DNA of 64,000 nucleotides. It comes from a virus. The stretch is from the IMG/VR virus record IMGVR_UViG_3300000176_000008, positions 5,609 to 69,608 of that record; one strand, given 5' to 3'. Under the pieces are notes generated by a model. That model saw nothing but the letters and a program-made list of their open reading frames with translations. It had not been told where the DNA came from and did not search any database. Of this stretch, positions 1-64,000 are shown piece after piece. How positions within the stretch are numbered: the stretch's first letter is position 1; each line of letters starts with the position of its first letter. A program made the position numbers and the translations under genes.

Positions 1-3000
1 TTATAACTGTGCCAGTAGTACCGGGAGTGACACTAATACCAGTACCGCCTACGATGTTAGTAATGGTACTAACAGCAAATCCATTTTGAAAAATAACTGT
101 GGCAGATACAGTATTAGCATATAGTGTCTGTACAATTTCAACATTAGTAGCAGTAACATTACTGGCACTAACATTGCCAGCACTAACTGTGCCTGTGGTT
201 GCAACATTACCTGCAGTAACGGTACCGGTTGAATTTACATTACCAGAATTAATAGTTCCTGCACTGACAGTACCAGTCGATACTAAATTACCAGTAGTAA
301 CTGTATTTGCACTGACAGTACCAGTTGATACTAAATTACCAGTAGTAACTGTATTTGCACTAACAGTACCAGTTGAATTAACATTGCCTGTATTAATATT
401 AGTTGATGTAACAGTGTTAGCACTGACAGTACCAGTAGTTGAAACATTGCCTGCAGTAACGGTGCCAGTTGAATTTACATTACCAGCAGTAACTGTACCG
501 GTAGAAGTAACATTACCAGCATTGACATTACCCGCAGTAACGGTGCCAGTTGAATTTACATTACCTGTGTTAACATTAGTAGATGTAAGTGTATTAGCAC
601 TGACTGTGCCAGAGGACGAAATATTTGTAGTATTAAGGTTGGTAGATGTAACAGTATTAGCACTAACAGTACCTGTCGAACTAACATTGCCGCCAACATT
701 TAAACAACCAGTAATACCAGTACCGCCGTGAACAACCACAGCACCTGTGCAAGGGCTTGAGCTACCTGCACCACCAACAACATTTAAATTATTAGAAGTG
801 TTTGGATTGGTATTAACAAACGGTGTTGAATAAAGCGTAAACGCCTGACTTTGGCTCTGAGGAACTTGGTCTGTAACTGTAATAACATAAGTTGCTGTGG
901 CTGCAGATACCGAAGCTGATCCACTAATTGCACCACTTGAAGTATTAAAGGTTAAGCCAGAAGGAATTGAGCTAGGATATATTGCATAAGTATAGCCAGG
1001 AACACCGCCAGCACCTACTACAGGAGTAGAACTAGCTGCTACATTAACATTGAATGTTACTGCAGGTACCTGTAGTACTGCTTGCAGTGCCGGTGGTGGA
1101 TCAGGATTAACAATTAAATTAAAATTAGCTGATACACTTTGTCCGTCCTGGTCAGCAACAGTAACTGTATAGGATGTTGTCGATAGTGTCTGCGCCGGTG
1201 TACCTGTAATCTGTCCAGTACCGTTGTTAAAAGTTAATCCAAAGTATTGAGAGAAGCTAGGACTAATAGTGTAACTTAATGTGCCATATCCGCCCTGACC
1301 TTGAACAGGAGTGAATGGTGTTATTGCAGAATATTGTACTTCAACAATAGATGGATAGTTGAGTTTGTAGGTCAATGCTACAGGCTTCACTATTAGATTA
1401 AAACTACCGCTGGTAGTTTGTGAAATACTATCAGTAACCGTTACCGTATATGGTGTGTTATTAGACAGAGCATTTGGTGTTCCTGAAAGTTGCCCGGTGT
1501 TGGCATTAAAGTTTAATCCACTGGGTAAAGGTGGGCTAATGCTGTAGCTAATAGGAGCAACACCGCCTAAAGATCCTACAGGAATTATTGCTGCAATTGC
1601 CTGCGTTATTGTTGTAACAATATTTGTAGCATTGGTTACACGAGTCAGTGGTGTAGGTGCCGGTATATAAACTCTAATAGAAGTACTAGATGTAGCACCG
1701 GTACCGTCATTAACAGTAATAGTATATGTTGTAGTGTTAAGGCTAGCAGTAGGAGTACCGCTGATTACACTAGTCACTGTATTAAATGTTAATCCTTGAT
1801 CTATTGAAGGACTAATACTGTAATTGTAAATTCCACTTCCACCGATGGCTGTTACAGGCGTAAATGGCGTTACCGCATAATATTCTGTAAATGAATAGAT
1901 GTAAGAACTAGATGTTGTAGCTGTAAGTGTTAATAACGGATTAGTAACTGCCAGTGTAAACTGTGTGCTACTATTTTGACTGATACTGTCTGAGACAATA
2001 ACAGTATAAGTAGCAGTTGAGCTGACCACACTAGGAGTACCTGTAATTCTACCGTTAGCACTGTTAAAGCTCAATCCTGTAGGCAGAGTAGGACTGACAA
2101 AGAAACTTAGGCTACCATAGCCACCATAGGCTCCTACCGGACTAAAACTAGCATTGGTTACTAGTTTTACCAGCGAAGTTGCGGTGGTTATAATGTATGT
2201 AGAAACAGGAGTAGGATTTAATACAGTTAAGTTGAATACCTGTGAACTGGTATTACTCAATGTATCAGTTATTGTGATTGTATAATTGGTTGCACTGGTA
2301 GAAGTAGTTGCTGTACCGTAAATTTGACCACTACTGGTAATAAAATTTAGCCCACTAGGCAGACTAGGCGTAATTGAGAATGTATAAACTCCGGTACCGC
2401 CCACTACCGTTACCGGAGCAAACTGCGTAACCGCAATACTTCGATATGCAGATATTGACGGAACAGCCAGTGTAGTTACCAGCGCCGGAGTAGCAACCTG
2501 TAGTCTAAATGATGCTGTACTAGATTGACTTAAAGAATCAGAAACAGTAACTGTGTAATTGGTTAGATTAGAATATGTAGAAGCTGACCCGCTAATAATT
2601 CCAGTACCGTTGCCGTACAACAATCCACTAGGTAGAGTTGGAGTAATTGCATAGCTTAGTGTTCCATAACCACCGACGGCAGTTACAGGGGCAAATGGTG
2701 TGAATACTATATTCTGTGATAGAGTTGTAACGCTGATTACAGTAGTTGCTGTAACTGCATTTGGATTGTTAACTGTTAATCTAAAACTTGATGTACTAGT
2801 CTGCGGTGTTTGATCAGTTACTGATACTACATATGTTGTAGCCGCACTAGAAGTAGAAGTAACACCTGCAACCTGTCCATTAGCAGTATTAAAAGTTAAT
2901 CCGGTAGGTAATCCGGGACTAACAGCCCAAGTAAATGTTCCAAACCCGCCTGTGGCAGTTACAGGAGTAAAAGGAGTAAATGTTACTAATCTAGTTAACG

Positions 3001-4429
3001 ATGTAGAAGGTACCGCAGTGGTCACTGTCAGCGGAACAGAACTTACGCTTAGACTAAATGATTTGCTGCTAGTTTGGGTAGCCTGGTCATTAACGGTAAC
3101 TGTATAAGTTGCTACAGAACTGGCTACTGTAGGAGTTCCTAAAATTGCACCAGTACTGGTACTGAACAACAACCCTGTAGGCAGTGCCGGGCTGATGGCA
3201 TAATTTAATCCAAGATATCCGCCACTGGCCGCTACAGGTGTAAAACTAACTGCAGTATTACGAGTTAGAGAATTAGTAGGGCTAACCAATGTTGTAGTTA
3301 ACAACGGTAGTGCGTTGACTACTAGGGTAAAGGACTTAGAGCTACTTTGGGGCGTAGTGGGGTTACTATCCGTAACAGTTACAGTATAACTGGTACTAGG
3401 AATAGAGGTACTAGGGGTTCCGCTGATTGCACCTGTAGTGGCACTGAATGATAAACCAACCGGTAAGCTAGGACTGATGGCATAGTTTAATGCGCCAATA
3501 CCGCCTGATGCTGTTACAGGAGTAAATGTTGTAATAGCAATACTCTGAATAGCAGTAAAACTAGGAACAACCAGTACCGTTGATACTAATACAGGATTAA
3601 CTGTTAAAGAAAAAGACTGACTGCTGTTTTGTCCTACAGTATCAGTGACTGTAACTGCAAAAGTAGTTGGGCTAATAATAGCGGTAGGATTACCACTGAT
3701 AGCCCCAGTGGATGTACTCATTGCTAGTCCAGTAGGTAGATTAGGACTGATAGTGAATTTTAATGCACCAGTACCGCCCGTAGCTGTTACAGGTGTAAAT
3801 GTAGTAGCAGTGGTATATTCTACTAATGTTTGACTAGGAATTGCTAGTGTTGTAGTAACTGGAACGCTACCTGCAGCCGAAACAGTTAAACTAAACGATG
3901 CATTACTAACCAGTCCGCTAGCATCTGTAAAAGAAACGACATAGGTTGTTACTGGTACAGCCACCGTTGGCGTACCTGTTACAGAAACATTAACTGAGTT
4001 ATAATACCTAGAAATACCGTCTGAGCCAACAACTGTAACAACGCTTGGAGTAGATGTTAGAGTCAATCCAGTGGGCAATGCTGGACTAACTGTAGTAGAT
4101 AATCCTACCAATGTGCCACTAGTGGTATAAGATGTAGCAACAGCGGCGCCGCCTGTAGCACCCACTGGCGTAAAATTAACTACTTGACCTGTAGAAACCT
4201 GTGTGCTAGGAACTAGGGTACTGGCAGTAATTGCAGGAATAACTTCAGTACCGCCCGCACCTGCAACTAGCGGACTAGCAGCAGTATACTTGGTCCAGGC
4301 ATTGGTCAGTGCACCTTTGGTTAATTGGAACGCAGCACCAGCGCTGGTTACATAAAAATCGCCGAGTTGGTATTGAGATAGTTTAGTACTAGGCGTCGTT
4401 GCTGGATAGGGTGAGAAATAAATTGCCAT
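1..4429 (-). CDS. Large Ig-repeat (He_PIG/cadherin-like) fibre/adhesin protein, 3' end runs off the window (>1470 aa)
   Basis: Absent from the ORF track because no stop lies inside the window. ATG at 4429 reads MAIYFSPYPATTPSTKLSQYQLGDFYV..., and the same frame is open at position 2 (...NIVGGTGISVTPGTTGTVI). About 12 repeats of ~92 aa (SPxLPxGLxFNTxTGxISGTP...YTVTVxD) are followed by GNVNSTGTVTA beta-repeats. Confidence 0.85.
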   Translation of the reverse strand, partial: MAIYFSPYPATTPSTKLSQYQLGDFYVTSAGAAFQLTKGALTNAWTKYTAASPLVAGAGGTEVIPAITASTLVPSTQVSTGQVVNFTPVGATGGAAVATSYTTSGTLVGLSTTVSPALPTGLTLTSTPSVVTVVGSDGISRYYNSVNVSVTGTPTVAVPVTTYVVSFTDASGLVSNASFSLTVSAAGSVPVTTTLAIPSQTLVEYTTATTFTPVTATGGTGALKFTISPNLPTGLAMSTSTGAISGNPTAIISPTTFAVTVTDTVGQNSSQSFSLTVNPVLVSTVLVVPSFTAIQSIAITTFTPVTASGGIGALNYAISPSLPVGLSFSATTGAISGTPSTSIPSTSYTVTVTDSNPTTPQSSSKSFTLVVNALPLLTTTLVSPTNSLTRNTAVSFTPVAASGGYLGLNYAISPALPTGLLFSTSTGAILGTPTVASSVATYTVTVNDQATQTSSKSFSLSVSSVPLTVTTAVPSTSLTRLVTFTPFTPVTATGGFGTFTWAVSPGLPTGLTFNTANGQVAGVTSTSSAATTYVVSVTDQTPQTSTSSFRLTVNNPNAVTATTVISVTTLSQNIVFTPFAPVTAVGGYGTLSYAITPTLPSGLLYGNGTGIISGSASTYSNLTNYTVTVSDSLSQSSTASFRLQVATPALVTTLAVPSISAYRSIAVTQFAPVTVVGGTGVYTFSITPSLPSGLNFITSSGQIYGTATTSTSATNYTITITDTLSNTSSQVFNLTVLNPTPVSTYIITTATSLVKLVTNASFSPVGAYGGYGSLSFFVSPTLPTGLSFNSANGRITGTPSVVSSTATYTVIVSDSISQNSSTQFTLAVTNPLLTLTATTSSSYIYSFTEYYAVTPFTPVTAIGGSGIYNYSISPSIDQGLTFNTVTSVISGTPTASLNTTTYTITVNDGTGATSSTSIRVYIPAPTPLTRVTNATNIVTTITQAIAAIIPVGSLGGVAPISYSISPPLPSGLNFNANTGQLSGTPNALSNNTPYTVTVTDSISQTTSGSFNLIVKPVALTYKLNYPSIVEVQYSAITPFTPVQGQGGYGTLSYTISPSFSQYFGLTFNNGTGQITGTPAQTLSTTSYTVTVADQDGQSVSANFNLIVNPDPPPALQAVLQVPAVTFNVNVAASSTPVVGAGGVPGYTYAIYPSSIPSGLTFNTSSGAISGSASVSAATATYVITVTDQVPQSQSQAFTLYSTPFVNTNPNTSNNLNVVGGAGSSSPCTGAVVVHGGTGITGCLNVGGNVSSTGTVSANTVTSTNLNTTNISSSGTVSANTLTSTNVNTGNVNSTGTVTAGNVNAGNVTSTGTVTAGNVNSTGTVTAGNVSTTGTVSANTVTSTNINTGNVNSTGTVSANTVTTGNLVSTGTVSANTVTTGNLVSTGTVSAGTINSGNVNSTGTVTAGNVATTGTVSAGNVSASNVTATNVEIVQTLYANTVSATVIFQNGFAVSTITNIVGGTGISVTPGTTGTVI
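120..700 (-). repeat. Short tandem coding repeats (11-16 aa, GNVNSTGTVTA/VSANTVTS), including a near-exact 48-nt duplication at 261-308/309-356
   Basis: gcactgacagtaccagt(c/t)gatactaaattaccagtagtaactgtattt occurs twice in tandem; related 33-48-nt units flank it. Confidence 0.85.
830..4200 (-). repeat. ~12 tandem Ig-like domain repeats, ~277-nt period
   Basis: The SP/TP-x-LP-x-G motif recurs near 4081, 3745, 3470, 3190, 2910, 2640, 2365, 2090, 1810, 1535, 1260 and 975. Confidence 0.8.
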
Positions 4430-4435
4430 GATGTA

Positions 4436-5098
4436 TTAGAATATAGGATTAAATTGGACGTTACCGCACCCTTGATTGATCATAATGTATAGAGCGCCAA
4501 CGGTATTATCATAATACATATCGCCTACTGCTATTTGTCCGCCGCAGGTTGTTGGTAGTACAAAACAACCTGTGCATATTCCAGCAGCACCTGCGGCTGC
4601 TATAATTGAACAATTCGTCCATAATACTCCTGCTCGTGTAGTTTGTATAGATCCATCACCGAATGTAATGCTACCGGAACTAGTAGTAATATTAAAACTA
4701 GGGGCTGATATAGCACCTTGTGTAGTTACTCCATCATAAAATGTTGCTGTACCGTGGAAGTTTGCTTCTTTGCCGACATTTAGTGCGCCGCCGATACCAA
4801 CTCCGCCGCAGACAACCAGTGCACCAGTAGTTGTACTGGTACTGGCTGTGGTATTGGTTATTTCGAATTTGTCCGGACTTTGGACTAGAGTTTGAGTAAC
4901 TGTAGTGAGTTCTACTACTAACTTGGTAGCATTAATGGTACCGCCAACATACAAATTTCCAGCAATACCTGCGCCACCTTGAACAACCAAGGCACCGGAT
5001 GATGTTGAGTATGAGTTATAATGACCTTCGACTGTGGCAGTCGTAGAGACCACAAGGCCATTCTTGACTACAAAGTCTTTATTATTGACGGTTGCCAT
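4436..5098 (-). CDS. Short fibre/adaptor protein (N-terminal KDFVVKNGL motif, GALVVxGGxGIxG repeats)
   Basis: 220-aa ORF with phage fibre-type beta repeats and a C-terminal GDMYYDNTVGALY motif. Confidence 0.8.
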   Translation of the reverse strand: MATVNNKDFVVKNGLVVSTTATVEGHYNSYSTSSGALVVQGGAGIAGNLYVGGTINATKLVVELTTVTQTLVQSPDKFEITNTTASTSTTTGALVVCGGVGIGGALNVGKEANFHGTATFYDGVTTQGAISAPSFNITTSSGSITFGDGSIQTTRAGVLWTNCSIIAAAGAAGICTGCFVLPTTCGGQIAVGDMYYDNTVGALYIMINQGCGNVQFNPIF

Positions 5099-5154
5099 TA
5101 GTCTTCGCTTCCCTTTCCACGTTAGTAACGGCAGTTACTTAAATTTTAATAGTG

Positions 5155-5162
5155 TATTTATA
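5155..5162 (-). promoter_or_regulatory. T4-type late promoter TATAAATA
   Basis: Exact T4 late consensus on the minus strand, between a terminator and the gene starting at 5098. Confidence 0.7.
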
Positions 5163-5179
5163 TAATATTACAAAAGCCT

Positions 5180-5208
5180 AAAAAAATAGGACCCGAAGGT
5201 CCTATTTT
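5180..5208 (-). terminator. Rho-independent terminator with cUUCGg loop
   Basis: aaaataggacc-cgaa-ggtcctatttt; the minus strand reads stem-UUCG-stem-U tract just after the stop at 5226. Confidence 0.85.
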
Positions 5209-5225
5209 GTAGATCAACTTATTGA

Positions 5226-8200
5226 TTAATAAGTTGGAATAGCTGACAAGATGCTTTGACGAACAACTTGAACTGTTAGGCTAGTTGCACCAGTTGGAGT
5301 AAATGTTAATTCAACAACACTACCACTAATATCAGCATCAAATTGTCCTAATTCGCCGTTGTTTGTAACAACACTGAATTGGTTCATGTAAACATTAGTA
5401 CCGTCTTGGATTAACAAGATTTCTTCAGTGTGGATGTTAGCTCCGTCGACTAATTGAATTAGGTATTTGGCACTGGCATAGTCTGTACTGAATGTGTCAA
5501 TAGTAACTTTGCTCGCTCCGCTGATACCGCTTTGTCCAATAGCAGCTTGTACGTTGTTGACGATAAAGATACCATTTGTACCAGTATGTCCTACGTTGTT
5601 AGTAGCATCACCTGCAACAACTACACCACCAATAACAATGTCTTTACCGGCACGTAGGCCGCCTTCGGTAACAATGCTAGCAGCACATGCTGTGGTATAG
5701 CCTTGGCCGATTACACTAGATGCAATGTGTCCAACAGCACTCATGAACTGTGCGCCATCAGTGCTTGTAATGTACAAATCGCCAGTTAGTGAAGCGCTTG
5801 TAGCTGTAACGTGTGCTAGTGTTGTACCACCAGTTACTGTTAAGTTGTTTAATGTAGAGTTGCCTGTTACATTTAAACTTGTAGCAGTTGTACCAGCTAG
5901 ATAAGCATCACCAGTTACTGTTACGGTGTTCAATGTAGAGTTGCCTGTTACATTTAAACTTGTAGCAGTTGTACCAGCTAGGTATGTATCACCAGTCACA
6001 TTGAATGTACTTGTAACTGTTGTTACAGCATTGAATATAGCAGAGTGAGTTACTGTTAAGTTAGTCAATGTAGCATTGGTCAATACCAATTGTGCTAAAT
6101 TAACTGGACCAGTTACTGTCAAGCTGGTAGCTGTGATAGCATTTGCAAATACTGTACCTGTAGATACAATGTCTTGGAATGTACCAGTACTGCCACTTAC
6201 GCTGTCAAGTCCGCTTAGGTTTTGTCCTTTTACAAACAATGTACCATCAACATAGACATTGCCGTTGAATATAGCACAGCCGCCAACTAACAAGTTCTTG
6301 CTAATACCAACACCACCGCTGACTGCAAGAGCATTACTAGATGTTGTACTTGTGCTAGTAGCACTGCATTGTACAATAACATTCTTAGCAATGTTAGCAC
6401 CGCCAGTTACATACAATGCACCAGTAGATGCACCGCAGGCTGCTGTTGCACAATTAACAATAACATTCTTGCCAACATATGCGCCACCAGTTACAACTAG
6501 TGCACCAGTTCCGCAAGCACTAGTCGAAGCTGCTGTGCAGTTTGTAACCTTGGCTTTTGGTGTTGTTAGTGTAGAACTAGCATATGTAAAACCAGTAGAG
6601 TCAGTTAGTTTACCGCATATACCAGCATAAACAACGCCGCCTGCTACACATTTTAGACTTGTAACATTGACACATGCTGCTGTAATGGTATTTCCAGAAA
6701 CACCTACACATGTACCTACAATGCCGTTAGTACTATCATAAGTTAATACTTTAGCGGGTGTTGTAATACTAGTAACTTTAACTTTATTACCAGTTACTGT
6801 TCCGCAAGCAGCAGATAAATTAGTTGCCGATAATGTAGCACCATTCCAAGTAAATGCCGAGCAATCTGTTAATGTACCACATACCCCGGTATAAACAACT
6901 TTTCCGCAACCGCCTAAACTTGTAACTTTTGCATTAAGGGTAGTGAAATTGGTGCTAACACAGATATTAGGAACATTTAATGTAGAGCCAAAAAATGTAA
7001 AGCTGCTATTACCAGCTAAAGAACCGCAACTACCGCAAGCGTATACAATCTGTGTATTAGCTAAAGTAGTAACATCAACATTAGCAGCTTTTAATGTACC
7101 GCAGCTAACTGTAACAGATGTATCGCTTACAATAGTACCGCAGGCATTAGAATATAATAAACCATTAGCACTGACTAAGCTGCTAGATTTGAAATGTCCT
7201 GCAGTAATGCAATTAACAGCGCTGATACAATTAGCACCACTAATTGTTCCGCCAGTCATTGTAATAGATCCGCCAATACCATTAACTTGTAACTGTGTGC
7301 CAACTGTTAGGTTTCCGGATCCATTATAACTTAATCCGGAATCGCTTTCTAATACACCACAAGCACCAGCATAAACTACTCCGCCGCATTTGTTAGTTAA
7401 TCCAGTAACTTTAACAGCAGGTGCACAAACATAAGCTGAACCGCCACTCAATGTAACATTGCCAGAAGTAAGATTAATACTACCGTTGTTTAATGTTAAT
7501 GCGCCTGTGTTATCAAAGATCGCTGTGTTGATACCGCTAGAACCGGTTGCTAGTGTAACACCAGCCGAATCTGCAGTTACCGCAGCCGCATTGTTGTAAT
7601 TCAACTGTGCAGATGCACCAGAATAAACTGTTGTAGCATTAGTTCCGCCGGAGAATACTACCGGTTTACATGCCACTGGACCATTACCGCAACCGTAGAC
7701 TTTAGCGTTGCCAACAGTTAATGTTACTGCAGTAGCACTGAATGCAAAGTTAGAACTGAATGTTGTCGAGCTTGTACCAGATTGGAATGGAATCTCGTTT
7801 TGATAACCCCAAGCAATGTTAGTTGCTGTGCCAGAGTAGCAGGCAAATTTACTTGCTGAACTTACTTTCCAAGTAGCTGTGCTATTAGCACTACACCAGG
7901 TTAGTAGTTGATTATTTGCTGTAGCAGCAGGAATAAATGTTGTTACACCACTAGCTGCTTGGATTGGAATTTGACCTAATGCACCGCCGGTTATGTTATC
8001 GGCTGAAGTAACTGTACCCCAAATATGACCACCAACTTGTAAGTCGCTGGCAATGTATGCGCCACCGGCAACTTGTAAAGCACCGCTTGAACTACCTGTA
8101 GTTACATTAGTAGTGTCGTGTGCGTTTACAGAACCTAGATCCAATGCAGCATATGAACCGTTGTTTACTAGGTCGGCATTTGGAATTGGTTCGCTAGAAC

Positions 8201-9218
8201 CAGGATCAATATTTGTACGTAATACCAAGTGGCCTGTAGTATCATTACGACCAACAAACATGTGGCTGTTTGTGCTACCGCTATAGTAGTTAATCAACAA
8301 ACCACGGTTCATACCGTCGTCTGTGGTTAAGTTAGCACCACATGCGCCGCCACCGACACTGAATACAGGATCTTGGATATATGTAGCTGTGCTGTTAATA
8401 ACAGTTTGTACGCCTAGTACAGTTAAGTCGCCTGCAATAACTGCATTGCCGCCGACTGCCAAGCATTTAGCAATACCAGCACCGCCTGCTGTGTACAAGC
8501 TATTACTTGCTGTGTTAGATGTACTAGAACATGTACCGCTGACATACAAGTTTTTCTTAATGTATGCGCCGCCTTGGGCAACAATCAATGCACCAGCGCC
8601 GGCGCTTGTAGCAGCAGCACAGTTATCAATTAATGCAGCACCGTTAACATATAAACCGCCAGCTTGGATAGAAACTGCTGCTGTACTTGTGTTGCTTCCG
8701 CCGGTAACATTACCTGTGCCAGCAACAACAACATTCTTATCAACAAATACACCACCTGACTTAACAACCAATGCACCTGCTGGTGTAACACCGCCTGCCG
8801 CTGTTGTACTATCGTCAATGGTTAATACACCGTTTGATTCAACTGTGCTACCAAAGTAAGCAGCACCAGAAGCAGTAAACAAGTTATTAACTTGAGCATT
8901 ATTATTAAATGTAGCATCGCCGTTGACTTTTAAAGTACTACCTAAATAGGTTGCACCCGAAGCAGTAAACAGGTTAGTAACACTAACATTATTGCCAAAT
9001 ACAGCATCGCTAGATACATTTAATGTGTTATATAAATTGGTAGGACCCCAAACACTTGCGGTGCTGCCAATCATTAAATTTTGTGGTGTTGCAATACCGG
9101 AATAAACCTGGAGTGCCCCTGGATTAGAACCCGATGTTGTTGTCGTAACTGCCTTTGTTCCCTCGACAACCAGACCGGCTCTTACGACGAAGTCTTTAGT
9201 TAGTGATGTTAGTGCCAT
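5226..9218 (-). CDS. Long Gly/Thr/Ser-rich fibre protein with a Cys-rich centre
   Basis: 1330 aa with N-terminal KDFVVRAGL, many GALxVxGGxxIxKNLxV repeats, and a C-terminal DTFSTDYASAKYLIQ...GELGQFDA domain shared with 9239..10750. Confidence 0.8.
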   Translation of the reverse strand: MALTSLTKDFVVRAGLVVEGTKAVTTTTSGSNPGALQVYSGIATPQNLMIGSTASVWGPTNLYNTLNVSSDAVFGNNVSVTNLFTASGATYLGSTLKVNGDATFNNNAQVNNLFTASGAAYFGSTVESNGVLTIDDSTTAAGGVTPAGALVVKSGGVFVDKNVVVAGTGNVTGGSNTSTAAVSIQAGGLYVNGAALIDNCAAATSAGAGALIVAQGGAYIKKNLYVSGTCSSTSNTASNSLYTAGGAGIAKCLAVGGNAVIAGDLTVLGVQTVINSTATYIQDPVFSVGGGACGANLTTDDGMNRGLLINYYSGSTNSHMFVGRNDTTGHLVLRTNIDPGSSEPIPNADLVNNGSYAALDLGSVNAHDTTNVTTGSSSGALQVAGGAYIASDLQVGGHIWGTVTSADNITGGALGQIPIQAASGVTTFIPAATANNQLLTWCSANSTATWKVSSASKFACYSGTATNIAWGYQNEIPFQSGTSSTTFSSNFAFSATAVTLTVGNAKVYGCGNGPVACKPVVFSGGTNATTVYSGASAQLNYNNAAAVTADSAGVTLATGSSGINTAIFDNTGALTLNNGSINLTSGNVTLSGGSAYVCAPAVKVTGLTNKCGGVVYAGACGVLESDSGLSYNGSGNLTVGTQLQVNGIGGSITMTGGTISGANCISAVNCITAGHFKSSSLVSANGLLYSNACGTIVSDTSVTVSCGTLKAANVDVTTLANTQIVYACGSCGSLAGNSSFTFFGSTLNVPNICVSTNFTTLNAKVTSLGGCGKVVYTGVCGTLTDCSAFTWNGATLSATNLSAACGTVTGNKVKVTSITTPAKVLTYDSTNGIVGTCVGVSGNTITAACVNVTSLKCVAGGVVYAGICGKLTDSTGFTYASSTLTTPKAKVTNCTAASTSACGTGALVVTGGAYVGKNVIVNCATAACGASTGALYVTGGANIAKNVIVQCSATSTSTTSSNALAVSGGVGISKNLLVGGCAIFNGNVYVDGTLFVKGQNLSGLDSVSGSTGTFQDIVSTGTVFANAITATSLTVTGPVNLAQLVLTNATLTNLTVTHSAIFNAVTTVTSTFNVTGDTYLAGTTATSLNVTGNSTLNTVTVTGDAYLAGTTATSLNVTGNSTLNNLTVTGGTTLAHVTATSASLTGDLYITSTDGAQFMSAVGHIASSVIGQGYTTACAASIVTEGGLRAGKDIVIGGVVVAGDATNNVGHTGTNGIFIVNNVQAAIGQSGISGASKVTIDTFSTDYASAKYLIQLVDGANIHTEEILLIQDGTNVYMNQFSVVTNNGELGQFDADISGSVVELTFTPTGATSLTVQVVRQSILSAIPTY
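5851..5981. repeat. Exact 50-nt direct repeat (5851-5900 and 5932-5981) inside the fibre gene
   Basis: aatgtagagttgcctgttacatttaaacttgtagcagttgtaccagctag occurs twice with an 81-nt period, encoding LAGTTATSLNVTGNSTL. Confidence 0.9.
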
Positions 9219-9238
9219 TTATTTTTATCTCCAAATTT

Positions 9239-10750
9239 TTATGCTGTTAATGCAGTTCTGTATAAGGTAAATGTTAACGGTAAATTTACATAGTTATATG
9301 CTGAAAAGTACAAATTAACACTAGTTCCAGTTGTCTCCGCTGCAAAATCTCCCATTTCTCCGTTTGTTGTAACCTGTCCAAACTCTGTTGCATATACCGT
9401 TCCTTGATTATCGATCAGCAACAAAAGCTCAATTACTTCAAAATTTGCCCCAGACCCTGTCTGCTCTCCTACTTGTATTAGGTACTTTGCAGACCTAAAT
9501 AGACTTGTAGAAAAACTATCGACGATCGTCGGCGTTGTTGTATTTATGATGACCGACGTAGAATTGGTGATTGCGTTATGAATTTGGATAGTATGATCAA
9601 CATACAGCTCGCCACTAATACTTACACCACCCTGTACAATCACCGCTCCAGTACTAGTTCCTGTTGAGGTAGCTGTAGAATTTACATATAACCCGCCGTT
9701 TATAGTGGTATTTCCACCTATTGATGCACATCCTCCTGCATTAATAGACCCACCAATACCAACGCCGCCGGGCACTATTAAAGCACCTGTAGTAGTACTA
9801 GTCGACGACGCTGTACTGGTTATATCAAGAGATTTTACAGTGATTAACCCGCCGATATTAACACATCCGCCTATTCCAACGCCGCCTGCAACCACCAATG
9901 ATCCCGAAGTTGAGGATGCACTAGTTTGTGTAGAATACACAAAAACATTAGAAGCAGATACTTTTCCGCCGCTATAGATATCTAAACCTACTCCTATACC
10001 GCCCGCTACAGTTAACGCACCAGTAGTAGTACTGGTTGAATTTTGATTGCCGTTGATCACAGCATAGTAGCTGGTCATTGTACCACCTACGTAGACATTT
10101 CCACCTACTCCCATTCCGCCCGCAACTACTAAAGCACCTGAACTTGTACCAGTAGAACTAGCTGTACTAGAAGCATTTAATTGATTACTGACATTTAAAT
10201 TGCCAGTGCTGGTACTAATTCCCAGTGTGCCCGCATAGCTATACCCTGCAATAAAAATAGCCTTGCCCGCTGATAACGCAGTAGGAATATTAGTATCAGC
10301 AAAATATAGAACACCTGCTTGATAATCAAATTCGTAGGAGTCGCTGTTGCCCGAACCGTCGGTAGGCAATAGTGTTCCCGATGTCTGCGGAGTTGTTGTA
10401 CTAGTAGAAGCAGCATAGACTTTAATAGCATAGCTAGCACCAAATTGCGGAGGAATCCAGTTTTTAACTCCTGTGATCCAGGCTCTATTTAGAGTAGAAG
10501 TAGGATCCTCTGTAGCTTTAACAGTAGTAGAACTAGCATCGTTATAGACCATTACAAGACTACTCGATGTGACAGGGGCCACCGCAGGTAGTTCGGCTGC
10601 CTGTGCCCAAACTAAGTCTCCGCGAATTAATAAGGGACTATTAATAGCTTCGTTACTAGGGCTTTTGTTAGCCGCACAATTGGTAGTAGTTACTCCGTAG
10701 ATTAACTTCTTATACAATATGTCAACTTGTTGATTAATCGAAATAGCCAT
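9239..10750 (-). CDS. Fibre/adaptor structural protein
   Basis: 503 aa: N-terminal globular domain (VDILYKKLIYG...FDYQAGVLYF), STSTTTGALxVxGGxGIGG repeats, and a C-terminal SAKYLIQ domain. Confidence 0.8.
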   Translation of the reverse strand: MAISINQQVDILYKKLIYGVTTTNCAANKSPSNEAINSPLLIRGDLVWAQAAELPAVAPVTSSSLVMVYNDASSTTVKATEDPTSTLNRAWITGVKNWIPPQFGASYAIKVYAASTSTTTPQTSGTLLPTDGSGNSDSYEFDYQAGVLYFADTNIPTALSAGKAIFIAGYSYAGTLGISTSTGNLNVSNQLNASSTASSTGTSSGALVVAGGMGVGGNVYVGGTMTSYYAVINGNQNSTSTTTGALTVAGGIGVGLDIYSGGKVSASNVFVYSTQTSASSTSGSLVVAGGVGIGGCVNIGGLITVKSLDITSTASSTSTTTGALIVPGGVGIGGSINAGGCASIGGNTTINGGLYVNSTATSTGTSTGAVIVQGGVSISGELYVDHTIQIHNAITNSTSVIINTTTPTIVDSFSTSLFRSAKYLIQVGEQTGSGANFEVIELLLLIDNQGTVYATEFGQVTTNGEMGDFAAETTGTSVNLYFSAYNYVNLPLTFTLYRTALTA

Positions 10751-10767
10751 TTTATTCTGTCTCTATA

Positions 10768-12648
10768 TTAGTTAGTTGGATTAGGGAAACTTAATGCTGT
10801 TATACTGCATCCGCTGGTCATTTGGAATCGAACATATATGTAATTGTTGGTGCTATTAGAGCTAGATTCTGTACCAAACGTCACTGTAATGTTTTGTGAG
10901 CCTGAACTGTTCTTTACCATAGTGCCTGCTAGCGAACATCCTAGAGATCCATTGCCGCCAGTTCCGTCTCCGGGCACACCTGCACCTGTATAGGCAATGG
11001 TAGGAGTAATCCATCCATGCGTAGATGCTGCAGTTGTATCAAGGCTAGTACCTGGCATCGACACCCAGCAGTCTGCAATTTTACCAGTAAAAGAAATATT
11101 AAACTTACTAACACCTGCACGTTGTATTCTAAATGTTATGTATTGTGTAGCGTTTTGATTAGTAAGATTAGGGCCTGCAGGGAAATATCCTGTAGAATAA
11201 TTTGTTTGATCAAACTTAATAACACCAGCAACAACAGTAGCATCAGTGGCTTGAATACTGGCATTGCTAGTCCACGCAGCAATAGCATTAGTTACTGGAG
11301 TTACTGAGCTGCCAGATAGACCCCCAACACGAACAGCATACGAACTTCCCCCTGCACCAAAGCTGCCGACAATAATGTTGTTTTCGTTAGGCACACTGGT
11401 ATCCGTGGGATTAATTGACAGCACCGTACCGCTGGGACTAAAAGATAAAGAGCCGCTATTATACCCATTGCTTGCTCTGACACTGGGCCCAGAGGAACTA
11501 GAAGCAGTTACATTAGATATAGACACTGTGGTTGTAAATGTTGCTTGACCAGAACTGACATATAAATTTCTAGCTAGAGGTGTAGACACTCCTGCTGCTG
11601 AATAATTTACACTAGCAGGACTAGCAAATACTCCTCCACTAGATCCTGTTAGGAATGTATCCGAGTTAGGATACATATCACCGCTCAATTTATTAACAGT
11701 ACCTACCATAGTCCAAACAGCGCTGCTAGTATAGTGAGGGACTCCTGAACTATAAGCAACAGCAACGGTAGAAGTTGTGAAGCTAGTTTGCGATATCACA
11801 GGAGTTCCTGGATTACTTGCATCATAGTACCAAGTTGAAGTATTTGTATGTCCGGCTGCAGAATCTGTCATAGAAATATTGTTCCAACCACTAGACACAG
11901 TGCCCGATGCTGCGGCGGTAAAACACCACCAGAAACCTAAAGTTTTGCCGTCGATTGTGCCGTAATCGACATAATTACTGATGATTAAATTGCCAAATGT
12001 TCCCTGATTTGTCGAGGTACTAGCTAACTGTATTCCGTTGCTGCCGGTAGCGGTATTATTAACCAAAACGGCTACAGTTCCTGTATCACCGGGCCCAACA
12101 TTAGGAATAGAATTAGTACTGAATGATGCCGATCTTAGATAGTTCGACACACTGGTACCAGACGAAACTTGATTACCTCCACTGGGCGTATTATCAATTT
12201 GTGTAAATCCTGTCATACGCAAAGTGCCTGCCGGAGCAAGCCCGTTGATAGATAAACTAACTCCATTGGGGAATGCCGGAGGTTGCGGAGGAATTAATTT
12301 GCCTAACAATTGATTCAATTGGTCGATGGCATCAGTAACATAGGTAGTTGTTAACCAAGTTGCAATCGCAGGATTATTATTTGTTAACGACCCGTCGGCG
12401 GGTATTCCTAACGGTATTTCTTCTCCAGTAATTGTAGCTGTGGTTAAAATTACAGCACCGTTAACTGTTGCTGTGCCTACTACATTTAAACTTTGAGTTT
12501 GAATACTAGTAGCAGTAACATCCGAAAAAGTTTGGGCAGCCGGTGCTGGTTGAATGGCCCAGCCGTGTCCGTTCCATACATAGGTTCTATTTGCTGTTTG
12601 ATATGTTTGACCTACTGTGGGGTTGATTGGAAAGCCTAATCCTGCCAT
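10768..12648 (-). CDS. Virion structural/fibre-associated protein
   Basis: 626 aa, Ser/Thr/Gly-rich beta protein with N-terminal FPxNPxxGQTY...YVWNGxGW, located in the fibre cluster. Confidence 0.7.
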   Translation of the reverse strand: MAGLGFPINPTVGQTYQTANRTYVWNGHGWAIQPAPAAQTFSDVTATSIQTQSLNVVGTATVNGAVILTTATITGEEIPLGIPADGSLTNNNPAIATWLTTTYVTDAIDQLNQLLGKLIPPQPPAFPNGVSLSINGLAPAGTLRMTGFTQIDNTPSGGNQVSSGTSVSNYLRSASFSTNSIPNVGPGDTGTVAVLVNNTATGSNGIQLASTSTNQGTFGNLIISNYVDYGTIDGKTLGFWWCFTAAASGTVSSGWNNISMTDSAAGHTNTSTWYYDASNPGTPVISQTSFTTSTVAVAYSSGVPHYTSSAVWTMVGTVNKLSGDMYPNSDTFLTGSSGGVFASPASVNYSAAGVSTPLARNLYVSSGQATFTTTVSISNVTASSSSGPSVRASNGYNSGSLSFSPSGTVLSINPTDTSVPNENNIIVGSFGAGGSSYAVRVGGLSGSSVTPVTNAIAAWTSNASIQATDATVVAGVIKFDQTNYSTGYFPAGPNLTNQNATQYITFRIQRAGVSKFNISFTGKIADCWVSMPGTSLDTTAASTHGWITPTIAYTGAGVPGDGTGGNGSLGCSLAGTMVKNSSGSQNITVTFGTESSSNSTNNYIYVRFQMTSGCSITALSFPNPTN

Positions 12649-12657
12649 ATTAATCTC

Positions 12658-15477
12658 TTATAAAACTGTTATTTGCAACCAATAAGCATTGCCTGCATCA
12701 TTGATATATTGATATAGCGCACTACTACCTTGGTCGGCCCAGAAATCGCCAACTCTAGGAGTGACACCATCTAACACTGTATAGTCGCCTACTAGAACTC
12801 GAGGTGTGTATAATAAATTATTTTCTTGACTATTACCTTCGTTGCTATAGATGCTGCCTGGTACATTCAACATAGATGTACCTGAGTTCCAAATTACTGC
12901 TCCCGAACTTGTACCTGTAGTTACTACATAGGTTAAGTTTGGATCACCAATTTCTGGACTTATTCCATTGATAACATTAACTAATGGAACATATAATGTT
13001 GCATCACCACATCTAGGATAAACATAAGAATTTAATGCATTGGTTGCTGTGATCGAGAATGTGGCACTATTAGCTGCACTGACACTATAACCAGACACAA
13101 CTGTTTGCAAAGAACCCCAGAACGGTTCACACCCATTACTAATCAATACTGTGTTTAAATTACCCGGTGCTAGGAATGTTGTATTACACGCTGCTGCTTG
13201 TAATAATAGCGAGCCTGCAGTACCTCCAGCAACATGCGTAGCTTTGTCAGCAGCACCGTAGATATGGCCGCAAACATACAAATCGCCGCTAATACATGCG
13301 CCGCCGCCACCTACGATCTGTAATGCACCAGTACAGCCACCAAGAGCATGGATTCCTGAATTGAGAATTAATGATCCCATAGTAGCCGTTACAAATCCAG
13401 CAGGACTGGTAATGGTTATATTATTTGCATCAGGTGATCCTATTGATACTGTACCTAGATACAAAGTTTGTCCCGAAAGATATAATGCTCCAAAGGCATG
13501 GCAAGCATTGCCTAATGTAAGTCCGGTAGTTGTTGGTATTAGTGAATTACCAAAATTGCTAAGGCCTTTAACGCATAATCCGCCGCAAACAGTTATTGAC
13601 CCTGCAAAAGCATTATTTCCGCACCCTGCAACAGATATATTATTGCCAACTGTTAATCCTTTACCAATGGCAGTATTACATTGAACAGTTAAGTTAGCAG
13701 ACAATCCACACAAAACATTGCCAACAAATAAATTACCGCTTACAACTGCGCCGCCGACAACTAACAATGCAGCAGCACAACATGCTCCGCAGGGATTAGC
13801 CGGAGTGCCCACCTGCCCCATTTGAACATTAGAATTAATAAATGTTTCGCCTTGGCCATTGTAATAAAATACAGCACCTAAACTTATTTGATTACTCTGC
13901 CCATCTTGCAGCGTGTCACCGTTGATGGAAATATTATTATCACCGTGAGTGAACGATTGTGTAGCACACGGGCCAAATATGAAATTATAATTTCCGTTTT
14001 GTAAAGTTGGCGCAGCATTATTTCCTAACAGCACATTGCCAGTACCGCAAAGCAAAGACTTACCAGCACGATAACCTATTGCCACATTGCCTTGAGTATT
14101 CGGGCTTAGAGCTGTTAGAGAGCAATTACCAATAGCAACAGTATTTCCAATACAAGTAGCAACACCTAGAGCATTATTTCCTATTGCAATAGTATTAGTA
14201 TTATTTGCCCCTACATCGAAACTAGCACCTAGGCCAATCTTAATGTTGCTATCTGTAGGTCCCGGAACGCCGCCAACTGTTGAAGTGCCAGCAATAATAA
14301 TATTTTGTGTGCCTGTGCCGCGGCCAATAGTTATACAATTAACATGTATATCTTGTGCAGCCCAGATGCTTCCTCCAACGCCAGCGCCCCCACCGACTAC
14401 TAGTGCGCCAGTGTTAGTCGATGTGCTAGAGGCAGTGCTAAAAATTTGAGCAAGTCCGCCGATATATAAATTTTCACCTAGTCCAAGACCTCCGCCGACT
14501 ACTAATGCTCCGGTGTTAGTCGATGTACTAGATGCTGTACTTAAAATTTTTCCGCTACCACCAACATTTATATTTTTACCAATACCGACGCCGCCACGGA
14601 CAACAATGGCTCCAGTATCAGTTGATATAGATTGGGTGGTATTGGTTACTGTAAAGACTCTGCCAAAGGGAGCCGTGACAATAATGTTTCCAAATACAAA
14701 ACTATCGGTGCCTAGAAATGCAGCACCTCCGACATTTAAACAACCGCCGATACCAACGCCGCCGGCTACTTTCAAAGCGCCGGAAGCAGTATCAATACTA
14801 GTTGTAGTATTATTAATTGCTAGCGTAGAAGTTGTTACTGCAGTTATAATAAGGGAATTATTGATATAGCTATTTGTTCCAATGAACACAGCACCACCAA
14901 TATTAACACACAGACCAATACCTGCACCACCTGCTATAACCAATGCACCTGTAGTTGTTGAAAAACTATTGGCTGTACTATGAAGAGATAATGTTCCACC
15001 GAGGTTTAAATTACCGCCAATACCAACACCGCCAGTAACGGTTACAGCACCAGTATTAGTTGATGTACTTTGAGAAGAACTAATAAATGTAGATGTTCCT
15101 ACTACATTTAAACTATCTCCGATGCCAGCTTTACCGCCAACATTTAAGCATCCGCTGATTCCAACACCACCACTGACTACTAATGCTCCTGTATTAGTAC
15201 CAGTAGATTGATTGCTACCTATAACAATAATAGTGCCAGTACCTGTTCCCACTAAACGAATGCTTTGATCAGGAGTATAACTATAAAGCGTACCAGAACT
15301 AACTTGAATATTACCTAGGCTCGATTCCCAATGCGATGTTAATGTGGAATCAACTATTAAAGTATAGCCTGTGTCGACAGTAGGAGACGGCGGAATTTGA
15401 AACATTGCCTCCGGCAGATTAATATAGGTACCTGTGGTTCCTTTCTTTAATACTGATCCGCTTAATAACTTTGGCAT
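12658..15477 (-). CDS. Fibre protein with trimeric-adhesin head-like (NxAIG) repeats
   Basis: 939 aa with GALVVxGGVGI repeats, NTIAIGNNAL/NVAIGYRAG repeats and C-terminal PRVGDFWADQGSSALYQY. Confidence 0.8.
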   Translation of the reverse strand: MPKLLSGSVLKKGTTGTYINLPEAMFQIPPSPTVDTGYTLIVDSTLTSHWESSLGNIQVSSGTLYSYTPDQSIRLVGTGTGTIIVIGSNQSTGTNTGALVVSGGVGISGCLNVGGKAGIGDSLNVVGTSTFISSSQSTSTNTGAVTVTGGVGIGGNLNLGGTLSLHSTANSFSTTTGALVIAGGAGIGLCVNIGGAVFIGTNSYINNSLIITAVTTSTLAINNTTTSIDTASGALKVAGGVGIGGCLNVGGAAFLGTDSFVFGNIIVTAPFGRVFTVTNTTQSISTDTGAIVVRGGVGIGKNINVGGSGKILSTASSTSTNTGALVVGGGLGLGENLYIGGLAQIFSTASSTSTNTGALVVGGGAGVGGSIWAAQDIHVNCITIGRGTGTQNIIIAGTSTVGGVPGPTDSNIKIGLGASFDVGANNTNTIAIGNNALGVATCIGNTVAIGNCSLTALSPNTQGNVAIGYRAGKSLLCGTGNVLLGNNAAPTLQNGNYNFIFGPCATQSFTHGDNNISINGDTLQDGQSNQISLGAVFYYNGQGETFINSNVQMGQVGTPANPCGACCAAALLVVGGAVVSGNLFVGNVLCGLSANLTVQCNTAIGKGLTVGNNISVAGCGNNAFAGSITVCGGLCVKGLSNFGNSLIPTTTGLTLGNACHAFGALYLSGQTLYLGTVSIGSPDANNITITSPAGFVTATMGSLILNSGIHALGGCTGALQIVGGGGACISGDLYVCGHIYGAADKATHVAGGTAGSLLLQAAACNTTFLAPGNLNTVLISNGCEPFWGSLQTVVSGYSVSAANSATFSITATNALNSYVYPRCGDATLYVPLVNVINGISPEIGDPNLTYVVTTGTSSGAVIWNSGTSMLNVPGSIYSNEGNSQENNLLYTPRVLVGDYTVLDGVTPRVGDFWADQGSSALYQYINDAGNAYWLQITVL

Positions 15478-15489
15478 TCCCGTTTCCTA

Positions 15490-15873
15490 TTATGAATTTG
15501 CAGTTTCTAAAATACTTAACACTAATTGCATGGTGCCTGTTGAGTCTGCATAGGCTCTAATACTATCTAAACTTTCTACAATTAACTTTCCCGATATAGG
15601 AATGCCAGCATCGTTGCTAGGAACTCCATAGTGCTTGACTAATACACTATCAGTATTTCCCTGTTGCGAGCCATTACCTTGAGCATCTGGTAGAACTGGT
15701 AAATTTCTATGATGAACAAAGGTAACATAGTGAGTTGCTGTGTCTAAATTTGCAACCTGGGCCATGAGAATAATTGAAGTAACACCAATCGGCGCAGTAT
15801 AAACTGTAGCTGTAGTTGTTGTTGTCAACATTGCAGTTTTAGTTTTGAATGTATTTAATGGTAGTGATGCCAT
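15490..15873 (-). CDS. Small structural adaptor protein
   Basis: 127-aa beta-rich ORF (LPLNTFKT...VYTAPxGVTSIILMAQVAN...LSILETAN) between two fibre genes, with an AGGA SD. Confidence 0.75.
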   Translation of the reverse strand: MASLPLNTFKTKTAMLTTTTTATVYTAPIGVTSIILMAQVANLDTATHYVTFVHHRNLPVLPDAQGNGSQQGNTDSVLVKHYGVPSNDAGIPISGKLIVESLDSIRAYADSTGTMQLVLSILETANS

Positions 15874-15882
15874 GTTATGTCC

Positions 15883-18800
15883 TTAAGATCCGCCTTCGAT
15901 GGCTAGAATAAACGGTGTCATGTTTGCAAACAATGATTGTGTAAATGCTCTACCAGATATCACACCGTTGGCTTGACTGATAACTAATTCAGGACCAATG
16001 CGGAAGTCACCGTTTTGGTCTGTTGATGTAAAGAATACTTTGCCGCCGTTGAGTGCAACAGTTTCTTGTGCTTGTATAGGATCAGCAACACCGTTCTGAG
16101 GTAGTGCACCGTAGTTGCTGCCTGCTCCGACATATTCAAACAAGTATCCGCTGGCACTAATGTAACTACGTTGATAGAAGTTTACTGTTGCGCCATCGGG
16201 GAATAGGTTGTTGTCTGTTACATATTCTTCTAATTCTACAATATGATATGTGCCAGGACGACTCCAATAGCTCAATCCCGAATAGACAGCATTATAATTT
16301 CCGCCAGACTGTAAATCATAGATAAGCTGTTGCAGAATCAGTGCAACATCACGAGCACATTTATTATACTGATAGCTACTGGTGCTGGCATTTAATGCTG
16401 TGTTATCTGCCGAAGTATCTAAAATGTAATGATAAATTTCATCACTTATAAAATTAATATTTTTTTCTATTAATACAATTGCATCTCCAGCCCCGGGCAC
16501 ATCAGGACCACTAGTAGTAATAGATGCTTGCGGTACTACAGCTTGTGCTGCTGTTAAATTAGCTGCCCCTACAATATTTTTTATTGTAGTAAACTCGTTG
16601 CTAATAAAAGTTGTTGCAGATGAACCGTGGGTACGATTAGTATCTTTAACCTGTGTTGAGGTTGTTCCAGCACTAGTAGTAAATGTAGTGTTAGAAACTA
16701 CAGCCGATACTAGTGTGTTCATGTAGGTCAGTACATCTAAATGTGCAGCAATTTGGCTTACTGAAGGTCCTTGGAAGTTAGGATCTGTATTTGCTGCCAA
16801 GATATTAGTACCAGGTGCATACGGCTGTGCTGCAACTTCACTGGTCAGTACAGTATAATAGGCATTACCGCTTACATACATGGTAAAATATGTAGGGTCA
16901 TTAGAAGACCCACCGCTGGTTAACGCTTGATTTAATGTAATTGAATTATATTGTACATCGATTACAGTAGTACCAGTTGCAGCATATAATACGCCATTGC
17001 TGTCTGTTTGAGAACCTAAACCGTCAGTAATATAAACGCTGTTTCCTACATAGACACCGTTTGTACTTAGGCCGGTAATAGTAACAGTACCCGTAGTAAA
17101 TGTACTTGTGCTAGGTTGTGCATTTAAAAATCCCGGTAATCCTGCTTTATTGATGTAGGTTGTAGGAGGAACAATCTCCATGATCAAACTTATATGTGGC
17201 CTATTGATTAAATCTGGTGTAAAAATTTCTACTAGACTACCCTTCGACGGCCAAAAGCCATTAGGATAATACGGATCCAACAATCCGGGACTAAAAGGAT
17301 ATGCACGATTAGCAGGATTATAAACAGTTCCACTAAACTTACGTGGTCCATATCCGTTAGCGACCAGCGCTAATCTACCAAAATTACTATTACTATTTGT
17401 AATACTAACAATACCACCGTTGTCTACCTGTACAGCAGTATCGCAGAAGATGGTAAACACAGAAACTAATTGTGCATATCCATTGTTAGTAACACGAACA
17501 CCGATGCCGCCTTGTGATAATTGTGTAAATGCATCATAAACAAAAGATTGTACAGGACTGCGGGCACTAACCTGTGCACCGTCAACTAGACTTCCGCCCA
17601 TACCACCAATTGGATCTACCTTGCGGCTTGCCCATGTGCTGGTATTTCCAGTTACAGAATAGCTAAGAGCATCCATATCGCTGTCTTGTAAAGGCCATCC
17701 ATAGGTATTGCCAAAATACAAAGTTGCATTTGTTCCTGAACCTATTGTAGGAGTGCTCAAGCCAATTCTGTAAACGCCCGAGCTTTGTGTAGTAACACTA
17801 GTAACTGTAGTCGCAACTCTAGTATCAGCAGCATTAACACCTGTGGCAGCAAACAAACTACTACCTTCATATACTATAGGAGCGGCACTAGGACCGTTGT
17901 TTATAATAGAGGTGATAATATCGTAATTGCGAGCAACTGCTTGTCTAGGAATATAAGCACTTCCGTACTGATAGAATGTGTTAAGTACCTGAGAACTAGT
18001 AGATCCGGGAGCTAAGGAAGCTTCGACATTACCAATAATTTCTAAAGAAATATCTCTAGCGTAAGAAATAGCGTCAGTAGTAGTTGTTATTTCGGTAGCC
18101 ACAGCATTAACACCGTAGTTCCAATAAGCTAGACCTGCTTCAACACTACGTCGATTGCCACCTAGTAGTATATCTTGACTAACGGCGTCAACAATTAATC
18201 CAACATCTCTAAAACAAGCAGTGGTGTTGTAGGTAAATGTAGGATACTTGTTGTTAATATAACTAACAACCTGATCTTGAATAAAACTACGATTAGATTG
18301 TAGTAAAACTTCTGCACTAACATAGGCAGCATCGGGCCCAGCGCCATTATAAACATCAGGAGCAGCACTAGGGCCTGTGGTAATGATGCTGGTAATGATA
18401 CCAAACAAAGCAGTTATTGAGCTAGTAGCAACACCGCCTCCAGTTAATGCTGTGTTAATAACCTGTGCAGCGGTTATTGCAGATAATCCTGTAGATGTAT
18501 TTGCAATAATGTCTAAACACCATGTTAGCAGTTGATTTATTGCTGCAACAGTTTGTGTAGTTTCACCTTGAATTACACTGGTAGTACCGCGCCAGTAGGC
18601 CAGTCCGGAAGCAACACTATTTGCATTGCCACCGAAGGCAGCATCATAGGCAACATTTTCTACAATAATGCCAACATCTCTATAGCAGTAGGCAGTGTTA
18701 TAAACAAAACTAGGATAGGTAGTGCTGATCCAAGCAATAATTTGTTCTTGTAGGAACTTTTTATTGGCCAATAACAATGTACGAGCATTAAAGAATCCGG

Positions 18801-20208
18801 GATTTTGCTGTCCTTGGTTAATGGTCATGCCCACTGTGAGTTGACCAGAAGAAGTTGTAATTACAATGCTACTGGTATTTGCAATCCATGTACCTGTTCC
18901 TACGGCCAGTGGTAGTTGAACTGTTTGATTAGGTACAAACAATGTACCATCTTTTAACCAAGGTCCAGTTAGGTTGGTACAGTTTTGTATGTAGGGACTG
19001 TGATAAATGTCAATTAATGTACTGGTATCAGTACTGATGCTGATAGGAAATGCCGTTGCATACGCACCACGGTTATAACCAGTGTCATAGCGACCCGGTA
19101 GTAGGCCACTGCGGCCATTTAAGAACTGCATGTTGCTGAGATAGCAGCCAGATGTTAAATGGAATAAATCCTGTGTCTTATTAATTGGCTCAATGCTGGT
19201 TGTTCTTAAGTCGCTACCTACTACACTGGTATAGGGCTTTAATAGAATAGGATTATTTTCTAGATATTTTCCAGGACTAACTTTAATCTGTGTACCTGAT
19301 TGATAGAACGGACTGCGAATAGCGCCACTGATAGTGCGGCAAGCACGACTAGGATCTTGTGCACGCCCATCGTTGGTATCATCACCGTCCATGGTAACGT
19401 ATAAGATATTAGTTACAACCGGTGCAGTACCAATTGGATTCTTACCACGAACACGAAGGTCACCGAATACATCAGTTGTGCCTGCACCTATGGCTACATT
19501 GCCCGAGCTAGCAGGTAGTTTTAAGAAGTTTTCATAGACTGTGGTTAGATAATCATCGGCAAAAGTTTCCCCTGCATACAATACACCGCCTAGAGTAATA
19601 TCTCCGCCTATGCCAACACCGCCATCTACTACTAGTGCACCACTGTCTGTGCTAGTCGTAGCAGTAGTTGATGATATTAAAACTTTCGATGCAGTTAATC
19701 TGCCTGTAGCTGCATTATAAGTTAATGCAGCATTACCCCAAAGATAAGCATCACTGTTTAAACTATCAGTGAATGAAATATAGTAGTCTTGATTGCTACT
19801 TGTAGAGTAAACAAATATAGAATCAGTAGCAGTACTAATACCACCGTTGGTAGCACGAGCAAGACGTCCGTAGATGTATCCACCTACAGCTAGATCTTTT
19901 TCAACACCAACTCCGCCGCCAAAATAGGCCTGCGCCATTTGACGTTGAGCGGTGGTACTGTAGTAAGTTCCTTGATCAATACCCATAGGGTCTTGACCCT
20001 GTGGACTGCAAGAACTACCAACATTGGGATTTGTATTACCTGTGGTACCTACAGTGGTGAATGAATTACTGACTACTAAATGACCAGTTGCACTAGTAAC
20101 TAGTTGAATATTTCCGTAAGGCGACTGAATAGACTGATTGCTAGATCCTTGTCCATTCTGTGCACTTGGGGGGATTATTCTTGTGCCTGATACCCGTGTT
20201 CCTGACAT
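15883..20208 (-). CDS. Large virion protein: fibre N-terminus, parallel beta-helix (pectin-lyase-like) region, inserted helical C-x-R-D repeats
   Basis: 1441 aa. ILYVTMDGDDTNDG...RTISGA...PGKYLE is a beta-helix start; SPYIQNCT and FTQLSQGGIG...YAQLVSVFTIFC follow; there are three CxRD helical repeats. Confidence 0.75.
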   Translation of the reverse strand: MSGTRVSGTRIIPPSAQNGQGSSNQSIQSPYGNIQLVTSATGHLVVSNSFTTVGTTGNTNPNVGSSCSPQGQDPMGIDQGTYYSTTAQRQMAQAYFGGGVGVEKDLAVGGYIYGRLARATNGGISTATDSIFVYSTSSNQDYYISFTDSLNSDAYLWGNAALTYNAATGRLTASKVLISSTTATTSTDSGALVVDGGVGIGGDITLGGVLYAGETFADDYLTTVYENFLKLPASSGNVAIGAGTTDVFGDLRVRGKNPIGTAPVVTNILYVTMDGDDTNDGRAQDPSRACRTISGAIRSPFYQSGTQIKVSPGKYLENNPILLKPYTSVVGSDLRTTSIEPINKTQDLFHLTSGCYLSNMQFLNGRSGLLPGRYDTGYNRGAYATAFPISISTDTSTLIDIYHSPYIQNCTNLTGPWLKDGTLFVPNQTVQLPLAVGTGTWIANTSSIVITTSSGQLTVGMTINQGQQNPGFFNARTLLLANKKFLQEQIIAWISTTYPSFVYNTAYCYRDVGIIVENVAYDAAFGGNANSVASGLAYWRGTTSVIQGETTQTVAAINQLLTWCLDIIANTSTGLSAITAAQVINTALTGGGVATSSITALFGIITSIITTGPSAAPDVYNGAGPDAAYVSAEVLLQSNRSFIQDQVVSYINNKYPTFTYNTTACFRDVGLIVDAVSQDILLGGNRRSVEAGLAYWNYGVNAVATEITTTTDAISYARDISLEIIGNVEASLAPGSTSSQVLNTFYQYGSAYIPRQAVARNYDIITSIINNGPSAAPIVYEGSSLFAATGVNAADTRVATTVTSVTTQSSGVYRIGLSTPTIGSGTNATLYFGNTYGWPLQDSDMDALSYSVTGNTSTWASRKVDPIGGMGGSLVDGAQVSARSPVQSFVYDAFTQLSQGGIGVRVTNNGYAQLVSVFTIFCDTAVQVDNGGIVSITNSNSNFGRLALVANGYGPRKFSGTVYNPANRAYPFSPGLLDPYYPNGFWPSKGSLVEIFTPDLINRPHISLIMEIVPPTTYINKAGLPGFLNAQPSTSTFTTGTVTITGLSTNGVYVGNSVYITDGLGSQTDSNGVLYAATGTTVIDVQYNSITLNQALTSGGSSNDPTYFTMYVSGNAYYTVLTSEVAAQPYAPGTNILAANTDPNFQGPSVSQIAAHLDVLTYMNTLVSAVVSNTTFTTSAGTTSTQVKDTNRTHGSSATTFISNEFTTIKNIVGAANLTAAQAVVPQASITTSGPDVPGAGDAIVLIEKNINFISDEIYHYILDTSADNTALNASTSSYQYNKCARDVALILQQLIYDLQSGGNYNAVYSGLSYWSRPGTYHIVELEEYVTDNNLFPDGATVNFYQRSYISASGYLFEYVGAGSNYGALPQNGVADPIQAQETVALNGGKVFFTSTDQNGDFRIGPELVISQANGVISGRAFTQSLFANMTPFILAIEGGS

Positions 20209-20238
20209 TTATTACATTCCTTTAGAGTATTTATTGGT

Positions 20239-20742
20239 TCAGCTTACCTGCATATCAATCGACCTAATGATAGGAACAGTGCTGTGCGGCCAACGAGGAT
20301 GGCTTTGATATCTTAACAGTAAACCAAAGCTAGAATCTTGAACCATTGCTGCAGATAGGTTCTTAACCTTCCAGGTATTAGTAACTCCGCCATAAACTGT
20401 AGTAGGATCCCAAGTTAAAAATGCAAGATTCTCGCCAATGGGTTCATCCTGATAACACAATTGAACAGTATCATCTGTGACTCTACCATGTCTTTCCATG
20501 GCAATGGTTACAGTGATGCCGGAAATTTGTTGAGGGAGATTGGTAAAATTAAATCCTGTGGCCTTTATATACCAAGTCTGCATGGTAATGTCATTTCTTG
20601 GTTGGCGACTAATATGCAATAAAGGCTTAACGGTGCTAACTCCTATAACACCTGCACTATATTTTAAATCAGTTATATTGTTATTCCACTCAATGTGAGA
20701 CGAATCTTCTGCATATTGAGATACAATGGTAGGAGTGGTCAT
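20239..20742 (-). CDS. Hypothetical structural protein (probable start 20742, MTTPTIV...)
   Basis: The ORF track gives 20239..20781, but that upstream start overlaps a terminator. TAAATA lies 4 nt before the ATG at 20742. Confidence 0.6.
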   Translation of the reverse strand: MTTPTIVSQYAEDSSHIEWNNNITDLKYSAGVIGVSTVKPLLHISRQPRNDITMQTWYIKATGFNFTNLPQQISGITVTIAMERHGRVTDDTVQLCYQDEPIGENLAFLTWDPTTVYGGVTNTWKVKNLSAAMVQDSSFGLLLRYQSHPRWPHSTVPIIRSIDMQVS

Positions 20743-20779
20743 CCTATATTTACCATAATTTTTTATATGTAGATAAAAC

Positions 20780-20804
20780 AAAAAAGGACTCCGAAGAGTC
20801 CTTT
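20780..20804 (-). terminator. Rho-independent terminator with cUUCGg loop
   Basis: aaaggactc-cgaa-gagtccttt with a U tract on the minus strand, after the stop at 20826. Confidence 0.85.
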
Positions 20805-20825
20805 CTAATTAGCAGTAAAATCTAA

Positions 20826-21725
20826 TTAATTAGATTGAATACCAACTTTGGTAGAGGTAGCATTAGCCCATCCTAGAACCCAACCAGCAACTGAGTCATT
20901 GGCAAATAACCAAGCGTTAGCACCGTTTTGTGTTTTGCGCCATAGGCTGGCTTTTTTGCCTGTTAGCTTTTGAACTGTATAGCTATTACCATTGCCATCT
21001 TTGGCAACAATTTGCATTGTGCCAGCTACGACTGTAGAAGTAGTTAATTTAACAACACCGCGACCTTGATCGCTTTCTACTAGATAGCTACGAGCACCGT
21101 GTTGTTTAAGGATAGCAGATGCCGTTGCGCTGCTGCCTGTTGACAAATAAGCTGTAGCAGCAATTGTTCCAACATCAGTTTCTAAGTGTGTTAGACCAGT
21201 TGCGAATACTGCACCAGTACCAGCATCGCTGAATACTAGGTTAGTTGCACTAGACCAAGAACCGTTGTTGTTTTGTGTAGAAGAAATGATGTTGCCGTTG
21301 ATAGCAGTAATATAACCGCTGATACCAGTTGCAGCACCAGAAATCAACATACCTACACTAAGTCCGGCAGTTGTTGATACAGTAAATGTATTTCTTGTAT
21401 TGACACCAGAGGTAGCTCCGGCAAAGTTTACAGTAGCAGGTTTAATAATACTAACTGTAGGATTGCTAGAATAACCAGCACCTGGATTAGTGATTGTAGC
21501 ACCAGTAATGCCGCCGTTGGCAGTAGGCGAAGCAATAGTAATAGAAGCTGTGGCATTTACACTATCACCAGATGCGTCTGGACCAGAAATTACAATAGTA
21601 GCAGCTTGTGAATAGTGCGAACCTGTGTTTGATACCGCAATTGTAACACCTTCATATTTTACTGCATAGCTAGTGTCTTTAGCACCGCTTTTTACGAAAT
21701 ATCTTGCTTTTAGAGGACGTCCCAT
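20826..21725 (-). CDS. Virion structural protein (possibly head decoration/fibre)
   Basis: 299 aa, MGRPL start with a strong AAGGAG SD and a GITGATITNPGAGYSSNPTV motif. It has its own late promoter and terminator and lies next to the capsid gene. Confidence 0.7.
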   Translation of the reverse strand: MGRPLKARYFVKSGAKDTSYAVKYEGVTIAVSNTGSHYSQAATIVISGPDASGDSVNATASITIASPTANGGITGATITNPGAGYSSNPTVSIIKPATVNFAGATSGVNTRNTFTVSTTAGLSVGMLISGAATGISGYITAINGNIISSTQNNNGSWSSATNLVFSDAGTGAVFATGLTHLETDVGTIAATAYLSTGSSATASAILKQHGARSYLVESDQGRGVVKLTTSTVVAGTMQIVAKDGNGNSYTVQKLTGKKASLWRKTQNGANAWLFANDSVAGWVLGWANATSTKVGIQSN

Positions 21726-21749
21726 TTTGTTTTCTCCTTAATGTTTAAG

Positions 21750-21817
21750 ACCGTTCTATGATCTACGCAGTTGGATTTCTGCATAAACTCTCCGTTAAGA
21801 GCGAACAGTGTTATTTA
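21750..21817 (-). promoter_or_regulatory. Late promoter (TAAATA 21812-21817) plus a three-way-junction 5' leader
   Basis: On the minus strand, actgttc/gaacggt closes ctct-taacgg-agag and tttatgcag-aaatccaa-ctgcgtaga. Confidence 0.55.
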
Positions 21818-21818
21818 G

Positions 21819-22004
21819 TCAATCCTCAAGATAGGGCAATCCGCTAGGTATTATTGTAGTCGAACCGTCTTTTAAGTTAAGTTCATATTCCGTTCTATCT
21901 GCACTTAAACTAATACCATTACAATCTGCAATGCTAATACCTGCTTGTTCCAAAGCTTCATTTAATACATCTCTCATCATTTTTTCATATTGCCTTGAGT
22001 TCAT
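21819..22004 (-). CDS. Small hypothetical protein
   Basis: 61-aa ORF, coupled to the upstream endonuclease by an ATGA overlap. Confidence 0.55.
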   Translation of the reverse strand: MNSRQYEKMMRDVLNEALEQAGISIADCNGISLSADRTEYELNLKDGSTTIIPSGLPYLED

Positions 22005-22795
22005 TTTGTTTTTCCTTTACATTTATCACCATGCCATCTTACGTACATACCTATACTAGATTCTTTACCGCAATGCTCACATATTTTCTTTTGTTGACTT
22101 GGATGTCGTCCTTCGGCTAATCTTTTAAGATTGCTTTCACTACCTACAAAATTATGTGTACCTTCTGCAATACGTTTATTATTAAGTTCAGCACCTAGAA
22201 AGTTATGTCGACCTTCTTCAACTAATTTCTTATTTAATTTTCCATCAGCGTTTGGACTTTTTCCATCTTGCCAATGGTGTATACCTTGTTCGCTGCGCCA
22301 TATACTAGGATTATTAGTTTGAAAGATATTTCTTCCTTGTTTAACAGTATTTCGCGATACTGATCCGCCTTTATTTGGATGATCTTTAGACCATACATGA
22401 ATACCTTTTTTATATTTTTCTATTTGTAGATCTCTGATCTGTTCACGTTTTTCTGGTTGTGTATGAGTCCAATGATTATCACCTTTAAACTTTTCCTTAA
22501 CTTCGGATCGTTTCATAGGATTTGAATCGCCAACGGGGGCACCAGTACCTCTATTACTCATATTCATACAATTTAGTTTTCCGAAATGTTCTGCAAGATA
22601 CCTATCTTCAGCCTCTATTAAAGACTGTTGATCTGAAAAATATTCCAATATTTCTCTGGTAAGAATGGATTTATCTTTTATAGAACTCGGCCAGCGTCCT
22701 GAACCAATATATCCGTCGTTTTCATTATCAGTACTATGTCTACCAATATAGTATTTTCCATTAGGATGGGATGTTTTATATATGAAATGTTTCAT
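22001..22795 (-). CDS. Free-standing GIY-YIG (Seg-like) homing endonuclease
   Basis: FIYKT...KYYIGRHST...GYIGSG...REILE...E catalytic domain, repeated EGxHNFxG modules, and C-terminal CEHC...RWHGDKC. Probable start is the ATG at 22795. Confidence 0.8.
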   Translation of the reverse strand: MKHFIYKTSHPNGKYYIGRHSTDNENDGYIGSGRWPSSIKDKSILTREILEYFSDQQSLIEAEDRYLAEHFGKLNCMNMSNRGTGAPVGDSNPMKRSEVKEKFKGDNHWTHTQPEKREQIRDLQIEKYKKGIHVWSKDHPNKGGSVSRNTVKQGRNIFQTNNPSIWRSEQGIHHWQDGKSPNADGKLNKKLVEEGRHNFLGAELNNKRIAEGTHNFVGSESNLKRLAEGRHPSQQKKICEHCGKESSIGMYVRWHGDKCKGKTK

Positions 22796-22827
22796 ACTAT
22801 TATTTAGTATAGTCTGCTGCATTACAT

Positions 22828-22856
22828 ATTATAATAGATACAAAACAAACAGTCAA
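22828..22856 (-). promoter_or_regulatory. sigma70-type promoter TTGACT-N17-TATAAT
   Basis: -35 at 22851-22856 and -10 at 22828-22833 on the minus strand, directly upstream of the GIY-YIG gene. Confidence 0.75.
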
Positions 22857-22882
22857 AAGAAAACCCGCCGAAGCGGGTTTTT
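22856..22882 (-). terminator. Rho-independent terminator after the major capsid gene (cUUCGg loop)
   Basis: aaacccgc-cgaa-gcgggttt flanked by A/T tracts. Confidence 0.85.
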
Positions 22883-22901
22883 AGAAATCCAGGTAAATGG
22901 A

Positions 22902-24089
22902 TTATTGGAAGCTAACTGTGCTAGAGTTGATAGAAACTTTAGCTAGGTAGTCAGCTGCATTTCCTAGGCTCGAGGCCGTGTTATTCAATTCTACGTACCC
23001 ATAGCGAGTCAAGAAGCCAACTACTGGTTCGAAAGTAGCTGGATCTAGAACAACACCAGAGCTCATTAGAGGAATGTAAGGGCAATAGAACGCAGCAGCG
23101 TCAGCTTCTGAAGCGCCTTTGTAGCCTAACAATACTTGGTTGTCTTGAATGCTTTGTGAACCGCTATCTTGTAGATAAGCGTCAACATAAACACGCATAG
23201 AACCATTCAATGTACCAACAAACTTGGTGTTTGTAGGAGCTTCGAATGTACCTTCTGTAGTACGAGCGAAAGCACTGGTAGTAGCAGATTGTAGAATTGT
23301 AAGAGCTTGGTTAGAAATAACAGCCCAGTTAGCAGCACCACGACGTGTACGTTGAGCGATCAAGTTAGCAGCACGGTTGATCATGATGGCCAAAGCGGCG
23401 TGTTCATCACCAACGAATGTAGCTGTACCAGAAACCAACGATTGGTCATAAGTCTGTTCAACTGTAGCCAAGCCACGTAGGCTAGCTAGGATTTCTTGAT
23501 CGATTTCAGCTGTGATTTCTTGAGCTAGAGCAGCCATGATTTCAGCTTCGATATCGATACCTTGTTGAGCTTGTGCATCTTGAGCAGCTTCGAAGGTCCA
23601 ACGTGCGCTTAGTTTGCGTGATTTGGCTTCAACGCTGGCTTTCAAGATTTGAATGCTCATGCGGTTACCTGGTTGACCTTCAAGTGTGCTAGTAGCAGCA
23701 GCGCCTGGTGTGGTGCTGTTGTTGTTACCAGAATAGGCTTGAGCGATCTTGAATGGGCTTAATGCTTCTTCACCAGCTACTACTTCGTTGCTAGAATCAG
23801 CATAACGAACACGTAGTGTGTGGATTTGACCAACTGGACCAGTCATTGGTTGAACACCGATGATTTCGTTGGCAATAACTGTAGGCATAACACGACGGAT
23901 AACAGGTAGAATAACACGGTTTAGTGTTGCTACGTTACCAGCACTTGTTGCACCAGCAGTTGCGCTTTCAGCCAAATACTTACGTGTGTTTTCTAAGCAA
24001 ACTTGCATAGAAGAACGACGTGTACCAGATAGGCCTTCAAGCAGAGCGTCTTTGGTCTCTGACCATCTTTCGTTTAATAGTTGTGACAT
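22902..24089 (-). CDS. gp23: Major capsid protein, T4 gp23-like
   Basis: Hallmark motifs IGVQPMTGPVGQI, KSRKLSARWTFEAAQD, EITAEIDQEI, YCPYIPL and TRYG. Confidence 0.95.
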   Translation of the reverse strand: MSQLLNERWSETKDALLEGLSGTRRSSMQVCLENTRKYLAESATAGATSAGNVATLNRVILPVIRRVMPTVIANEIIGVQPMTGPVGQIHTLRVRYADSSNEVVAGEEALSPFKIAQAYSGNNNSTTPGAAATSTLEGQPGNRMSIQILKASVEAKSRKLSARWTFEAAQDAQAQQGIDIEAEIMAALAQEITAEIDQEILASLRGLATVEQTYDQSLVSGTATFVGDEHAALAIMINRAANLIAQRTRRGAANWAVISNQALTILQSATTSAFARTTEGTFEAPTNTKFVGTLNGSMRVYVDAYLQDSGSQSIQDNQVLLGYKGASEADAAAFYCPYIPLMSSGVVLDPATFEPVVGFLTRYGYVELNNTASSLGNAADYLAKVSINSSTVSFQ

Positions 24090-24114
24090 TTTATTTGTCT
24101 CCTTGAATTATAAA

Positions 24115-25209
24115 TTATTTGGATAGGCCCGCCAACTTGCGGATGTCCAAAATATTGTCTAAGCCTACCTCGGCTTTCATTTCACGATTTCCAGTTACTT
24201 CAGCACTTTCACTTAACATAGCTTTCTTAGGAGCTACTTTACGTGATTGTCCTTCCATCACTGCTGGTAGGTATTTGTCAAAAGATTCATTTAGTTTCTT
24301 AGTTGGAACAGATTCCAACAATTCCTTCATGATCTCTCTCTTATCGGCACCTAACGGAGCCAACAACTCGCCTAATGCAGCTTTGCGTTCCATCAAATCT
24401 TTTGTAACACGAAGGTCGCGTTGTGTGGATTCTACTAGATGCGCTTTTTCTTCAACGGCTTGTTTTGCTTCTGCTAGTTCTTGTTCTTTCTTTTCGATGA
24501 TCTTTAACAATTTACTTGTTTCAGATTTTTCGTTAAGGAAGGAACCAGCAAACTCTTGTGCAAATGCTTCATAGATCTTACGACCAAAGTCATTGTTACG
24601 AGCAGAGTCAATGTCTTCTTTCAATTGCTTGATTTCAGATGTTAACTTACGAGTAACAGTGGCTTCAACGACCTTGGCAGAGCGTTGAATGAAGTCTTGC
24701 TTAATTTCACTAAACTTGCTTTTTGCTTCACGAACTAGCTTGACTTTAGTTTCAGCTAGGTCCTTCTTATCAGCGGCAAATTCATTGATTTCTTTAGATA
24801 GAGCGTGAACTACGAATTGCTCTAACTTGTTAAAGTTCTCAGAAACTTTTTTACGGTCTCCTTGGAACTCAACCAATTCTTTTCCAAGTTGCTTGATTAC
24901 AAAACCTTCTAGTTTTTTAGCATCTTCTGCAACCTTAGTACGGTATGCAGCTTTTGCTTCAGCTAGGGCCTTTTTGTCTTCATGCAATTCAGACATCTCA
25001 GCGGTTAGGCGATCGCTTAACATCTTGTCGATTGCTTCTACCATAACTTGTTTGTCATGTGTATACTTTTGTGCAAACTCTTCACGAAGTTCAGCAGTCA
25101 CTTGGTCGCGTGTTTCTTGTAGTTTAGTTGCAAGGGCAGTTTCGACAACTTGTTGTGTCTCTACTGTCATTACACCTGACTCTACTAATTGTTTGAATGC
25201 GTCCAACAT
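24115..25209 (-). CDS. gp22: Prohead core scaffold protein, gp22-like
   Basis: 364-aa Glu/Lys-rich coiled coil between the protease and capsid genes. Confidence 0.8.
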   Translation of the reverse strand: MLDAFKQLVESGVMTVETQQVVETALATKLQETRDQVTAELREEFAQKYTHDKQVMVEAIDKMLSDRLTAEMSELHEDKKALAEAKAAYRTKVAEDAKKLEGFVIKQLGKELVEFQGDRKKVSENFNKLEQFVVHALSKEINEFAADKKDLAETKVKLVREAKSKFSEIKQDFIQRSAKVVEATVTRKLTSEIKQLKEDIDSARNNDFGRKIYEAFAQEFAGSFLNEKSETSKLLKIIEKKEQELAEAKQAVEEKAHLVESTQRDLRVTKDLMERKAALGELLAPLGADKREIMKELLESVPTKKLNESFDKYLPAVMEGQSRKVAPKKAMLSESAEVTGNREMKAEVGLDNILDIRKLAGLSK

Positions 25210-25225
25210 TTATTTCTCCTCGGGC

Positions 25226-25858
25226 TTATTTTAGACCTTTAATAATATTCAAGAGCGATTCTTGAAGATATTTCTGGGCCTTTGGATCTTCTTTTACTTC
25301 TTGTGCTACACGGAATGCTCTTGCACCACCACGAGCATTCATTAAATGTTCGTAAACTGGTGTAGGGTACGCTCCAGGAGCACTTGGTTGGGCAACTACG
25401 TCTACTGTGATAATCTCGAAGTCGGATACATGGCCGTTCATGTCGTTGACATTGCCGCTACCACGAGAACTTACGCCAAGTTTTACACCTGCTTCAAGCA
25501 TAGTACGTACTAAGTTTCCCATTGGTGTAGGTAAAATTTTCATCTTACCATAACCATTTGGACCTTCCATCCACATTTGAGTGATCATATGGGATACACG
25601 GTCTAAATTTACTTTTAGATCATCAGGATGATCAACTTCTCCTAGCACTGAATAACCATTTTTAATTTGGTCATTTAATGCATTAACTGCACGTTCAATT
25701 TCATCTACAGGATAGACTCGTTGATTGGCATTACGGATACCACCTTGAATGGCAATACCTTTTAGGTAAAGACTTTTGCCATCCTTGTCGTCAGACTCCA
25801 TAACAATGGAAGCCTGGTCGAAGCTTAGATGTTCACGTAAGTAGGAGAATTTGCTCAT
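25226..25858 (-). CDS. gp21: Prohead protease, gp21-like
   Basis: NANQRVYP, LGEVDHP, GVSSRGSG and DVVAQPSAPGA catalytic motifs. Confidence 0.95.
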   Translation of the reverse strand: MSKFSYLREHLSFDQASIVMESDDKDGKSLYLKGIAIQGGIRNANQRVYPVDEIERAVNALNDQIKNGYSVLGEVDHPDDLKVNLDRVSHMITQMWMEGPNGYGKMKILPTPMGNLVRTMLEAGVKLGVSSRGSGNVNDMNGHVSDFEIITVDVVAQPSAPGAYPTPVYEHLMNARGGARAFRVAQEVKEDPKAQKYLQESLLNIIKGLK

Positions 25859-25871
25859 CCGTGTTCTCTAA

Positions 25872-26894
25872 TTATTTTGTATGTTGTGGAAGGAATTGAC
25901 CTTTGGATCCATTAGCATCGCTAGTTTGACCCGCTTTGTCACCTTTACCGGAACCAACTGGACCTGGGGTCTTGTTGTTTCCTGGATATCCAGAACCTTG
26001 TTTCTTCAAGTTTTTAACACCAGCTTTACCGCCTGGGGCGCTGTTGGTTTCCCAATCTTTACCAGTAAACTGTTCGCCGCTGTCTTTAGCAATACCTTTG
26101 TTTACTTTGTTAGGTGTAGTACCTGTGGTATGGCCTTCTGTAGTGCTCATATCGCCTAGGATGTTGCTGGCATTAGCACCTGTGTTAGGTTTGCCTTTAC
26201 CAGAACTTACTGGGCTACGACCTTCTACTGGACGGCTTTGTGTTTCACCGCTAGCAGCACCGGCGTAGTCGCCTTGTTGTTTTTGTGTGTTGCCACCGTA
26301 GTTGTGACCAACTTTTTCAACGTATTCGCGTGTCATACGACGCCCTTCGAATGCTGGTTGACCCATCATTTCGTCTTCGCCTTCTTCATCACCAAACTCG
26401 TTGTCCATACCCATTTCGGCTTCTTCGCCGCCTTGAGCACGTTCTAGTTCTGCGAAAGCAGCTTCTAGTTCAGCAATAGCGTTCTTGATATCATAGATAG
26501 CAGAATCTTCTTGACCTTCATGACCGTGTTCGTCATCTTCTGGACCGTTAGCGCCGATTTCACCACCAAACTCGTCAGCAGCATCACCTTCTTCGCCGCC
26601 TTCGAAACCGTCGGCACCGTCCATCATGTAAGAATCTTCTAATTCTTCTTCGGATTCATCCATTTCTTCTTCGTCCATGGACTCGTCGACTTTATCTTCG
26701 TCTTCTTCGTCTTTGGCTTCATCCATTTCTTCGTCTTCTGCAGACTCTTCCATTTCCTCATCTTCTTCTTCAGCGATAAGGTTTTCGTAGATTGTACGTG
26801 ACTTCTCAACAACGATTTCGTGGAATAGAGCGTTAGCACCTTCCATGTCTTCGTTTACAAGTAAGTCTAATAATTGTTCAAATTTTGTAGACAT
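25872..26894 (-). CDS. Highly acidic prohead core/internal protein
   Basis: 340 aa with an Asp/Glu-rich N half, Gly/Lys-rich C half and many (L/M)xE sites; strong AGGAG SD; lies in the head operon. Confidence 0.65.
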   Translation of the reverse strand: MSTKFEQLLDLLVNEDMEGANALFHEIVVEKSRTIYENLIAEEEDEEMEESAEDEEMDEAKDEEDEDKVDESMDEEEMDESEEELEDSYMMDGADGFEGGEEGDAADEFGGEIGANGPEDDEHGHEGQEDSAIYDIKNAIAELEAAFAELERAQGGEEAEMGMDNEFGDEEGEDEMMGQPAFEGRRMTREYVEKVGHNYGGNTQKQQGDYAGAASGETQSRPVEGRSPVSSGKGKPNTGANASNILGDMSTTEGHTTGTTPNKVNKGIAKDSGEQFTGKDWETNSAPGGKAGVKNLKKQGSGYPGNNKTPGPVGSGKGDKAGQTSDANGSKGQFLPQHTK

Positions 26895-27077
26895 GTTATA
26901 AATTTCTCCTATTAGGGTAGCGGCAAGGCTGTATGGTATTTACTATACCGCGGAAATTTATATACGAAATAGGCCTAAAACGAGCCGTTTTGACCTTGAT
27001 GACGCAGAATTACTTCTGGTTTTTGAATTTTTCTGTCTAAAATATTTAGTTTTTAGACCGCACAGTTATCTTTGTAC

Positions 27078-27326
27078 TTATTGTGCTGCCGCTTCTGGCG
27101 GAGGAGCAGCGTACATTTTTCTCACTAACCCTAGTTCTTTACGATGTTCTTTGTCATGAGATTCGCTGGCTTTGCGTATATCATTGATCATTCTCAATGT
27201 TAAACGAGTCTTGCGAAGGTCTTTTTGCTTCAGAACATTGGTAGTATCATTCTGGCTGAGATACCTGCTGTCATCCTGAGGATCAGCATGTTCACGGTCA
27301 AAATAGATAAACTCTCTTAAAATCAT
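27078..27326 (-). CDS. Small head-module protein
   Basis: 82-aa ORF downstream of the portal gene, with an RKTRLTLxxINxxR motif. Confidence 0.7.
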   Translation of the reverse strand: MILREFIYFDREHADPQDDSRYLSQNDTTNVLKQKDLRKTRLTLRMINDIRKASESHDKEHRKELGLVRKMYAAPPPEAAAQ

Positions 27327-27334
27327 AGTAGTAT

Positions 27335-29083
27335 TTATGCTTCAGCACCACCTGTAGCAGGAGCGCCTGTGCCAGCATCTCCGCCTGGAGCTTGACCTGC
27401 AGGTGCGCCTGCAGCATCATCTTCCATACCTGCATCAGGTGTAGGAGAACTTAAATCCCCAATATCGCCGCTCATACCGCCAGCTGTGATACCGGCACTA
27501 CGAAGTTCGCTGCTAGCACTTAAGAATTGATCTTCGTCAACATTTTCTTCTTTCCACTGTGTTTCGTTCTGTGCAATTTCTTCTTTGGTCAATCCTAGGA
27601 AGCGTTCTAGTGCAAAGCGTTTGCTGATAAAGGGCACAGCAACCATGGTGTTAAAGGTGTTAACACGAGCAGTATCCATTTCAGCTTGTCTGTAGCTAGC
27701 AAAGTTTTGTGGTGGATTAAATTTAAGATCGAAAATATTGCTGTCAACATTGATACCAGAACTACTCAAGTATTGTTTAAACTCAAGATCAAACGGCTCT
27801 GTAATTAGGCTTTGTAATCGTTCGCAGTATTTGTTGAATCGCAATTCTTGTATATAGGCTGTCCCAACTCGTCCGTCATTGAAGCTGCTTCCTCCGTCGT
27901 CCGAACCAGTAGGTAGATAAGAACTAGGGATACGCAGAGCTCTAAACAGTTTATTAGTAAAGTAGCGTAGGTCATCAATTTCTCCTAGATTCTGCCCGCC
28001 TTGTAGAATTTCAACTTTACTTCCTCTACCTTCAGCGGTTTGTGGGAAGAAGTAATCTTCGTTAATGCTCAATGGATTATAACTTGCATCTATAACACTT
28101 TGTCCACCACCTGTAACACTAGGAATACGGCGTTGATTTACTTCGTTCTTAACACGCTCAACAAAGCTCATAGCCAAGTGGCTAGGCATATTACCTACGT
28201 CAATATAGAACACACGGCGTTCAGGAGCACGCTGTATACGATAGATTAAGATGGCATCTTCAAGTAGTTCTTTTTGTTTGAATACCTTAAAGATACTTTC
28301 CATTAAACTATTACCAAATGGGAAGTTGTTGTCTAACCCTTCACTCATTGAGATGTGAATAACGTGACGAGCATCGATAGCGTATTGGTTTTGATTTTCG
28401 GAGAATCTGCTACCGTTGGCAGTTGTAGGGAACGAGCCAGTCATACCTCTCGAACCACCAGCACCTCCGCCGCCCGAACCATAGCTTCCGCCAAATTGAT
28501 TGCCACCGCCGTTTTGATTGCTAGGTTGAATAGCAGTTGTAGCTAGTGTTTCAAAGTTGGGATTAAAATCACGAATGAAATATTGTTCAGGCTTCTTACC
28601 TTCTGATTCATTGACAATAATCTTGTCAACTTTAGCAGGATCTACATACATCCACTTTTGATTTTCAGGATCGCGAACAAAGAAACTATCACCAAACTTA
28701 AATGCATTTCGTACGATTTTAAACATACGAACTGGGAATTTATTGATCTTGCACCATTGTTGTAGGTACTTTTTAATGATCTTAATTTCAGTTGTAGTAG
28801 CTTGTTCCTTGAATTTGATTTGAAAAGGTGTGCCGTTTTCTTCGTTTAATTGCGTACAAAACTCTGCTAAAATATCAAAGGCAGCATTAACTTCACTGTC
28901 GCTGTCCATAGTGTCATACTGACCATAACGCTCTAAACGATTAGGATGGCCAGCATAGACATCAGGCAAATAGCTGGAATAATTAGTGCGGCTAGGATTG
29001 CTACCCATACTGGTACTACCGCTAATCGGGCTTAATTTACCCGATACGTTAATGGGTGTAAAATACTTTTTCCATCCGGACAT
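27335..29083 (-). CDS. gp20: Portal protein, gp20-like
   Basis: LLEDAILIYRIQRAPERRVFYIDVGNMP, EDYFFP...GRGSKVEILQGG, and ELRFNKYCERLQ. Confidence 0.95.
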   Translation of the reverse strand: MSGWKKYFTPINVSGKLSPISGSTSMGSNPSRTNYSSYLPDVYAGHPNRLERYGQYDTMDSDSEVNAAFDILAEFCTQLNEENGTPFQIKFKEQATTTEIKIIKKYLQQWCKINKFPVRMFKIVRNAFKFGDSFFVRDPENQKWMYVDPAKVDKIIVNESEGKKPEQYFIRDFNPNFETLATTAIQPSNQNGGGNQFGGSYGSGGGGAGGSRGMTGSFPTTANGSRFSENQNQYAIDARHVIHISMSEGLDNNFPFGNSLMESIFKVFKQKELLEDAILIYRIQRAPERRVFYIDVGNMPSHLAMSFVERVKNEVNQRRIPSVTGGGQSVIDASYNPLSINEDYFFPQTAEGRGSKVEILQGGQNLGEIDDLRYFTNKLFRALRIPSSYLPTGSDDGGSSFNDGRVGTAYIQELRFNKYCERLQSLITEPFDLEFKQYLSSSGINVDSNIFDLKFNPPQNFASYRQAEMDTARVNTFNTMVAVPFISKRFALERFLGLTKEEIAQNETQWKEENVDEDQFLSASSELRSAGITAGGMSGDIGDLSSPTPDAGMEDDAAGAPAGQAPGGDAGTGAPATGGAEA

Positions 29084-29100
29084 TAGATCATTCCTTTAAT

Positions 29101-31749
29101 TTAAGCTGCCCATAAATTTCCATTTAAGGACTTGGCAGCTCTGTGAGTTTTGTCGGTATTTTCGGCAGTATCCTTCATATACTTAACTAACTCTTTCATT
29201 GTACTATTTAATGATTCTAGCTGTGCTGCGGTTTTTTCTTCTGTTGACTTTCCGCCGGTGGCAATCTTAGTAACTGCTTGAATCATTTGTGCCCCAGCAT
29301 TAGATAGTGCTTCTGCTGCAGTAGGACCTTTTAACACAGATTTTAGTTTTTCTGCTTTGATGAGATCTACTGAATTGACTGCTTTGCCAAATGCTGTAAT
29401 ACCTTGAGCATAGGTGTTTAGCGCAGGACCTAGTGTTGATACGCTCTTAATTCCAGATTCTGACATTTTAATGCCAGTACCTAAAGACAATAACGAAACT
29501 CCTAATCCAGCAATAGGACCTGTTAGTTTTAATAAATCAAGGGCACTAACATCACTTAGCATTATTAGCCCTTTGGCTAAGTTTTGCATTTGCGGGCCAG
29601 CTAGTGCAACTGATACTCCGAACGGAACCATTGCTAGACCTAGTGCACCTATGGCTAGAGCGCCGGTTAAAATCAAGGGACTAGCAAAACTTAATACCGC
29701 TGCTACCGCTCCTAAACCTAATAGTGTAACAAATCCCTTGCCCATTTCTGCCCAGCTTACCTTGGCAAATTCTTGGAATCCTTTGGCAGCAATAAAGATA
29801 GTACCTGCTAATAGACCTAGCGTAACTCCACCTAATAATACTCTAGGATTGCCCAGTGCACTTAACCCAGATGCAAGGCCTTTTAGCACACCTTTGATAG
29901 CATCGCCTATACCTTTACCTACCCCGGCTAGTGATGATCCTATACCACCAACTTTACCTGCAGCAGTTTGTGCGGCTCCTAGACCGGGTACACCTGCACC
30001 CTTACCTCCTGCTGCTCCTGTAGCGGCATTTGTTATCCCGCTAAGAACGCCGCCTTTACCACCCCCTGCTACATTACCAGCAATGTTAGCCAGTGTCGAT
30101 TTAGCCTTAACAACTACTAAACCTGCAATAATCAACCCGATAGAAGCAATTACACCTTTAATAACTTCACCAGTTTGTCCAAACCCTGCAAGTAAATTAT
30201 TCAAATACTTTAAGCCGCCGGTGAGAGATTCAGCTAATTTTCCTACTAAGAACGAAGCTAGTTTAATCAATGGACTAAAGAAATCTAATAGTGCTGCACC
30301 TAATTCTTTTAGTGCACTAGTAGTTGCAGCCATTTGTGCTGCTTCGCTATGCTCTTGTGCTGCTTTTGTTTTTTGTCGTTGTATTTCGGCTTCATCTAAT
30401 GCTGCTTTAGTTGTCATACCAGCCATTTGATCTTTTGCAGCCTGGCTTGCAGCTTTTTCATTTCCTTTAAGGGCATTGGTAGTTGATCCTATTACCCCAG
30501 AAAATCTCATAAACTCACTGCCATTATTCAGTCTGGCTCGATCTTCGGCATCGCGTGCTTGTTGACTTTTTGCCCCGTATTTCATTGTAGCATTATACTG
30601 ATCTTGCAGAGACTTAGTGGCCATAGGAGCCAGTGCAGCATATTTTTTGCCAGCTTCAGTGGTAACTGCTCTACCTTGTGCTGCTGCAAGAACATTATCA
30701 GCAGCACCTTGACCGTATTTTGCCAGTGCATCATTATACACTGCTGTAAATTTTTCTCGATCTGCTGTGCTCAATGATGCTTTATATAATTCCATATCTG
30801 CTGTATCTTGTTTTTGTTTAAATTCAGCAGCAAGTTGATCTCTACTTTTACCTGTGATATCTGCAAGTCTATCTAGTTGTTCTAAGTAATCTTTAGTACC
30901 TTGTGTTATTTTAGCAGTATCCTGTAGTTCTGCCTTGGTTCTACCTCCAGTGATAGTAAGGTAGTCAGCCATACCCTGGTTAACTTCTTGAGCAGAATAA
31001 CCTAGAGCCATTAAGTCTTGACCAGCTGAACTTTGAATAAGGCTACGAGACATTCTAAAAAATGCCTGTGCTCCTTCATTAGCCGAACCACCTAGGGTAG
31101 CTAGGGTTTGAGAATTGTTTTTAATTATTCCGGTAAATTCATCTAAAGTCAAATAAGAATTTGCAGCAGCCATTCTCATAGATGTTAAACTACCGCTAAA
31201 GTTTACACCCGAAGCCGATATCTTTTGATATGCTTGAAAATTTTCTTCCTGTATGCCAACTAGTTTAGAAAACCCCTGAAACAAAAGTCCAATTATAGGA
31301 TACTTTAAAGTAAGTGCTGTGCCAAAAGTATTGAGCATACCGCTGGCCGTAGCAGTACCTTGCAGTAGTTTGGTTATTTCATTATGTAATAATGTAAAAT
31401 TATCAACTGTTGCTTGAGCAGCATCTACCTGTGATTGTCTAAAATCATCTGTAGCAGCAGTAGTTTGTCTGACGGTATCTGTGTTGCTTTTAGTAGCAAC
31501 ATTTATGGCGTCTGTAGCAGAAGTTCCTTGCTTAACACTAGCAGTATTGCTTTGTGTTGCAGCAGTAGCAGCAGCAATAGTTGCAGGATCAATACCTGCA
31601 GATCCTGCTAGGCCGGCAACTTTTAAAACCGCCGAGCCCCCTGCAATGGATTTCATAGAAGCCAATAGGGCCGCTAATGTAGTCTCTGTAGCTGCATTAT
31701 TCAGTTCTACTTGTTCGTTGCCTATAAAGCCTGATACATTACCTGCCAT
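29101..31749 (-). CDS. Probable tape measure protein
   Basis: 882 aa, Ala-rich and helical, with hydrophobic Gly/Leu/Ala segments in the C-terminal half; divergently paired with the gp26-like gene. Confidence 0.7.
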   Translation of the reverse strand: MAGNVSGFIGNEQVELNNAATETTLAALLASMKSIAGGSAVLKVAGLAGSAGIDPATIAAATAATQSNTASVKQGTSATDAINVATKSNTDTVRQTTAATDDFRQSQVDAAQATVDNFTLLHNEITKLLQGTATASGMLNTFGTALTLKYPIIGLLFQGFSKLVGIQEENFQAYQKISASGVNFSGSLTSMRMAAANSYLTLDEFTGIIKNNSQTLATLGGSANEGAQAFFRMSRSLIQSSAGQDLMALGYSAQEVNQGMADYLTITGGRTKAELQDTAKITQGTKDYLEQLDRLADITGKSRDQLAAEFKQKQDTADMELYKASLSTADREKFTAVYNDALAKYGQGAADNVLAAAQGRAVTTEAGKKYAALAPMATKSLQDQYNATMKYGAKSQQARDAEDRARLNNGSEFMRFSGVIGSTTNALKGNEKAASQAAKDQMAGMTTKAALDEAEIQRQKTKAAQEHSEAAQMAATTSALKELGAALLDFFSPLIKLASFLVGKLAESLTGGLKYLNNLLAGFGQTGEVIKGVIASIGLIIAGLVVVKAKSTLANIAGNVAGGGKGGVLSGITNAATGAAGGKGAGVPGLGAAQTAAGKVGGIGSSLAGVGKGIGDAIKGVLKGLASGLSALGNPRVLLGGVTLGLLAGTIFIAAKGFQEFAKVSWAEMGKGFVTLLGLGAVAAVLSFASPLILTGALAIGALGLAMVPFGVSVALAGPQMQNLAKGLIMLSDVSALDLLKLTGPIAGLGVSLLSLGTGIKMSESGIKSVSTLGPALNTYAQGITAFGKAVNSVDLIKAEKLKSVLKGPTAAEALSNAGAQMIQAVTKIATGGKSTEEKTAAQLESLNSTMKELVKYMKDTAENTDKTHRAAKSLNGNLWAA

Positions 31750-31773
31750 TGTTTTTCCGTGGTTTTATGCGTA

Positions 31774-31812
31774 TATAAATACTAGAAAGATGATATCTTT
31801 ATAAGTTATTTA
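31774..31812. promoter_or_regulatory. Pair of face-to-face late promoters (TATAAATA + at 31774-31781; TAAATA - at 31807-31812)
   Basis: Both motifs sit in the 77-nt gap between the divergent tape-measure and gp26-like genes. Confidence 0.6.
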
Positions 31813-31826
31813 TTCGGAGAAAAACT

Positions 31827-32684
31827 ATGAATTCGCCAGCAAACCCACTATCAATGTTTATGCGTCAACCTAAGATCTATATCAGGTTGCCTAGCGGTGG
31901 GCAATATTGGCCTCAAGGTAGTCTAACTCCTACAGAAACCGGAGAGTACCCTGTTTACTCAATGACTGCTAAAGATGAGCTAATGCTCAAGGTGCCCGAC
32001 GCTCTTATGAACGGGCAGGCTGTTGTTGATGTTATTCAACACTGTATTCCTAATATTAAAAATGCTTGGGATGTCCCATCCATTGATGTTGATGTTATTC
32101 TAATTGCCATTCGTCTAGCAACCTACGGTGAAATGATGACTACTCCTGTAACATTTGGAGAGGATCTAGAGTTAGAATATCAACTAGATCTAAGAGTTGT
32201 AATGGATACATTAATGCAACAAATTCACTGGAATCCCATTGTACCGGTTACCGACGATCTAACAGTATTTGTAAAACCGTTAAACTATCGTCAAATTAGT
32301 TCAGCGGCAATTAAAACATTCGAAACTCAAAAGATGATGAGTATCGTAAATAACGACAAACTTACAGAAGAAGATAAAATTTCGTTATTCAAAGCCAGTT
32401 TCAAGAGCCTAAGTGATGCTACCCTAGGTACCATTACAGATAGTATTGATAAAATTGACAGCAGTCAAGGCAGTACAGATAATCCTAAATTTATCAAAGA
32501 GTTTGTAGAAAACATCGACAAAGAAATCTTTAACAAGATTCAACAACATCTCGAAATCCTTAGAGATAACAATTCTATCAAACCTATGACAGTTGCAGTA
32601 ACTGACGAAATGCGAGAAAAAGGTGTAACAGGCGATACTGTCGAAGTTCCTATTACATTCGATCCGTCTACTTTTTTCGTATAA
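31827..32684 (+). CDS. gp26: T4 gp26-like baseplate hub/tail assembly chaperone
   Basis: IxLPSxG, PVYSMTAKDELML and DVDVILIAIRLATYG motifs; ends in ...STFFV; GGAG SD. Confidence 0.75.
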   Translation: MNSPANPLSMFMRQPKIYIRLPSGGQYWPQGSLTPTETGEYPVYSMTAKDELMLKVPDALMNGQAVVDVIQHCIPNIKNAWDVPSIDVDVILIAIRLATYGEMMTTPVTFGEDLELEYQLDLRVVMDTLMQQIHWNPIVPVTDDLTVFVKPLNYRQISSAAIKTFETQKMMSIVNNDKLTEEDKISLFKASFKSLSDATLGTITDSIDKIDSSQGSTDNPKFIKEFVENIDKEIFNKIQQHLEILRDNNSIKPMTVAVTDEMREKGVTGDTVEVPITFDPSTFFV

Positions 32685-32689
32685 GGCTT

Positions 32690-32908
32690 TTGCATCTTGA
32701 TCTAGAAGGCATTAACCAGCTGGTCAAAGATTACGAGTTAGATTCAAAAGCCATCAAAGACGAACTTTTTAGGATATGCTGGTATATGAGGGGAGGACTC
32801 TCATATTCTGAAAGTATGCTATTAGGTTTTGAAGACCGAGAAATCATCGGTCGCATTATTGAAAAGAATTTGGAAACCACGAAAGAAAGTGGTCTTCCTT
32901 TCTTTTAA
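32690..32908 (+). CDS. gp51-like/GT-like chaperone domain, probably expressed by -1 frameshift from the gp26-like gene
   Basis: WYMRGGLSYSESMLLxxEDREII motif. The only start is a TTG without a clear SD, and the -1 frame is open from the slippery site at 32672. Confidence 0.7.
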   Translation: MHLDLEGINQLVKDYELDSKAIKDELFRICWYMRGGLSYSESMLLGFEDREIIGRIIEKNLETTKESGLPFF

Positions 32909-33651
32909 AGATTCATTCCTAGAAACCGACTGTAACCTACATCCTCGTTATATCCTCTAACTATATTAGGATTGTCATCTTCTGGCTCAGGTGCAGGCTT
33001 GACTGGTGCAGTAGCCGGTTTAGTATTAGCGTTAAACGAATAATTAACTTTTGGAACAGCACCTTGAGTCTGCCCTCCACCGTAATTAGTAGCTGTTGGT
33101 TTTGCAGGTTGTGTTGTTTGGGCCGATTGTGCTTGGTCTGTATTTGTTGGTTTTGCAGGTTGTGTTGGTTGCGTAGCAGGTTCTGCTTGAGCTGCAGGTT
33201 CTGCTTGAGTTGTAGGTTTTGCTTGTTGAGTATCAGCAGATTGTGTTGGTTGCGTAGCAGGTTCTGCTTGAGCTGCAGGTTCTGCTTGAATTTTACTTAC
33301 AATATCTTTTTTAGCATCAGGATTTAATTTAGATACTAGTTGTAAAATTTGGTCAACTTCATTATCTCCACCTGTAGGAGCAGCCGCTGCTGCTATCGGT
33401 GCAGCAGTAGCAGGTCGACCTTGTCCTGTAGGAATAGGCGCTGCCCAACTAGGACCTTGACTTTGATTAGCATCAGGTTTTAATGCAGTTTGTCCTGCTT
33501 GGTATCCTTGCTTGGCACCATTCCATACATTTTTAAGTCCTTGAACTACTCCCCCAGCAACTGCACCAGGAACTCTGCCAAGGCCTTGCCCTAGTCCTTT
33601 AAGACTTAATTCGTCTAATTGATCTTCAGTTAATATTTCGTTGATTCTCAT
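32905..33651 (-). CDS. Low-complexity (P/Q/A/T-rich) protein, putative internal head protein
   Basis: MRINEILTEDQLDE start with LxE sites; contains internal repeats. Confidence 0.6.
   Translation of the reverse strand: MRINEILTEDQLDELSLKGLGQGLGRVPGAVAGGVVQGLKNVWNGAKQGYQAGQTALKPDANQSQGPSWAAPIPTGQGRPATAAPIAAAAAPTGGDNEVDQILQLVSKLNPDAKKDIVSKIQAEPAAQAEPATQPTQSADTQQAKPTTQAEPAAQAEPATQPTQPAKPTNTDQAQSAQTTQPAKPTATNYGGGQTQGAVPKVNYSFNANTKPATAPVKPAPEPEDDNPNIVRGYNEDVGYSRFLGMNL
33160..33289. repeat. Exact 49-nt direct repeat (33160-33208 and 33241-33289)
   Basis: ttgtgttggttgcgtagcaggttctgcttgagctgcaggttctgcttga occurs twice, encoding QAEPAAQAEPATQPTQ. Confidence 0.9.
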
Positions 33652-34886
33652 TATACAGTTCCTAATGCGGCTAATACTTTTTGCTGATCGGCTGGTGGTA
33701 ATTTTTTAATTCTAGCAACAATGTCATCAATATTTATATTTTGAGCAGCAGGAGTAGCAGAAGGTACAGGTATTTGCATATCTCCAAATACCTTGTTGAT
33801 AACAGTATCATCTACACCGGCTTGTCGCAGTATGTTGGCCACTGCATCACTATCTGTAGGACTTCCTGCTTTCTTCCAAGCAGATTGTAGTTTGTCTGCG
33901 GTGATTTTGGTGGTTAAGTTCTTGCCTACAGTAGCGGCCTTTTGTTTAATTGTATCCCAAACACCCTCATCAAGTTTACGCTGACGGGCAACAACTTTGC
34001 CAATTATCAAGGCAATTGCCGATTCTGACAAGTTAATTGATTCCTGTGTAGCCTGTTGTTTTGCTAGATCGTAAGCAGCTTGAACAGCAGGGCTAAGTTT
34101 ATTGCCGTTTTGTATTGACATATCGGCTAAGGCCATTTGTGTAGGATTTAATGGTTGTCCAGGGATAACCGGCATACCACCTATAGCAGTTCCGCTATAA
34201 TTACTAGCATATTGTCCGGGACCAGTTTGTCCCACTAATTCATTTTCGCCAGGACGAGTACCGTACTGATGATCCAAAGGTTGTGCCTGTTGCCCTTGTA
34301 GTGCTTTGCCGATTTGTCCAGCGGCATAAGCAGTGGCGCCTGTTTTAGCGCCTGCATAAGCAGCACTGCTAAACTTCTCACCTTGAAGTAGTTTGTCTAC
34401 CATTTTAAATAGGCCCAGTGCTGCTGCACCACCTAATCCAGCACCACTGATACCTGCGGCTGCAATCAACGCTGAATAAATTAAACTCTGTGCAATTGGA
34501 TGTGCTTTGGCAAAATCTCTGTACTTTTGCACATACTTCATTACGCCTTGATCACCACCTGTAGCTTGTTTTAACTTTTCAGCAGCTTGATCGTATTTGG
34601 CATCCAATCCTTTGATAGGACCAGAGTTTTGTATTTTAGTTTTTAGATCTTCCCACGCCCTATTAACTGTTGAAGCTATATCTTTACCTTGCCCAATCAT
34701 AGTTCTATTAGAACCCGAGGCTGTAGCACCTGCTTCTATTTGTTGAAATAGTTGATTTATTTGATCAGGAGTAAGAGCAGCTTCTTTGATTAAAATACCT
34801 GCGTGTTCCCATAATCTCACAGAACGAATAGATGGTTTGTCTAGTCCTTCATAGAGATAGTCGTTGTAAATGTGATTGAGCTTCAT
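33651..34886 (-). CDS. Putative internal/ejection protein with a hydrophobic Gly/Ala hairpin
   Basis: 411 aa with a LIYSALIAAAGISGAGLGGAAALGLF segment and several LxE sites; preceded by TATAAATA at 34907-34914. Confidence 0.6.
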   Translation of the reverse strand: MKLNHIYNDYLYEGLDKPSIRSVRLWEHAGILIKEAALTPDQINQLFQQIEAGATASGSNRTMIGQGKDIASTVNRAWEDLKTKIQNSGPIKGLDAKYDQAAEKLKQATGGDQGVMKYVQKYRDFAKAHPIAQSLIYSALIAAAGISGAGLGGAAALGLFKMVDKLLQGEKFSSAAYAGAKTGATAYAAGQIGKALQGQQAQPLDHQYGTRPGENELVGQTGPGQYASNYSGTAIGGMPVIPGQPLNPTQMALADMSIQNGNKLSPAVQAAYDLAKQQATQESINLSESAIALIIGKVVARQRKLDEGVWDTIKQKAATVGKNLTTKITADKLQSAWKKAGSPTDSDAVANILRQAGVDDTVINKVFGDMQIPVPSATPAAQNINIDDIVARIKKLPPADQQKVLAALGTV

Positions 34887-34913
34887 AGAATTAAGATTTA
34901 ATCATCTATTTAT

Positions 34914-35345
34914 AAACGAACTGCGTTCGTTTGATCTATCGCTCACGCTCAGATCAGTTGTTTCGTCGAAGACGTTTTTAATATTATCCAGATTGTTTGG
35001 TCACACTTCGCCCGCACAGGGCGAAGAACATTATCCGAGTTACCTCAGTCACACAGTGTTAGAGCATTACAGTGGCGGTTGACCGGTACCACGAGCTCCG
35101 TCTTCATCTCAACGGCAGCTTACATATACACACTATCGCATATGTAAACCCAGGGTTTTTCTCCCTTCTTTTTTGCCTTTTCTACTATCTTCTAACAATC
35201 AAACCGCGGCTATTTGCGATCTTGGTCCTGTAAAGGATACTGATTGAGAACTCTTAACGGCAAGAGATTTCCGTCCCTGTGATCCGAGATCCAGGTCTAG
35301 GGCGCACGATATTGGCTTGCGCTTGCTTTTGTTACCGTTTAAGGT
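34914..35345 (-). ncRNA. Candidate large structured ncRNA or structured cis element (~430 nt)
   Basis: No credible ORF in an otherwise gene-dense genome. At least 10 helices, a possible pseudoknot and GNRA loops were found by eye. Confidence 0.6.
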
Positions 35346-35347
35346 GC

Positions 35348-35377
35348 CTAAATTTTATTTCTAATGTGGGAGCCATG
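35348..35377 (-). pseudogene. Displaced original 3' end of the 36040..36465 gene (HGSHIRNKI*)
   Basis: cat ggc tcc cac att aga aat aaa att tag lies directly after the endonuclease stop and parallels the current end HQSHIKGKI*. Confidence 0.75.
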
Positions 35378-35971
35378 TCAATGTAACTTACCCGCAACCA
35401 TTCCTTCTGGAATAACAGACTTACGATAATTTCTAATACCGTCGTTACACCATTTTAAGGAGGACATTTTCTCGGACATCCGTTCTCGGTATCCTGGAAT
35501 ATTCCAATTAGCTGCTAGTTGGTTACATCTTTTTTTATAATTTTCTGGAATTGCTAGATATTCTTTTGTTTTTTTACTTAGATGTTGTGCCTGTTTTTGT
35601 TGTGCTTCTTTATATTTCTTCTTAGATTCTTCTGTATGTTTTTTGCCTTTATTTGTCCTTGAAAGTTTTTGTCTGCTTTCAATGGTCCACGGCATAGCGC
35701 CACCGTCTCCCATCTCTGGGACAATATTAGCAAATTCTTTGGATTCTACAATATTCCATAAATTTGAATAGTAAATTCCGGCTTCTTTAATTTCAGATGG
35801 ATTAGTAGTTTCAAGCAAAATTTCAGTAGTTACATCATATCCGTGTTTTTTGATATGTTGCCTCCAAACGGTGCCCGAACCTTGATATAAATGCGGATCA
35901 ATAGAAATAGTCTTGCCAAGATATTTTAACCCAGTTTTGTTGTGGGTTTTTACATAGAGGTAAATAGGCAT
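35378..35971 (-). CDS. GIY-YIG homing endonuclease with a NUMOD3-like DNA-binding motif
   Basis: IYLYVKTHNKTGLKYLGKT...YQGSG...W...EIL, NxxPExGDGG, KGKKHTEESKKK and WCNDG...GMVAG. Probable start is the ATG at 35971 with an AAGGA SD. Confidence 0.85.
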   Translation of the reverse strand: MPIYLYVKTHNKTGLKYLGKTISIDPHLYQGSGTVWRQHIKKHGYDVTTEILLETTNPSEIKEAGIYYSNLWNIVESKEFANIVPEMGDGGAMPWTIESRQKLSRTNKGKKHTEESKKKYKEAQQKQAQHLSKKTKEYLAIPENYKKRCNQLAANWNIPGYRERMSEKMSSLKWCNDGIRNYRKSVIPEGMVAGKLH

Positions 35972-36069
35972 GCTGATAGTTCCTTCATAACTGTTAGAGT
36001 CAGTGGATGTTGACGCATCGCGACTGGCACTAATATTTATTAAATCTTGCCTTTTATATGTGATTGGTG
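35378..36069 (-). mobile_element. Homing-endonuclease insertion cassette (replacement C-terminus, late promoter, hairpin leader, GIY-YIG ORF)
   Basis: Bounded by two versions of the last 10 codons of the host gene; TAAATA at 36034-36039. Confidence 0.7.
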
Positions 36070-36465
36070 TATCCTGCAACTTATCTGTCCGTTATAATAA
36101 TCATCTGATTCTAATACTTTTCTTTCAAACTGGGTTCTTGCTTCTACATAAGTGCATTCACTTTTACTTTTGCAATAGAATAATATTTCTCTTGTAAAAT
36201 TATTCTGGCCAAGCAATTCGATATCTTTTTTAAGTTCGTCTGAGCTAGACCAATATGTTTGCCAGTCGCTTGATATTTTGCTTCTAATTTTCTTCTTCTT
36301 TTTAGTGCCATTCTTTAGTGTAACAGTTTTATATGTTGTTTTAGAGAACTTTGCTAGTTTTTTGCCTATATATTTTCTACCATTGGTCAAGTTCGTGATA
36401 AGATATACAAATCCTACACAATCTTCAGGAAGAGTCTCCACTGCTTGATTTTGGTATGTCCACAT
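36040..36465 (-). CDS. Small GIY-YIG-superfamily nuclease (catalytic domain only)
   Basis: GFVYLITNLTNGRKYIGKK...WQTYWSSS...FTREIL...YVE...YYNG. Confidence 0.8.
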   Translation of the reverse strand: MWTYQNQAVETLPEDCVGFVYLITNLTNGRKYIGKKLAKFSKTTYKTVTLKNGTKKKKKIRSKISSDWQTYWSSSDELKKDIELLGQNNFTREILFYCKSKSECTYVEARTQFERKVLESDDYYNGQISCRIHQSHIKGKI

Positions 36466-36838
36466 TCTTCTTTTTATACTTCTTTGGTGGCTCTTTGGCC
36501 TCTACTTCTCGTTTCTTCTTATCAAATGCCTCGGCCATATCTTTGCTTCGGTTTCTTAGAACGATACACAATTTCTGTAGTCTAACCACAGTATGCCTAA
36601 ACTCGGTACCTGATCTAAGGGCACTAGATTTAAGGAACCTACGATGATAGTTATTAACTTCTACAAGTGCAGCCACAAAATCTGAGTATGCTTGCGTATA
36701 CTCGGCTCGTGTCCGTACGATTTCCGAGTCATCTAGCAAAATACATTGGGCACCGTGATACCGTTTGTAAGTTAGCTTAGACACTCGACTACCGCACTTT
36801 TCGCAGGTTACATGGTCTTTTGTAGATTCAAGCCACAT
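36425..36838 (-). CDS. Basic hypothetical protein with an N-terminal CxxC...H...C zinc module
   Basis: 137 aa; CEKCGSRVSKLTYKRYHGAQC followed by a basic helical region; overlaps both neighbouring genes. Confidence 0.65.
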   Translation of the reverse strand: MWLESTKDHVTCEKCGSRVSKLTYKRYHGAQCILLDDSEIVRTRAEYTQAYSDFVAALVEVNNYHRRFLKSSALRSGTEFRHTVVRLQKLCIVLRNRSKDMAEAFDKKKREVEAKEPPKKYKKKNVDIPKSSSGDSS

Positions 36839-38612
36839 ATTCTAAATCATTATTATACGAAGTAAAGCCGTTCTCTTTTACCACCCGGAGGACACTATTT
36901 ACACGGCCCACTAATTCATCCTTGTGAGATATAAGGTAAATGTTCTTATTTCGTTCTCGAGCCATTTTCTTCAGCACGGCTAGCGCACTTTCCACACCCG
37001 CTGAGTCCATACCGGCATCAACAAGCTCGTCGATGAACAACAGGTTAATGCTCTGGTACAGCCCTTCCCATACATCTCTAAAGGCAAAGCTCATAGAAAG
37101 AATCAATCGATTACGCTCGCCTCGGCTTAAATTATCAAAGTCTAAATCTTGACCTAGTTGAGTAATTTCCACATTTAGGTCATTTTGGAATACCACAGCA
37201 TGTGGCAATCCTAGCTTGTCGATGTAATAACTCAAGCGTTTGTTCAAGTAGTTTAAATTCTGATCAATGATCTTTTTGCGAATAAAGCTGTCTTTATTGG
37301 TCAGAAGTTTTAGCAGGAACTCTTGATGTTCTTTAATTCTAGTCAACTCGTTAATGGTGTCCCACGAAATTTCTTGTAGGGCACTTTTCTTTAGTTCTTC
37401 AACCTGTTCGGCATAGGGGTTAGTTTCTTCTGCTCGTTGATTCAATCGAGCTTCTAGGCTATCCAAGTTATTTTTATGACCCAGTGCTTCTGCTTCTGTA
37501 TCGTAGAATGTAATAGGTCGTTTAGGTTGTTCACCGATGGCAGTTATTTCGTCTACAATCTTTTGATAATCAGCTGATACTTTTTCTAGATATGTATAAG
37601 CATCGGTAATATTTTTAGTAACAGTGGCAGTCATTTCTTCGTGCTTGTGATCGTGAAGATCCTGTTCACAAGCCGGGCATTGTTTGGTTTCTAACTTTTC
37701 TAATTCTTTATTATACTTGGTGAGAGTTTTGTCTGCTTGCGTTACAGCACTTTCTAGAGTGGACTTTTGTTTCTGTAGGCTGATAATCTTGCTGTTGTTA
37801 TCTTCCCATACTTTTAATTGAGCGTGAGCAGCAAGTTCGTTATTGATATCCACGGTGACCAGTGTTTGTATGTTGTTTACTAGGCTGGTTAAATCTTGTT
37901 CTTTCTTGGTTTCCCAAGCATTGCCGCGGGTGATTAGGCTGTCAATGCTCTTCTGAATATTCTCATTGGACTTCTTAACAGTTTCAATCCGAGCAGTTTC
38001 TAATACAATGGCATCCTTGGTTTCTTTGACCAAGGCCTTTAGTGTTTCTGCTTTTTCACTTAATTGAGTAATACCTAGCAGTTGTTCGATGACTTCTCGT
38101 TGATCAGCAGCTCGCATAGCCAGGAACGGCTCAGTATAGGTATTCAACGCCACTAGATGTTTAAACATAGTATGGCTCATACCCAGCATCTGCTCAATGG
38201 CCTTTTGTGTTTCTCGGCTATCGCCCTGACTATCGTCTTCTAATTCTTCAGTTTTAATCTGATCATTGTTGACAAACAGCTTGAGCACATTGGGTTTGCG
38301 ACCGCGTTCAATTCTATAAAGATTACCACCTTTTTCAAACTCAACAGTGACCAACATGGCCTTGCTGTTGGTTTTATTGATTAAGTTTTCTTTCTTAATG
38401 TTGGTAAGTGCTTGACCGTACAGAGCATAACTTAGAGCATTAATAATGGTAGTCTTGCCAGTGCCATTTCTAGAACCGGTATCATCGCCGCCTAGATCTA
38501 GATTAGAACCTAAAACCAAAGTCAAGGATTCGCGATCAAAATCTACTGCCTGGGTATTTTGACCCACGCTCATAAAATTCTTTACGGTTAAATTCTTTAT
38601 ATTAAAGTTCAT
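36828..38612 (-). CDS. gp46: Recombination endonuclease ATPase subunit (gp46/SbcC/Rad50)
   Basis: Walker A NGTGKTT, zinc hook CPAC, signature LSRGE, Walker B LLFIDE and H-loop ISH. Confidence 0.95.
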   Translation of the reverse strand: MNFNIKNLTVKNFMSVGQNTQAVDFDRESLTLVLGSNLDLGGDDTGSRNGTGKTTIINALSYALYGQALTNIKKENLINKTNSKAMLVTVEFEKGGNLYRIERGRKPNVLKLFVNNDQIKTEELEDDSQGDSRETQKAIEQMLGMSHTMFKHLVALNTYTEPFLAMRAADQREVIEQLLGITQLSEKAETLKALVKETKDAIVLETARIETVKKSNENIQKSIDSLITRGNAWETKKEQDLTSLVNNIQTLVTVDINNELAAHAQLKVWEDNNSKIISLQKQKSTLESAVTQADKTLTKYNKELEKLETKQCPACEQDLHDHKHEEMTATVTKNITDAYTYLEKVSADYQKIVDEITAIGEQPKRPITFYDTEAEALGHKNNLDSLEARLNQRAEETNPYAEQVEELKKSALQEISWDTINELTRIKEHQEFLLKLLTNKDSFIRKKIIDQNLNYLNKRLSYYIDKLGLPHAVVFQNDLNVEITQLGQDLDFDNLSRGERNRLILSMSFAFRDVWEGLYQSINLLFIDELVDAGMDSAGVESALAVLKKMARERNKNIYLISHKDELVGRVNSVLRVVKENGFTSYNNDLEYVA

Positions 38613-39615
38613 TGTAAATTTCTAGTAGAGTGTTGATGTTGTATTGATCGGAATTGATACTGAGTAACTGTTCAGTGACAATTTGGTCTACTGATTCAAA
38701 CTTGGCATCTTGGCTTTCTTCGATGATGCCGTCTAAGTTGTTTTTATCCTGAGTTAGACTGATTTCTCGAATATCATAATTCTTATTGAATTCTTCTTTG
38801 ATAAAATTTGCTTCTTCGTAGCTGATATCGATGTCTAAGTTTACCCGTAGGTGCATCTTAGATTTCATAATGCTGTCTTTCTGATCAATAAGGTCAGACA
38901 GTTTAACCACACGATACTTGGGACAATTTGGCCAGTTGATAAACTCGGGTTCTCCGCCCCACTCTAGAACCATCATACCTCGGTCGTCATCCCAGTTGTC
39001 GGCAAAGTTGTGGGGAAAGGCATTGCCAATATAGACAATCTTTCCTCGTTGTTGTCGCTTGTGGAAATGTCCGCTGAACACATAATCTTGGTGTTTAAAA
39101 TGTTCTGCTTGTAATTCACCGTGATCGGGCATCTGCACCATGGCATTCATATAGAACAGGGGTAATTCAAAGTGCCCGAACATATATCGGCTCTTTACCT
39201 TGCTGATATCTTTCCACTCTTCCCCAACAAGCCACGGGACTAGGGTGACATCATCAAGAGTTGTTACACCCTCTATGACGGTGACTCCTGGAATGTGGCG
39301 GCCAAAGGCGCTGGAATGAATGTCACGCTTGTCTTTGTAGAACAAATCGTGGTTGCCGGGAAACCAAAAGAACTGCTCAAAGGCAGCACCTAATTTTTCT
39401 AAACATCTTAAACTAGAATTCAAAGTGAATAAGTTTAAGCTGTTTCGATTGTGACTCCAATCGCCAAGGAATATGCAAGTTTCACACCCTTGCTCCTTGG
39501 CGGTTGAAATAAACCAATCTACGAATTCCTCACAGTCCTGCAAATGTGTTGCTGAGTTGGACTTAAGACCAAAATGAATATCTGTCATCGCAGCAACTTT
39601 TTTAAATAGACCCAT
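38602..39615 (-). CDS. gp47: Recombination endonuclease nuclease subunit (gp47/SbcD/Mre11)
   Basis: Metallophosphoesterase motifs DIHFG, LGD, GNHD, GHF and SGHFH. Confidence 0.95.
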   Translation of the reverse strand: MGLFKKVAAMTDIHFGLKSNSATHLQDCEEFVDWFISTAKEQGCETCIFLGDWSHNRNSLNLFTLNSSLRCLEKLGAAFEQFFWFPGNHDLFYKDKRDIHSSAFGRHIPGVTVIEGVTTLDDVTLVPWLVGEEWKDISKVKSRYMFGHFELPLFYMNAMVQMPDHGELQAEHFKHQDYVFSGHFHKRQQRGKIVYIGNAFPHNFADNWDDDRGMMVLEWGGEPEFINWPNCPKYRVVKLSDLIDQKDSIMKSKMHLRVNLDIDISYEEANFIKEEFNKNYDIREISLTQDKNNLDGIIEESQDAKFESVDQIVTEQLLSINSDQYNINTLLEIYNEL

Positions 39616-39636
39616 TATTATAGTTCTCCTATAAAA

Positions 39637-39665
39637 AGTATAGCGAGTCTAACTATAAAAGTCAA
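39637..39665 (-). promoter_or_regulatory. sigma70-type promoter TTGACT-N17-TATACT for the gp47-gp46 operon
   Basis: -35 at 39660-39665 and -10 at 39637-39642, followed by an AGGAG SD. Confidence 0.75.
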
Positions 39666-40576
39666 GGAATAATATCTTCGTTTTCTATTTCTTCTTCTTC
39701 AGAAACTTCTTCACTCTTGGGCATACGCATATTCTTGTATAGTTCTGCCTGACGAGCAATTTCTTCTGCATACTCTTGACTGTTTTGACGAGTCAAACTC
39801 GGTGTTAGACCTGCTTCTTCTAATAGGTCATCTCGGATATTTTGACTCTTCTTTTCGATGTTTAGAATACGAGTAAAGCTATTTGTTACCGCTGCGGTAT
39901 AGTAGGCAAATGGGTTTTCTGATTTGCTTTCGTCAAACTGCAAACCAATTTGGCTTAATTGTAGGATAGCCTGTCCCTTCATTTCGTCGATATAGGTATA
40001 ACCACGCCAGTTTGATCGTTGGGCATAGCGTTCGCTTAACTTGATAAACATCTTACCAAGGTTTTCTGTGATGCGCCCGTGGTCCTTGCTAAAGTGGCCC
40101 TTGTCCACACCGCCTTTCCAATGTGATTTCCCTACACAGATTAATTCATCTTCGTCGTTGAATTTCCAATGTTGGTAGGGTGGAAAGTTTACTTTTTCGT
40201 GACTGTCTGCAGTATTCTTGACAGTTTTCTTACGACCCGGAGCCAATGGAATGTGCTCAAAGGTCATAATACGGATTACGATGTCCGTTTTGGCAATGGT
40301 TTTGTAATCAGGTGTACAGTCTGCTAGTTTAGTTTTCTTGTCACCTGACATACGAGCTGCAGCAAATGCAGCAATGCCTATTCTTTTAGCCCTGGCTCGT
40401 TTTGCATCAGCAACAGTTCTAATGTTAATTTTATCGAGACTGGTTAAAATAATGTCGTGCTGTTGGTATTCAGGTTGTGTAAAACTTGAAAAAGAACATT
40501 TTGAACGGTGTATTTCTGCTAATAGGTCTCGGTTGTTTAGGTACTTCTGCTTTCTTATTGTGAATCCAATAGTCAT
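39662..40576 (-). CDS. gp55: Late-transcription sigma factor, T4 gp55-like
   Basis: YLNNRDLL...NWRGYTYIDEM...FDESKSENPFAYYT...NSFTRILNIEKK, located next to gp47/gp46 as in T4-like phages. Confidence 0.85.
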   Translation of the reverse strand: MTIGFTIRKQKYLNNRDLLAEIHRSKCSFSSFTQPEYQQHDIILTSLDKINIRTVADAKRARAKRIGIAAFAAARMSGDKKTKLADCTPDYKTIAKTDIVIRIMTFEHIPLAPGRKKTVKNTADSHEKVNFPPYQHWKFNDEDELICVGKSHWKGGVDKGHFSKDHGRITENLGKMFIKLSERYAQRSNWRGYTYIDEMKGQAILQLSQIGLQFDESKSENPFAYYTAAVTNSFTRILNIEKKSQNIRDDLLEEAGLTPSLTRQNSQEYAEEIARQAELYKNMRMPKSEEVSEEEEIENEDIIP

Positions 40577-40602
40577 CTTATTATTATTATCCTTTAATAT
40601 TG

Positions 40603-40671
40603 ATTATAACATATGAATGGGCAGTGTCAACCATTGTTATTAAAATAGCACATTATTTATCTGGTTAAATA
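40603..40671. promoter_or_regulatory. Divergent control region: TTGACA-N16-TATAAT (minus, 40603-40630) plus back-to-back TAAATA motifs (minus 40654-40659, plus 40666-40671)
   Basis: Motifs read directly from the intergenic sequence between gp55 and the baseplate operon. Confidence 0.7.
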
Positions 40672-40694
40672 AGAGATAAAGGAATATTTCTCAT

Positions 40695-41489
40695 ATGCCC
40701 GACCAAATACTAGGAGCCGAAAGCCCTATCTTTCCTACAGCTCCAACAGCTCCTACATTCCCAACGGCACCAGTTGGCCCTTTAAGGGATCTAGCAGGAA
40801 TTCGACCCGGTGCAATTCCGAAGATTCTTAAACCTGCAACTGATGTTAATATGCGGTTCATGAATGATGTAACTATTACTGATTCTCGCCCAGGTAGCGA
40901 TATGAGAGTTACTATAAAAGTTCCTACTGATTATCTAACAGCTCTTACTAAAGGTTCAGGTGCTTCCGAGTTTTCGACACTAGGCGGAATTGTATTTCCT
41001 TATACACCTACAATCAGTTTAGAACACAAAGCTGATTATACCACTCAGACTCCTACTCATAGCAACTATTCTATTAATTTCTTTAAAGCTAGTTCGGTTG
41101 TCGATATTAGTATTTCGGGTTTATTCACTGTACAAAATCCACAAGATGCAGCAGTATATTTGTCGGCAGTGAATTTACTGCGTGCCTTGACCAAAATGAG
41201 ATTTAGTACAGATCCTGATGCAGGAGCTCCTCCGCCTATCTGTAGATTAAATGCCTACGGTAACTATATGTTGAATAATATTCCTGTAACAATAACTAGC
41301 TTTAAAAATGATATGCCTAATGATGTTGATTTTTATGAATTACTTCCTGGACAAGGAAATTCTTTCGGACATCATCTAGTTCCTACAAAATCTACTATTT
41401 CTATTAATTGCAAAATAATGTATAGTAGACAGGAAATGTTAAATGCATCAGTAACTGACTGGTTAAGTGGCGGCGGCTTGGGAGTGTAA
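40695..41489 (+). CDS. Baseplate/tail-tube initiator-like protein
   Basis: GIVFPYTPTI, GAPPPICRLNAYG and NIPVTITSF motifs typical of tube-fold baseplate proteins; first gene of the baseplate operon. Confidence 0.65.
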   Translation: MPDQILGAESPIFPTAPTAPTFPTAPVGPLRDLAGIRPGAIPKILKPATDVNMRFMNDVTITDSRPGSDMRVTIKVPTDYLTALTKGSGASEFSTLGGIVFPYTPTISLEHKADYTTQTPTHSNYSINFFKASSVVDISISGLFTVQNPQDAAVYLSAVNLLRALTKMRFSTDPDAGAPPPICRLNAYGNYMLNNIPVTITSFKNDMPNDVDFYELLPGQGNSFGHHLVPTKSTISINCKIMYSRQEMLNASVTDWLSGGGLGV

Positions 41490-41490
41490 T

Positions 41491-41793
41491 ATGTCAGTAC
41501 CTTATTCTAAATATAGTCCATATTATAGTACTGATCAAACCAGTGGTTATTTAGACATATGGAAAGCTCCGGGTATTCCGGCCTTGGCCAATGATATCCT
41601 ATTCACCGTGACTAAGAGTTATGAATATAGACCCGATCTGTTGGCCTATGATCTCTACGGAGAAGTAGGATTGTGGTGGGTATTTGCTGTGAGAAATTTA
41701 AACACCATACAAGATCCTATATTTGATTTGCAGGCAGGTACTAAAATATATCTGCCACAATTAACTACACTTAGATCTGCATTAGGAATTTAA
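41491..41793 (+). CDS. gp53: Baseplate wedge protein, gp53-like (LysM-like)
   Basis: YEYRPDLLAYDLYGEVGLWWVFAVRN...IYLP; probable start is the ATG at 41491. Confidence 0.8.
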   Translation: MSVPYSKYSPYYSTDQTSGYLDIWKAPGIPALANDILFTVTKSYEYRPDLLAYDLYGEVGLWWVFAVRNLNTIQDPIFDLQAGTKIYLPQLTTLRSALGI

Positions 41794-41794
41794 T

Positions 41795-44700
41795 ATGGGA
41801 TTTTTTTCCAGCCTGCTTAATAATAGTTCGAGTGTAGAAAATAAAACAGCCAAAGTATCTACTGCTACATCTATAGTGTCGCCGCCTACACCGTCTGATT
41901 CTAAAAATCCCGATGTTGTTCAAGGCACTGAAAAAAATGTATTGAATAATTTTAGATCTTCGACCTATATTTTTACATTGGCAGCATTAGATTCTCAAGA
42001 AGTTAATGATCCTGATGCATATAGATCTAAGCCATTAAAATATGTTATTTTAAAATCGGGTGGGAAAGGTACTGCAGGCATTAGTAATAAAATTGTTCCT
42101 GTAGAAAGAACATATCAAGAACAATCAGAAACAACTACATCTGATGTTAAGACAGGTAAAGTTAAATCGGTATCTACTTCTACAACAAATAAAACTTGGT
42201 CAGATGCCAGCGGCGGTGCATTAGTTGACGGATTTAATAAAGACAGTCCTGGAAGGTTCGATATGTTTATCGATAATCTAGAGATTGAAAGTCTAATGTC
42301 AAGTAATGAAAAAGCACCATCTAGTCAACCGACCGGTATTAAATTTGATGTGGTTGAGCCATATAGTATCAATGGATTTATTGAAGCACTACAGGTTGCT
42401 TCAGTTGCTGCTGGATATCCTACATACACCCAAGCTAGTTTTTTATTAAAGATGCAGTTTGCAGGGTATCCCGATGGAGATGGACTGCCGGCAGTTGTTC
42501 CAGAAATAGATCATGCTACAAGATATTATGTAATTAGATTTACAGGTGTTGATGTATCCATTGACGAAAAAGGTACAATGTATAAATGTTCGGCAATTCC
42601 ATTCAATGAACAGGCATTTGGTAATATAGGAACATTAAAAAAATCTACTAAAATGACAGGTAAAACAGTTTATGAGATTTTAACCAATCTTATGGATAAG
42701 ATGACAACTCAGGTTGCTGAAGATGATAAAAAAAGTAAAAATGGCGACCAAAGTGTTCACGACGAGTATAAAATAAAATTTCCTACTTTTGATTCTACCA
42801 ACGGATTTGTTGGCGGCGACTCGGCGGGTACTAGTAATGATTTCGGTAAATCAGAGATTACTGATCTAAGTTACAATAACAATTATGTAATGCCCGACCC
42901 TGCAAAGACTACACAGCCCAATGCAACACAGGCCAAGGGACAAACCAAACCTACACCCGAACAAAATGCCAAAGCACCGGCATCTTTTAAAATATCGCCA
43001 ACAACTGGACCTACGGCACAATTTGCAGAAGGTGTTGGTTTACTAGATTGTATTAATGCAATTCTTACAGATTGTAAAAAATCAAGAGATATTATTAAAA
43101 AATTAAGCACAGAAACTAAAGATGGTAAAGTAGCTCCTGTTCCTGGCCTAATAGATGAATATGGAATGATAGACTATTTTTTAGTCAAAGCAGAAATTAC
43201 AAATAAAAATAAAATAAATCCCGACACAAGAAAACCTTATCAAATTTATACATTTGTTGTCACACCTTACAAAGTTCATTACTCTCGAATTCCAAGATAC
43301 GGAAATCCTATTGAAGATGAATCAAAATTAAAAAAATATAGTATTCGTGAATACAATTATATCTACACAGGGAAAAATGTTGATCTTTTAAGTTTTAAAT
43401 TAAATTTTAACACACTATTCTTTGAAGCTATTCCGTCGGCAATGGGTCAAGACCAGGGCCCTCCATCGCGAGATGCGATTTCAAAGACAAATCAAACTGC
43501 TCCTAAATCTAATCCCGATTCAGTAACCATTGCAAAGAATAATCCTATAGGAACGGGTTCTGTACAAACTACACCAGATAATACACAGGTGAATAAAAAT
43601 TCTGGAACAACACGACAAGATGATCCCTATCTTGTACTAGCTAGAAATATGCACAATGCTATTGTTAATTCTACCAGCGGTATGTTAACAGGAGAAGTGG
43701 ATATACTAGGAGATCCATTTTTCCTAGTAACAGGTGGTATAGGCAACTACAACCCCAAACCTGCAAGTTCTACTAATCCTCAGGTAACTGAAAATGGAGA
43801 AGCTAATCACAATCAAGGTGAAGTTTGGGTTACTCTAAAGTTTAGAAATCCGATTGATATAGATCCTACCACTGGAAAATATAATTTTGATCCTAGACTA
43901 GTTCCTTTTAGCGGAGTCTATCGAATTCTTAAAGTAGTTTCTACTTTCAAAGACGGTGTGTTTAAACAGAAATTAGATATTCTTCGAGTACCCGGTCAAT
44001 TATTAGATAGTAGTTTACCTCCAACAAACCCTGCTACGGTAATGACCAGCGAACCAAATCCTCTAGATCAAAAGCAAGAAGATACTTCTCCACCGGATAA
44101 AGTTGTTAGCGATACTTCGGAACAATCTAGCAATCGTCCTGATACTTTTAATCTGTTAAATCAACAAGATCGTGGACTACCTAGTCCCGGCTTACCCGGA
44201 CAATTAAGCAATTTTACCAATGCATCTGGAGGGCTCGGCGGTACTACTAATGCTTTGCTAACACAGGTCAGCGGTGCAACTCCTAACCTTGCTGGCATAG
44301 GAAGATCTGCTACACAGATATATGGTGGTGTAATACCCGGCGGAATCAATCAGTCTGCTCTAGGAATACCATTGCAGGCATCGGGTATTGCATCCCTGCA
44401 ACAGAAAGCATTGGGGCCTGCAGCACTATTAAATCAAGTTTCAAATACTTTAAGAGCAGGCGGTATTAGCGCACCTACCTTACAACTAGCAAATTCAATT
44501 GTGTCTCAGGCTAGCAATATTATTAATCAGGTCAGTGTACCTGGTTCAGGAATAGGTAAAGGAGCATTTGTGTCATACACTCCTGCTACGCCGGTTAGTA
44601 CCTTAATTGCTGCAGGCGGCACTATTACTGCTCAAGATGTTATTGCACAGAATTCAACAATGCCTACAAATATTACTGCAATCTCAGGCGCCGCCAAAGG

Positions 44701-45454
44701 CCTGGGTATTAATGCTATATCTGCAGTGGCTAATTTAGGACCAGCTAGTGCTATCTTATCCGGTGGTGCTCAATGTATTCCTACAAAAGCAGGATTAACA
44801 TCTGCAGCGGATCCTTTGGCAATTGCTGTAAGACTTGGAGTTAATCCGTCTCAGATTGCAGGTTTAAGTTCAAATCTACAGAGCAAAGTTTTATCGCAGT
44901 TTGCTAGTATTGCAAATAATGTGCCTGTTAATACTAATTTGTCACAAACCGCAGCACAAGGTGTAAACTTAAATTCTTTATCTCCCTCGGGTCTAGCAGC
45001 GCTGCCGGCGACTTCTCCCTATACTACAGCACCTGACCCCCAACCTGATACGCAGTATATTAATTATGTTGCTCAAACAGGCGGTAAAATGGCCTTAGCT
45101 AGATCCTATGCTGTAAATGATGTTTTGGCTATACCACAGTCTGAATTACCTCCTAGTGCAGTAACCGCAGCATTATCTTCAGTGCCTGCAGCTATTAAAA
45201 ATCCTCTAGGGTCTTTGACTAATTTACCCGGAGTTAATATTGCTGCCAATGCTGGTCGCTTATTTTCTGCGGCTTCTCAACTATCATCTCTCACCGGGAA
45301 TGTTGATGCTGTAGAAACTAAACAGAGTCTTGTAAATTCTTCTCTAGGATCAATGATCAATAACGGGGGCAATCTAACTAAATCTGTTACTTCGCAGTTT
45401 GGTAGCCTGGGTGCAGCTTCAAACCCGCTAGATAAAATAATGTTAAATCGATAA
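41795..45454 (+). CDS. Baseplate hub protein (gp27-like position) with a long low-complexity C-terminal extension
   Basis: 1219 aa between gp53 and gp5, with YNYIYTGKN, ILGDPFFL and FSGVYRILKVVSTFKDGVFKQ motifs; Ser/Ala/Gly/Asn-rich tail. Confidence 0.6.
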   Translation: MGFFSSLLNNSSSVENKTAKVSTATSIVSPPTPSDSKNPDVVQGTEKNVLNNFRSSTYIFTLAALDSQEVNDPDAYRSKPLKYVILKSGGKGTAGISNKIVPVERTYQEQSETTTSDVKTGKVKSVSTSTTNKTWSDASGGALVDGFNKDSPGRFDMFIDNLEIESLMSSNEKAPSSQPTGIKFDVVEPYSINGFIEALQVASVAAGYPTYTQASFLLKMQFAGYPDGDGLPAVVPEIDHATRYYVIRFTGVDVSIDEKGTMYKCSAIPFNEQAFGNIGTLKKSTKMTGKTVYEILTNLMDKMTTQVAEDDKKSKNGDQSVHDEYKIKFPTFDSTNGFVGGDSAGTSNDFGKSEITDLSYNNNYVMPDPAKTTQPNATQAKGQTKPTPEQNAKAPASFKISPTTGPTAQFAEGVGLLDCINAILTDCKKSRDIIKKLSTETKDGKVAPVPGLIDEYGMIDYFLVKAEITNKNKINPDTRKPYQIYTFVVTPYKVHYSRIPRYGNPIEDESKLKKYSIREYNYIYTGKNVDLLSFKLNFNTLFFEAIPSAMGQDQGPPSRDAISKTNQTAPKSNPDSVTIAKNNPIGTGSVQTTPDNTQVNKNSGTTRQDDPYLVLARNMHNAIVNSTSGMLTGEVDILGDPFFLVTGGIGNYNPKPASSTNPQVTENGEANHNQGEVWVTLKFRNPIDIDPTTGKYNFDPRLVPFSGVYRILKVVSTFKDGVFKQKLDILRVPGQLLDSSLPPTNPATVMTSEPNPLDQKQEDTSPPDKVVSDTSEQSSNRPDTFNLLNQQDRGLPSPGLPGQLSNFTNASGGLGGTTNALLTQVSGATPNLAGIGRSATQIYGGVIPGGINQSALGIPLQASGIASLQQKALGPAALLNQVSNTLRAGGISAPTLQLANSIVSQASNIINQVSVPGSGIGKGAFVSYTPATPVSTLIAAGGTITAQDVIAQNSTMPTNITAISGAAKGLGINAISAVANLGPASAILSGGAQCIPTKAGLTSAADPLAIAVRLGVNPSQIAGLSSNLQSKVLSQFASIANNVPVNTNLSQTAAQGVNLNSLSPSGLAALPATSPYTTAPDPQPDTQYINYVAQTGGKMALARSYAVNDVLAIPQSELPPSAVTAALSSVPAAIKNPLGSLTNLPGVNIAANAGRLFSAASQLSSLTGNVDAVETKQSLVNSSLGSMINNGGNLTKSVTSQFGSLGAASNPLDKIMLNR

Positions 45455-45466
45455 GGTGTATTATAA

Positions 45467-47809
45467 ATGGCAATAGATAAAAGAAAACGAGGAGCTCTTC
45501 CGACACCGGGGCCCTTTGTTGCAGAAATTACCAATCATCTAGATACTACCTATATGGGTATGCTAGAAGTTGCTCTTATTAAAAATATTCAAAATCCTAT
45601 ACAGGACCAGGGTAATACCTACATCGTTAGATATCTAAGTCCTTTTTCGGGGAATACCAGTCCTAGATTTGAGGGTAATAATGCCAGCAATTTTAACGAT
45701 GTTCAAAAGAGCTATGGTATGTGGATGATCCCACCGGATGTAGGTACTCGTGTTTTAGTTATATTTGTCGACGGTGATCCTAATCAAGGATACTGGATAG
45801 GGTGTATACAGGACATGTTCCAAAATCACATGGTCCCGGGTATTGCTGCAAGCCAGTATACTTCAATGACCCAAGAACAATTTAACAGATATGGTACAAC
45901 TTATTTGCCTGTTGCTGAATATAATAAAACTGTAGCAGATCAGAATTCCTTGAATCCTAACACGATGAAAAAGCCAATACATCCTTTTGCAGATAGATTG
46001 TTGGCACAAGGATTATTGTTAGACACAATACGAGGTGTTACAACTACAAGTGCTCGCAGAGAAGTACCTAGTCAGGTATTTGGTATCAGTACACCTGGTC
46101 CGTTAGATACTAGTCCTGGAGCTAAGACAGGAAAGATTGGCTATGATGCAGGTATAGATGCTCCTGTGAGCAGGCTAGGTGGCAGTACATTTGTAATGGA
46201 TGATGGGGATATCAACGGACAAAATGAATTGGTAAGAATTCGTACTAGAACAGGTCATCAAATACTTTTACATAATTCTAGCGACTTAATCTACATTGCT
46301 AACAGCAAAGGTACTGCTTGGTTAGAAATGACCAGCAACGGTAAAATAGATATCTACGCCAAAGACAGCGTTAGCATACATAGCGAAGCTGATTTTAACT
46401 TTAGAGCAGATAGAGATATCAACTTAGAAGCGGGTAGAAATATTAATGTTCGTGCTGTGGGAAATATGGAAACTAATGTTACTGGTTATTATTTCCTATT
46501 AGTAGACGACTACGGCAAAATAGCTATTAGAAACGATCTTGACCACACCGTCGGCGGAACTGTTAGAAATACTGTTGCTCAAGACTTAAACTTTTCTGTA
46601 GTAAAAGATTTAAAAATTACCACCGGTCACGAAGTAAATGTTATTTCTGGAGAAAATTTTAAGATAGGTTCGGGTGGTAATTTTAGTATTGATGCTAATG
46701 GCAATATAATACAGACCGGTTCTAAGATTCATATGAATGGGCCTGCTGCACCTGCACCTAATACAGCAGATGCTGCTACACTACCACCACCGTTGTCTAT
46801 CTTTAGTTTACCTAATCGAAATCCTGCAACCAGCTGGGCTTTAAAAAGTAACAAATATAAAACTACAGATATTAAATCTATAATGCAGCGTGTACCTACA
46901 CACGAGCCGTGGGACCAACACGAAAATATTAATCCCAGTCAATTTAGTTCTACAGCAACTGATGTTACACTACAAACAACTCCTACATCACCAAGGGCTG
47001 CTGCAGGAGTACCGCCGAGTCCTGATGCAGGAATTCAACCGCCTGCTAATACTCCTGATGTTATACCGGATACCTGCGATCCTAAGTATGCTAAAGATAT
47101 CAATGCTCCTGCAAGCCAGGCAGGTATTAGTGCTCTTAAGGCCGCCGCCTCACAACTAGGATTAACATCTCCTTATGCTGTTGCTAGTTTGTTGGGTATT
47201 GCTGGTGGAGAAAGCCGTTGGAAAGTGGTTACGGAAAGTTTTAACTACACATCAGCAGCCAGATTGTTACAGGTATTTCCAACGGTGTTTAAAGGCGACC
47301 AATCATTGGCTCAACAATATGTTGGCAATCCTAACAATAGCCTGCCTGAATTTTTATACGGATCTAATACTGCCAAAGGCAAAGGCTTGGGCAATACACA
47401 ATCGGGAGATGGCAGTGCATTTATCGGTCGCGGATTTATACAGCTAACTGGCCGAGCAAATTATGCCAAGTATAGTCAGTTGATGTATAAAAAAGGATTA
47501 GTGTCTAGTCCTACAGCATTGACCGATAAACCTGACATGTTGTCGGACCCAACTATTGCTGCTCAGGTCAGTGTGCTATATTTCTTAGATCGTGTTAAGG
47601 TTGCACAAACTGATGCTGGTTATTTTGAAGCAGCTTGCCAAGCAGTGGGGTTCAATACTCCCGACATACACGCTACAAAATTAGGATTCTATCAATGTTT
47701 CTTAGGACAACTGCAACCTAGCAGTAGTACTCCTTCAAATGCTGTCAAAACAGGTACTGGTGGTATCTTAACCGATAGCCAAGGACACCCAGTAACTACA
47801 GGACAATAA
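45467..47809 (+). CDS. gp5: Baseplate central spike, gp5-like, with a C-terminal GH19 (chitinase-like) lysozyme domain
   Basis: OB-fold (YGMWMIPPDVGTRVLVIF), RIRTRTGHQI, beta-helix repeats and RVPTHEPW..HE, then GES...ESFNY...GRGFIQLTGRANY. Confidence 0.85.
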   Translation: MAIDKRKRGALPTPGPFVAEITNHLDTTYMGMLEVALIKNIQNPIQDQGNTYIVRYLSPFSGNTSPRFEGNNASNFNDVQKSYGMWMIPPDVGTRVLVIFVDGDPNQGYWIGCIQDMFQNHMVPGIAASQYTSMTQEQFNRYGTTYLPVAEYNKTVADQNSLNPNTMKKPIHPFADRLLAQGLLLDTIRGVTTTSARREVPSQVFGISTPGPLDTSPGAKTGKIGYDAGIDAPVSRLGGSTFVMDDGDINGQNELVRIRTRTGHQILLHNSSDLIYIANSKGTAWLEMTSNGKIDIYAKDSVSIHSEADFNFRADRDINLEAGRNINVRAVGNMETNVTGYYFLLVDDYGKIAIRNDLDHTVGGTVRNTVAQDLNFSVVKDLKITTGHEVNVISGENFKIGSGGNFSIDANGNIIQTGSKIHMNGPAAPAPNTADAATLPPPLSIFSLPNRNPATSWALKSNKYKTTDIKSIMQRVPTHEPWDQHENINPSQFSSTATDVTLQTTPTSPRAAAGVPPSPDAGIQPPANTPDVIPDTCDPKYAKDINAPASQAGISALKAAASQLGLTSPYAVASLLGIAGGESRWKVVTESFNYTSAARLLQVFPTVFKGDQSLAQQYVGNPNNSLPEFLYGSNTAKGKGLGNTQSGDGSAFIGRGFIQLTGRANYAKYSQLMYKKGLVSSPTALTDKPDMLSDPTIAAQVSVLYFLDRVKVAQTDAGYFEAACQAVGFNTPDIHATKLGFYQCFLGQLQPSSSTPSNAVKTGTGGILTDSQGHPVTTGQ

Positions 47810-47819
47810 ATATTATATC

Positions 47820-48263
47820 ATGCCATACAAGTCAATTGAAATATCTAATGCTAATGCAGTACAACAGCAGGTAACTAAAACCAGTCAGTTTTATGTTGGC
47901 TTCAGCACACAAAATCCTGCCAATACTACATCAAAGCTCTTTGACCTTGATTTGATTGCACAGGATATCTTAAATCAATTCAATACTCGAAAAGGCGAAA
48001 GGGTGATGAAGCCTGCCTTTGGTAGTATTATCTGGGATGCTATAATGGAACCAATGACTCCTCAATTACGAGAAGCATTGAATCAAGATATTAAAACTAT
48101 CTGCACTAGCGATCCTAGAGCTACTCCAACACAAATTAAATTAACAGAGTATAATACTGGATATATCATAGAAGTAACTCTCGTGCTCAATGGTACTGAC
48201 CAGTCTACTAATTTAAAACTAACCTTTGATCAAAACATTGGTTTAACGGTACAGCAACAATAA
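47820..48263 (+). CDS. gp25: Baseplate wedge/sheath initiator, gp25-like
   Basis: DILNQFNTRKGERVMKPAFGSIIWD...DPR. Confidence 0.9.
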   Translation: MPYKSIEISNANAVQQQVTKTSQFYVGFSTQNPANTTSKLFDLDLIAQDILNQFNTRKGERVMKPAFGSIIWDAIMEPMTPQLREALNQDIKTICTSDPRATPTQIKLTEYNTGYIIEVTLVLNGTDQSTNLKLTFDQNIGLTVQQQ

Positions 48264-48308
48264 TGTACCAAGTTTATGCATACAATAAATACGGTATAGA
48301 GCAATAAT

Positions 48309-51300
48309 ATGACCATTCCAGCAACAAACTCACAGCTACTAGTTACAGAAGATTGGACCAAAATATATCAATCCTTTCGTAACGCAGACTTTCAAAGTTA
48401 CGATTTTGACACTATTCGTCGTATTTTAATTTCTTATCTACAAGAAAACTATCCCGAAGATTTTAATGACTTCATTGATAGCAGTGAATATATTGCTCTA
48501 GTCGATCTTATTGCCTATATGGGGCAAAATTTAAGTTTCCGTATTGACTTAAATGCCCGTGAAAATTTCTTAGAAACTGCCCAACGTCGAGATAGCATAC
48601 TACGTTTGGCTCAACTAGTTGGTTATGTTCCTAAGCGGAATATTCCTGCTAGTGGATTGTTAAAGATAACCAGTGTTTCTACTACAGAAAATGTCATTGA
48701 TGCAACGGGAGTTAATCTCGCCAATGTTAGTGTTGCATGGAACGATCCTTCAAATACTAATTGGTACCAACAATTTATTGCGGTTATGAACGCGGCCATG
48801 CCCGGGTCTACAGCATTTGGTGTACCTAATGATCGTAATGAAAATTTAAACGGAATTTATACAGAACAATATCTGATCAATAGTTCTAATGTTGATGTAC
48901 CTGCTTATAGTTTTAGCCAAAACATAAATGGTACCTATATGAATTTTGAAATTGTACCTGCTACATTTTCTGGCAAAGATTTTATATATGAATCTGCCCC
49001 TGCCCCTAGAACTGCAGTGAGCCTCATTTATCAAAATGATAATCAAGGTTCTGGTAGTGCAAACACCGGCTTCTTTGCATTTTTCAAACAAGGTGCTTTA
49101 GCCTTGAGCAATTTTACAATTAATAATCCAGTACCTGATGAAATTATTGGTATCAATGTCAGTGGTATTAATAATACTGATGTTTGGCTATGGCAATTAA
49201 ATGCAGACGGTACATATCCGTCTGCACCTTGGACACAGGTTCCTAATGTCATCGGTAATAATGTTATCTATAATAGTCTTAAACAAAATGTTAGAAATGT
49301 ATATAGTGTGACTAACAGAGATACGGATCAGATAGATTTAAATTTTGCCGACGGTAGTTTTGGAAATTTACCTAAAGGGCAGTTTGTTTTATACTATAGA
49401 CAAAGTAACGGTCTTGTATATTCTATCACTCCCCAACAAATGAGCGGTATAAGCGTTGATATTCCTTATATTAACAAAGCAGGACAACCTAACAAATTAA
49501 CATTAACACTAGGTCTTCAATATACCGTTAATAATAGTGCGGCCACTGAAACTAATGCTAGTATTCAACAAAATGCCCCTCAAAACTATTATCTACAGAA
49601 CCGTATGGTCACTGCTGAGGATTATAATATTGCTCCACTGACAGTTACCAGTAATGTATTGAAAGTTAAAAGCGTTGCTCGAGTTTCTAGCGGAGTAAGC
49701 AAATACTTTGAATTAAGTGATGTTAGTGGAAAATACAGCTCTACTAATATATTTGCTGACGACGGAGTATTATATAAAAATATCTCTCAAAATAGTTTTG
49801 AATTTTCTTTTATCAGCAATAATCAAATTTTTACTGCTATAAAAAAACACCTAGAACCTATTATTGCTAGTAGATCTTTATTGTCTTTCTATTTAGATCA
49901 ATACAGAAAATCCAGCTATGCAATTACTGCCAGCGGATATACTTGGAATCTAACTAATGCTGTTGCAGGTCAAAGTCGCGGTTATTTTAAAGCCGGCACT
50001 ACTCCTCAACCTGTAGGATCGAGTGCCTATGCTCCTTTATCTTATATAACTGCCGGATCGATGATTAAGTTTGTTCCACCGGCTGGTAGTTACTTTTTAC
50101 CTAACGGAAAAATAACATCGATTCAATCGAGTAAAACTGTTAGCTATATGTGGACCACAGTATTGCAGGTAATAGGAGACGGTGCTAATAACGGCCTGGG
50201 AAATCTAAATGACGGAACTGGTCCTGTTATTTTCAGCAATAATATAGGTAATGGTGCTGTTCCAACAGAAATTATTCCGGCATTTATTAGTTCTTTTTCT
50301 TATTCGTTTGAATCAGATATTGTAAATTTATGCTTGACTCAAACTAACTTTGGTTTAAGTTTTGATGTTGTTAATAGAACCTGGAATGTTATTCTAGATA
50401 CTAATTTAAACCTAGCTGATTCGTTTAGTCTCACTAATCAAAATGATGATACTAATACAAATAAAGATTCAAGCTGGTTAGTGGCATTTACCTGGACAGG
50501 AATTTCTTATAAAGTATTGTATAGAACCTGCAACTATATATTTGAAAGTATAAAACAAACTGGATTTATGGTAGATTCTGCTAGTGTAAATTTTGACTAT
50601 ACCAATAATTCTGTTGTTAAAGATCAAATTGACGTATTATCAGTAAATGCTGCTCCTAACACTAGCTCGGCACTTGGTGTTGATTATAAATGGCAAATTG
50701 ATGACTCGATTGTCGAGTCTGACGGTTATGTTGATCCTAGCAAAGTATTGGTTAGTTTCTATACCTACGAAGGATCAGGCACTGTTAGTGAAATGACCAA
50801 TCCTGATACATTTAATAATATTGTAGGCAGCATCAATACAGGTACTTCGGATTCTTATGTAATGTTTGAACTAGGATCCGACGGCTTAACATATAACTTA
50901 TTAGACAGTTCGTTGTATATTGTTTATAACACAGAACAAGATGCATTAAACGCAGGTCTTGATAGTGATTATCTATATTATATAGTCAATGACGGTGCAG
51001 TAAAAAATGTAAGTGCTAACGGATTGCAATTGGTTTATAACCCTAATTATCTATGTTATGCCGGTCGTAGTGGATTGAAATTCCAGTATCAACATAACAC
51101 TGGTCAAGATTACAGAATTGATCCTAGTAAGAGTAATATCATTGATGTTTACATGTTGACTACAGCCTATGATACTGCATTTAGAAACTGGTTATCTACA
51201 GGCAACGGAACCCAACCTTTACCGCCTACTAGTCAAAGTCTTGCATCAAACTACTCCAGTGACTTAGAACCTATTAAAACAATCAGCGACGAGATCATTT

Positions 51301-51707
51301 ACCAACCGGTAACATATAAAGTTCTATTTGGCAGTTCTGCTCCTGCTAGTTTGCAAGGTACTTTTAAAGCTGTTCAATCAGCTTCTAGCACAAAGAGTCA
51401 GAATGAAATTATTGCTAGTATTTTATCTGCAATCAATCAATTCTTTGCATTAGAAAATTGGGACTTTGGTCAGAGTTTTTACTTCAGTGAATTATCTGCT
51501 TATGTTATGAACTTGTTAACACCTGATATTACTAACTTTGTTATTGTACCTACTGTTAATAACTTTGGAAGTTTATATGAAGTTGCTTGTCAAAGTAACG
51601 AAATTTTTATAAGTGGAGCAACTGCTGCTGATATAAAAGTTATATCAGCTATTACTGCCAGCCAATTGAATACTACTTCTATTATAACCAACGCTAATAA
51701 TTCTTAA
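48309..51707 (+). CDS. gp6: Baseplate wedge protein, gp6-like
   Basis: DFDTIR...DFNDF...LIAY...ENFLETAQRRDSILRLAQLVGY, FADGSFG and RMVTAEDY. Confidence 0.85.
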   Translation: MTIPATNSQLLVTEDWTKIYQSFRNADFQSYDFDTIRRILISYLQENYPEDFNDFIDSSEYIALVDLIAYMGQNLSFRIDLNARENFLETAQRRDSILRLAQLVGYVPKRNIPASGLLKITSVSTTENVIDATGVNLANVSVAWNDPSNTNWYQQFIAVMNAAMPGSTAFGVPNDRNENLNGIYTEQYLINSSNVDVPAYSFSQNINGTYMNFEIVPATFSGKDFIYESAPAPRTAVSLIYQNDNQGSGSANTGFFAFFKQGALALSNFTINNPVPDEIIGINVSGINNTDVWLWQLNADGTYPSAPWTQVPNVIGNNVIYNSLKQNVRNVYSVTNRDTDQIDLNFADGSFGNLPKGQFVLYYRQSNGLVYSITPQQMSGISVDIPYINKAGQPNKLTLTLGLQYTVNNSAATETNASIQQNAPQNYYLQNRMVTAEDYNIAPLTVTSNVLKVKSVARVSSGVSKYFELSDVSGKYSSTNIFADDGVLYKNISQNSFEFSFISNNQIFTAIKKHLEPIIASRSLLSFYLDQYRKSSYAITASGYTWNLTNAVAGQSRGYFKAGTTPQPVGSSAYAPLSYITAGSMIKFVPPAGSYFLPNGKITSIQSSKTVSYMWTTVLQVIGDGANNGLGNLNDGTGPVIFSNNIGNGAVPTEIIPAFISSFSYSFESDIVNLCLTQTNFGLSFDVVNRTWNVILDTNLNLADSFSLTNQNDDTNTNKDSSWLVAFTWTGISYKVLYRTCNYIFESIKQTGFMVDSASVNFDYTNNSVVKDQIDVLSVNAAPNTSSALGVDYKWQIDDSIVESDGYVDPSKVLVSFYTYEGSGTVSEMTNPDTFNNIVGSINTGTSDSYVMFELGSDGLTYNLLDSSLYIVYNTEQDALNAGLDSDYLYYIVNDGAVKNVSANGLQLVYNPNYLCYAGRSGLKFQYQHNTGQDYRIDPSKSNIIDVYMLTTAYDTAFRNWLSTGNGTQPLPPTSQSLASNYSSDLEPIKTISDEIIYQPVTYKVLFGSSAPASLQGTFKAVQSASSTKSQNEIIASILSAINQFFALENWDFGQSFYFSELSAYVMNLLTPDITNFVIVPTVNNFGSLYEVACQSNEIFISGATAADIKVISAITASQLNTTSIITNANNS

Positions 51708-51709
51708 TA

Positions 51710-54700
51710 ATGACAACCGCAACTATTCGATCAGTTAATTTTTTACCTATCACTTTGCAAACTGATAGAAATGCAAAATTTCTAGCCAGCACGCTGGATC
51801 AAATGATTCAACCTGCTCAGTTGGAACGCATCGACGGCTATATCGGTTCTAAGTTAACACCTACTTACAACTCTACCAGTGATGTTTACATTGCTGAAAA
51901 TACGGAATTAAGACGAGATTATCAGCTAGATCCTGCTCTAGTAACTAGAGATGCTCTTAGCAACATACAAGATGTGCAAGGTTACGACGATCTTATCAAC
52001 GAACTTGGTGTAAAAGGTGCAAATACTAATAATTTAGATAGATTGTTTAGATCTGAAATTTATTCTTACAATCCTCATATCGATTGGGATAAACTTGTTA
52101 ACTATCAGCACTACTACTGGATGGGTACAGATACTACAGAAGTTATTGAAATTATTACTCCTGGGTTGGATGTTGACAGAGATATTGTAGGACAACCTTC
52201 TTATACTTTTACAGCTACAGTCACTGGATTAAATGTTACATTGTCTAATGGTATGATAGTGACATTTAGTAATCCTGAAGTGAATAAAAAATATTGGCGT
52301 AATGAATACTATGTAGAGGGTGTAGGCACCAGCATTACTCTAGTACTACTTGACGATCTTGTAGTCTCTGCCAATACCTATACAGAATATGTTAGCTATT
52401 CGTCAGTTTACAGAGACCAATTTGACGGTGATTCTTTTGCAAACTTTGGTTTTGATTCTAACAGACGCTTGCCGGTTAATCCTGAATATATTACAATCAA
52501 TCGTGCCAGCCCCGATTTAAATCCTTGGTCTAGATATAATCGCTGGGTGCATCGAGATGTTATTATTGCAAGTGCAGCAGCTAATGGAATACCGCCAGTT
52601 CTTCCTGCTGATAAACGAGCACAGCGACCTATTGTAGAATTTAATGCAGGAATTCAGCTTTATAATTTTGGATCAATTGGTATAGAGCCAGTTGACTTTA
52701 TTGACACCACCAGTGTTTTTCCTTTTAATGATATAGACGGTGTCCTTGTTAATCCTAGAACAGGTCTTTCATTGGTGTATGTTGATGGAGTGATGCTAGA
52801 ACCCGGTCATCGTATTATTTTTAATGCCGCCGAAGATCCTCGCATCGTTGGAAAAATATATGAAGTGGTATTTGTTTCTATTAACGGAAAATTAACCGTT
52901 ACTTTACAACCTACCTATGACAATGTTCCTAGCGTTTCTGATGTAGTAACAATTACTAATGGATCAACTTATGCAGGATCTAGTTGGTGGTATAATGGCA
53001 GCACTTGGATTTTTGCACAACAAAAAACTAAATTAAATCAGGCTCCCTTATTTGATTTATTCGACGAGTCTGGCAACAGCTATAGCGATACTGATTATTA
53101 CTTAGACAATTTTACTGGTAATCAAATTTTTGGTTATCAAGTGGGTACAGGCGAAGCAGATCCTTATCTAGGATTCCCTCTTTCATATAGAAATATCAAT
53201 GCCATAGGTAGTTTCTTGTTTGCTAATTACTTTAGTAATGATAAAATTAATGTTGTAATTAATTCATTAGAATCGTATTCTATTCCAACCTCTATTACAT
53301 ACTTTAAAGTAGGAAATAATTTTTATAATATCTGGGATAGTGTTCCTAATTATCATTTACCTATTTTACAGGTCACAACACCTAAGTTTTCTACATCAAC
53401 AATACAACTGACATCAGTTAATAGCCCGTTATTGGATAAAGATTTAATCACAGATGTATACCTAAATAATTCTCAAATAAAATTAACCAACGACAAATAC
53501 TCGATAACAACAAGTTCTGTCGGCGGATATTTCATAAATTTTAACAATACATTAACTAATTCTGATGTTGTATTAATTGAAGCTTACACTTCTCAGACTC
53601 CTACAAATTCTGGATACTATTTAGAGTCTCTAAGTTTAACTAACAATCCGTTAAATGGTTCTATATCGTCTTTTACACTCAGTGAATTAACAGAACATGT
53701 TAATACTATGATTAATAAATTGCCTAATTATCAAACTACAATGTTAGGCGGTACTAATCTTAGAGACATGGGCAATTATAGCCACCTCGGTACTCAATTG
53801 ATATCTAATGCAAATCCTATTTCTTTTGCACACATGTTTATTGGTAAAAAAGAACATAGCATTATAGATGCAATTACCAAGGCTAGTGATCAATATAATC
53901 AATTTAAATTTGGTTTAATAAATCAATTAACTAAATCTAGTAATCAAACAGATACTATTGCTGCCCTAGATCAAGCACTGACTACAATGAATGTTAGTCA
54001 GGGTCCTCTAAGTCCGTATTATCAATCAGATATGTTGGCCTACGGCAATGATGCTAAATTAAGATCTTGGGTAGTAGCAGATATTAATGTTACAAGCTAT
54101 CCATTATTCACAGAATTTGATCTAAACTCGTTGAGTCAACGATCTGTGTTGGTATATGTAAACGGAAAACAATTAGTCTACGGCAGAGATTATACGTTTG
54201 ATACTGTTGATCCGTTGGTAAACATTTTAATAAAATTAAATTTTGGTGATAAAATTTTATTAAAGGACTATGCAGATACTCGCGGATCTTTTATTCCGCC
54301 TACTCCTAGCAAGCTGGGTCTATATCCTAAGTATGTTCCATCTATTTTTATCGATACTACTTATGTGGTACATCAGCGAGTCATACAAGGACACGACGGC
54401 AGTATTACTGTTGCCTACGGCGATTATAGAGATGATGCAATTTTAGAGTTTGAAAAGCGTGTCTATAATAATATAAAGGTAGGATACAATCCCGACCTAT
54501 TAGATGTTAATACAATTATACCTGGTGCATTTAGAACAACAGACTATTCCATTGACGAAATTAATGCAATAGTCACTGAAGATTTTACAAGATGGGCTGG
54601 AAAATACAGCATTGACTATACAGACAATACTAAATTTTTCAGTGCATCTACCCCAAAGACTTGGAATTATTCTAAATCCTACAGCTCACTATTAGACAGC

Positions 54701-57700
54701 CCTGTATCAGGATCTTGGAGATCGTTGTTTAAATATTTCTACGACACTGATCGCCCTCATATTTGTCCTTGGGAAATGCTAGGATTCAGTGTTATGCCCG
54801 ACTGGTGGGAAGATAGATACGGACCTGCCCCGTATACTTCCGGTAATGGAATTTTATGGAATGATTTAGAACAAGGATATATTGCCGATGGTCCTACTAA
54901 AGGAGTTCATGCTTTTTATGCTCGTCCTGGTCTAAGCGAAATTATACCTGTGGATGACTATGGCAAGTTGTTATCACCGATTGATAATCTTGTCACTGCC
55001 GGAGCACCGCCTGATATACGCCGCGACTGGCAAGCAGGCGACCAAGGTCCTCAAGAAACTGCTTGGCGTAGAAGTAGTTACTGGCCATTTGCACTACAAA
55101 AATTGTTAGCATTGACTAGACCATTAGTCTACGCATCATATATGTATGACCCTAGTCGAATGTTTAAAAATTCTGCAGGTCAGTGGACATATGGATCTGA
55201 ATATAAGTTTTTAAATATTAACTCCGTTCCTATCTTTGAAAAAAATAATGCATTGACTAATGGTTATAGTGTGTTAGTTTCAGAAGTAGGACAACAAAGA
55301 TCTACTAATTATCTCAATGAATTGCAACAAGATTTATCTTATGCAAACTATAATCTATTCTTTAAGGTAGGCGGATTTGTTGATCAATCAACCTTGCAAG
55401 TTATTATTGATGCATATGAACCTACTACTAGAGATCCGGGTGCATTGTTACCTAATCAGAATTATACTCTTAGACTAAATTCTAGCAACCCTATTTTATC
55501 GCTAGGAGTGTCTGGAATTATTATAGAAAAAAATAATGGAAATTTTGTAATCAAAGGGTACGACACTCAAGAGCCATATTTTAATTGTTATGCTCCTTTA
55601 AGAAATTCTAATACTCGTACAATAACCATTGGCGGGGTTACTGAGCCATATGTTACCTGGAGTCCTAGCGGGTCTCAAGGAGCTACTGGTTTATCTACCG
55701 AACAAGTTACCACTGCCAAGGCAGGCAATTCTACAAACTTCTATCCTGTAGGTCAAATTGTTCAATATGGTAGTAATTATTATAGAGTTACTGTAGCACA
55801 TCAAGCAGAACAAGTGTTTAATTCTGCGTTATATCAAATTCTACCTAGCTTGCCTACCAAGGGCGGTGCTACGGTTCAAATAGCTTTAAACTTTAATCCT
55901 ACTCCGACTCGTGTGCTGTATGGAACAGAATTTACATCTATACAGGAAGTATATGATTTCATTCTAGGCTACGGTCGCTGGTTAACTGATCAAGGATTTA
56001 TATTCGACGAACATAATATTGATCTAGATGTAGTTTTAGATTGGAATTTTTCTGCCAATGAGTTCCTCTTTTGGTCGACACAAAATTGGGGCGACACTAG
56101 CGTACTCACAATAAGTCCATTTGCTGATAAAATTAAATTCCAAGCTGACCGAGTGGTAGTTGATAATTTGTTTAACAATTTTTATCAATATAGTATATTA
56201 AAAGCTGACGGCAATCCGTATCCTCAAAAGGATCTAACTATTTCTAGATTAAATGGATTGTGCACAATTGCTACCCTACCTAATACGGCTGGCATATATT
56301 TTGCTAGATTAAATTGCATACAAAAAGAACACGGAATTATATTTGATAATAAAGATGATTTTGGCGATGTTATTTTTAATATTGAAACTGGCAGTCGTCA
56401 ACACAGAATGAAATTAGTAGGTTTTAGAACTGCTAATTGGAACGGTGATATTTATAGTCCCGGATTTATCTATGATCAAGCAATAACCAGCGTATGGTCT
56501 CCGTATGTTTCGTATCGTCCTGGGGATGTTGTTTATTACAACGGAAATTATTACAGTGCAATTAATGCAATAGGTGCTACACCGGCATTTGATGCAACAC
56601 AGTGGAATACACTAACAGGTAAACCAAAGCCTAAATTATTACCAAACTTTAATTATAAAACTAATCAGTTCCAAGATTTCTATAGCCTAGACATCGATAA
56701 CTTTGATGTTGGTCAAGAAAAAATGGCACAGCATTTAACAGGATACACTCCTCGAGTATATCTAAACAATGTCTTTACTGATCCTATTGCACAATATAAA
56801 TTCTATCAAGGATTTATTAAAGAAAAAGGTACAGAGAATGCCATTGCCAAATTAGGCAAAGCTAGCCTACAAAATCTACAAGGTGATATTACCTATAACG
56901 AAGAATGGGCATTCCGCGTAGGCCATTATGGCTCTTATTCTACCTATCAAGAAATAGAGATTCCTTTAACTGAAGGAACATTTATAGAAAATCCGCAAAT
57001 CATCAGTCTAGTAGATTCGGTCCCGACTTCAAATCCTAATGATTCTATACACTATGTTACTCCTAGTGATTTAGAAATTCTACCAAAGAATTATACGGCT
57101 AGTCAATCATTTATTACAACATCAACGACTGATATAATAAAATTATTGTCAGCAGGTTATGTAAGACTTGATGATGTTACTGCCACAGCCTACAACGAAA
57201 ACAGTTTATTGGATATTGCAAATAACAATAAACTAAACAGCGGTGACACGGTGTGGCTAGGATTTACACAAGATGGCAACTGGGATGTTTTACGTTATAC
57301 AAAATCACCTGCGCAAGTAGTAGGAGTATATGTCAGCAGCCCAGTAAGTCGTATTACATTTACCACAGACAGGGCGCATAATTTATCAGCAGGCACGGTT
57401 GTATCTGTTGTTAATTTCAATGGACAAGTGGACGGTGTATATATTGTTCAAGAAATACCTCAGTATACCCAATTCTCTGTTGCTAGCACACTGGCTTCTA
57501 TTACCAATGCGCCGTTGTTGTCGCCAGGACAACTATTTGAATTTGTCAGTGCTAGATATACGTCTTTTGATGCCCTACCTAGTGATGCAGATCTTTATCT
57601 AAACAATGAAGGATCTCTATACTGGGTAGACGGTGCTCAAGACGGCTCTACTCCTTGGGCAGTATACGAAAAAGTAAACAACTATACTTCCGAAGCCTAT

Positions 57701-60700
57701 TTGGCATCTGATACACCAACGGGGCAAGGACACGGATATAGCATAGATCTATCATCTGATGGAACCGTATTGGTATCCGGCTCGCCTTATTTTGATCCAA
57801 ATGACGGTGCCGGTCGTGTATTTGTCTACAATGTTAACAACAAAAATCTTTCACTATTGACTCAATATGATCCAGATTTTGACAATGGTCTAGGATTAGG
57901 CTATTCTGTAGCCTATGATAGTCTACCTTATTCAACATCAGCTTATGGATTAATCTTTGCGGGCGCTCCAGGATCTTCTAGTAATAGGGGTGCTGTAAAA
58001 ATCAGTGGCATTAATCAGTATCTAGAAGAACAGTCTCTAGTAGTAATAACAGGCCCTGAAGCAAACGGTAATTTTGGTTCTAGCTTATTTGTACAAAAAA
58101 ATGTTGCCAGTAAAACAATGCTGGTGGGAGCACCTAATGCAAACTCCACCGGTGCTGTACACCAATACAAGGTTGAAGGTGTTCCTTTAACAGCAACATC
58201 TCGTAGTACACTAACACCAGTGGGTATCAGTTTATCGAGCGGCGATCAATGGGGTTATTCGATTAGCGGTGCAGACAACGGCAGTTATGTTGCAATTAGT
58301 GCCCCGGGGCATTCGACGGGAATTGTTTCTGTATTCAATTATTTTTACTATCAATCACAATTGATTACATCGCCATTTGAGAATGGACAAGCATTTGGAA
58401 CAACAGTTCATGTATCAACAGCTGGCAATTATTTGTTTGTTTCGGATCCTTATGCATATAATTCAATTGATGCAAAAGGGCAGGTCGCTGTGTATGCTAA
58501 TGTTAATGGAATATTTACATTAACACAGGTTATAACAAATCCTAGTGCAGATGGTAATTCAAATTTTGGTATTTCTATTGATGTAAATTCTTCAGTTGAT
58601 CATTTAATTATTTCGTCTAAAGGTACATTTGAAACCACAACATCCTTTGATCAAGGTACTGATATTTTTGATCAAGGATCTACAACTTTTTATGATAGTG
58701 TAACTGATTCAGGAGCAGTTTATCTATATGTTAGACAAGATTCTAGATTTGTATATGCACAAGAAATTGCTTCTTCCGACTTTAATACATTGTCAGGAAG
58801 TAATTACGGTAATAGTCTAGCAATGAGCAGCGACAATACTATCTATGTGGGTGCTCCTTCGGCTAGTAATCATTCGGCTATTAGCGGAATTGTTCAGTTT
58901 GATGTTATAGACGCTGCTGTTAACGGATTAAAACAGCTACGCGTTCAAGAAGATTTAACAGTTATTGATACAGTTAAGAAAATAACTTTACTTGATACAT
59001 TTAAAGAAGATGTTTTAGAATATCTAGAGTTTATTGATCCTATAAAAGGAAAGATTTCTGGAACTGCTGAACAAGAGTTAACTTATAAGTTGATCAGTGA
59101 CCCTGCTATATATTCTATAGGTACTGCTGGGGTCAATGTTGATACTAATAAAAACTGGTTAGATGCTCACGTAGGTGAACTATGGTGGGATCTAAGCACT
59201 GCAAAATTTATATGGTATGAACAAGGCGAATTAGAATATCGTAAAAACAACTGGGGTAATCTGTTCCCGGGGGCTACTATCGATGTCTACGAATGGGTAG
59301 GATCTACATTACTACCTAGCGAGTGGAGTTCCCAAGCAGATACTCCTGCAGGCCTAACACAAGGAATCAGCGGCCAACCTAAATTTGCCGACAATAGTTC
59401 AATTAGTGTTAAACAGGTATATGATCCGATAACTAGCACATTCAGTAATGTATATTTTTACTGGGTTAAAAATAAAATCACTGTTCCTAATGTTGCAGGT
59501 CGTAGAATAAGTTCTTATCAAGCGGCCAGTGTTATTGCGGATCCTACTGCCTACGGATTGCATTATGCTGCATTTATATCTAGAAATGCCATTGCATTGA
59601 GCAATGTCGGCAATTTGTTAATTGGAGATAGAATCAATCTTAATGTGTCTCAAGATACTATTAATAATTCTATTCCACTGCATACATCGTGGTTGTTGTT
59701 ACAAGAAGATTCTGCAGCCAGTATGCCGAGCTCGTCGCTAGAGCAAAAATTATTTGATAGTCTACTAGGACACGATAGTTTGGGTAATATTGTACCCGAT
59801 CCTGCCCTATCTTCTCGCACTCGTTACGGAATAGAGATTCGACCTCGCCAAACAATGTTTGTCGATAGAATAAAGGCTTTGCGTAATGTTATTGAATTTG
59901 CAAATTCGGTACTGACCGCTACCATAATAACCAGCAATTATAGTCTTGCCAATTTAGAAGCACAAGAAAATTATCCAGACGTTAGTTTAAATCTTTATGA
60001 TCAACTAGTAGAAGATAATTATGCCTTTGATCGAATTGATACCAGTATCTTTGTTAAAGCAGAAATAGAATTTACTGTAAATCAAAATGGCAATGTTACC
60101 GGTGTTAGCATTTTAAATGCAGGAAATGGATATGGAGCATTAAATCCTGCATATGATAATACAGGATCTCAGATTGGTTATCAAGGACCTGCATTTACTG
60201 ATTTAGATAACCCACTAAATAACCCTCGTGGGTCGGGATTAAAAGTATCCTCGGTTGTAAATGCACAAGGGCAGATAATTTCTGTAAGTATTATTAACCA
60301 AGGATCGGGATATGCAAGTAATTTTACAGCATCGCCGAGAGTACATACTGTCATTGTATTAAATGATTCTACTTATAACGGTAAATGGTCTGAATTTATC
60401 TTCACTGATGGTGCTTGGCTACGTTATCATACTCAGCAATACAACACGACCTTATATTGGAATTATGTAGATTGGGTAAGTGCTGATTATAAACCTTATA
60501 GAGACTATGCATATACCGTGGGCAATGTCTATGATCTCGTAACTCTAAATTTAAACATTGGCGATTATGTCAAGGTATTAAATGGCGGCAATGGAAATTA
60601 TATAATACTTGAATATATTGATCCTGCAACAACACAGGGAACATTCAGCGACAATTTTAATTTGCTCTATAGTCAAAATGGAACTATAAAGTTATTAGAT

Positions 60701-62860
60701 TCTATATGGAGTGCATCATACGGGTTTAATAATAATGACACCTATGATCAAACCTTATACGATCAAACTCCTGATATTGAAATAAAATATATTCTAACAG
60801 CATTAAGAGATGATATATTCATCAACGAATTAAGAGTCAATTGGAATTTGTTGTTCTTTGCAGCAGTAAAATATGCTCTGTCTGAGCAAAAGATGCTGGA
60901 CTGGGCATTTAAGACTTCGTTTATTAATGTTACTAATAATGCTGTAAATCTAGGCCAACCGCCTGTATACAAATTATTAGATGATGCATATTTCCAACAG
61001 TATGTTGAAGAAGTAAAACCATACCACACTCAGATAAGAACATTTGTAACCAACTATCCTTTAGTAGATAATTCTAATAGTAAATTTACTGATTTTGACT
61101 TCCCGTCGTACTATAATTCAGATAGTGCTAAATTTGTTGCCCAAACAGTATCTACTTCAACAGTTGAATTTAATCCAGTAAGAGAAATGAATATCGAAAT
61201 GAAGTTCGATCGAGTTTCGGTAGTAAATCAAATTGGTAACACTTCTACAGTTGATACTTTTGTATGTGATGGATTTAGTAAGGCCTATACATTATCTTGG
61301 GCTGCTAAACCTGATAGATCTAAAATAAAAATTCTTCTAGGCGGAATATTGGTTCAGTCTGCTGATTATACCTTAAAGAATTATATTAAACTAGTTAACG
61401 GGTATAACAAACATTATACTGATCTTGTATTCTTGACAATTATTCCTGCACAAGGTACAAAGTTAATAGTGCATTATGATAAGAGCTATGATCTATATAA
61501 TGCTGCCGATCGCATTTATAACCTATATGCTCCTACAGAGGGTATGCCGGGGGTTGACCCTGATCAATTAATGGTAGGTGTTAGCTTCCCAGGAGTTGTA
61601 GTTGGCGGGCAATATGAAGGCATTGGATTTAAAAATCCCTATGGCGGCTACAAACCCGATAGCTATATTCAAGGCGGCACCTGGACTGATGGCACTATTA
61701 TGGATGCTCTTGGAGTAAATCCTGCTGATATTACACTAGATGGTGAATACGGATTCGTAACTCCTAACTCTAGTTATGCTCCTGAAGAGTTAATGCCGGG
61801 GCATATAACTGATACACTTGGTATTAATGTTTATACCAGATCAACTTCAACAGTTTTAGGATATCGTATATTCTATGATATTTTAGGTAATACATCATTT
61901 ACAAGAATAAATCGAGATGCTTCTACTCGATTGGCAAACCCATTGTCTTTTACCAATACTGAAATTTTTATAGAATCAGTGACTGGTTTTACACCACCGG
62001 ATATTGTAACCAATACTCCGGGAGTTGTATTAATCAACGATGAACGTATTGAATACTTCTCGTCATCGGCGACCAATGGTGTGCACGTTTTAAGTCAACT
62101 GCGTAGAGCAACATACGGAACTGGTATCAATATGTCATTGCCTGCTGGCACTACAGTATTTGATCAAGGGTCATATCAATCCCTATCATATTCTGATGTG
62201 ACATTAATTCAAAATACATTTACCAACACACTAACATACCAATACAGTATTTTCTCAAATTCTTTATCGAATAAGACATATCCTAATTCAACTGCTACAA
62301 TTAGGTTTGATGGAATTACATTACCTACTACTTACTCAACAGGTCAACGACCTGAAGATACTCTACAAGTTTATTATGCAGGCTATTTGTTAAGAAAGTC
62401 AGGAAGTTATGTAACTGATACAACTTCTACTTATGACAGCTTGCCGATGTCTAGTATTGTTGGATCTGTTGATAATTTAACTACATTAGGTCAAACATCG
62501 TCTGAAATCGGCAATGCATATCTTGTAACATCTACTAATCAAGTTTGGGTCTTTACAGGTAACGGTTTTGAAAGTGCTCTTGCTCCGGGTTATATCTATG
62601 CAGGCATGAAATACTTGCCACCGGATTTCACAATTAATACGGTCACTTCGTCCGTTGTATTAAACACTGCTACAGTGACTCTACAAGATAACATTAGATT
62701 AACCTTTGTCAAAACTATGACCAGTGCTACTAATGCTTGGAATGACGGTGATGGCGGTCAGCCTGTGTCAATTACTAGCAGTACTTCGACTATACCGTCA
62801 TTCTTAAAAGATGGTAGAGCAATGCTTCCAAATAATAGATATTACGGGCAAATATCGTAG
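51710..62860 (+). CDS. Giant (3716 aa) baseplate wedge/structural protein with FG-GAP-like propeller repeats and small carbohydrate-binding-like modules
   Basis: Follows gp6 (gp7-like position). Contains GYS/FGSS...GAP repeats at ~57.7-58.9 kb, WxxxxxYxxGDVVYYNGNYY modules and a VKPYHT motif. Confidence 0.7.
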   Translation: MTTATIRSVNFLPITLQTDRNAKFLASTLDQMIQPAQLERIDGYIGSKLTPTYNSTSDVYIAENTELRRDYQLDPALVTRDALSNIQDVQGYDDLINELGVKGANTNNLDRLFRSEIYSYNPHIDWDKLVNYQHYYWMGTDTTEVIEIITPGLDVDRDIVGQPSYTFTATVTGLNVTLSNGMIVTFSNPEVNKKYWRNEYYVEGVGTSITLVLLDDLVVSANTYTEYVSYSSVYRDQFDGDSFANFGFDSNRRLPVNPEYITINRASPDLNPWSRYNRWVHRDVIIASAAANGIPPVLPADKRAQRPIVEFNAGIQLYNFGSIGIEPVDFIDTTSVFPFNDIDGVLVNPRTGLSLVYVDGVMLEPGHRIIFNAAEDPRIVGKIYEVVFVSINGKLTVTLQPTYDNVPSVSDVVTITNGSTYAGSSWWYNGSTWIFAQQKTKLNQAPLFDLFDESGNSYSDTDYYLDNFTGNQIFGYQVGTGEADPYLGFPLSYRNINAIGSFLFANYFSNDKINVVINSLESYSIPTSITYFKVGNNFYNIWDSVPNYHLPILQVTTPKFSTSTIQLTSVNSPLLDKDLITDVYLNNSQIKLTNDKYSITTSSVGGYFINFNNTLTNSDVVLIEAYTSQTPTNSGYYLESLSLTNNPLNGSISSFTLSELTEHVNTMINKLPNYQTTMLGGTNLRDMGNYSHLGTQLISNANPISFAHMFIGKKEHSIIDAITKASDQYNQFKFGLINQLTKSSNQTDTIAALDQALTTMNVSQGPLSPYYQSDMLAYGNDAKLRSWVVADINVTSYPLFTEFDLNSLSQRSVLVYVNGKQLVYGRDYTFDTVDPLVNILIKLNFGDKILLKDYADTRGSFIPPTPSKLGLYPKYVPSIFIDTTYVVHQRVIQGHDGSITVAYGDYRDDAILEFEKRVYNNIKVGYNPDLLDVNTIIPGAFRTTDYSIDEINAIVTEDFTRWAGKYSIDYTDNTKFFSASTPKTWNYSKSYSSLLDSPVSGSWRSLFKYFYDTDRPHICPWEMLGFSVMPDWWEDRYGPAPYTSGNGILWNDLEQGYIADGPTKGVHAFYARPGLSEIIPVDDYGKLLSPIDNLVTAGAPPDIRRDWQAGDQGPQETAWRRSSYWPFALQKLLALTRPLVYASYMYDPSRMFKNSAGQWTYGSEYKFLNINSVPIFEKNNALTNGYSVLVSEVGQQRSTNYLNELQQDLSYANYNLFFKVGGFVDQSTLQVIIDAYEPTTRDPGALLPNQNYTLRLNSSNPILSLGVSGIIIEKNNGNFVIKGYDTQEPYFNCYAPLRNSNTRTITIGGVTEPYVTWSPSGSQGATGLSTEQVTTAKAGNSTNFYPVGQIVQYGSNYYRVTVAHQAEQVFNSALYQILPSLPTKGGATVQIALNFNPTPTRVLYGTEFTSIQEVYDFILGYGRWLTDQGFIFDEHNIDLDVVLDWNFSANEFLFWSTQNWGDTSVLTISPFADKIKFQADRVVVDNLFNNFYQYSILKADGNPYPQKDLTISRLNGLCTIATLPNTAGIYFARLNCIQKEHGIIFDNKDDFGDVIFNIETGSRQHRMKLVGFRTANWNGDIYSPGFIYDQAITSVWSPYVSYRPGDVVYYNGNYYSAINAIGATPAFDATQWNTLTGKPKPKLLPNFNYKTNQFQDFYSLDIDNFDVGQEKMAQHLTGYTPRVYLNNVFTDPIAQYKFYQGFIKEKGTENAIAKLGKASLQNLQGDITYNEEWAFRVGHYGSYSTYQEIEIPLTEGTFIENPQIISLVDSVPTSNPNDSIHYVTPSDLEILPKNYTASQSFITTSTTDIIKLLSAGYVRLDDVTATAYNENSLLDIANNNKLNSGDTVWLGFTQDGNWDVLRYTKSPAQVVGVYVSSPVSRITFTTDRAHNLSAGTVVSVVNFNGQVDGVYIVQEIPQYTQFSVASTLASITNAPLLSPGQLFEFVSARYTSFDALPSDADLYLNNEGSLYWVDGAQDGSTPWAVYEKVNNYTSEAYLASDTPTGQGHGYSIDLSSDGTVLVSGSPYFDPNDGAGRVFVYNVNNKNLSLLTQYDPDFDNGLGLGYSVAYDSLPYSTSAYGLIFAGAPGSSSNRGAVKISGINQYLEEQSLVVITGPEANGNFGSSLFVQKNVASKTMLVGAPNANSTGAVHQYKVEGVPLTATSRSTLTPVGISLSSGDQWGYSISGADNGSYVAISAPGHSTGIVSVFNYFYYQSQLITSPFENGQAFGTTVHVSTAGNYLFVSDPYAYNSIDAKGQVAVYANVNGIFTLTQVITNPSADGNSNFGISIDVNSSVDHLIISSKGTFETTTSFDQGTDIFDQGSTTFYDSVTDSGAVYLYVRQDSRFVYAQEIASSDFNTLSGSNYGNSLAMSSDNTIYVGAPSASNHSAISGIVQFDVIDAAVNGLKQLRVQEDLTVIDTVKKITLLDTFKEDVLEYLEFIDPIKGKISGTAEQELTYKLISDPAIYSIGTAGVNVDTNKNWLDAHVGELWWDLSTAKFIWYEQGELEYRKNNWGNLFPGATIDVYEWVGSTLLPSEWSSQADTPAGLTQGISGQPKFADNSSISVKQVYDPITSTFSNVYFYWVKNKITVPNVAGRRISSYQAASVIADPTAYGLHYAAFISRNAIALSNVGNLLIGDRINLNVSQDTINNSIPLHTSWLLLQEDSAASMPSSSLEQKLFDSLLGHDSLGNIVPDPALSSRTRYGIEIRPRQTMFVDRIKALRNVIEFANSVLTATIITSNYSLANLEAQENYPDVSLNLYDQLVEDNYAFDRIDTSIFVKAEIEFTVNQNGNVTGVSILNAGNGYGALNPAYDNTGSQIGYQGPAFTDLDNPLNNPRGSGLKVSSVVNAQGQIISVSIINQGSGYASNFTASPRVHTVIVLNDSTYNGKWSEFIFTDGAWLRYHTQQYNTTLYWNYVDWVSADYKPYRDYAYTVGNVYDLVTLNLNIGDYVKVLNGGNGNYIILEYIDPATTQGTFSDNFNLLYSQNGTIKLLDSIWSASYGFNNNDTYDQTLYDQTPDIEIKYILTALRDDIFINELRVNWNLLFFAAVKYALSEQKMLDWAFKTSFINVTNNAVNLGQPPVYKLLDDAYFQQYVEEVKPYHTQIRTFVTNYPLVDNSNSKFTDFDFPSYYNSDSAKFVAQTVSTSTVEFNPVREMNIEMKFDRVSVVNQIGNTSTVDTFVCDGFSKAYTLSWAAKPDRSKIKILLGGILVQSADYTLKNYIKLVNGYNKHYTDLVFLTIIPAQGTKLIVHYDKSYDLYNAADRIYNLYAPTEGMPGVDPDQLMVGVSFPGVVVGGQYEGIGFKNPYGGYKPDSYIQGGTWTDGTIMDALGVNPADITLDGEYGFVTPNSSYAPEELMPGHITDTLGINVYTRSTSTVLGYRIFYDILGNTSFTRINRDASTRLANPLSFTNTEIFIESVTGFTPPDIVTNTPGVVLINDERIEYFSSSATNGVHVLSQLRRATYGTGINMSLPAGTTVFDQGSYQSLSYSDVTLIQNTFTNTLTYQYSIFSNSLSNKTYPNSTATIRFDGITLPTTYSTGQRPEDTLQVYYAGYLLRKSGSYVTDTTSTYDSLPMSSIVGSVDNLTTLGQTSSEIGNAYLVTSTNQVWVFTGNGFESALAPGYIYAGMKYLPPDFTINTVTSSVVLNTATVTLQDNIRLTFVKTMTSATNAWNDGDGGQPVSITSSTSTIPSFLKDGRAMLPNNRYYGQIS

Positions 62861-62897
62861 ATAAAAATACTACATAATACTAATCATAAATACTGCT

Positions 62898-63539
62898 ATG
62901 GAAAATATAAACACTATGACATCTAAACCAAATGAATTAAGCGGAGTCCATGTTCGCGGACATATTAAAATTTCTGACGTTACAGAAAAGGACAATGTTG
63001 TTGTTCTAGTAGATAAAGCCAATGCTATTCATTATGAAAATTTTAGTATTGCAATGGCTAATAGTCTTAGCAATCAAGGTTTTGGCACTATTGAAGGAAT
63101 GGCATTCGGCAATGGTGGTAGTCGTGTAGATGATACTGGTATTATTACATATCTTACACCTAACAATTTAGGATCTGCTGCTAGTTTATATAACCAAACA
63201 TATTACAAAACTGTAGATGCTCAACAAAGTTATGATCTAGATCCTGCTAGAAACTTCATGCAGGTGCGACATGTTGCTGGTGCATACTATAGCGATATTT
63301 TAGTTAATTGCTTGCTAGACTTTGGCGAGCCAAATGGGCAATTAGCCTTTGATAATTCTGTTAACTCTGATGGTACTTATGTATTTGACGAATTGGGATT
63401 ACGAGCATTTAGTCCTAACGGTCAGGGAACAGGCCCTCTTTTAACTCATGTAATTTTTCACCCTGTACAAAAGTCTTTGAATCGCGTAATTCAAATTGAT
63501 TACACAATTCGAGTGCAGAGCTTAACACCTGGAATGTAA
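62898..63539 (+). CDS. Conserved baseplate-module structural protein
   Basis: 213 aa with GHIKI...NAIHYEN...FDELGL...LLTHVIFHPVQKSLNR; preceded by TAAATA. Confidence 0.7.
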   Translation: MENINTMTSKPNELSGVHVRGHIKISDVTEKDNVVVLVDKANAIHYENFSIAMANSLSNQGFGTIEGMAFGNGGSRVDDTGIITYLTPNNLGSAASLYNQTYYKTVDAQQSYDLDPARNFMQVRHVAGAYYSDILVNCLLDFGEPNGQLAFDNSVNSDGTYVFDELGLRAFSPNGQGTGPLLTHVIFHPVQKSLNRVIQIDYTIRVQSLTPGM

Positions 63540-63542
63540 TCT

Positions 63543-64000
63543 ATGTCGTATACCATTTACAATAATACAGGTACAATTTTAACAATTATTCCTTCTGGAA
63601 AAGTTGATACTGTTAGCTCGAGCCTGACACTAGTAGGAAAAGATGTATACAATTACGGTACTTACTATAATCAAAATTTAATTACTTTATTATCTAACTC
63701 TGCAAATATAACTGTTAGACCACCAAATGCTCCTATACAAGGGCAATTATGGTATGATACTACATACAAAAAGATGAAAGTGTATGATGGTAAATTCACT
63801 TCTGTGGGGGCTGCAACATTGGCAACTTCAGAACCTGGTGGATTATCTGCAGGAGACCTTTGGTTCAATCCAGGTACTGGTGTTTTAAATCTCTATGACG
63901 GAGTAGAATATCGTGCAATCAGTGCCTGTGGTGGTGGTGTCTCTGGACCTACAGGGCCGGCCGGCCCGAGTGGTCCTACTGGCGGATGTGGCCCTGTAGG
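63543..64000 (+). CDS. Baseplate-anchored fibre protein with collagen-like G-X-Y repeats, truncated at the window end
   Basis: Not in the ORF track. ATG at 63543 reads MSYTIYNNTG...LVGKDVYNYG...GQLWYDT...GDLWFNP...GPTGPAGPSGPTGGCGPV and stays open to 64000. Confidence 0.8.
   Translation, partial: MSYTIYNNTGTILTIIPSGKVDTVSSSLTLVGKDVYNYGTYYNQNLITLLSNSANITVRPPNAPIQGQLWYDTTYKKMKVYDGKFTSVGAATLATSEPGGLSAGDLWFNPGTGVLNLYDGVEYRAISACGGGVSGPTGPAGPSGPTGGCGPV

Follow-up and report, generated by a model that had tools for sequence, protein, structure and literature searches.

The window analysed here comprises 64,000 of the 69,608 bases of IMG/VR record IMGVR_UViG_3300000176_000008, to which CheckV assigns a completeness of 19%. 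Related complete records measure 345–355 kb; the source is therefore a giant T4-like phage. The locus of interest lies between a minus-strand run of Mre11-like, Rad50-like and GIY-YIG nuclease ORFs and two further minus-strand ORFs, beyond which a baseplate-hub gene is encoded on the opposite strand (Table 1). The gap in between is the longest stretch of the window without an ORF of at least 100 aa, and on that criterion the first-pass annotation was right to single out positions 34914–35345 as the longest non-coding gap. A seemingly longer gap of 3.7 kb, at positions 732–4435, was discarded: it is a single giant, repeat-rich minus-strand ORF running off the window start, which explains why nothing was found when alternative genetic codes and tandem repeats were checked there. 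No tRNA or tmRNA genes were detected in the window by ARAGORN.

Table 1. Features of the locus, listed in the direction of the minus strand (window coordinates).
Feature	Position	Strand	Basis or remark
Mre11-like ORF, 337 aa		-	Gene order and reading of the sequence
Rad50-like ORF, 594 aa		-	AAA_23 and SMC_N matches in Pfam
137-aa ORF		-	Between the Rad50-like and 141-aa ORFs
SegE-type GIY-YIG ORF, 141 aa	36040..36465	-	PF19835, E 1.8e-33; usual upstream neighbour of the RNA
Inserted GIY-YIG homing-endonuclease ORF, 197 aa	35378..35971	-	phrog_314, E 3.7e-16
Sigma-70-like promoter match, TTGACA-18-TAAAAT	35352..35381	-	11/12 consensus matches
Gap without ORF, 491 nt	34887-35377		
Remnant: ancestral last 9 codons and stop of the 141-aa gene	35348..35377	-	H G S H I R N K I stop
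Whole RNA gene	34914..35345	-	5′ domain, A-rich linker, 3′ core, terminal hairpins
PK-A, 5′ strand ACGGU	35334..35338	-	Pairs with P3 hairpin loop, 35257-35261; outside the Rfam model
5′ domain, RF01718, helices P1-P6	35193..35327	-	Covariance model; helices covary
A-rich linker	35167-35195	-	After the 5′ domain; followed by P7
P8, 12-bp hairpin	35118..35149	-	Follows P7
PK-B	35130-35136 with 35053-35059	-	P8 loop pairing
Core junction	35062..35113	-	P9 crosses P10 and P11; mutual information and 97-pair model
P9	35109-35113 with 35078-35082	-	Core junction
P10	35095-35098 with 35062-35065	-	Core junction
P11	35089-35092 with 35072-35075	-	Core junction
Box R1, ACUC + GGAUAAU	35030..35040	-	
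H1, 8-bp hairpin	35006..35026	-	Between the boxes
Box R2, AUCU + GGAUAAU	34983..34993	-	7-mer identical to that of R1
Terminal hairpins	34915..34974	-	Helices 16-21 of the 97-pair model
H2	34964-34974	-	
H3, inner GNRA hairpin	34933-34955	-	
H4	34915-34931	-	Last hairpin
TATAAATA	34907..34914	-	20 nt before the ATG of the 411-aa ORF; outside the RNA
411-aa ORF, then 248-aa low-complexity ORF		-	After the gap
Baseplate-hub gene		+	After the 248-aa ORF

The 197-aa endonuclease gene was found inserted only in the window and two near-identical contigs; it is absent from four loci that are 99% identical (L053 and L123–L125). Where relatives lack the inserted gene, their 141-aa ORF terminates at window position 35348. 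The displaced original stop proposed for this position is real, and ancestrally the RNA came straight after the 141-aa gene. In L123, which lacks the insert, a recoded C-terminus and part of the remnant are kept, and this looks like secondary loss of the insert through deletion at an ATTAG microhomology.

Folding of the single window sequence gave a minimum free energy of −130.8 kcal/mol, with z-scores of −1.70 on the minus and −1.92 on the plus strand. This is not above chance, and the proof of the structure is comparative. In blastn comparisons of the gap with loci fetched by sequence pattern, dozens of viral contigs contained the full 470 nt at 67–87.5% identity. Once a second pattern search had been added, nhmmer detected the element in 166 of the 270 viral loci fetched. 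Among these 166, 140 were full length and 127 distinct, and 108 representatives were left after clustering at 93% identity. Most sequences were gathered with DNA patterns derived from the RNA itself, and part of the invariance of these short motifs therefore stems from the search; the bias does not touch the helices. The RNA was present as a single copy in each of three complete genomes. Among GenBank phages, neither the RNA (blastn) nor the 411-aa protein (tblastn) had a match.

RNAalifold predicted 87 pairs from 39 sequences, 46 of them with changes on both sides. A model of 97 pairs, with 21 helices and three pseudoknots, was then derived from mutual information over the 108 representatives. 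On alignment A1, 95.5% of its positions were paired, compared with 83.1% after shuffling and 35–43% with slid partners. Changes on both sides were observed in 66 of the 97 pairs (36.3 in shuffled alignments, 15–28 with slid partners), and none of 500 shuffles attained any of the observed measures. The Rfam match described below lies on the minus strand, and conserved G-U pairs (UG in 36/39 and GU in 37/39 sequences) would read C-A on the other strand; the RNA is therefore the minus strand, as the first-pass annotation had proposed. Its further claim of a large phage non-coding RNA is supported by conservation and covariation over the full length. These comparisons show selection at the RNA level, on the minus strand and along the whole element, and at the level of sequence they confirm it as a conserved, structured non-coding RNA gene of about 430 nt.

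The first third of this RNA has a name. A cmscan search against Rfam 15 matched the 5′ domain to RF01718, Polynucleobacter-1, with 111.8 bits (gathering score 37, E 2e-23) over model positions 1–141 of 141. The helices of this domain are kept by compensatory change, for example CG 17, AU 16 and UA 5 at one pair and CG 25 and UA 14 at another. Between positions 34400 and 36600, no other Rfam family was matched at E values up to 5, and the covariance models of known large non-coding RNAs, ribozymes, RNase P and group I/II introns had no match there. The 3′ core of about 290 nt, two thirds of the RNA, belongs to no Rfam family. Novelty, claimed earlier for the whole element, thus stands for this core and fails for the 5′ 135 nt, an orphan motif of 2010. 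In the same way, the statement that no hallmarks could be recognised holds for tRNA, tmRNA, RNase P and introns and overlooked a confident match over the first third, the only part in which an Rfam assignment spoke against a new RNA. The survey of Weinberg et al. (2010, PMC2864571) describes RF01718 as a likely RNA, likely cis-regulatory, from Burkholderiales of fresh water or estuary. In the open-access literature searched, Polynucleobacter-1 was named only in that survey, whose supplements may tell more on gene context. Literature searches on structured or noncoding RNA of T4-like phages together with GIY-YIG returned nothing on this RNA among the papers listed.

The predicted structure is elaborate, with pseudoknots in both the 5′ and 3′ parts. 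The pairs of PK-A change in concert (AU 15, UA 11, GC 7 at one; GC 33, AU 6 at another; 39 sequences), and the pairing was recovered by mutual information over the 108 representatives. In the core, 11 of the 12 stem pairs of P8 and all seven pairs of PK-B change on both sides. The core junction holds an invariant GGUA..G....ACCGCC motif, this invariance being partly built in by the search pattern, and the junction is kept in the divergent forms described below. Most helices drawn by the first-pass annotation fit this model. Covariation supports gcgca/tgcgc, cctg-gatc/gatc-cagg, the caatca/tgattg closure of a multibranch, the 12-bp stem and cttcgccc/gggcgaag, and also gtgg/ccac, though not the cgg-tcaa-ccg hairpin placed inside it. 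In the H-type pseudoknot suggested at 35251–35275, the ctct/agag part stands and gacgg/ccgtt does not, as GCCGU at 35257–35261 pairs instead with the PK-A strand. A second ccgtt/gacgg is replaced by the P9 pairing of 35109–35113, and gag-GTAA-ctc is confined to the window's own lineage and lacks support. Six of the nine helices proposed at that stage are backed by covariation.

Starting from the protein rather than the RNA gave a complementary view. At least 541 contigs carry relatives of the 141-aa family, and the best 80 of these, at 64–79% identity, were kept as a protein-first sample. In this sample (best 80 of at least 541), the RF01718 match was absent in 13 of 18 loci scanned, and several loci had an nhmmer match to the 3′ half of the RNA only. 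Ten loci, designated type B, were aligned; in front of the same core, each carries about 240 nt of a different 5′ half that is conserved among them. With a covariance model built from 146 core positions (rough E-values), diverged copies were retrieved from contigs of marine metagenome-assembled genomes with 23.6–36.1 bits and without an RF01718 match. The core junction is retained in type B and in the marine relatives, and H1 recurs in both as the same hairpin with a different sequence. In the marine locus L365, read by eye, the logic of P8 and PK-B is kept with other sequences. The 3′ core is the universal part, since lineages with an unrelated 5′ half keep it. The RNA is thus modular, with a replaceable 5′ domain preceding a universal 3′ core of crossing helices. 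The Rfam family covers the swappable domain and misses the core, and current annotation therefore misses the sister lineages. Only the accessory third of an RNA has been catalogued, despite at least 541 contigs with the linked gene. The family is abundant among giant T4-like lake phages and, as diverged forms, among marine ones; at least 166 loci were fetched.

The most distinctive property of the core is a pair of boxes, R1 and R2, reading A-CUC-N7 and A-UCU-N7, in which the variable word has 7–9 bases. The R1 and R2 7-mers were identical in 108 of 108 representatives, among which 10 variants of the word occurred (GGAUAAU in 35, AGAUAAU in 34, GGAUGAU in 9, GGAUGAA in 8, and others). On a tree built without the box columns, parsimony counted at least 40 changes of the word; this comes from a quick tree and may be inflated by phage recombination, the floor being nine concerted steps for 10 variants. 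Independent supported pairs were concordant in 13/13 cases at the first position (p = 0.0002) and 8/8 at the fifth. Mutual information between the boxes reached 0.99 bit; over −480 to +250 nt, the inter-box segment of 47 nt included, no other column exceeded 0.13. Type B RNAs obey the same identity rule. In marine relatives the words are unrelated and each is again present twice: AGCACAUAG in L365, ACCACAGAG in L367, GCCACAG in L364, and ACAUGAA in L318, L370 and L372. The boxes are spaced 47–61 nt apart with H1 between them (52–61 nt in the marine relatives), and their flanks differ systematically, with CUC versus UCU before the word and G versus A after it. The covariation is therefore one of identity in parallel register, not of complementarity. 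A rule of identical words in two unpaired places, of any sequence, is a type of covariation that standard tools ignore, and it points to a reader.

Searches for this reader covered translation, partners in trans and partners in cis. No conserved reading frame runs through the boxes: prior open frames span 2–121 codons and the spacing is distributed 28/40/39 modulo 3. A coding or bypass reading of the boxes was rejected on these grounds, the frames being unconserved and the spacing not a multiple of three. The freshwater words resemble 'NNN + UAA/UGA', but the marine words do not, and this resemblance was likewise set aside. In the window, the trans-partner pattern ATTATCCRRRT had 10 matches against 9.45 expected, two of them being the boxes themselves. 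The 11-mer complement, searched in four phage records (two of them about 100% complete), occurred at the two self sites and 1–4 others, which is the control level. One candidate, ATTATCCAAAT, is found once in each of four records, and was discarded as coding sequence (DYPNG/YYPNG) in the three that could be read clearly, two of them plainly homologous. Sites complementary to the 7-mer occurred at chance frequency in three complete genomes, and no homologous site covaried with the word; the sole homologous 7-mer site tracking the G/A change proved to be a synonymous CAA/CAG difference in a coding region. In cis, mutual information over −480 to +250 nt singled out no column that follows the boxes, and no same-strand complement of the box 9-mers lies within 3 kb. 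An alignment-free scan proposed a U-rich strand after P4; it was dropped, as it is invariant, would wobble-pair with any variant, overlaps P4 and is absent from type B. A search for RVT_1 reverse transcriptases in five records, three of them complete, was negative, and from its result in the three complete genomes there is no copying enzyme at hand.

That no nucleic-acid partner emerged from these searches would be expected if the boxes were read by a protein dimer, or if they formed an intramolecular pseudo-symmetric motif whose identity is kept through shape selection or local gene conversion. Two units, M1 and M2, each with GUGAC, a spacer, AYYY, a box and a hairpin, do resemble a tandem duplication. 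However, the words are wholly different between lineages and could hardly be followed by a protein, and no RNA–RNA contact known to us produces identity in parallel register. Identity stops sharply, at conserved boundaries (CUC versus UCU, G versus A), which is an argument against passive conversion. We regard these explanations as unlikely.

The nearest protein candidate is the product of the 141-aa gene. By family profile and fold it belongs to the GIY-YIG nucleases (PF19835): its AF2 model (pLDDT 88.5) has the I-TevI catalytic domain as best Foldseek match (probability 0.98, E 0.08, TM 0.46/0.65). Four residues of the family (Y21, Y32, R92, E108) are invariant, and at least 90% of its members keep N125. 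A sequence search against the PDB gave nothing at E ≤ 0.001, and PADLOC reported only 'homing endonuclease' among the neighbours. The first-pass annotation had imagined a ribonucleoprotein, with the RNA guiding or inhibiting this nuclease. In a fuller form of this idea, the RNA would guide or inhibit the protein or be processed by it, and the boxes would be two recognition or cleavage sites. Several observations suit it. In the 166 loci collected through the RNA, the gene lies upstream on the same strand in 148; in 15 there was no room for it and in three it was absent (148/151 with room), and for 138 of the 148 the stop codon is no more than 25 nt from its expected position. The neighbourhood persists down to 52–58% protein identity, even with inverted orientation. 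Such tight linkage could reflect a shared function. The protein is as conserved as Rad50 (70–78%), unlike a selfish endonuclease, and carries a Lys-rich β-hairpin insert at residues 39–65.

The reciprocal sample gives a different picture. Among the best 80 of at least 541 protein-first loci, the RNA was present in 46, five ended too early and 29 had none (29 of 75 with room); in these 29 the gene is overlapped by a membrane-like ORF of 290–400 aa. RF01718 was found in none of 20 RNA-less loci tested, and partial records of the RNA-less phages yielded neither RF01718 (0/5 records) nor the core model (0/2 records). The protein family occurs in 476 GenBank phage records, all below 60% identity, and in the best match, Methylophilales phage Melnitz, the gene follows nrdAB and has no RNA. 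In three lineages insertions of 693, 778 and 1812 nt part gene and RNA, and an ORF of 329–356 aa is also found between them. In L364, L365 and L367 the nuclease gene and the RNA are on opposite strands, the RNA being just upstream of the gene. A search for a hypervariable guide-like segment located none at either end, both being conserved helices or hairpins; the only freely varying words are the internal boxes of 7–9 nt, arbitrary sequences that the protein is unlikely to follow. The earlier proposal of a guide ribonucleoprotein gains no positive support, and RNA-less gene loci, insertions and divergent orientation speak against it; we consider a partnership with this nuclease distinctly unlikely.

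Regulation of a flanking mRNA in cis is another reading, in which the RNA would stabilise or regulate the 3′ UTR of the nuclease gene or act as leader of a downstream late gene. It agrees with the position of the RNA directly behind the stop codon in most loci, and the table of Weinberg et al. (2010, PMC2864571) gives 'y' for cis-regulation of RF01718. The suggested role as a 5′ leader was found neither at the window locus nor in its relatives. The genes downstream of the RNA vary among relatives or are convergent, and TATAAATA stands between the RNA and the next ATG. This short site matches the T4 late-promoter consensus; relatives keep it if the following gene is on the same strand and lack it if that gene is convergent. 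For these reasons the RNA is not the leader of the downstream gene. As for the nuclease gene, the RNA remains intact at 0.7–1.8 kb from it or on the other strand, and a UTR element would not typically be so large or so knotted. Cis action on either mRNA therefore appears very improbable.

Promoters and terminators are given here as consensus matches. In the window, the sigma-70-like match arises at the junction of inserted gene and remnant, its −35 hexamer overlapping the stop codon of the inserted gene, and transcription would start at about 35345, just before PK-A. In L365, TTGACT-17-TATATA was seen by eye upstream of the RNA (unscored in the scan, last base A), and the 3′ end there is a terminator-like hairpin matching the last hairpin of the window RNA. 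Among the hairpins of the window RNA itself, no terminator-like site was scored. The RNA would probably be made from the junction promoter in the window, and elsewhere by read-through from the nuclease gene or from a promoter of its own. The opposite-strand cores of L364, L365 and L367, together with the putative own promoter and terminator of L365, favour autonomy of the RNA.

A role at the DNA locus itself was also considered, with the element acting in replication or recombination either as an origin primer RNA, the first-pass annotation having suggested a primer, or through slipped or realigned pairing of the repeats. Re-pairing of a complementary strand requires repeats that are identical but arbitrary, as the boxes are; the locus sits beside Mre11/Rad50-type genes and a structure-poor GIY-YIG nuclease, and it is single-copy per genome. 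Against this, cumulative GC skew, a weak proxy, was monotonic with no turn at the locus in 3/3 complete genomes. The 430 nt show far more compensatory change, G-U pairing and pseudoknotting than an R-loop primer needs, and none of the 166 loci is a variant without the inter-box segment. On balance, we find a function of the DNA locus improbable.

We favour, with a probability of roughly one half, the view that uncultured T4-like giant phages encode an autonomous, trans-acting structured non-coding RNA, the core of which offers the same word twice to a single reader. The core would serve as a scaffold holding two unpaired boxes on either side of a hairpin, and the word of 7–9 bases would be free to vary between lineages as long as it is the same in both boxes. 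On the simplest reading, one and the same nucleic-acid strand base-pairs with both. This strand may be a short trans partner present in two copies, or a complement made on one box that re-pairs on the other by realignment or template switching. More speculatively, the boxes might form a sequence-addressed device for RNA-bridged realignment in DNA replication, recombination or repair, working with the Mre11/Rad50-type genes and the minimal GIY-YIG nuclease. We judge this specific form quite doubtful; if true, it would be a new RNA-templated or RNA-bridged reaction in a virus without reverse transcriptase. Once what reads the boxes is identified, the function could be tested directly.

Few RNAs are this large and intricate, and earlier examples proved to be ribozymes, guide RNAs or self-assembling particles. 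GOLLD, ROOL, HEARO, OLE and raiA span several hundred nucleotides with many helices and pseudoknots, and their functions are obscure or were lately clarified. The RNA described here resembles them in size, helices, pseudoknots and phage carriage, but none of their Rfam models matches it and no tRNAs are adjacent. We know of no large ornate non-coding RNA with matched twin boxes. With Polynucleobacter-1 the relation is direct: the window holds a full-length, high-scoring member, and both come from fresh water. However, the catalogue entry comprises the 5′ third only. The window RNA has an extra pseudoknot strand 5′ of the model and runs about 290 nt further into the core, sister lineages bear this core behind another 5′ domain, and the cis-regulatory suggestion does not fit.

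The omega RNAs and HEARO of IscB and TnpB likewise are structured RNAs beside a small nuclease gene. Here, in contrast, the nuclease has a GIY-YIG fold, no terminal variable guide is present, divergent transcription is possible, and the pairing of RNA and nuclease is not the obligatory one of omega RNAs, as the RNA-less loci (29/75 of the best 80 of at least 541) and Melnitz demonstrate. The ToxI-type RNAs of type III toxin–antitoxin systems repeat a whole unit identically in tandem beside an endoribonuclease toxin gene; here only the boxes are identical, spacers and hairpins differ, and no toxin was reported by PADLOC among the neighbours.

The closest parallels to the boxes are re-pairing devices, namely the T4 gene 60 bypass, retroviral R repeats, telomerase template repeats and template jumping on the DRT2 non-coding RNA. 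Matched pairs of this kind typify a strand or tRNA that departs from one site and pairs anew at the second. Bypass of the gene 60 type differs in that here no ORF enters a take-off site and resumes after a landing site, although matched sites about 50 nt apart and a hairpin are both in place. The retroviral, telomerase and DRT2 devices differ in that no reverse transcriptase is encoded in the complete genomes of these phages. What the present RNA has in common with all of them is two identical short sequences of free choice, set 47–61 nt apart around a hairpin.

The SegE-type GIY-YIG ORF of 141 aa, which usually lies upstream of the structured RNA, carries an insertion at its 3' end: a cassette encoding a 197-aa GIY-YIG homing endonuclease. 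The cassette supplies recoded last codons of the 141-aa gene (HQSHIKGKI*), and the ancestral ones (HGSHIRNKI*) remain behind it. In the 99%-identical viral contigs of the L123 type the cassette is absent, yet the recoded end and part of the ancestral remnant are retained; this sequence arrangement suggests that the cassette was lost secondarily, at an ATTAG microhomology. The same spot carries different insertions in two other lineages, of 778 nt (loci L183 and L224) and 1812 nt (locus L086). The coordinates of this and other features of the window are listed in the table.

Features of the window outside the structured RNA
Feature	Window position	Strand	Remark
197-aa GIY-YIG homing-endonuclease cassette with flanks	35348-36079	(-)	counterpart L123:2440-2560
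411-aa ORF and 248-aa ORF (Pro/Ala/Gln/Thr-rich)	32905-34886	(-)	after the structured RNA
freshwater-2 RNA (RF02980)	21723-21803	(-)	Rfam match, 61 bits vs gathering score 49.9
440-nt stretch, no ORF of at least 100 aa	26895-27334		fold of minus strand z -2.74
giant repeat-rich ORF (at least 1,240 aa) with preceding 220-aa ORF (4436-5098)	1-5098	(-)	

The two genes downstream of the structured RNA vary greatly among homologous loci of relatives, both in length and in whether they are present at all, and their products had no match in Pfam or PHROG. An Rfam scan of the window identified freshwater-2 as a second match; its site is at one edge of a 275-nt region devoid of long ORFs. The 440-nt ORF-poor stretch may contain a small ORF. 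The giant ORF is rich in fibre-like Thr/Ser/Val-rich repeats of ~95 aa each and starts just past the stop of the 220-aa ORF; its length is a lower bound, as it extends beyond the window start.

In phages without the structured RNA (L276, L288, L342 and 26 more loci), the SegE-type gene overlaps, at its stop, with the beginning of an ORF of 290-400 aa that gave weak matches of a tetraspanin-like or membrane kind and is often followed by a DUF4337 protein (PF14235, E 6.9e-30).

Phage contigs carrying both the SegE-type gene and the structured RNA (L351-L377) were placed in MAGs whose labels name widely differing organisms, among them Polynucleobacter, Saccharibacteria, Pacearchaeota, Bifidobacterium and Haliscomenobacter. 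This looks like mis-binning, which, we infer, may also be the reason why the Polynucleobacter-1 motif (RF01718), the 5' third of the RNA, was first named after Polynucleobacter.
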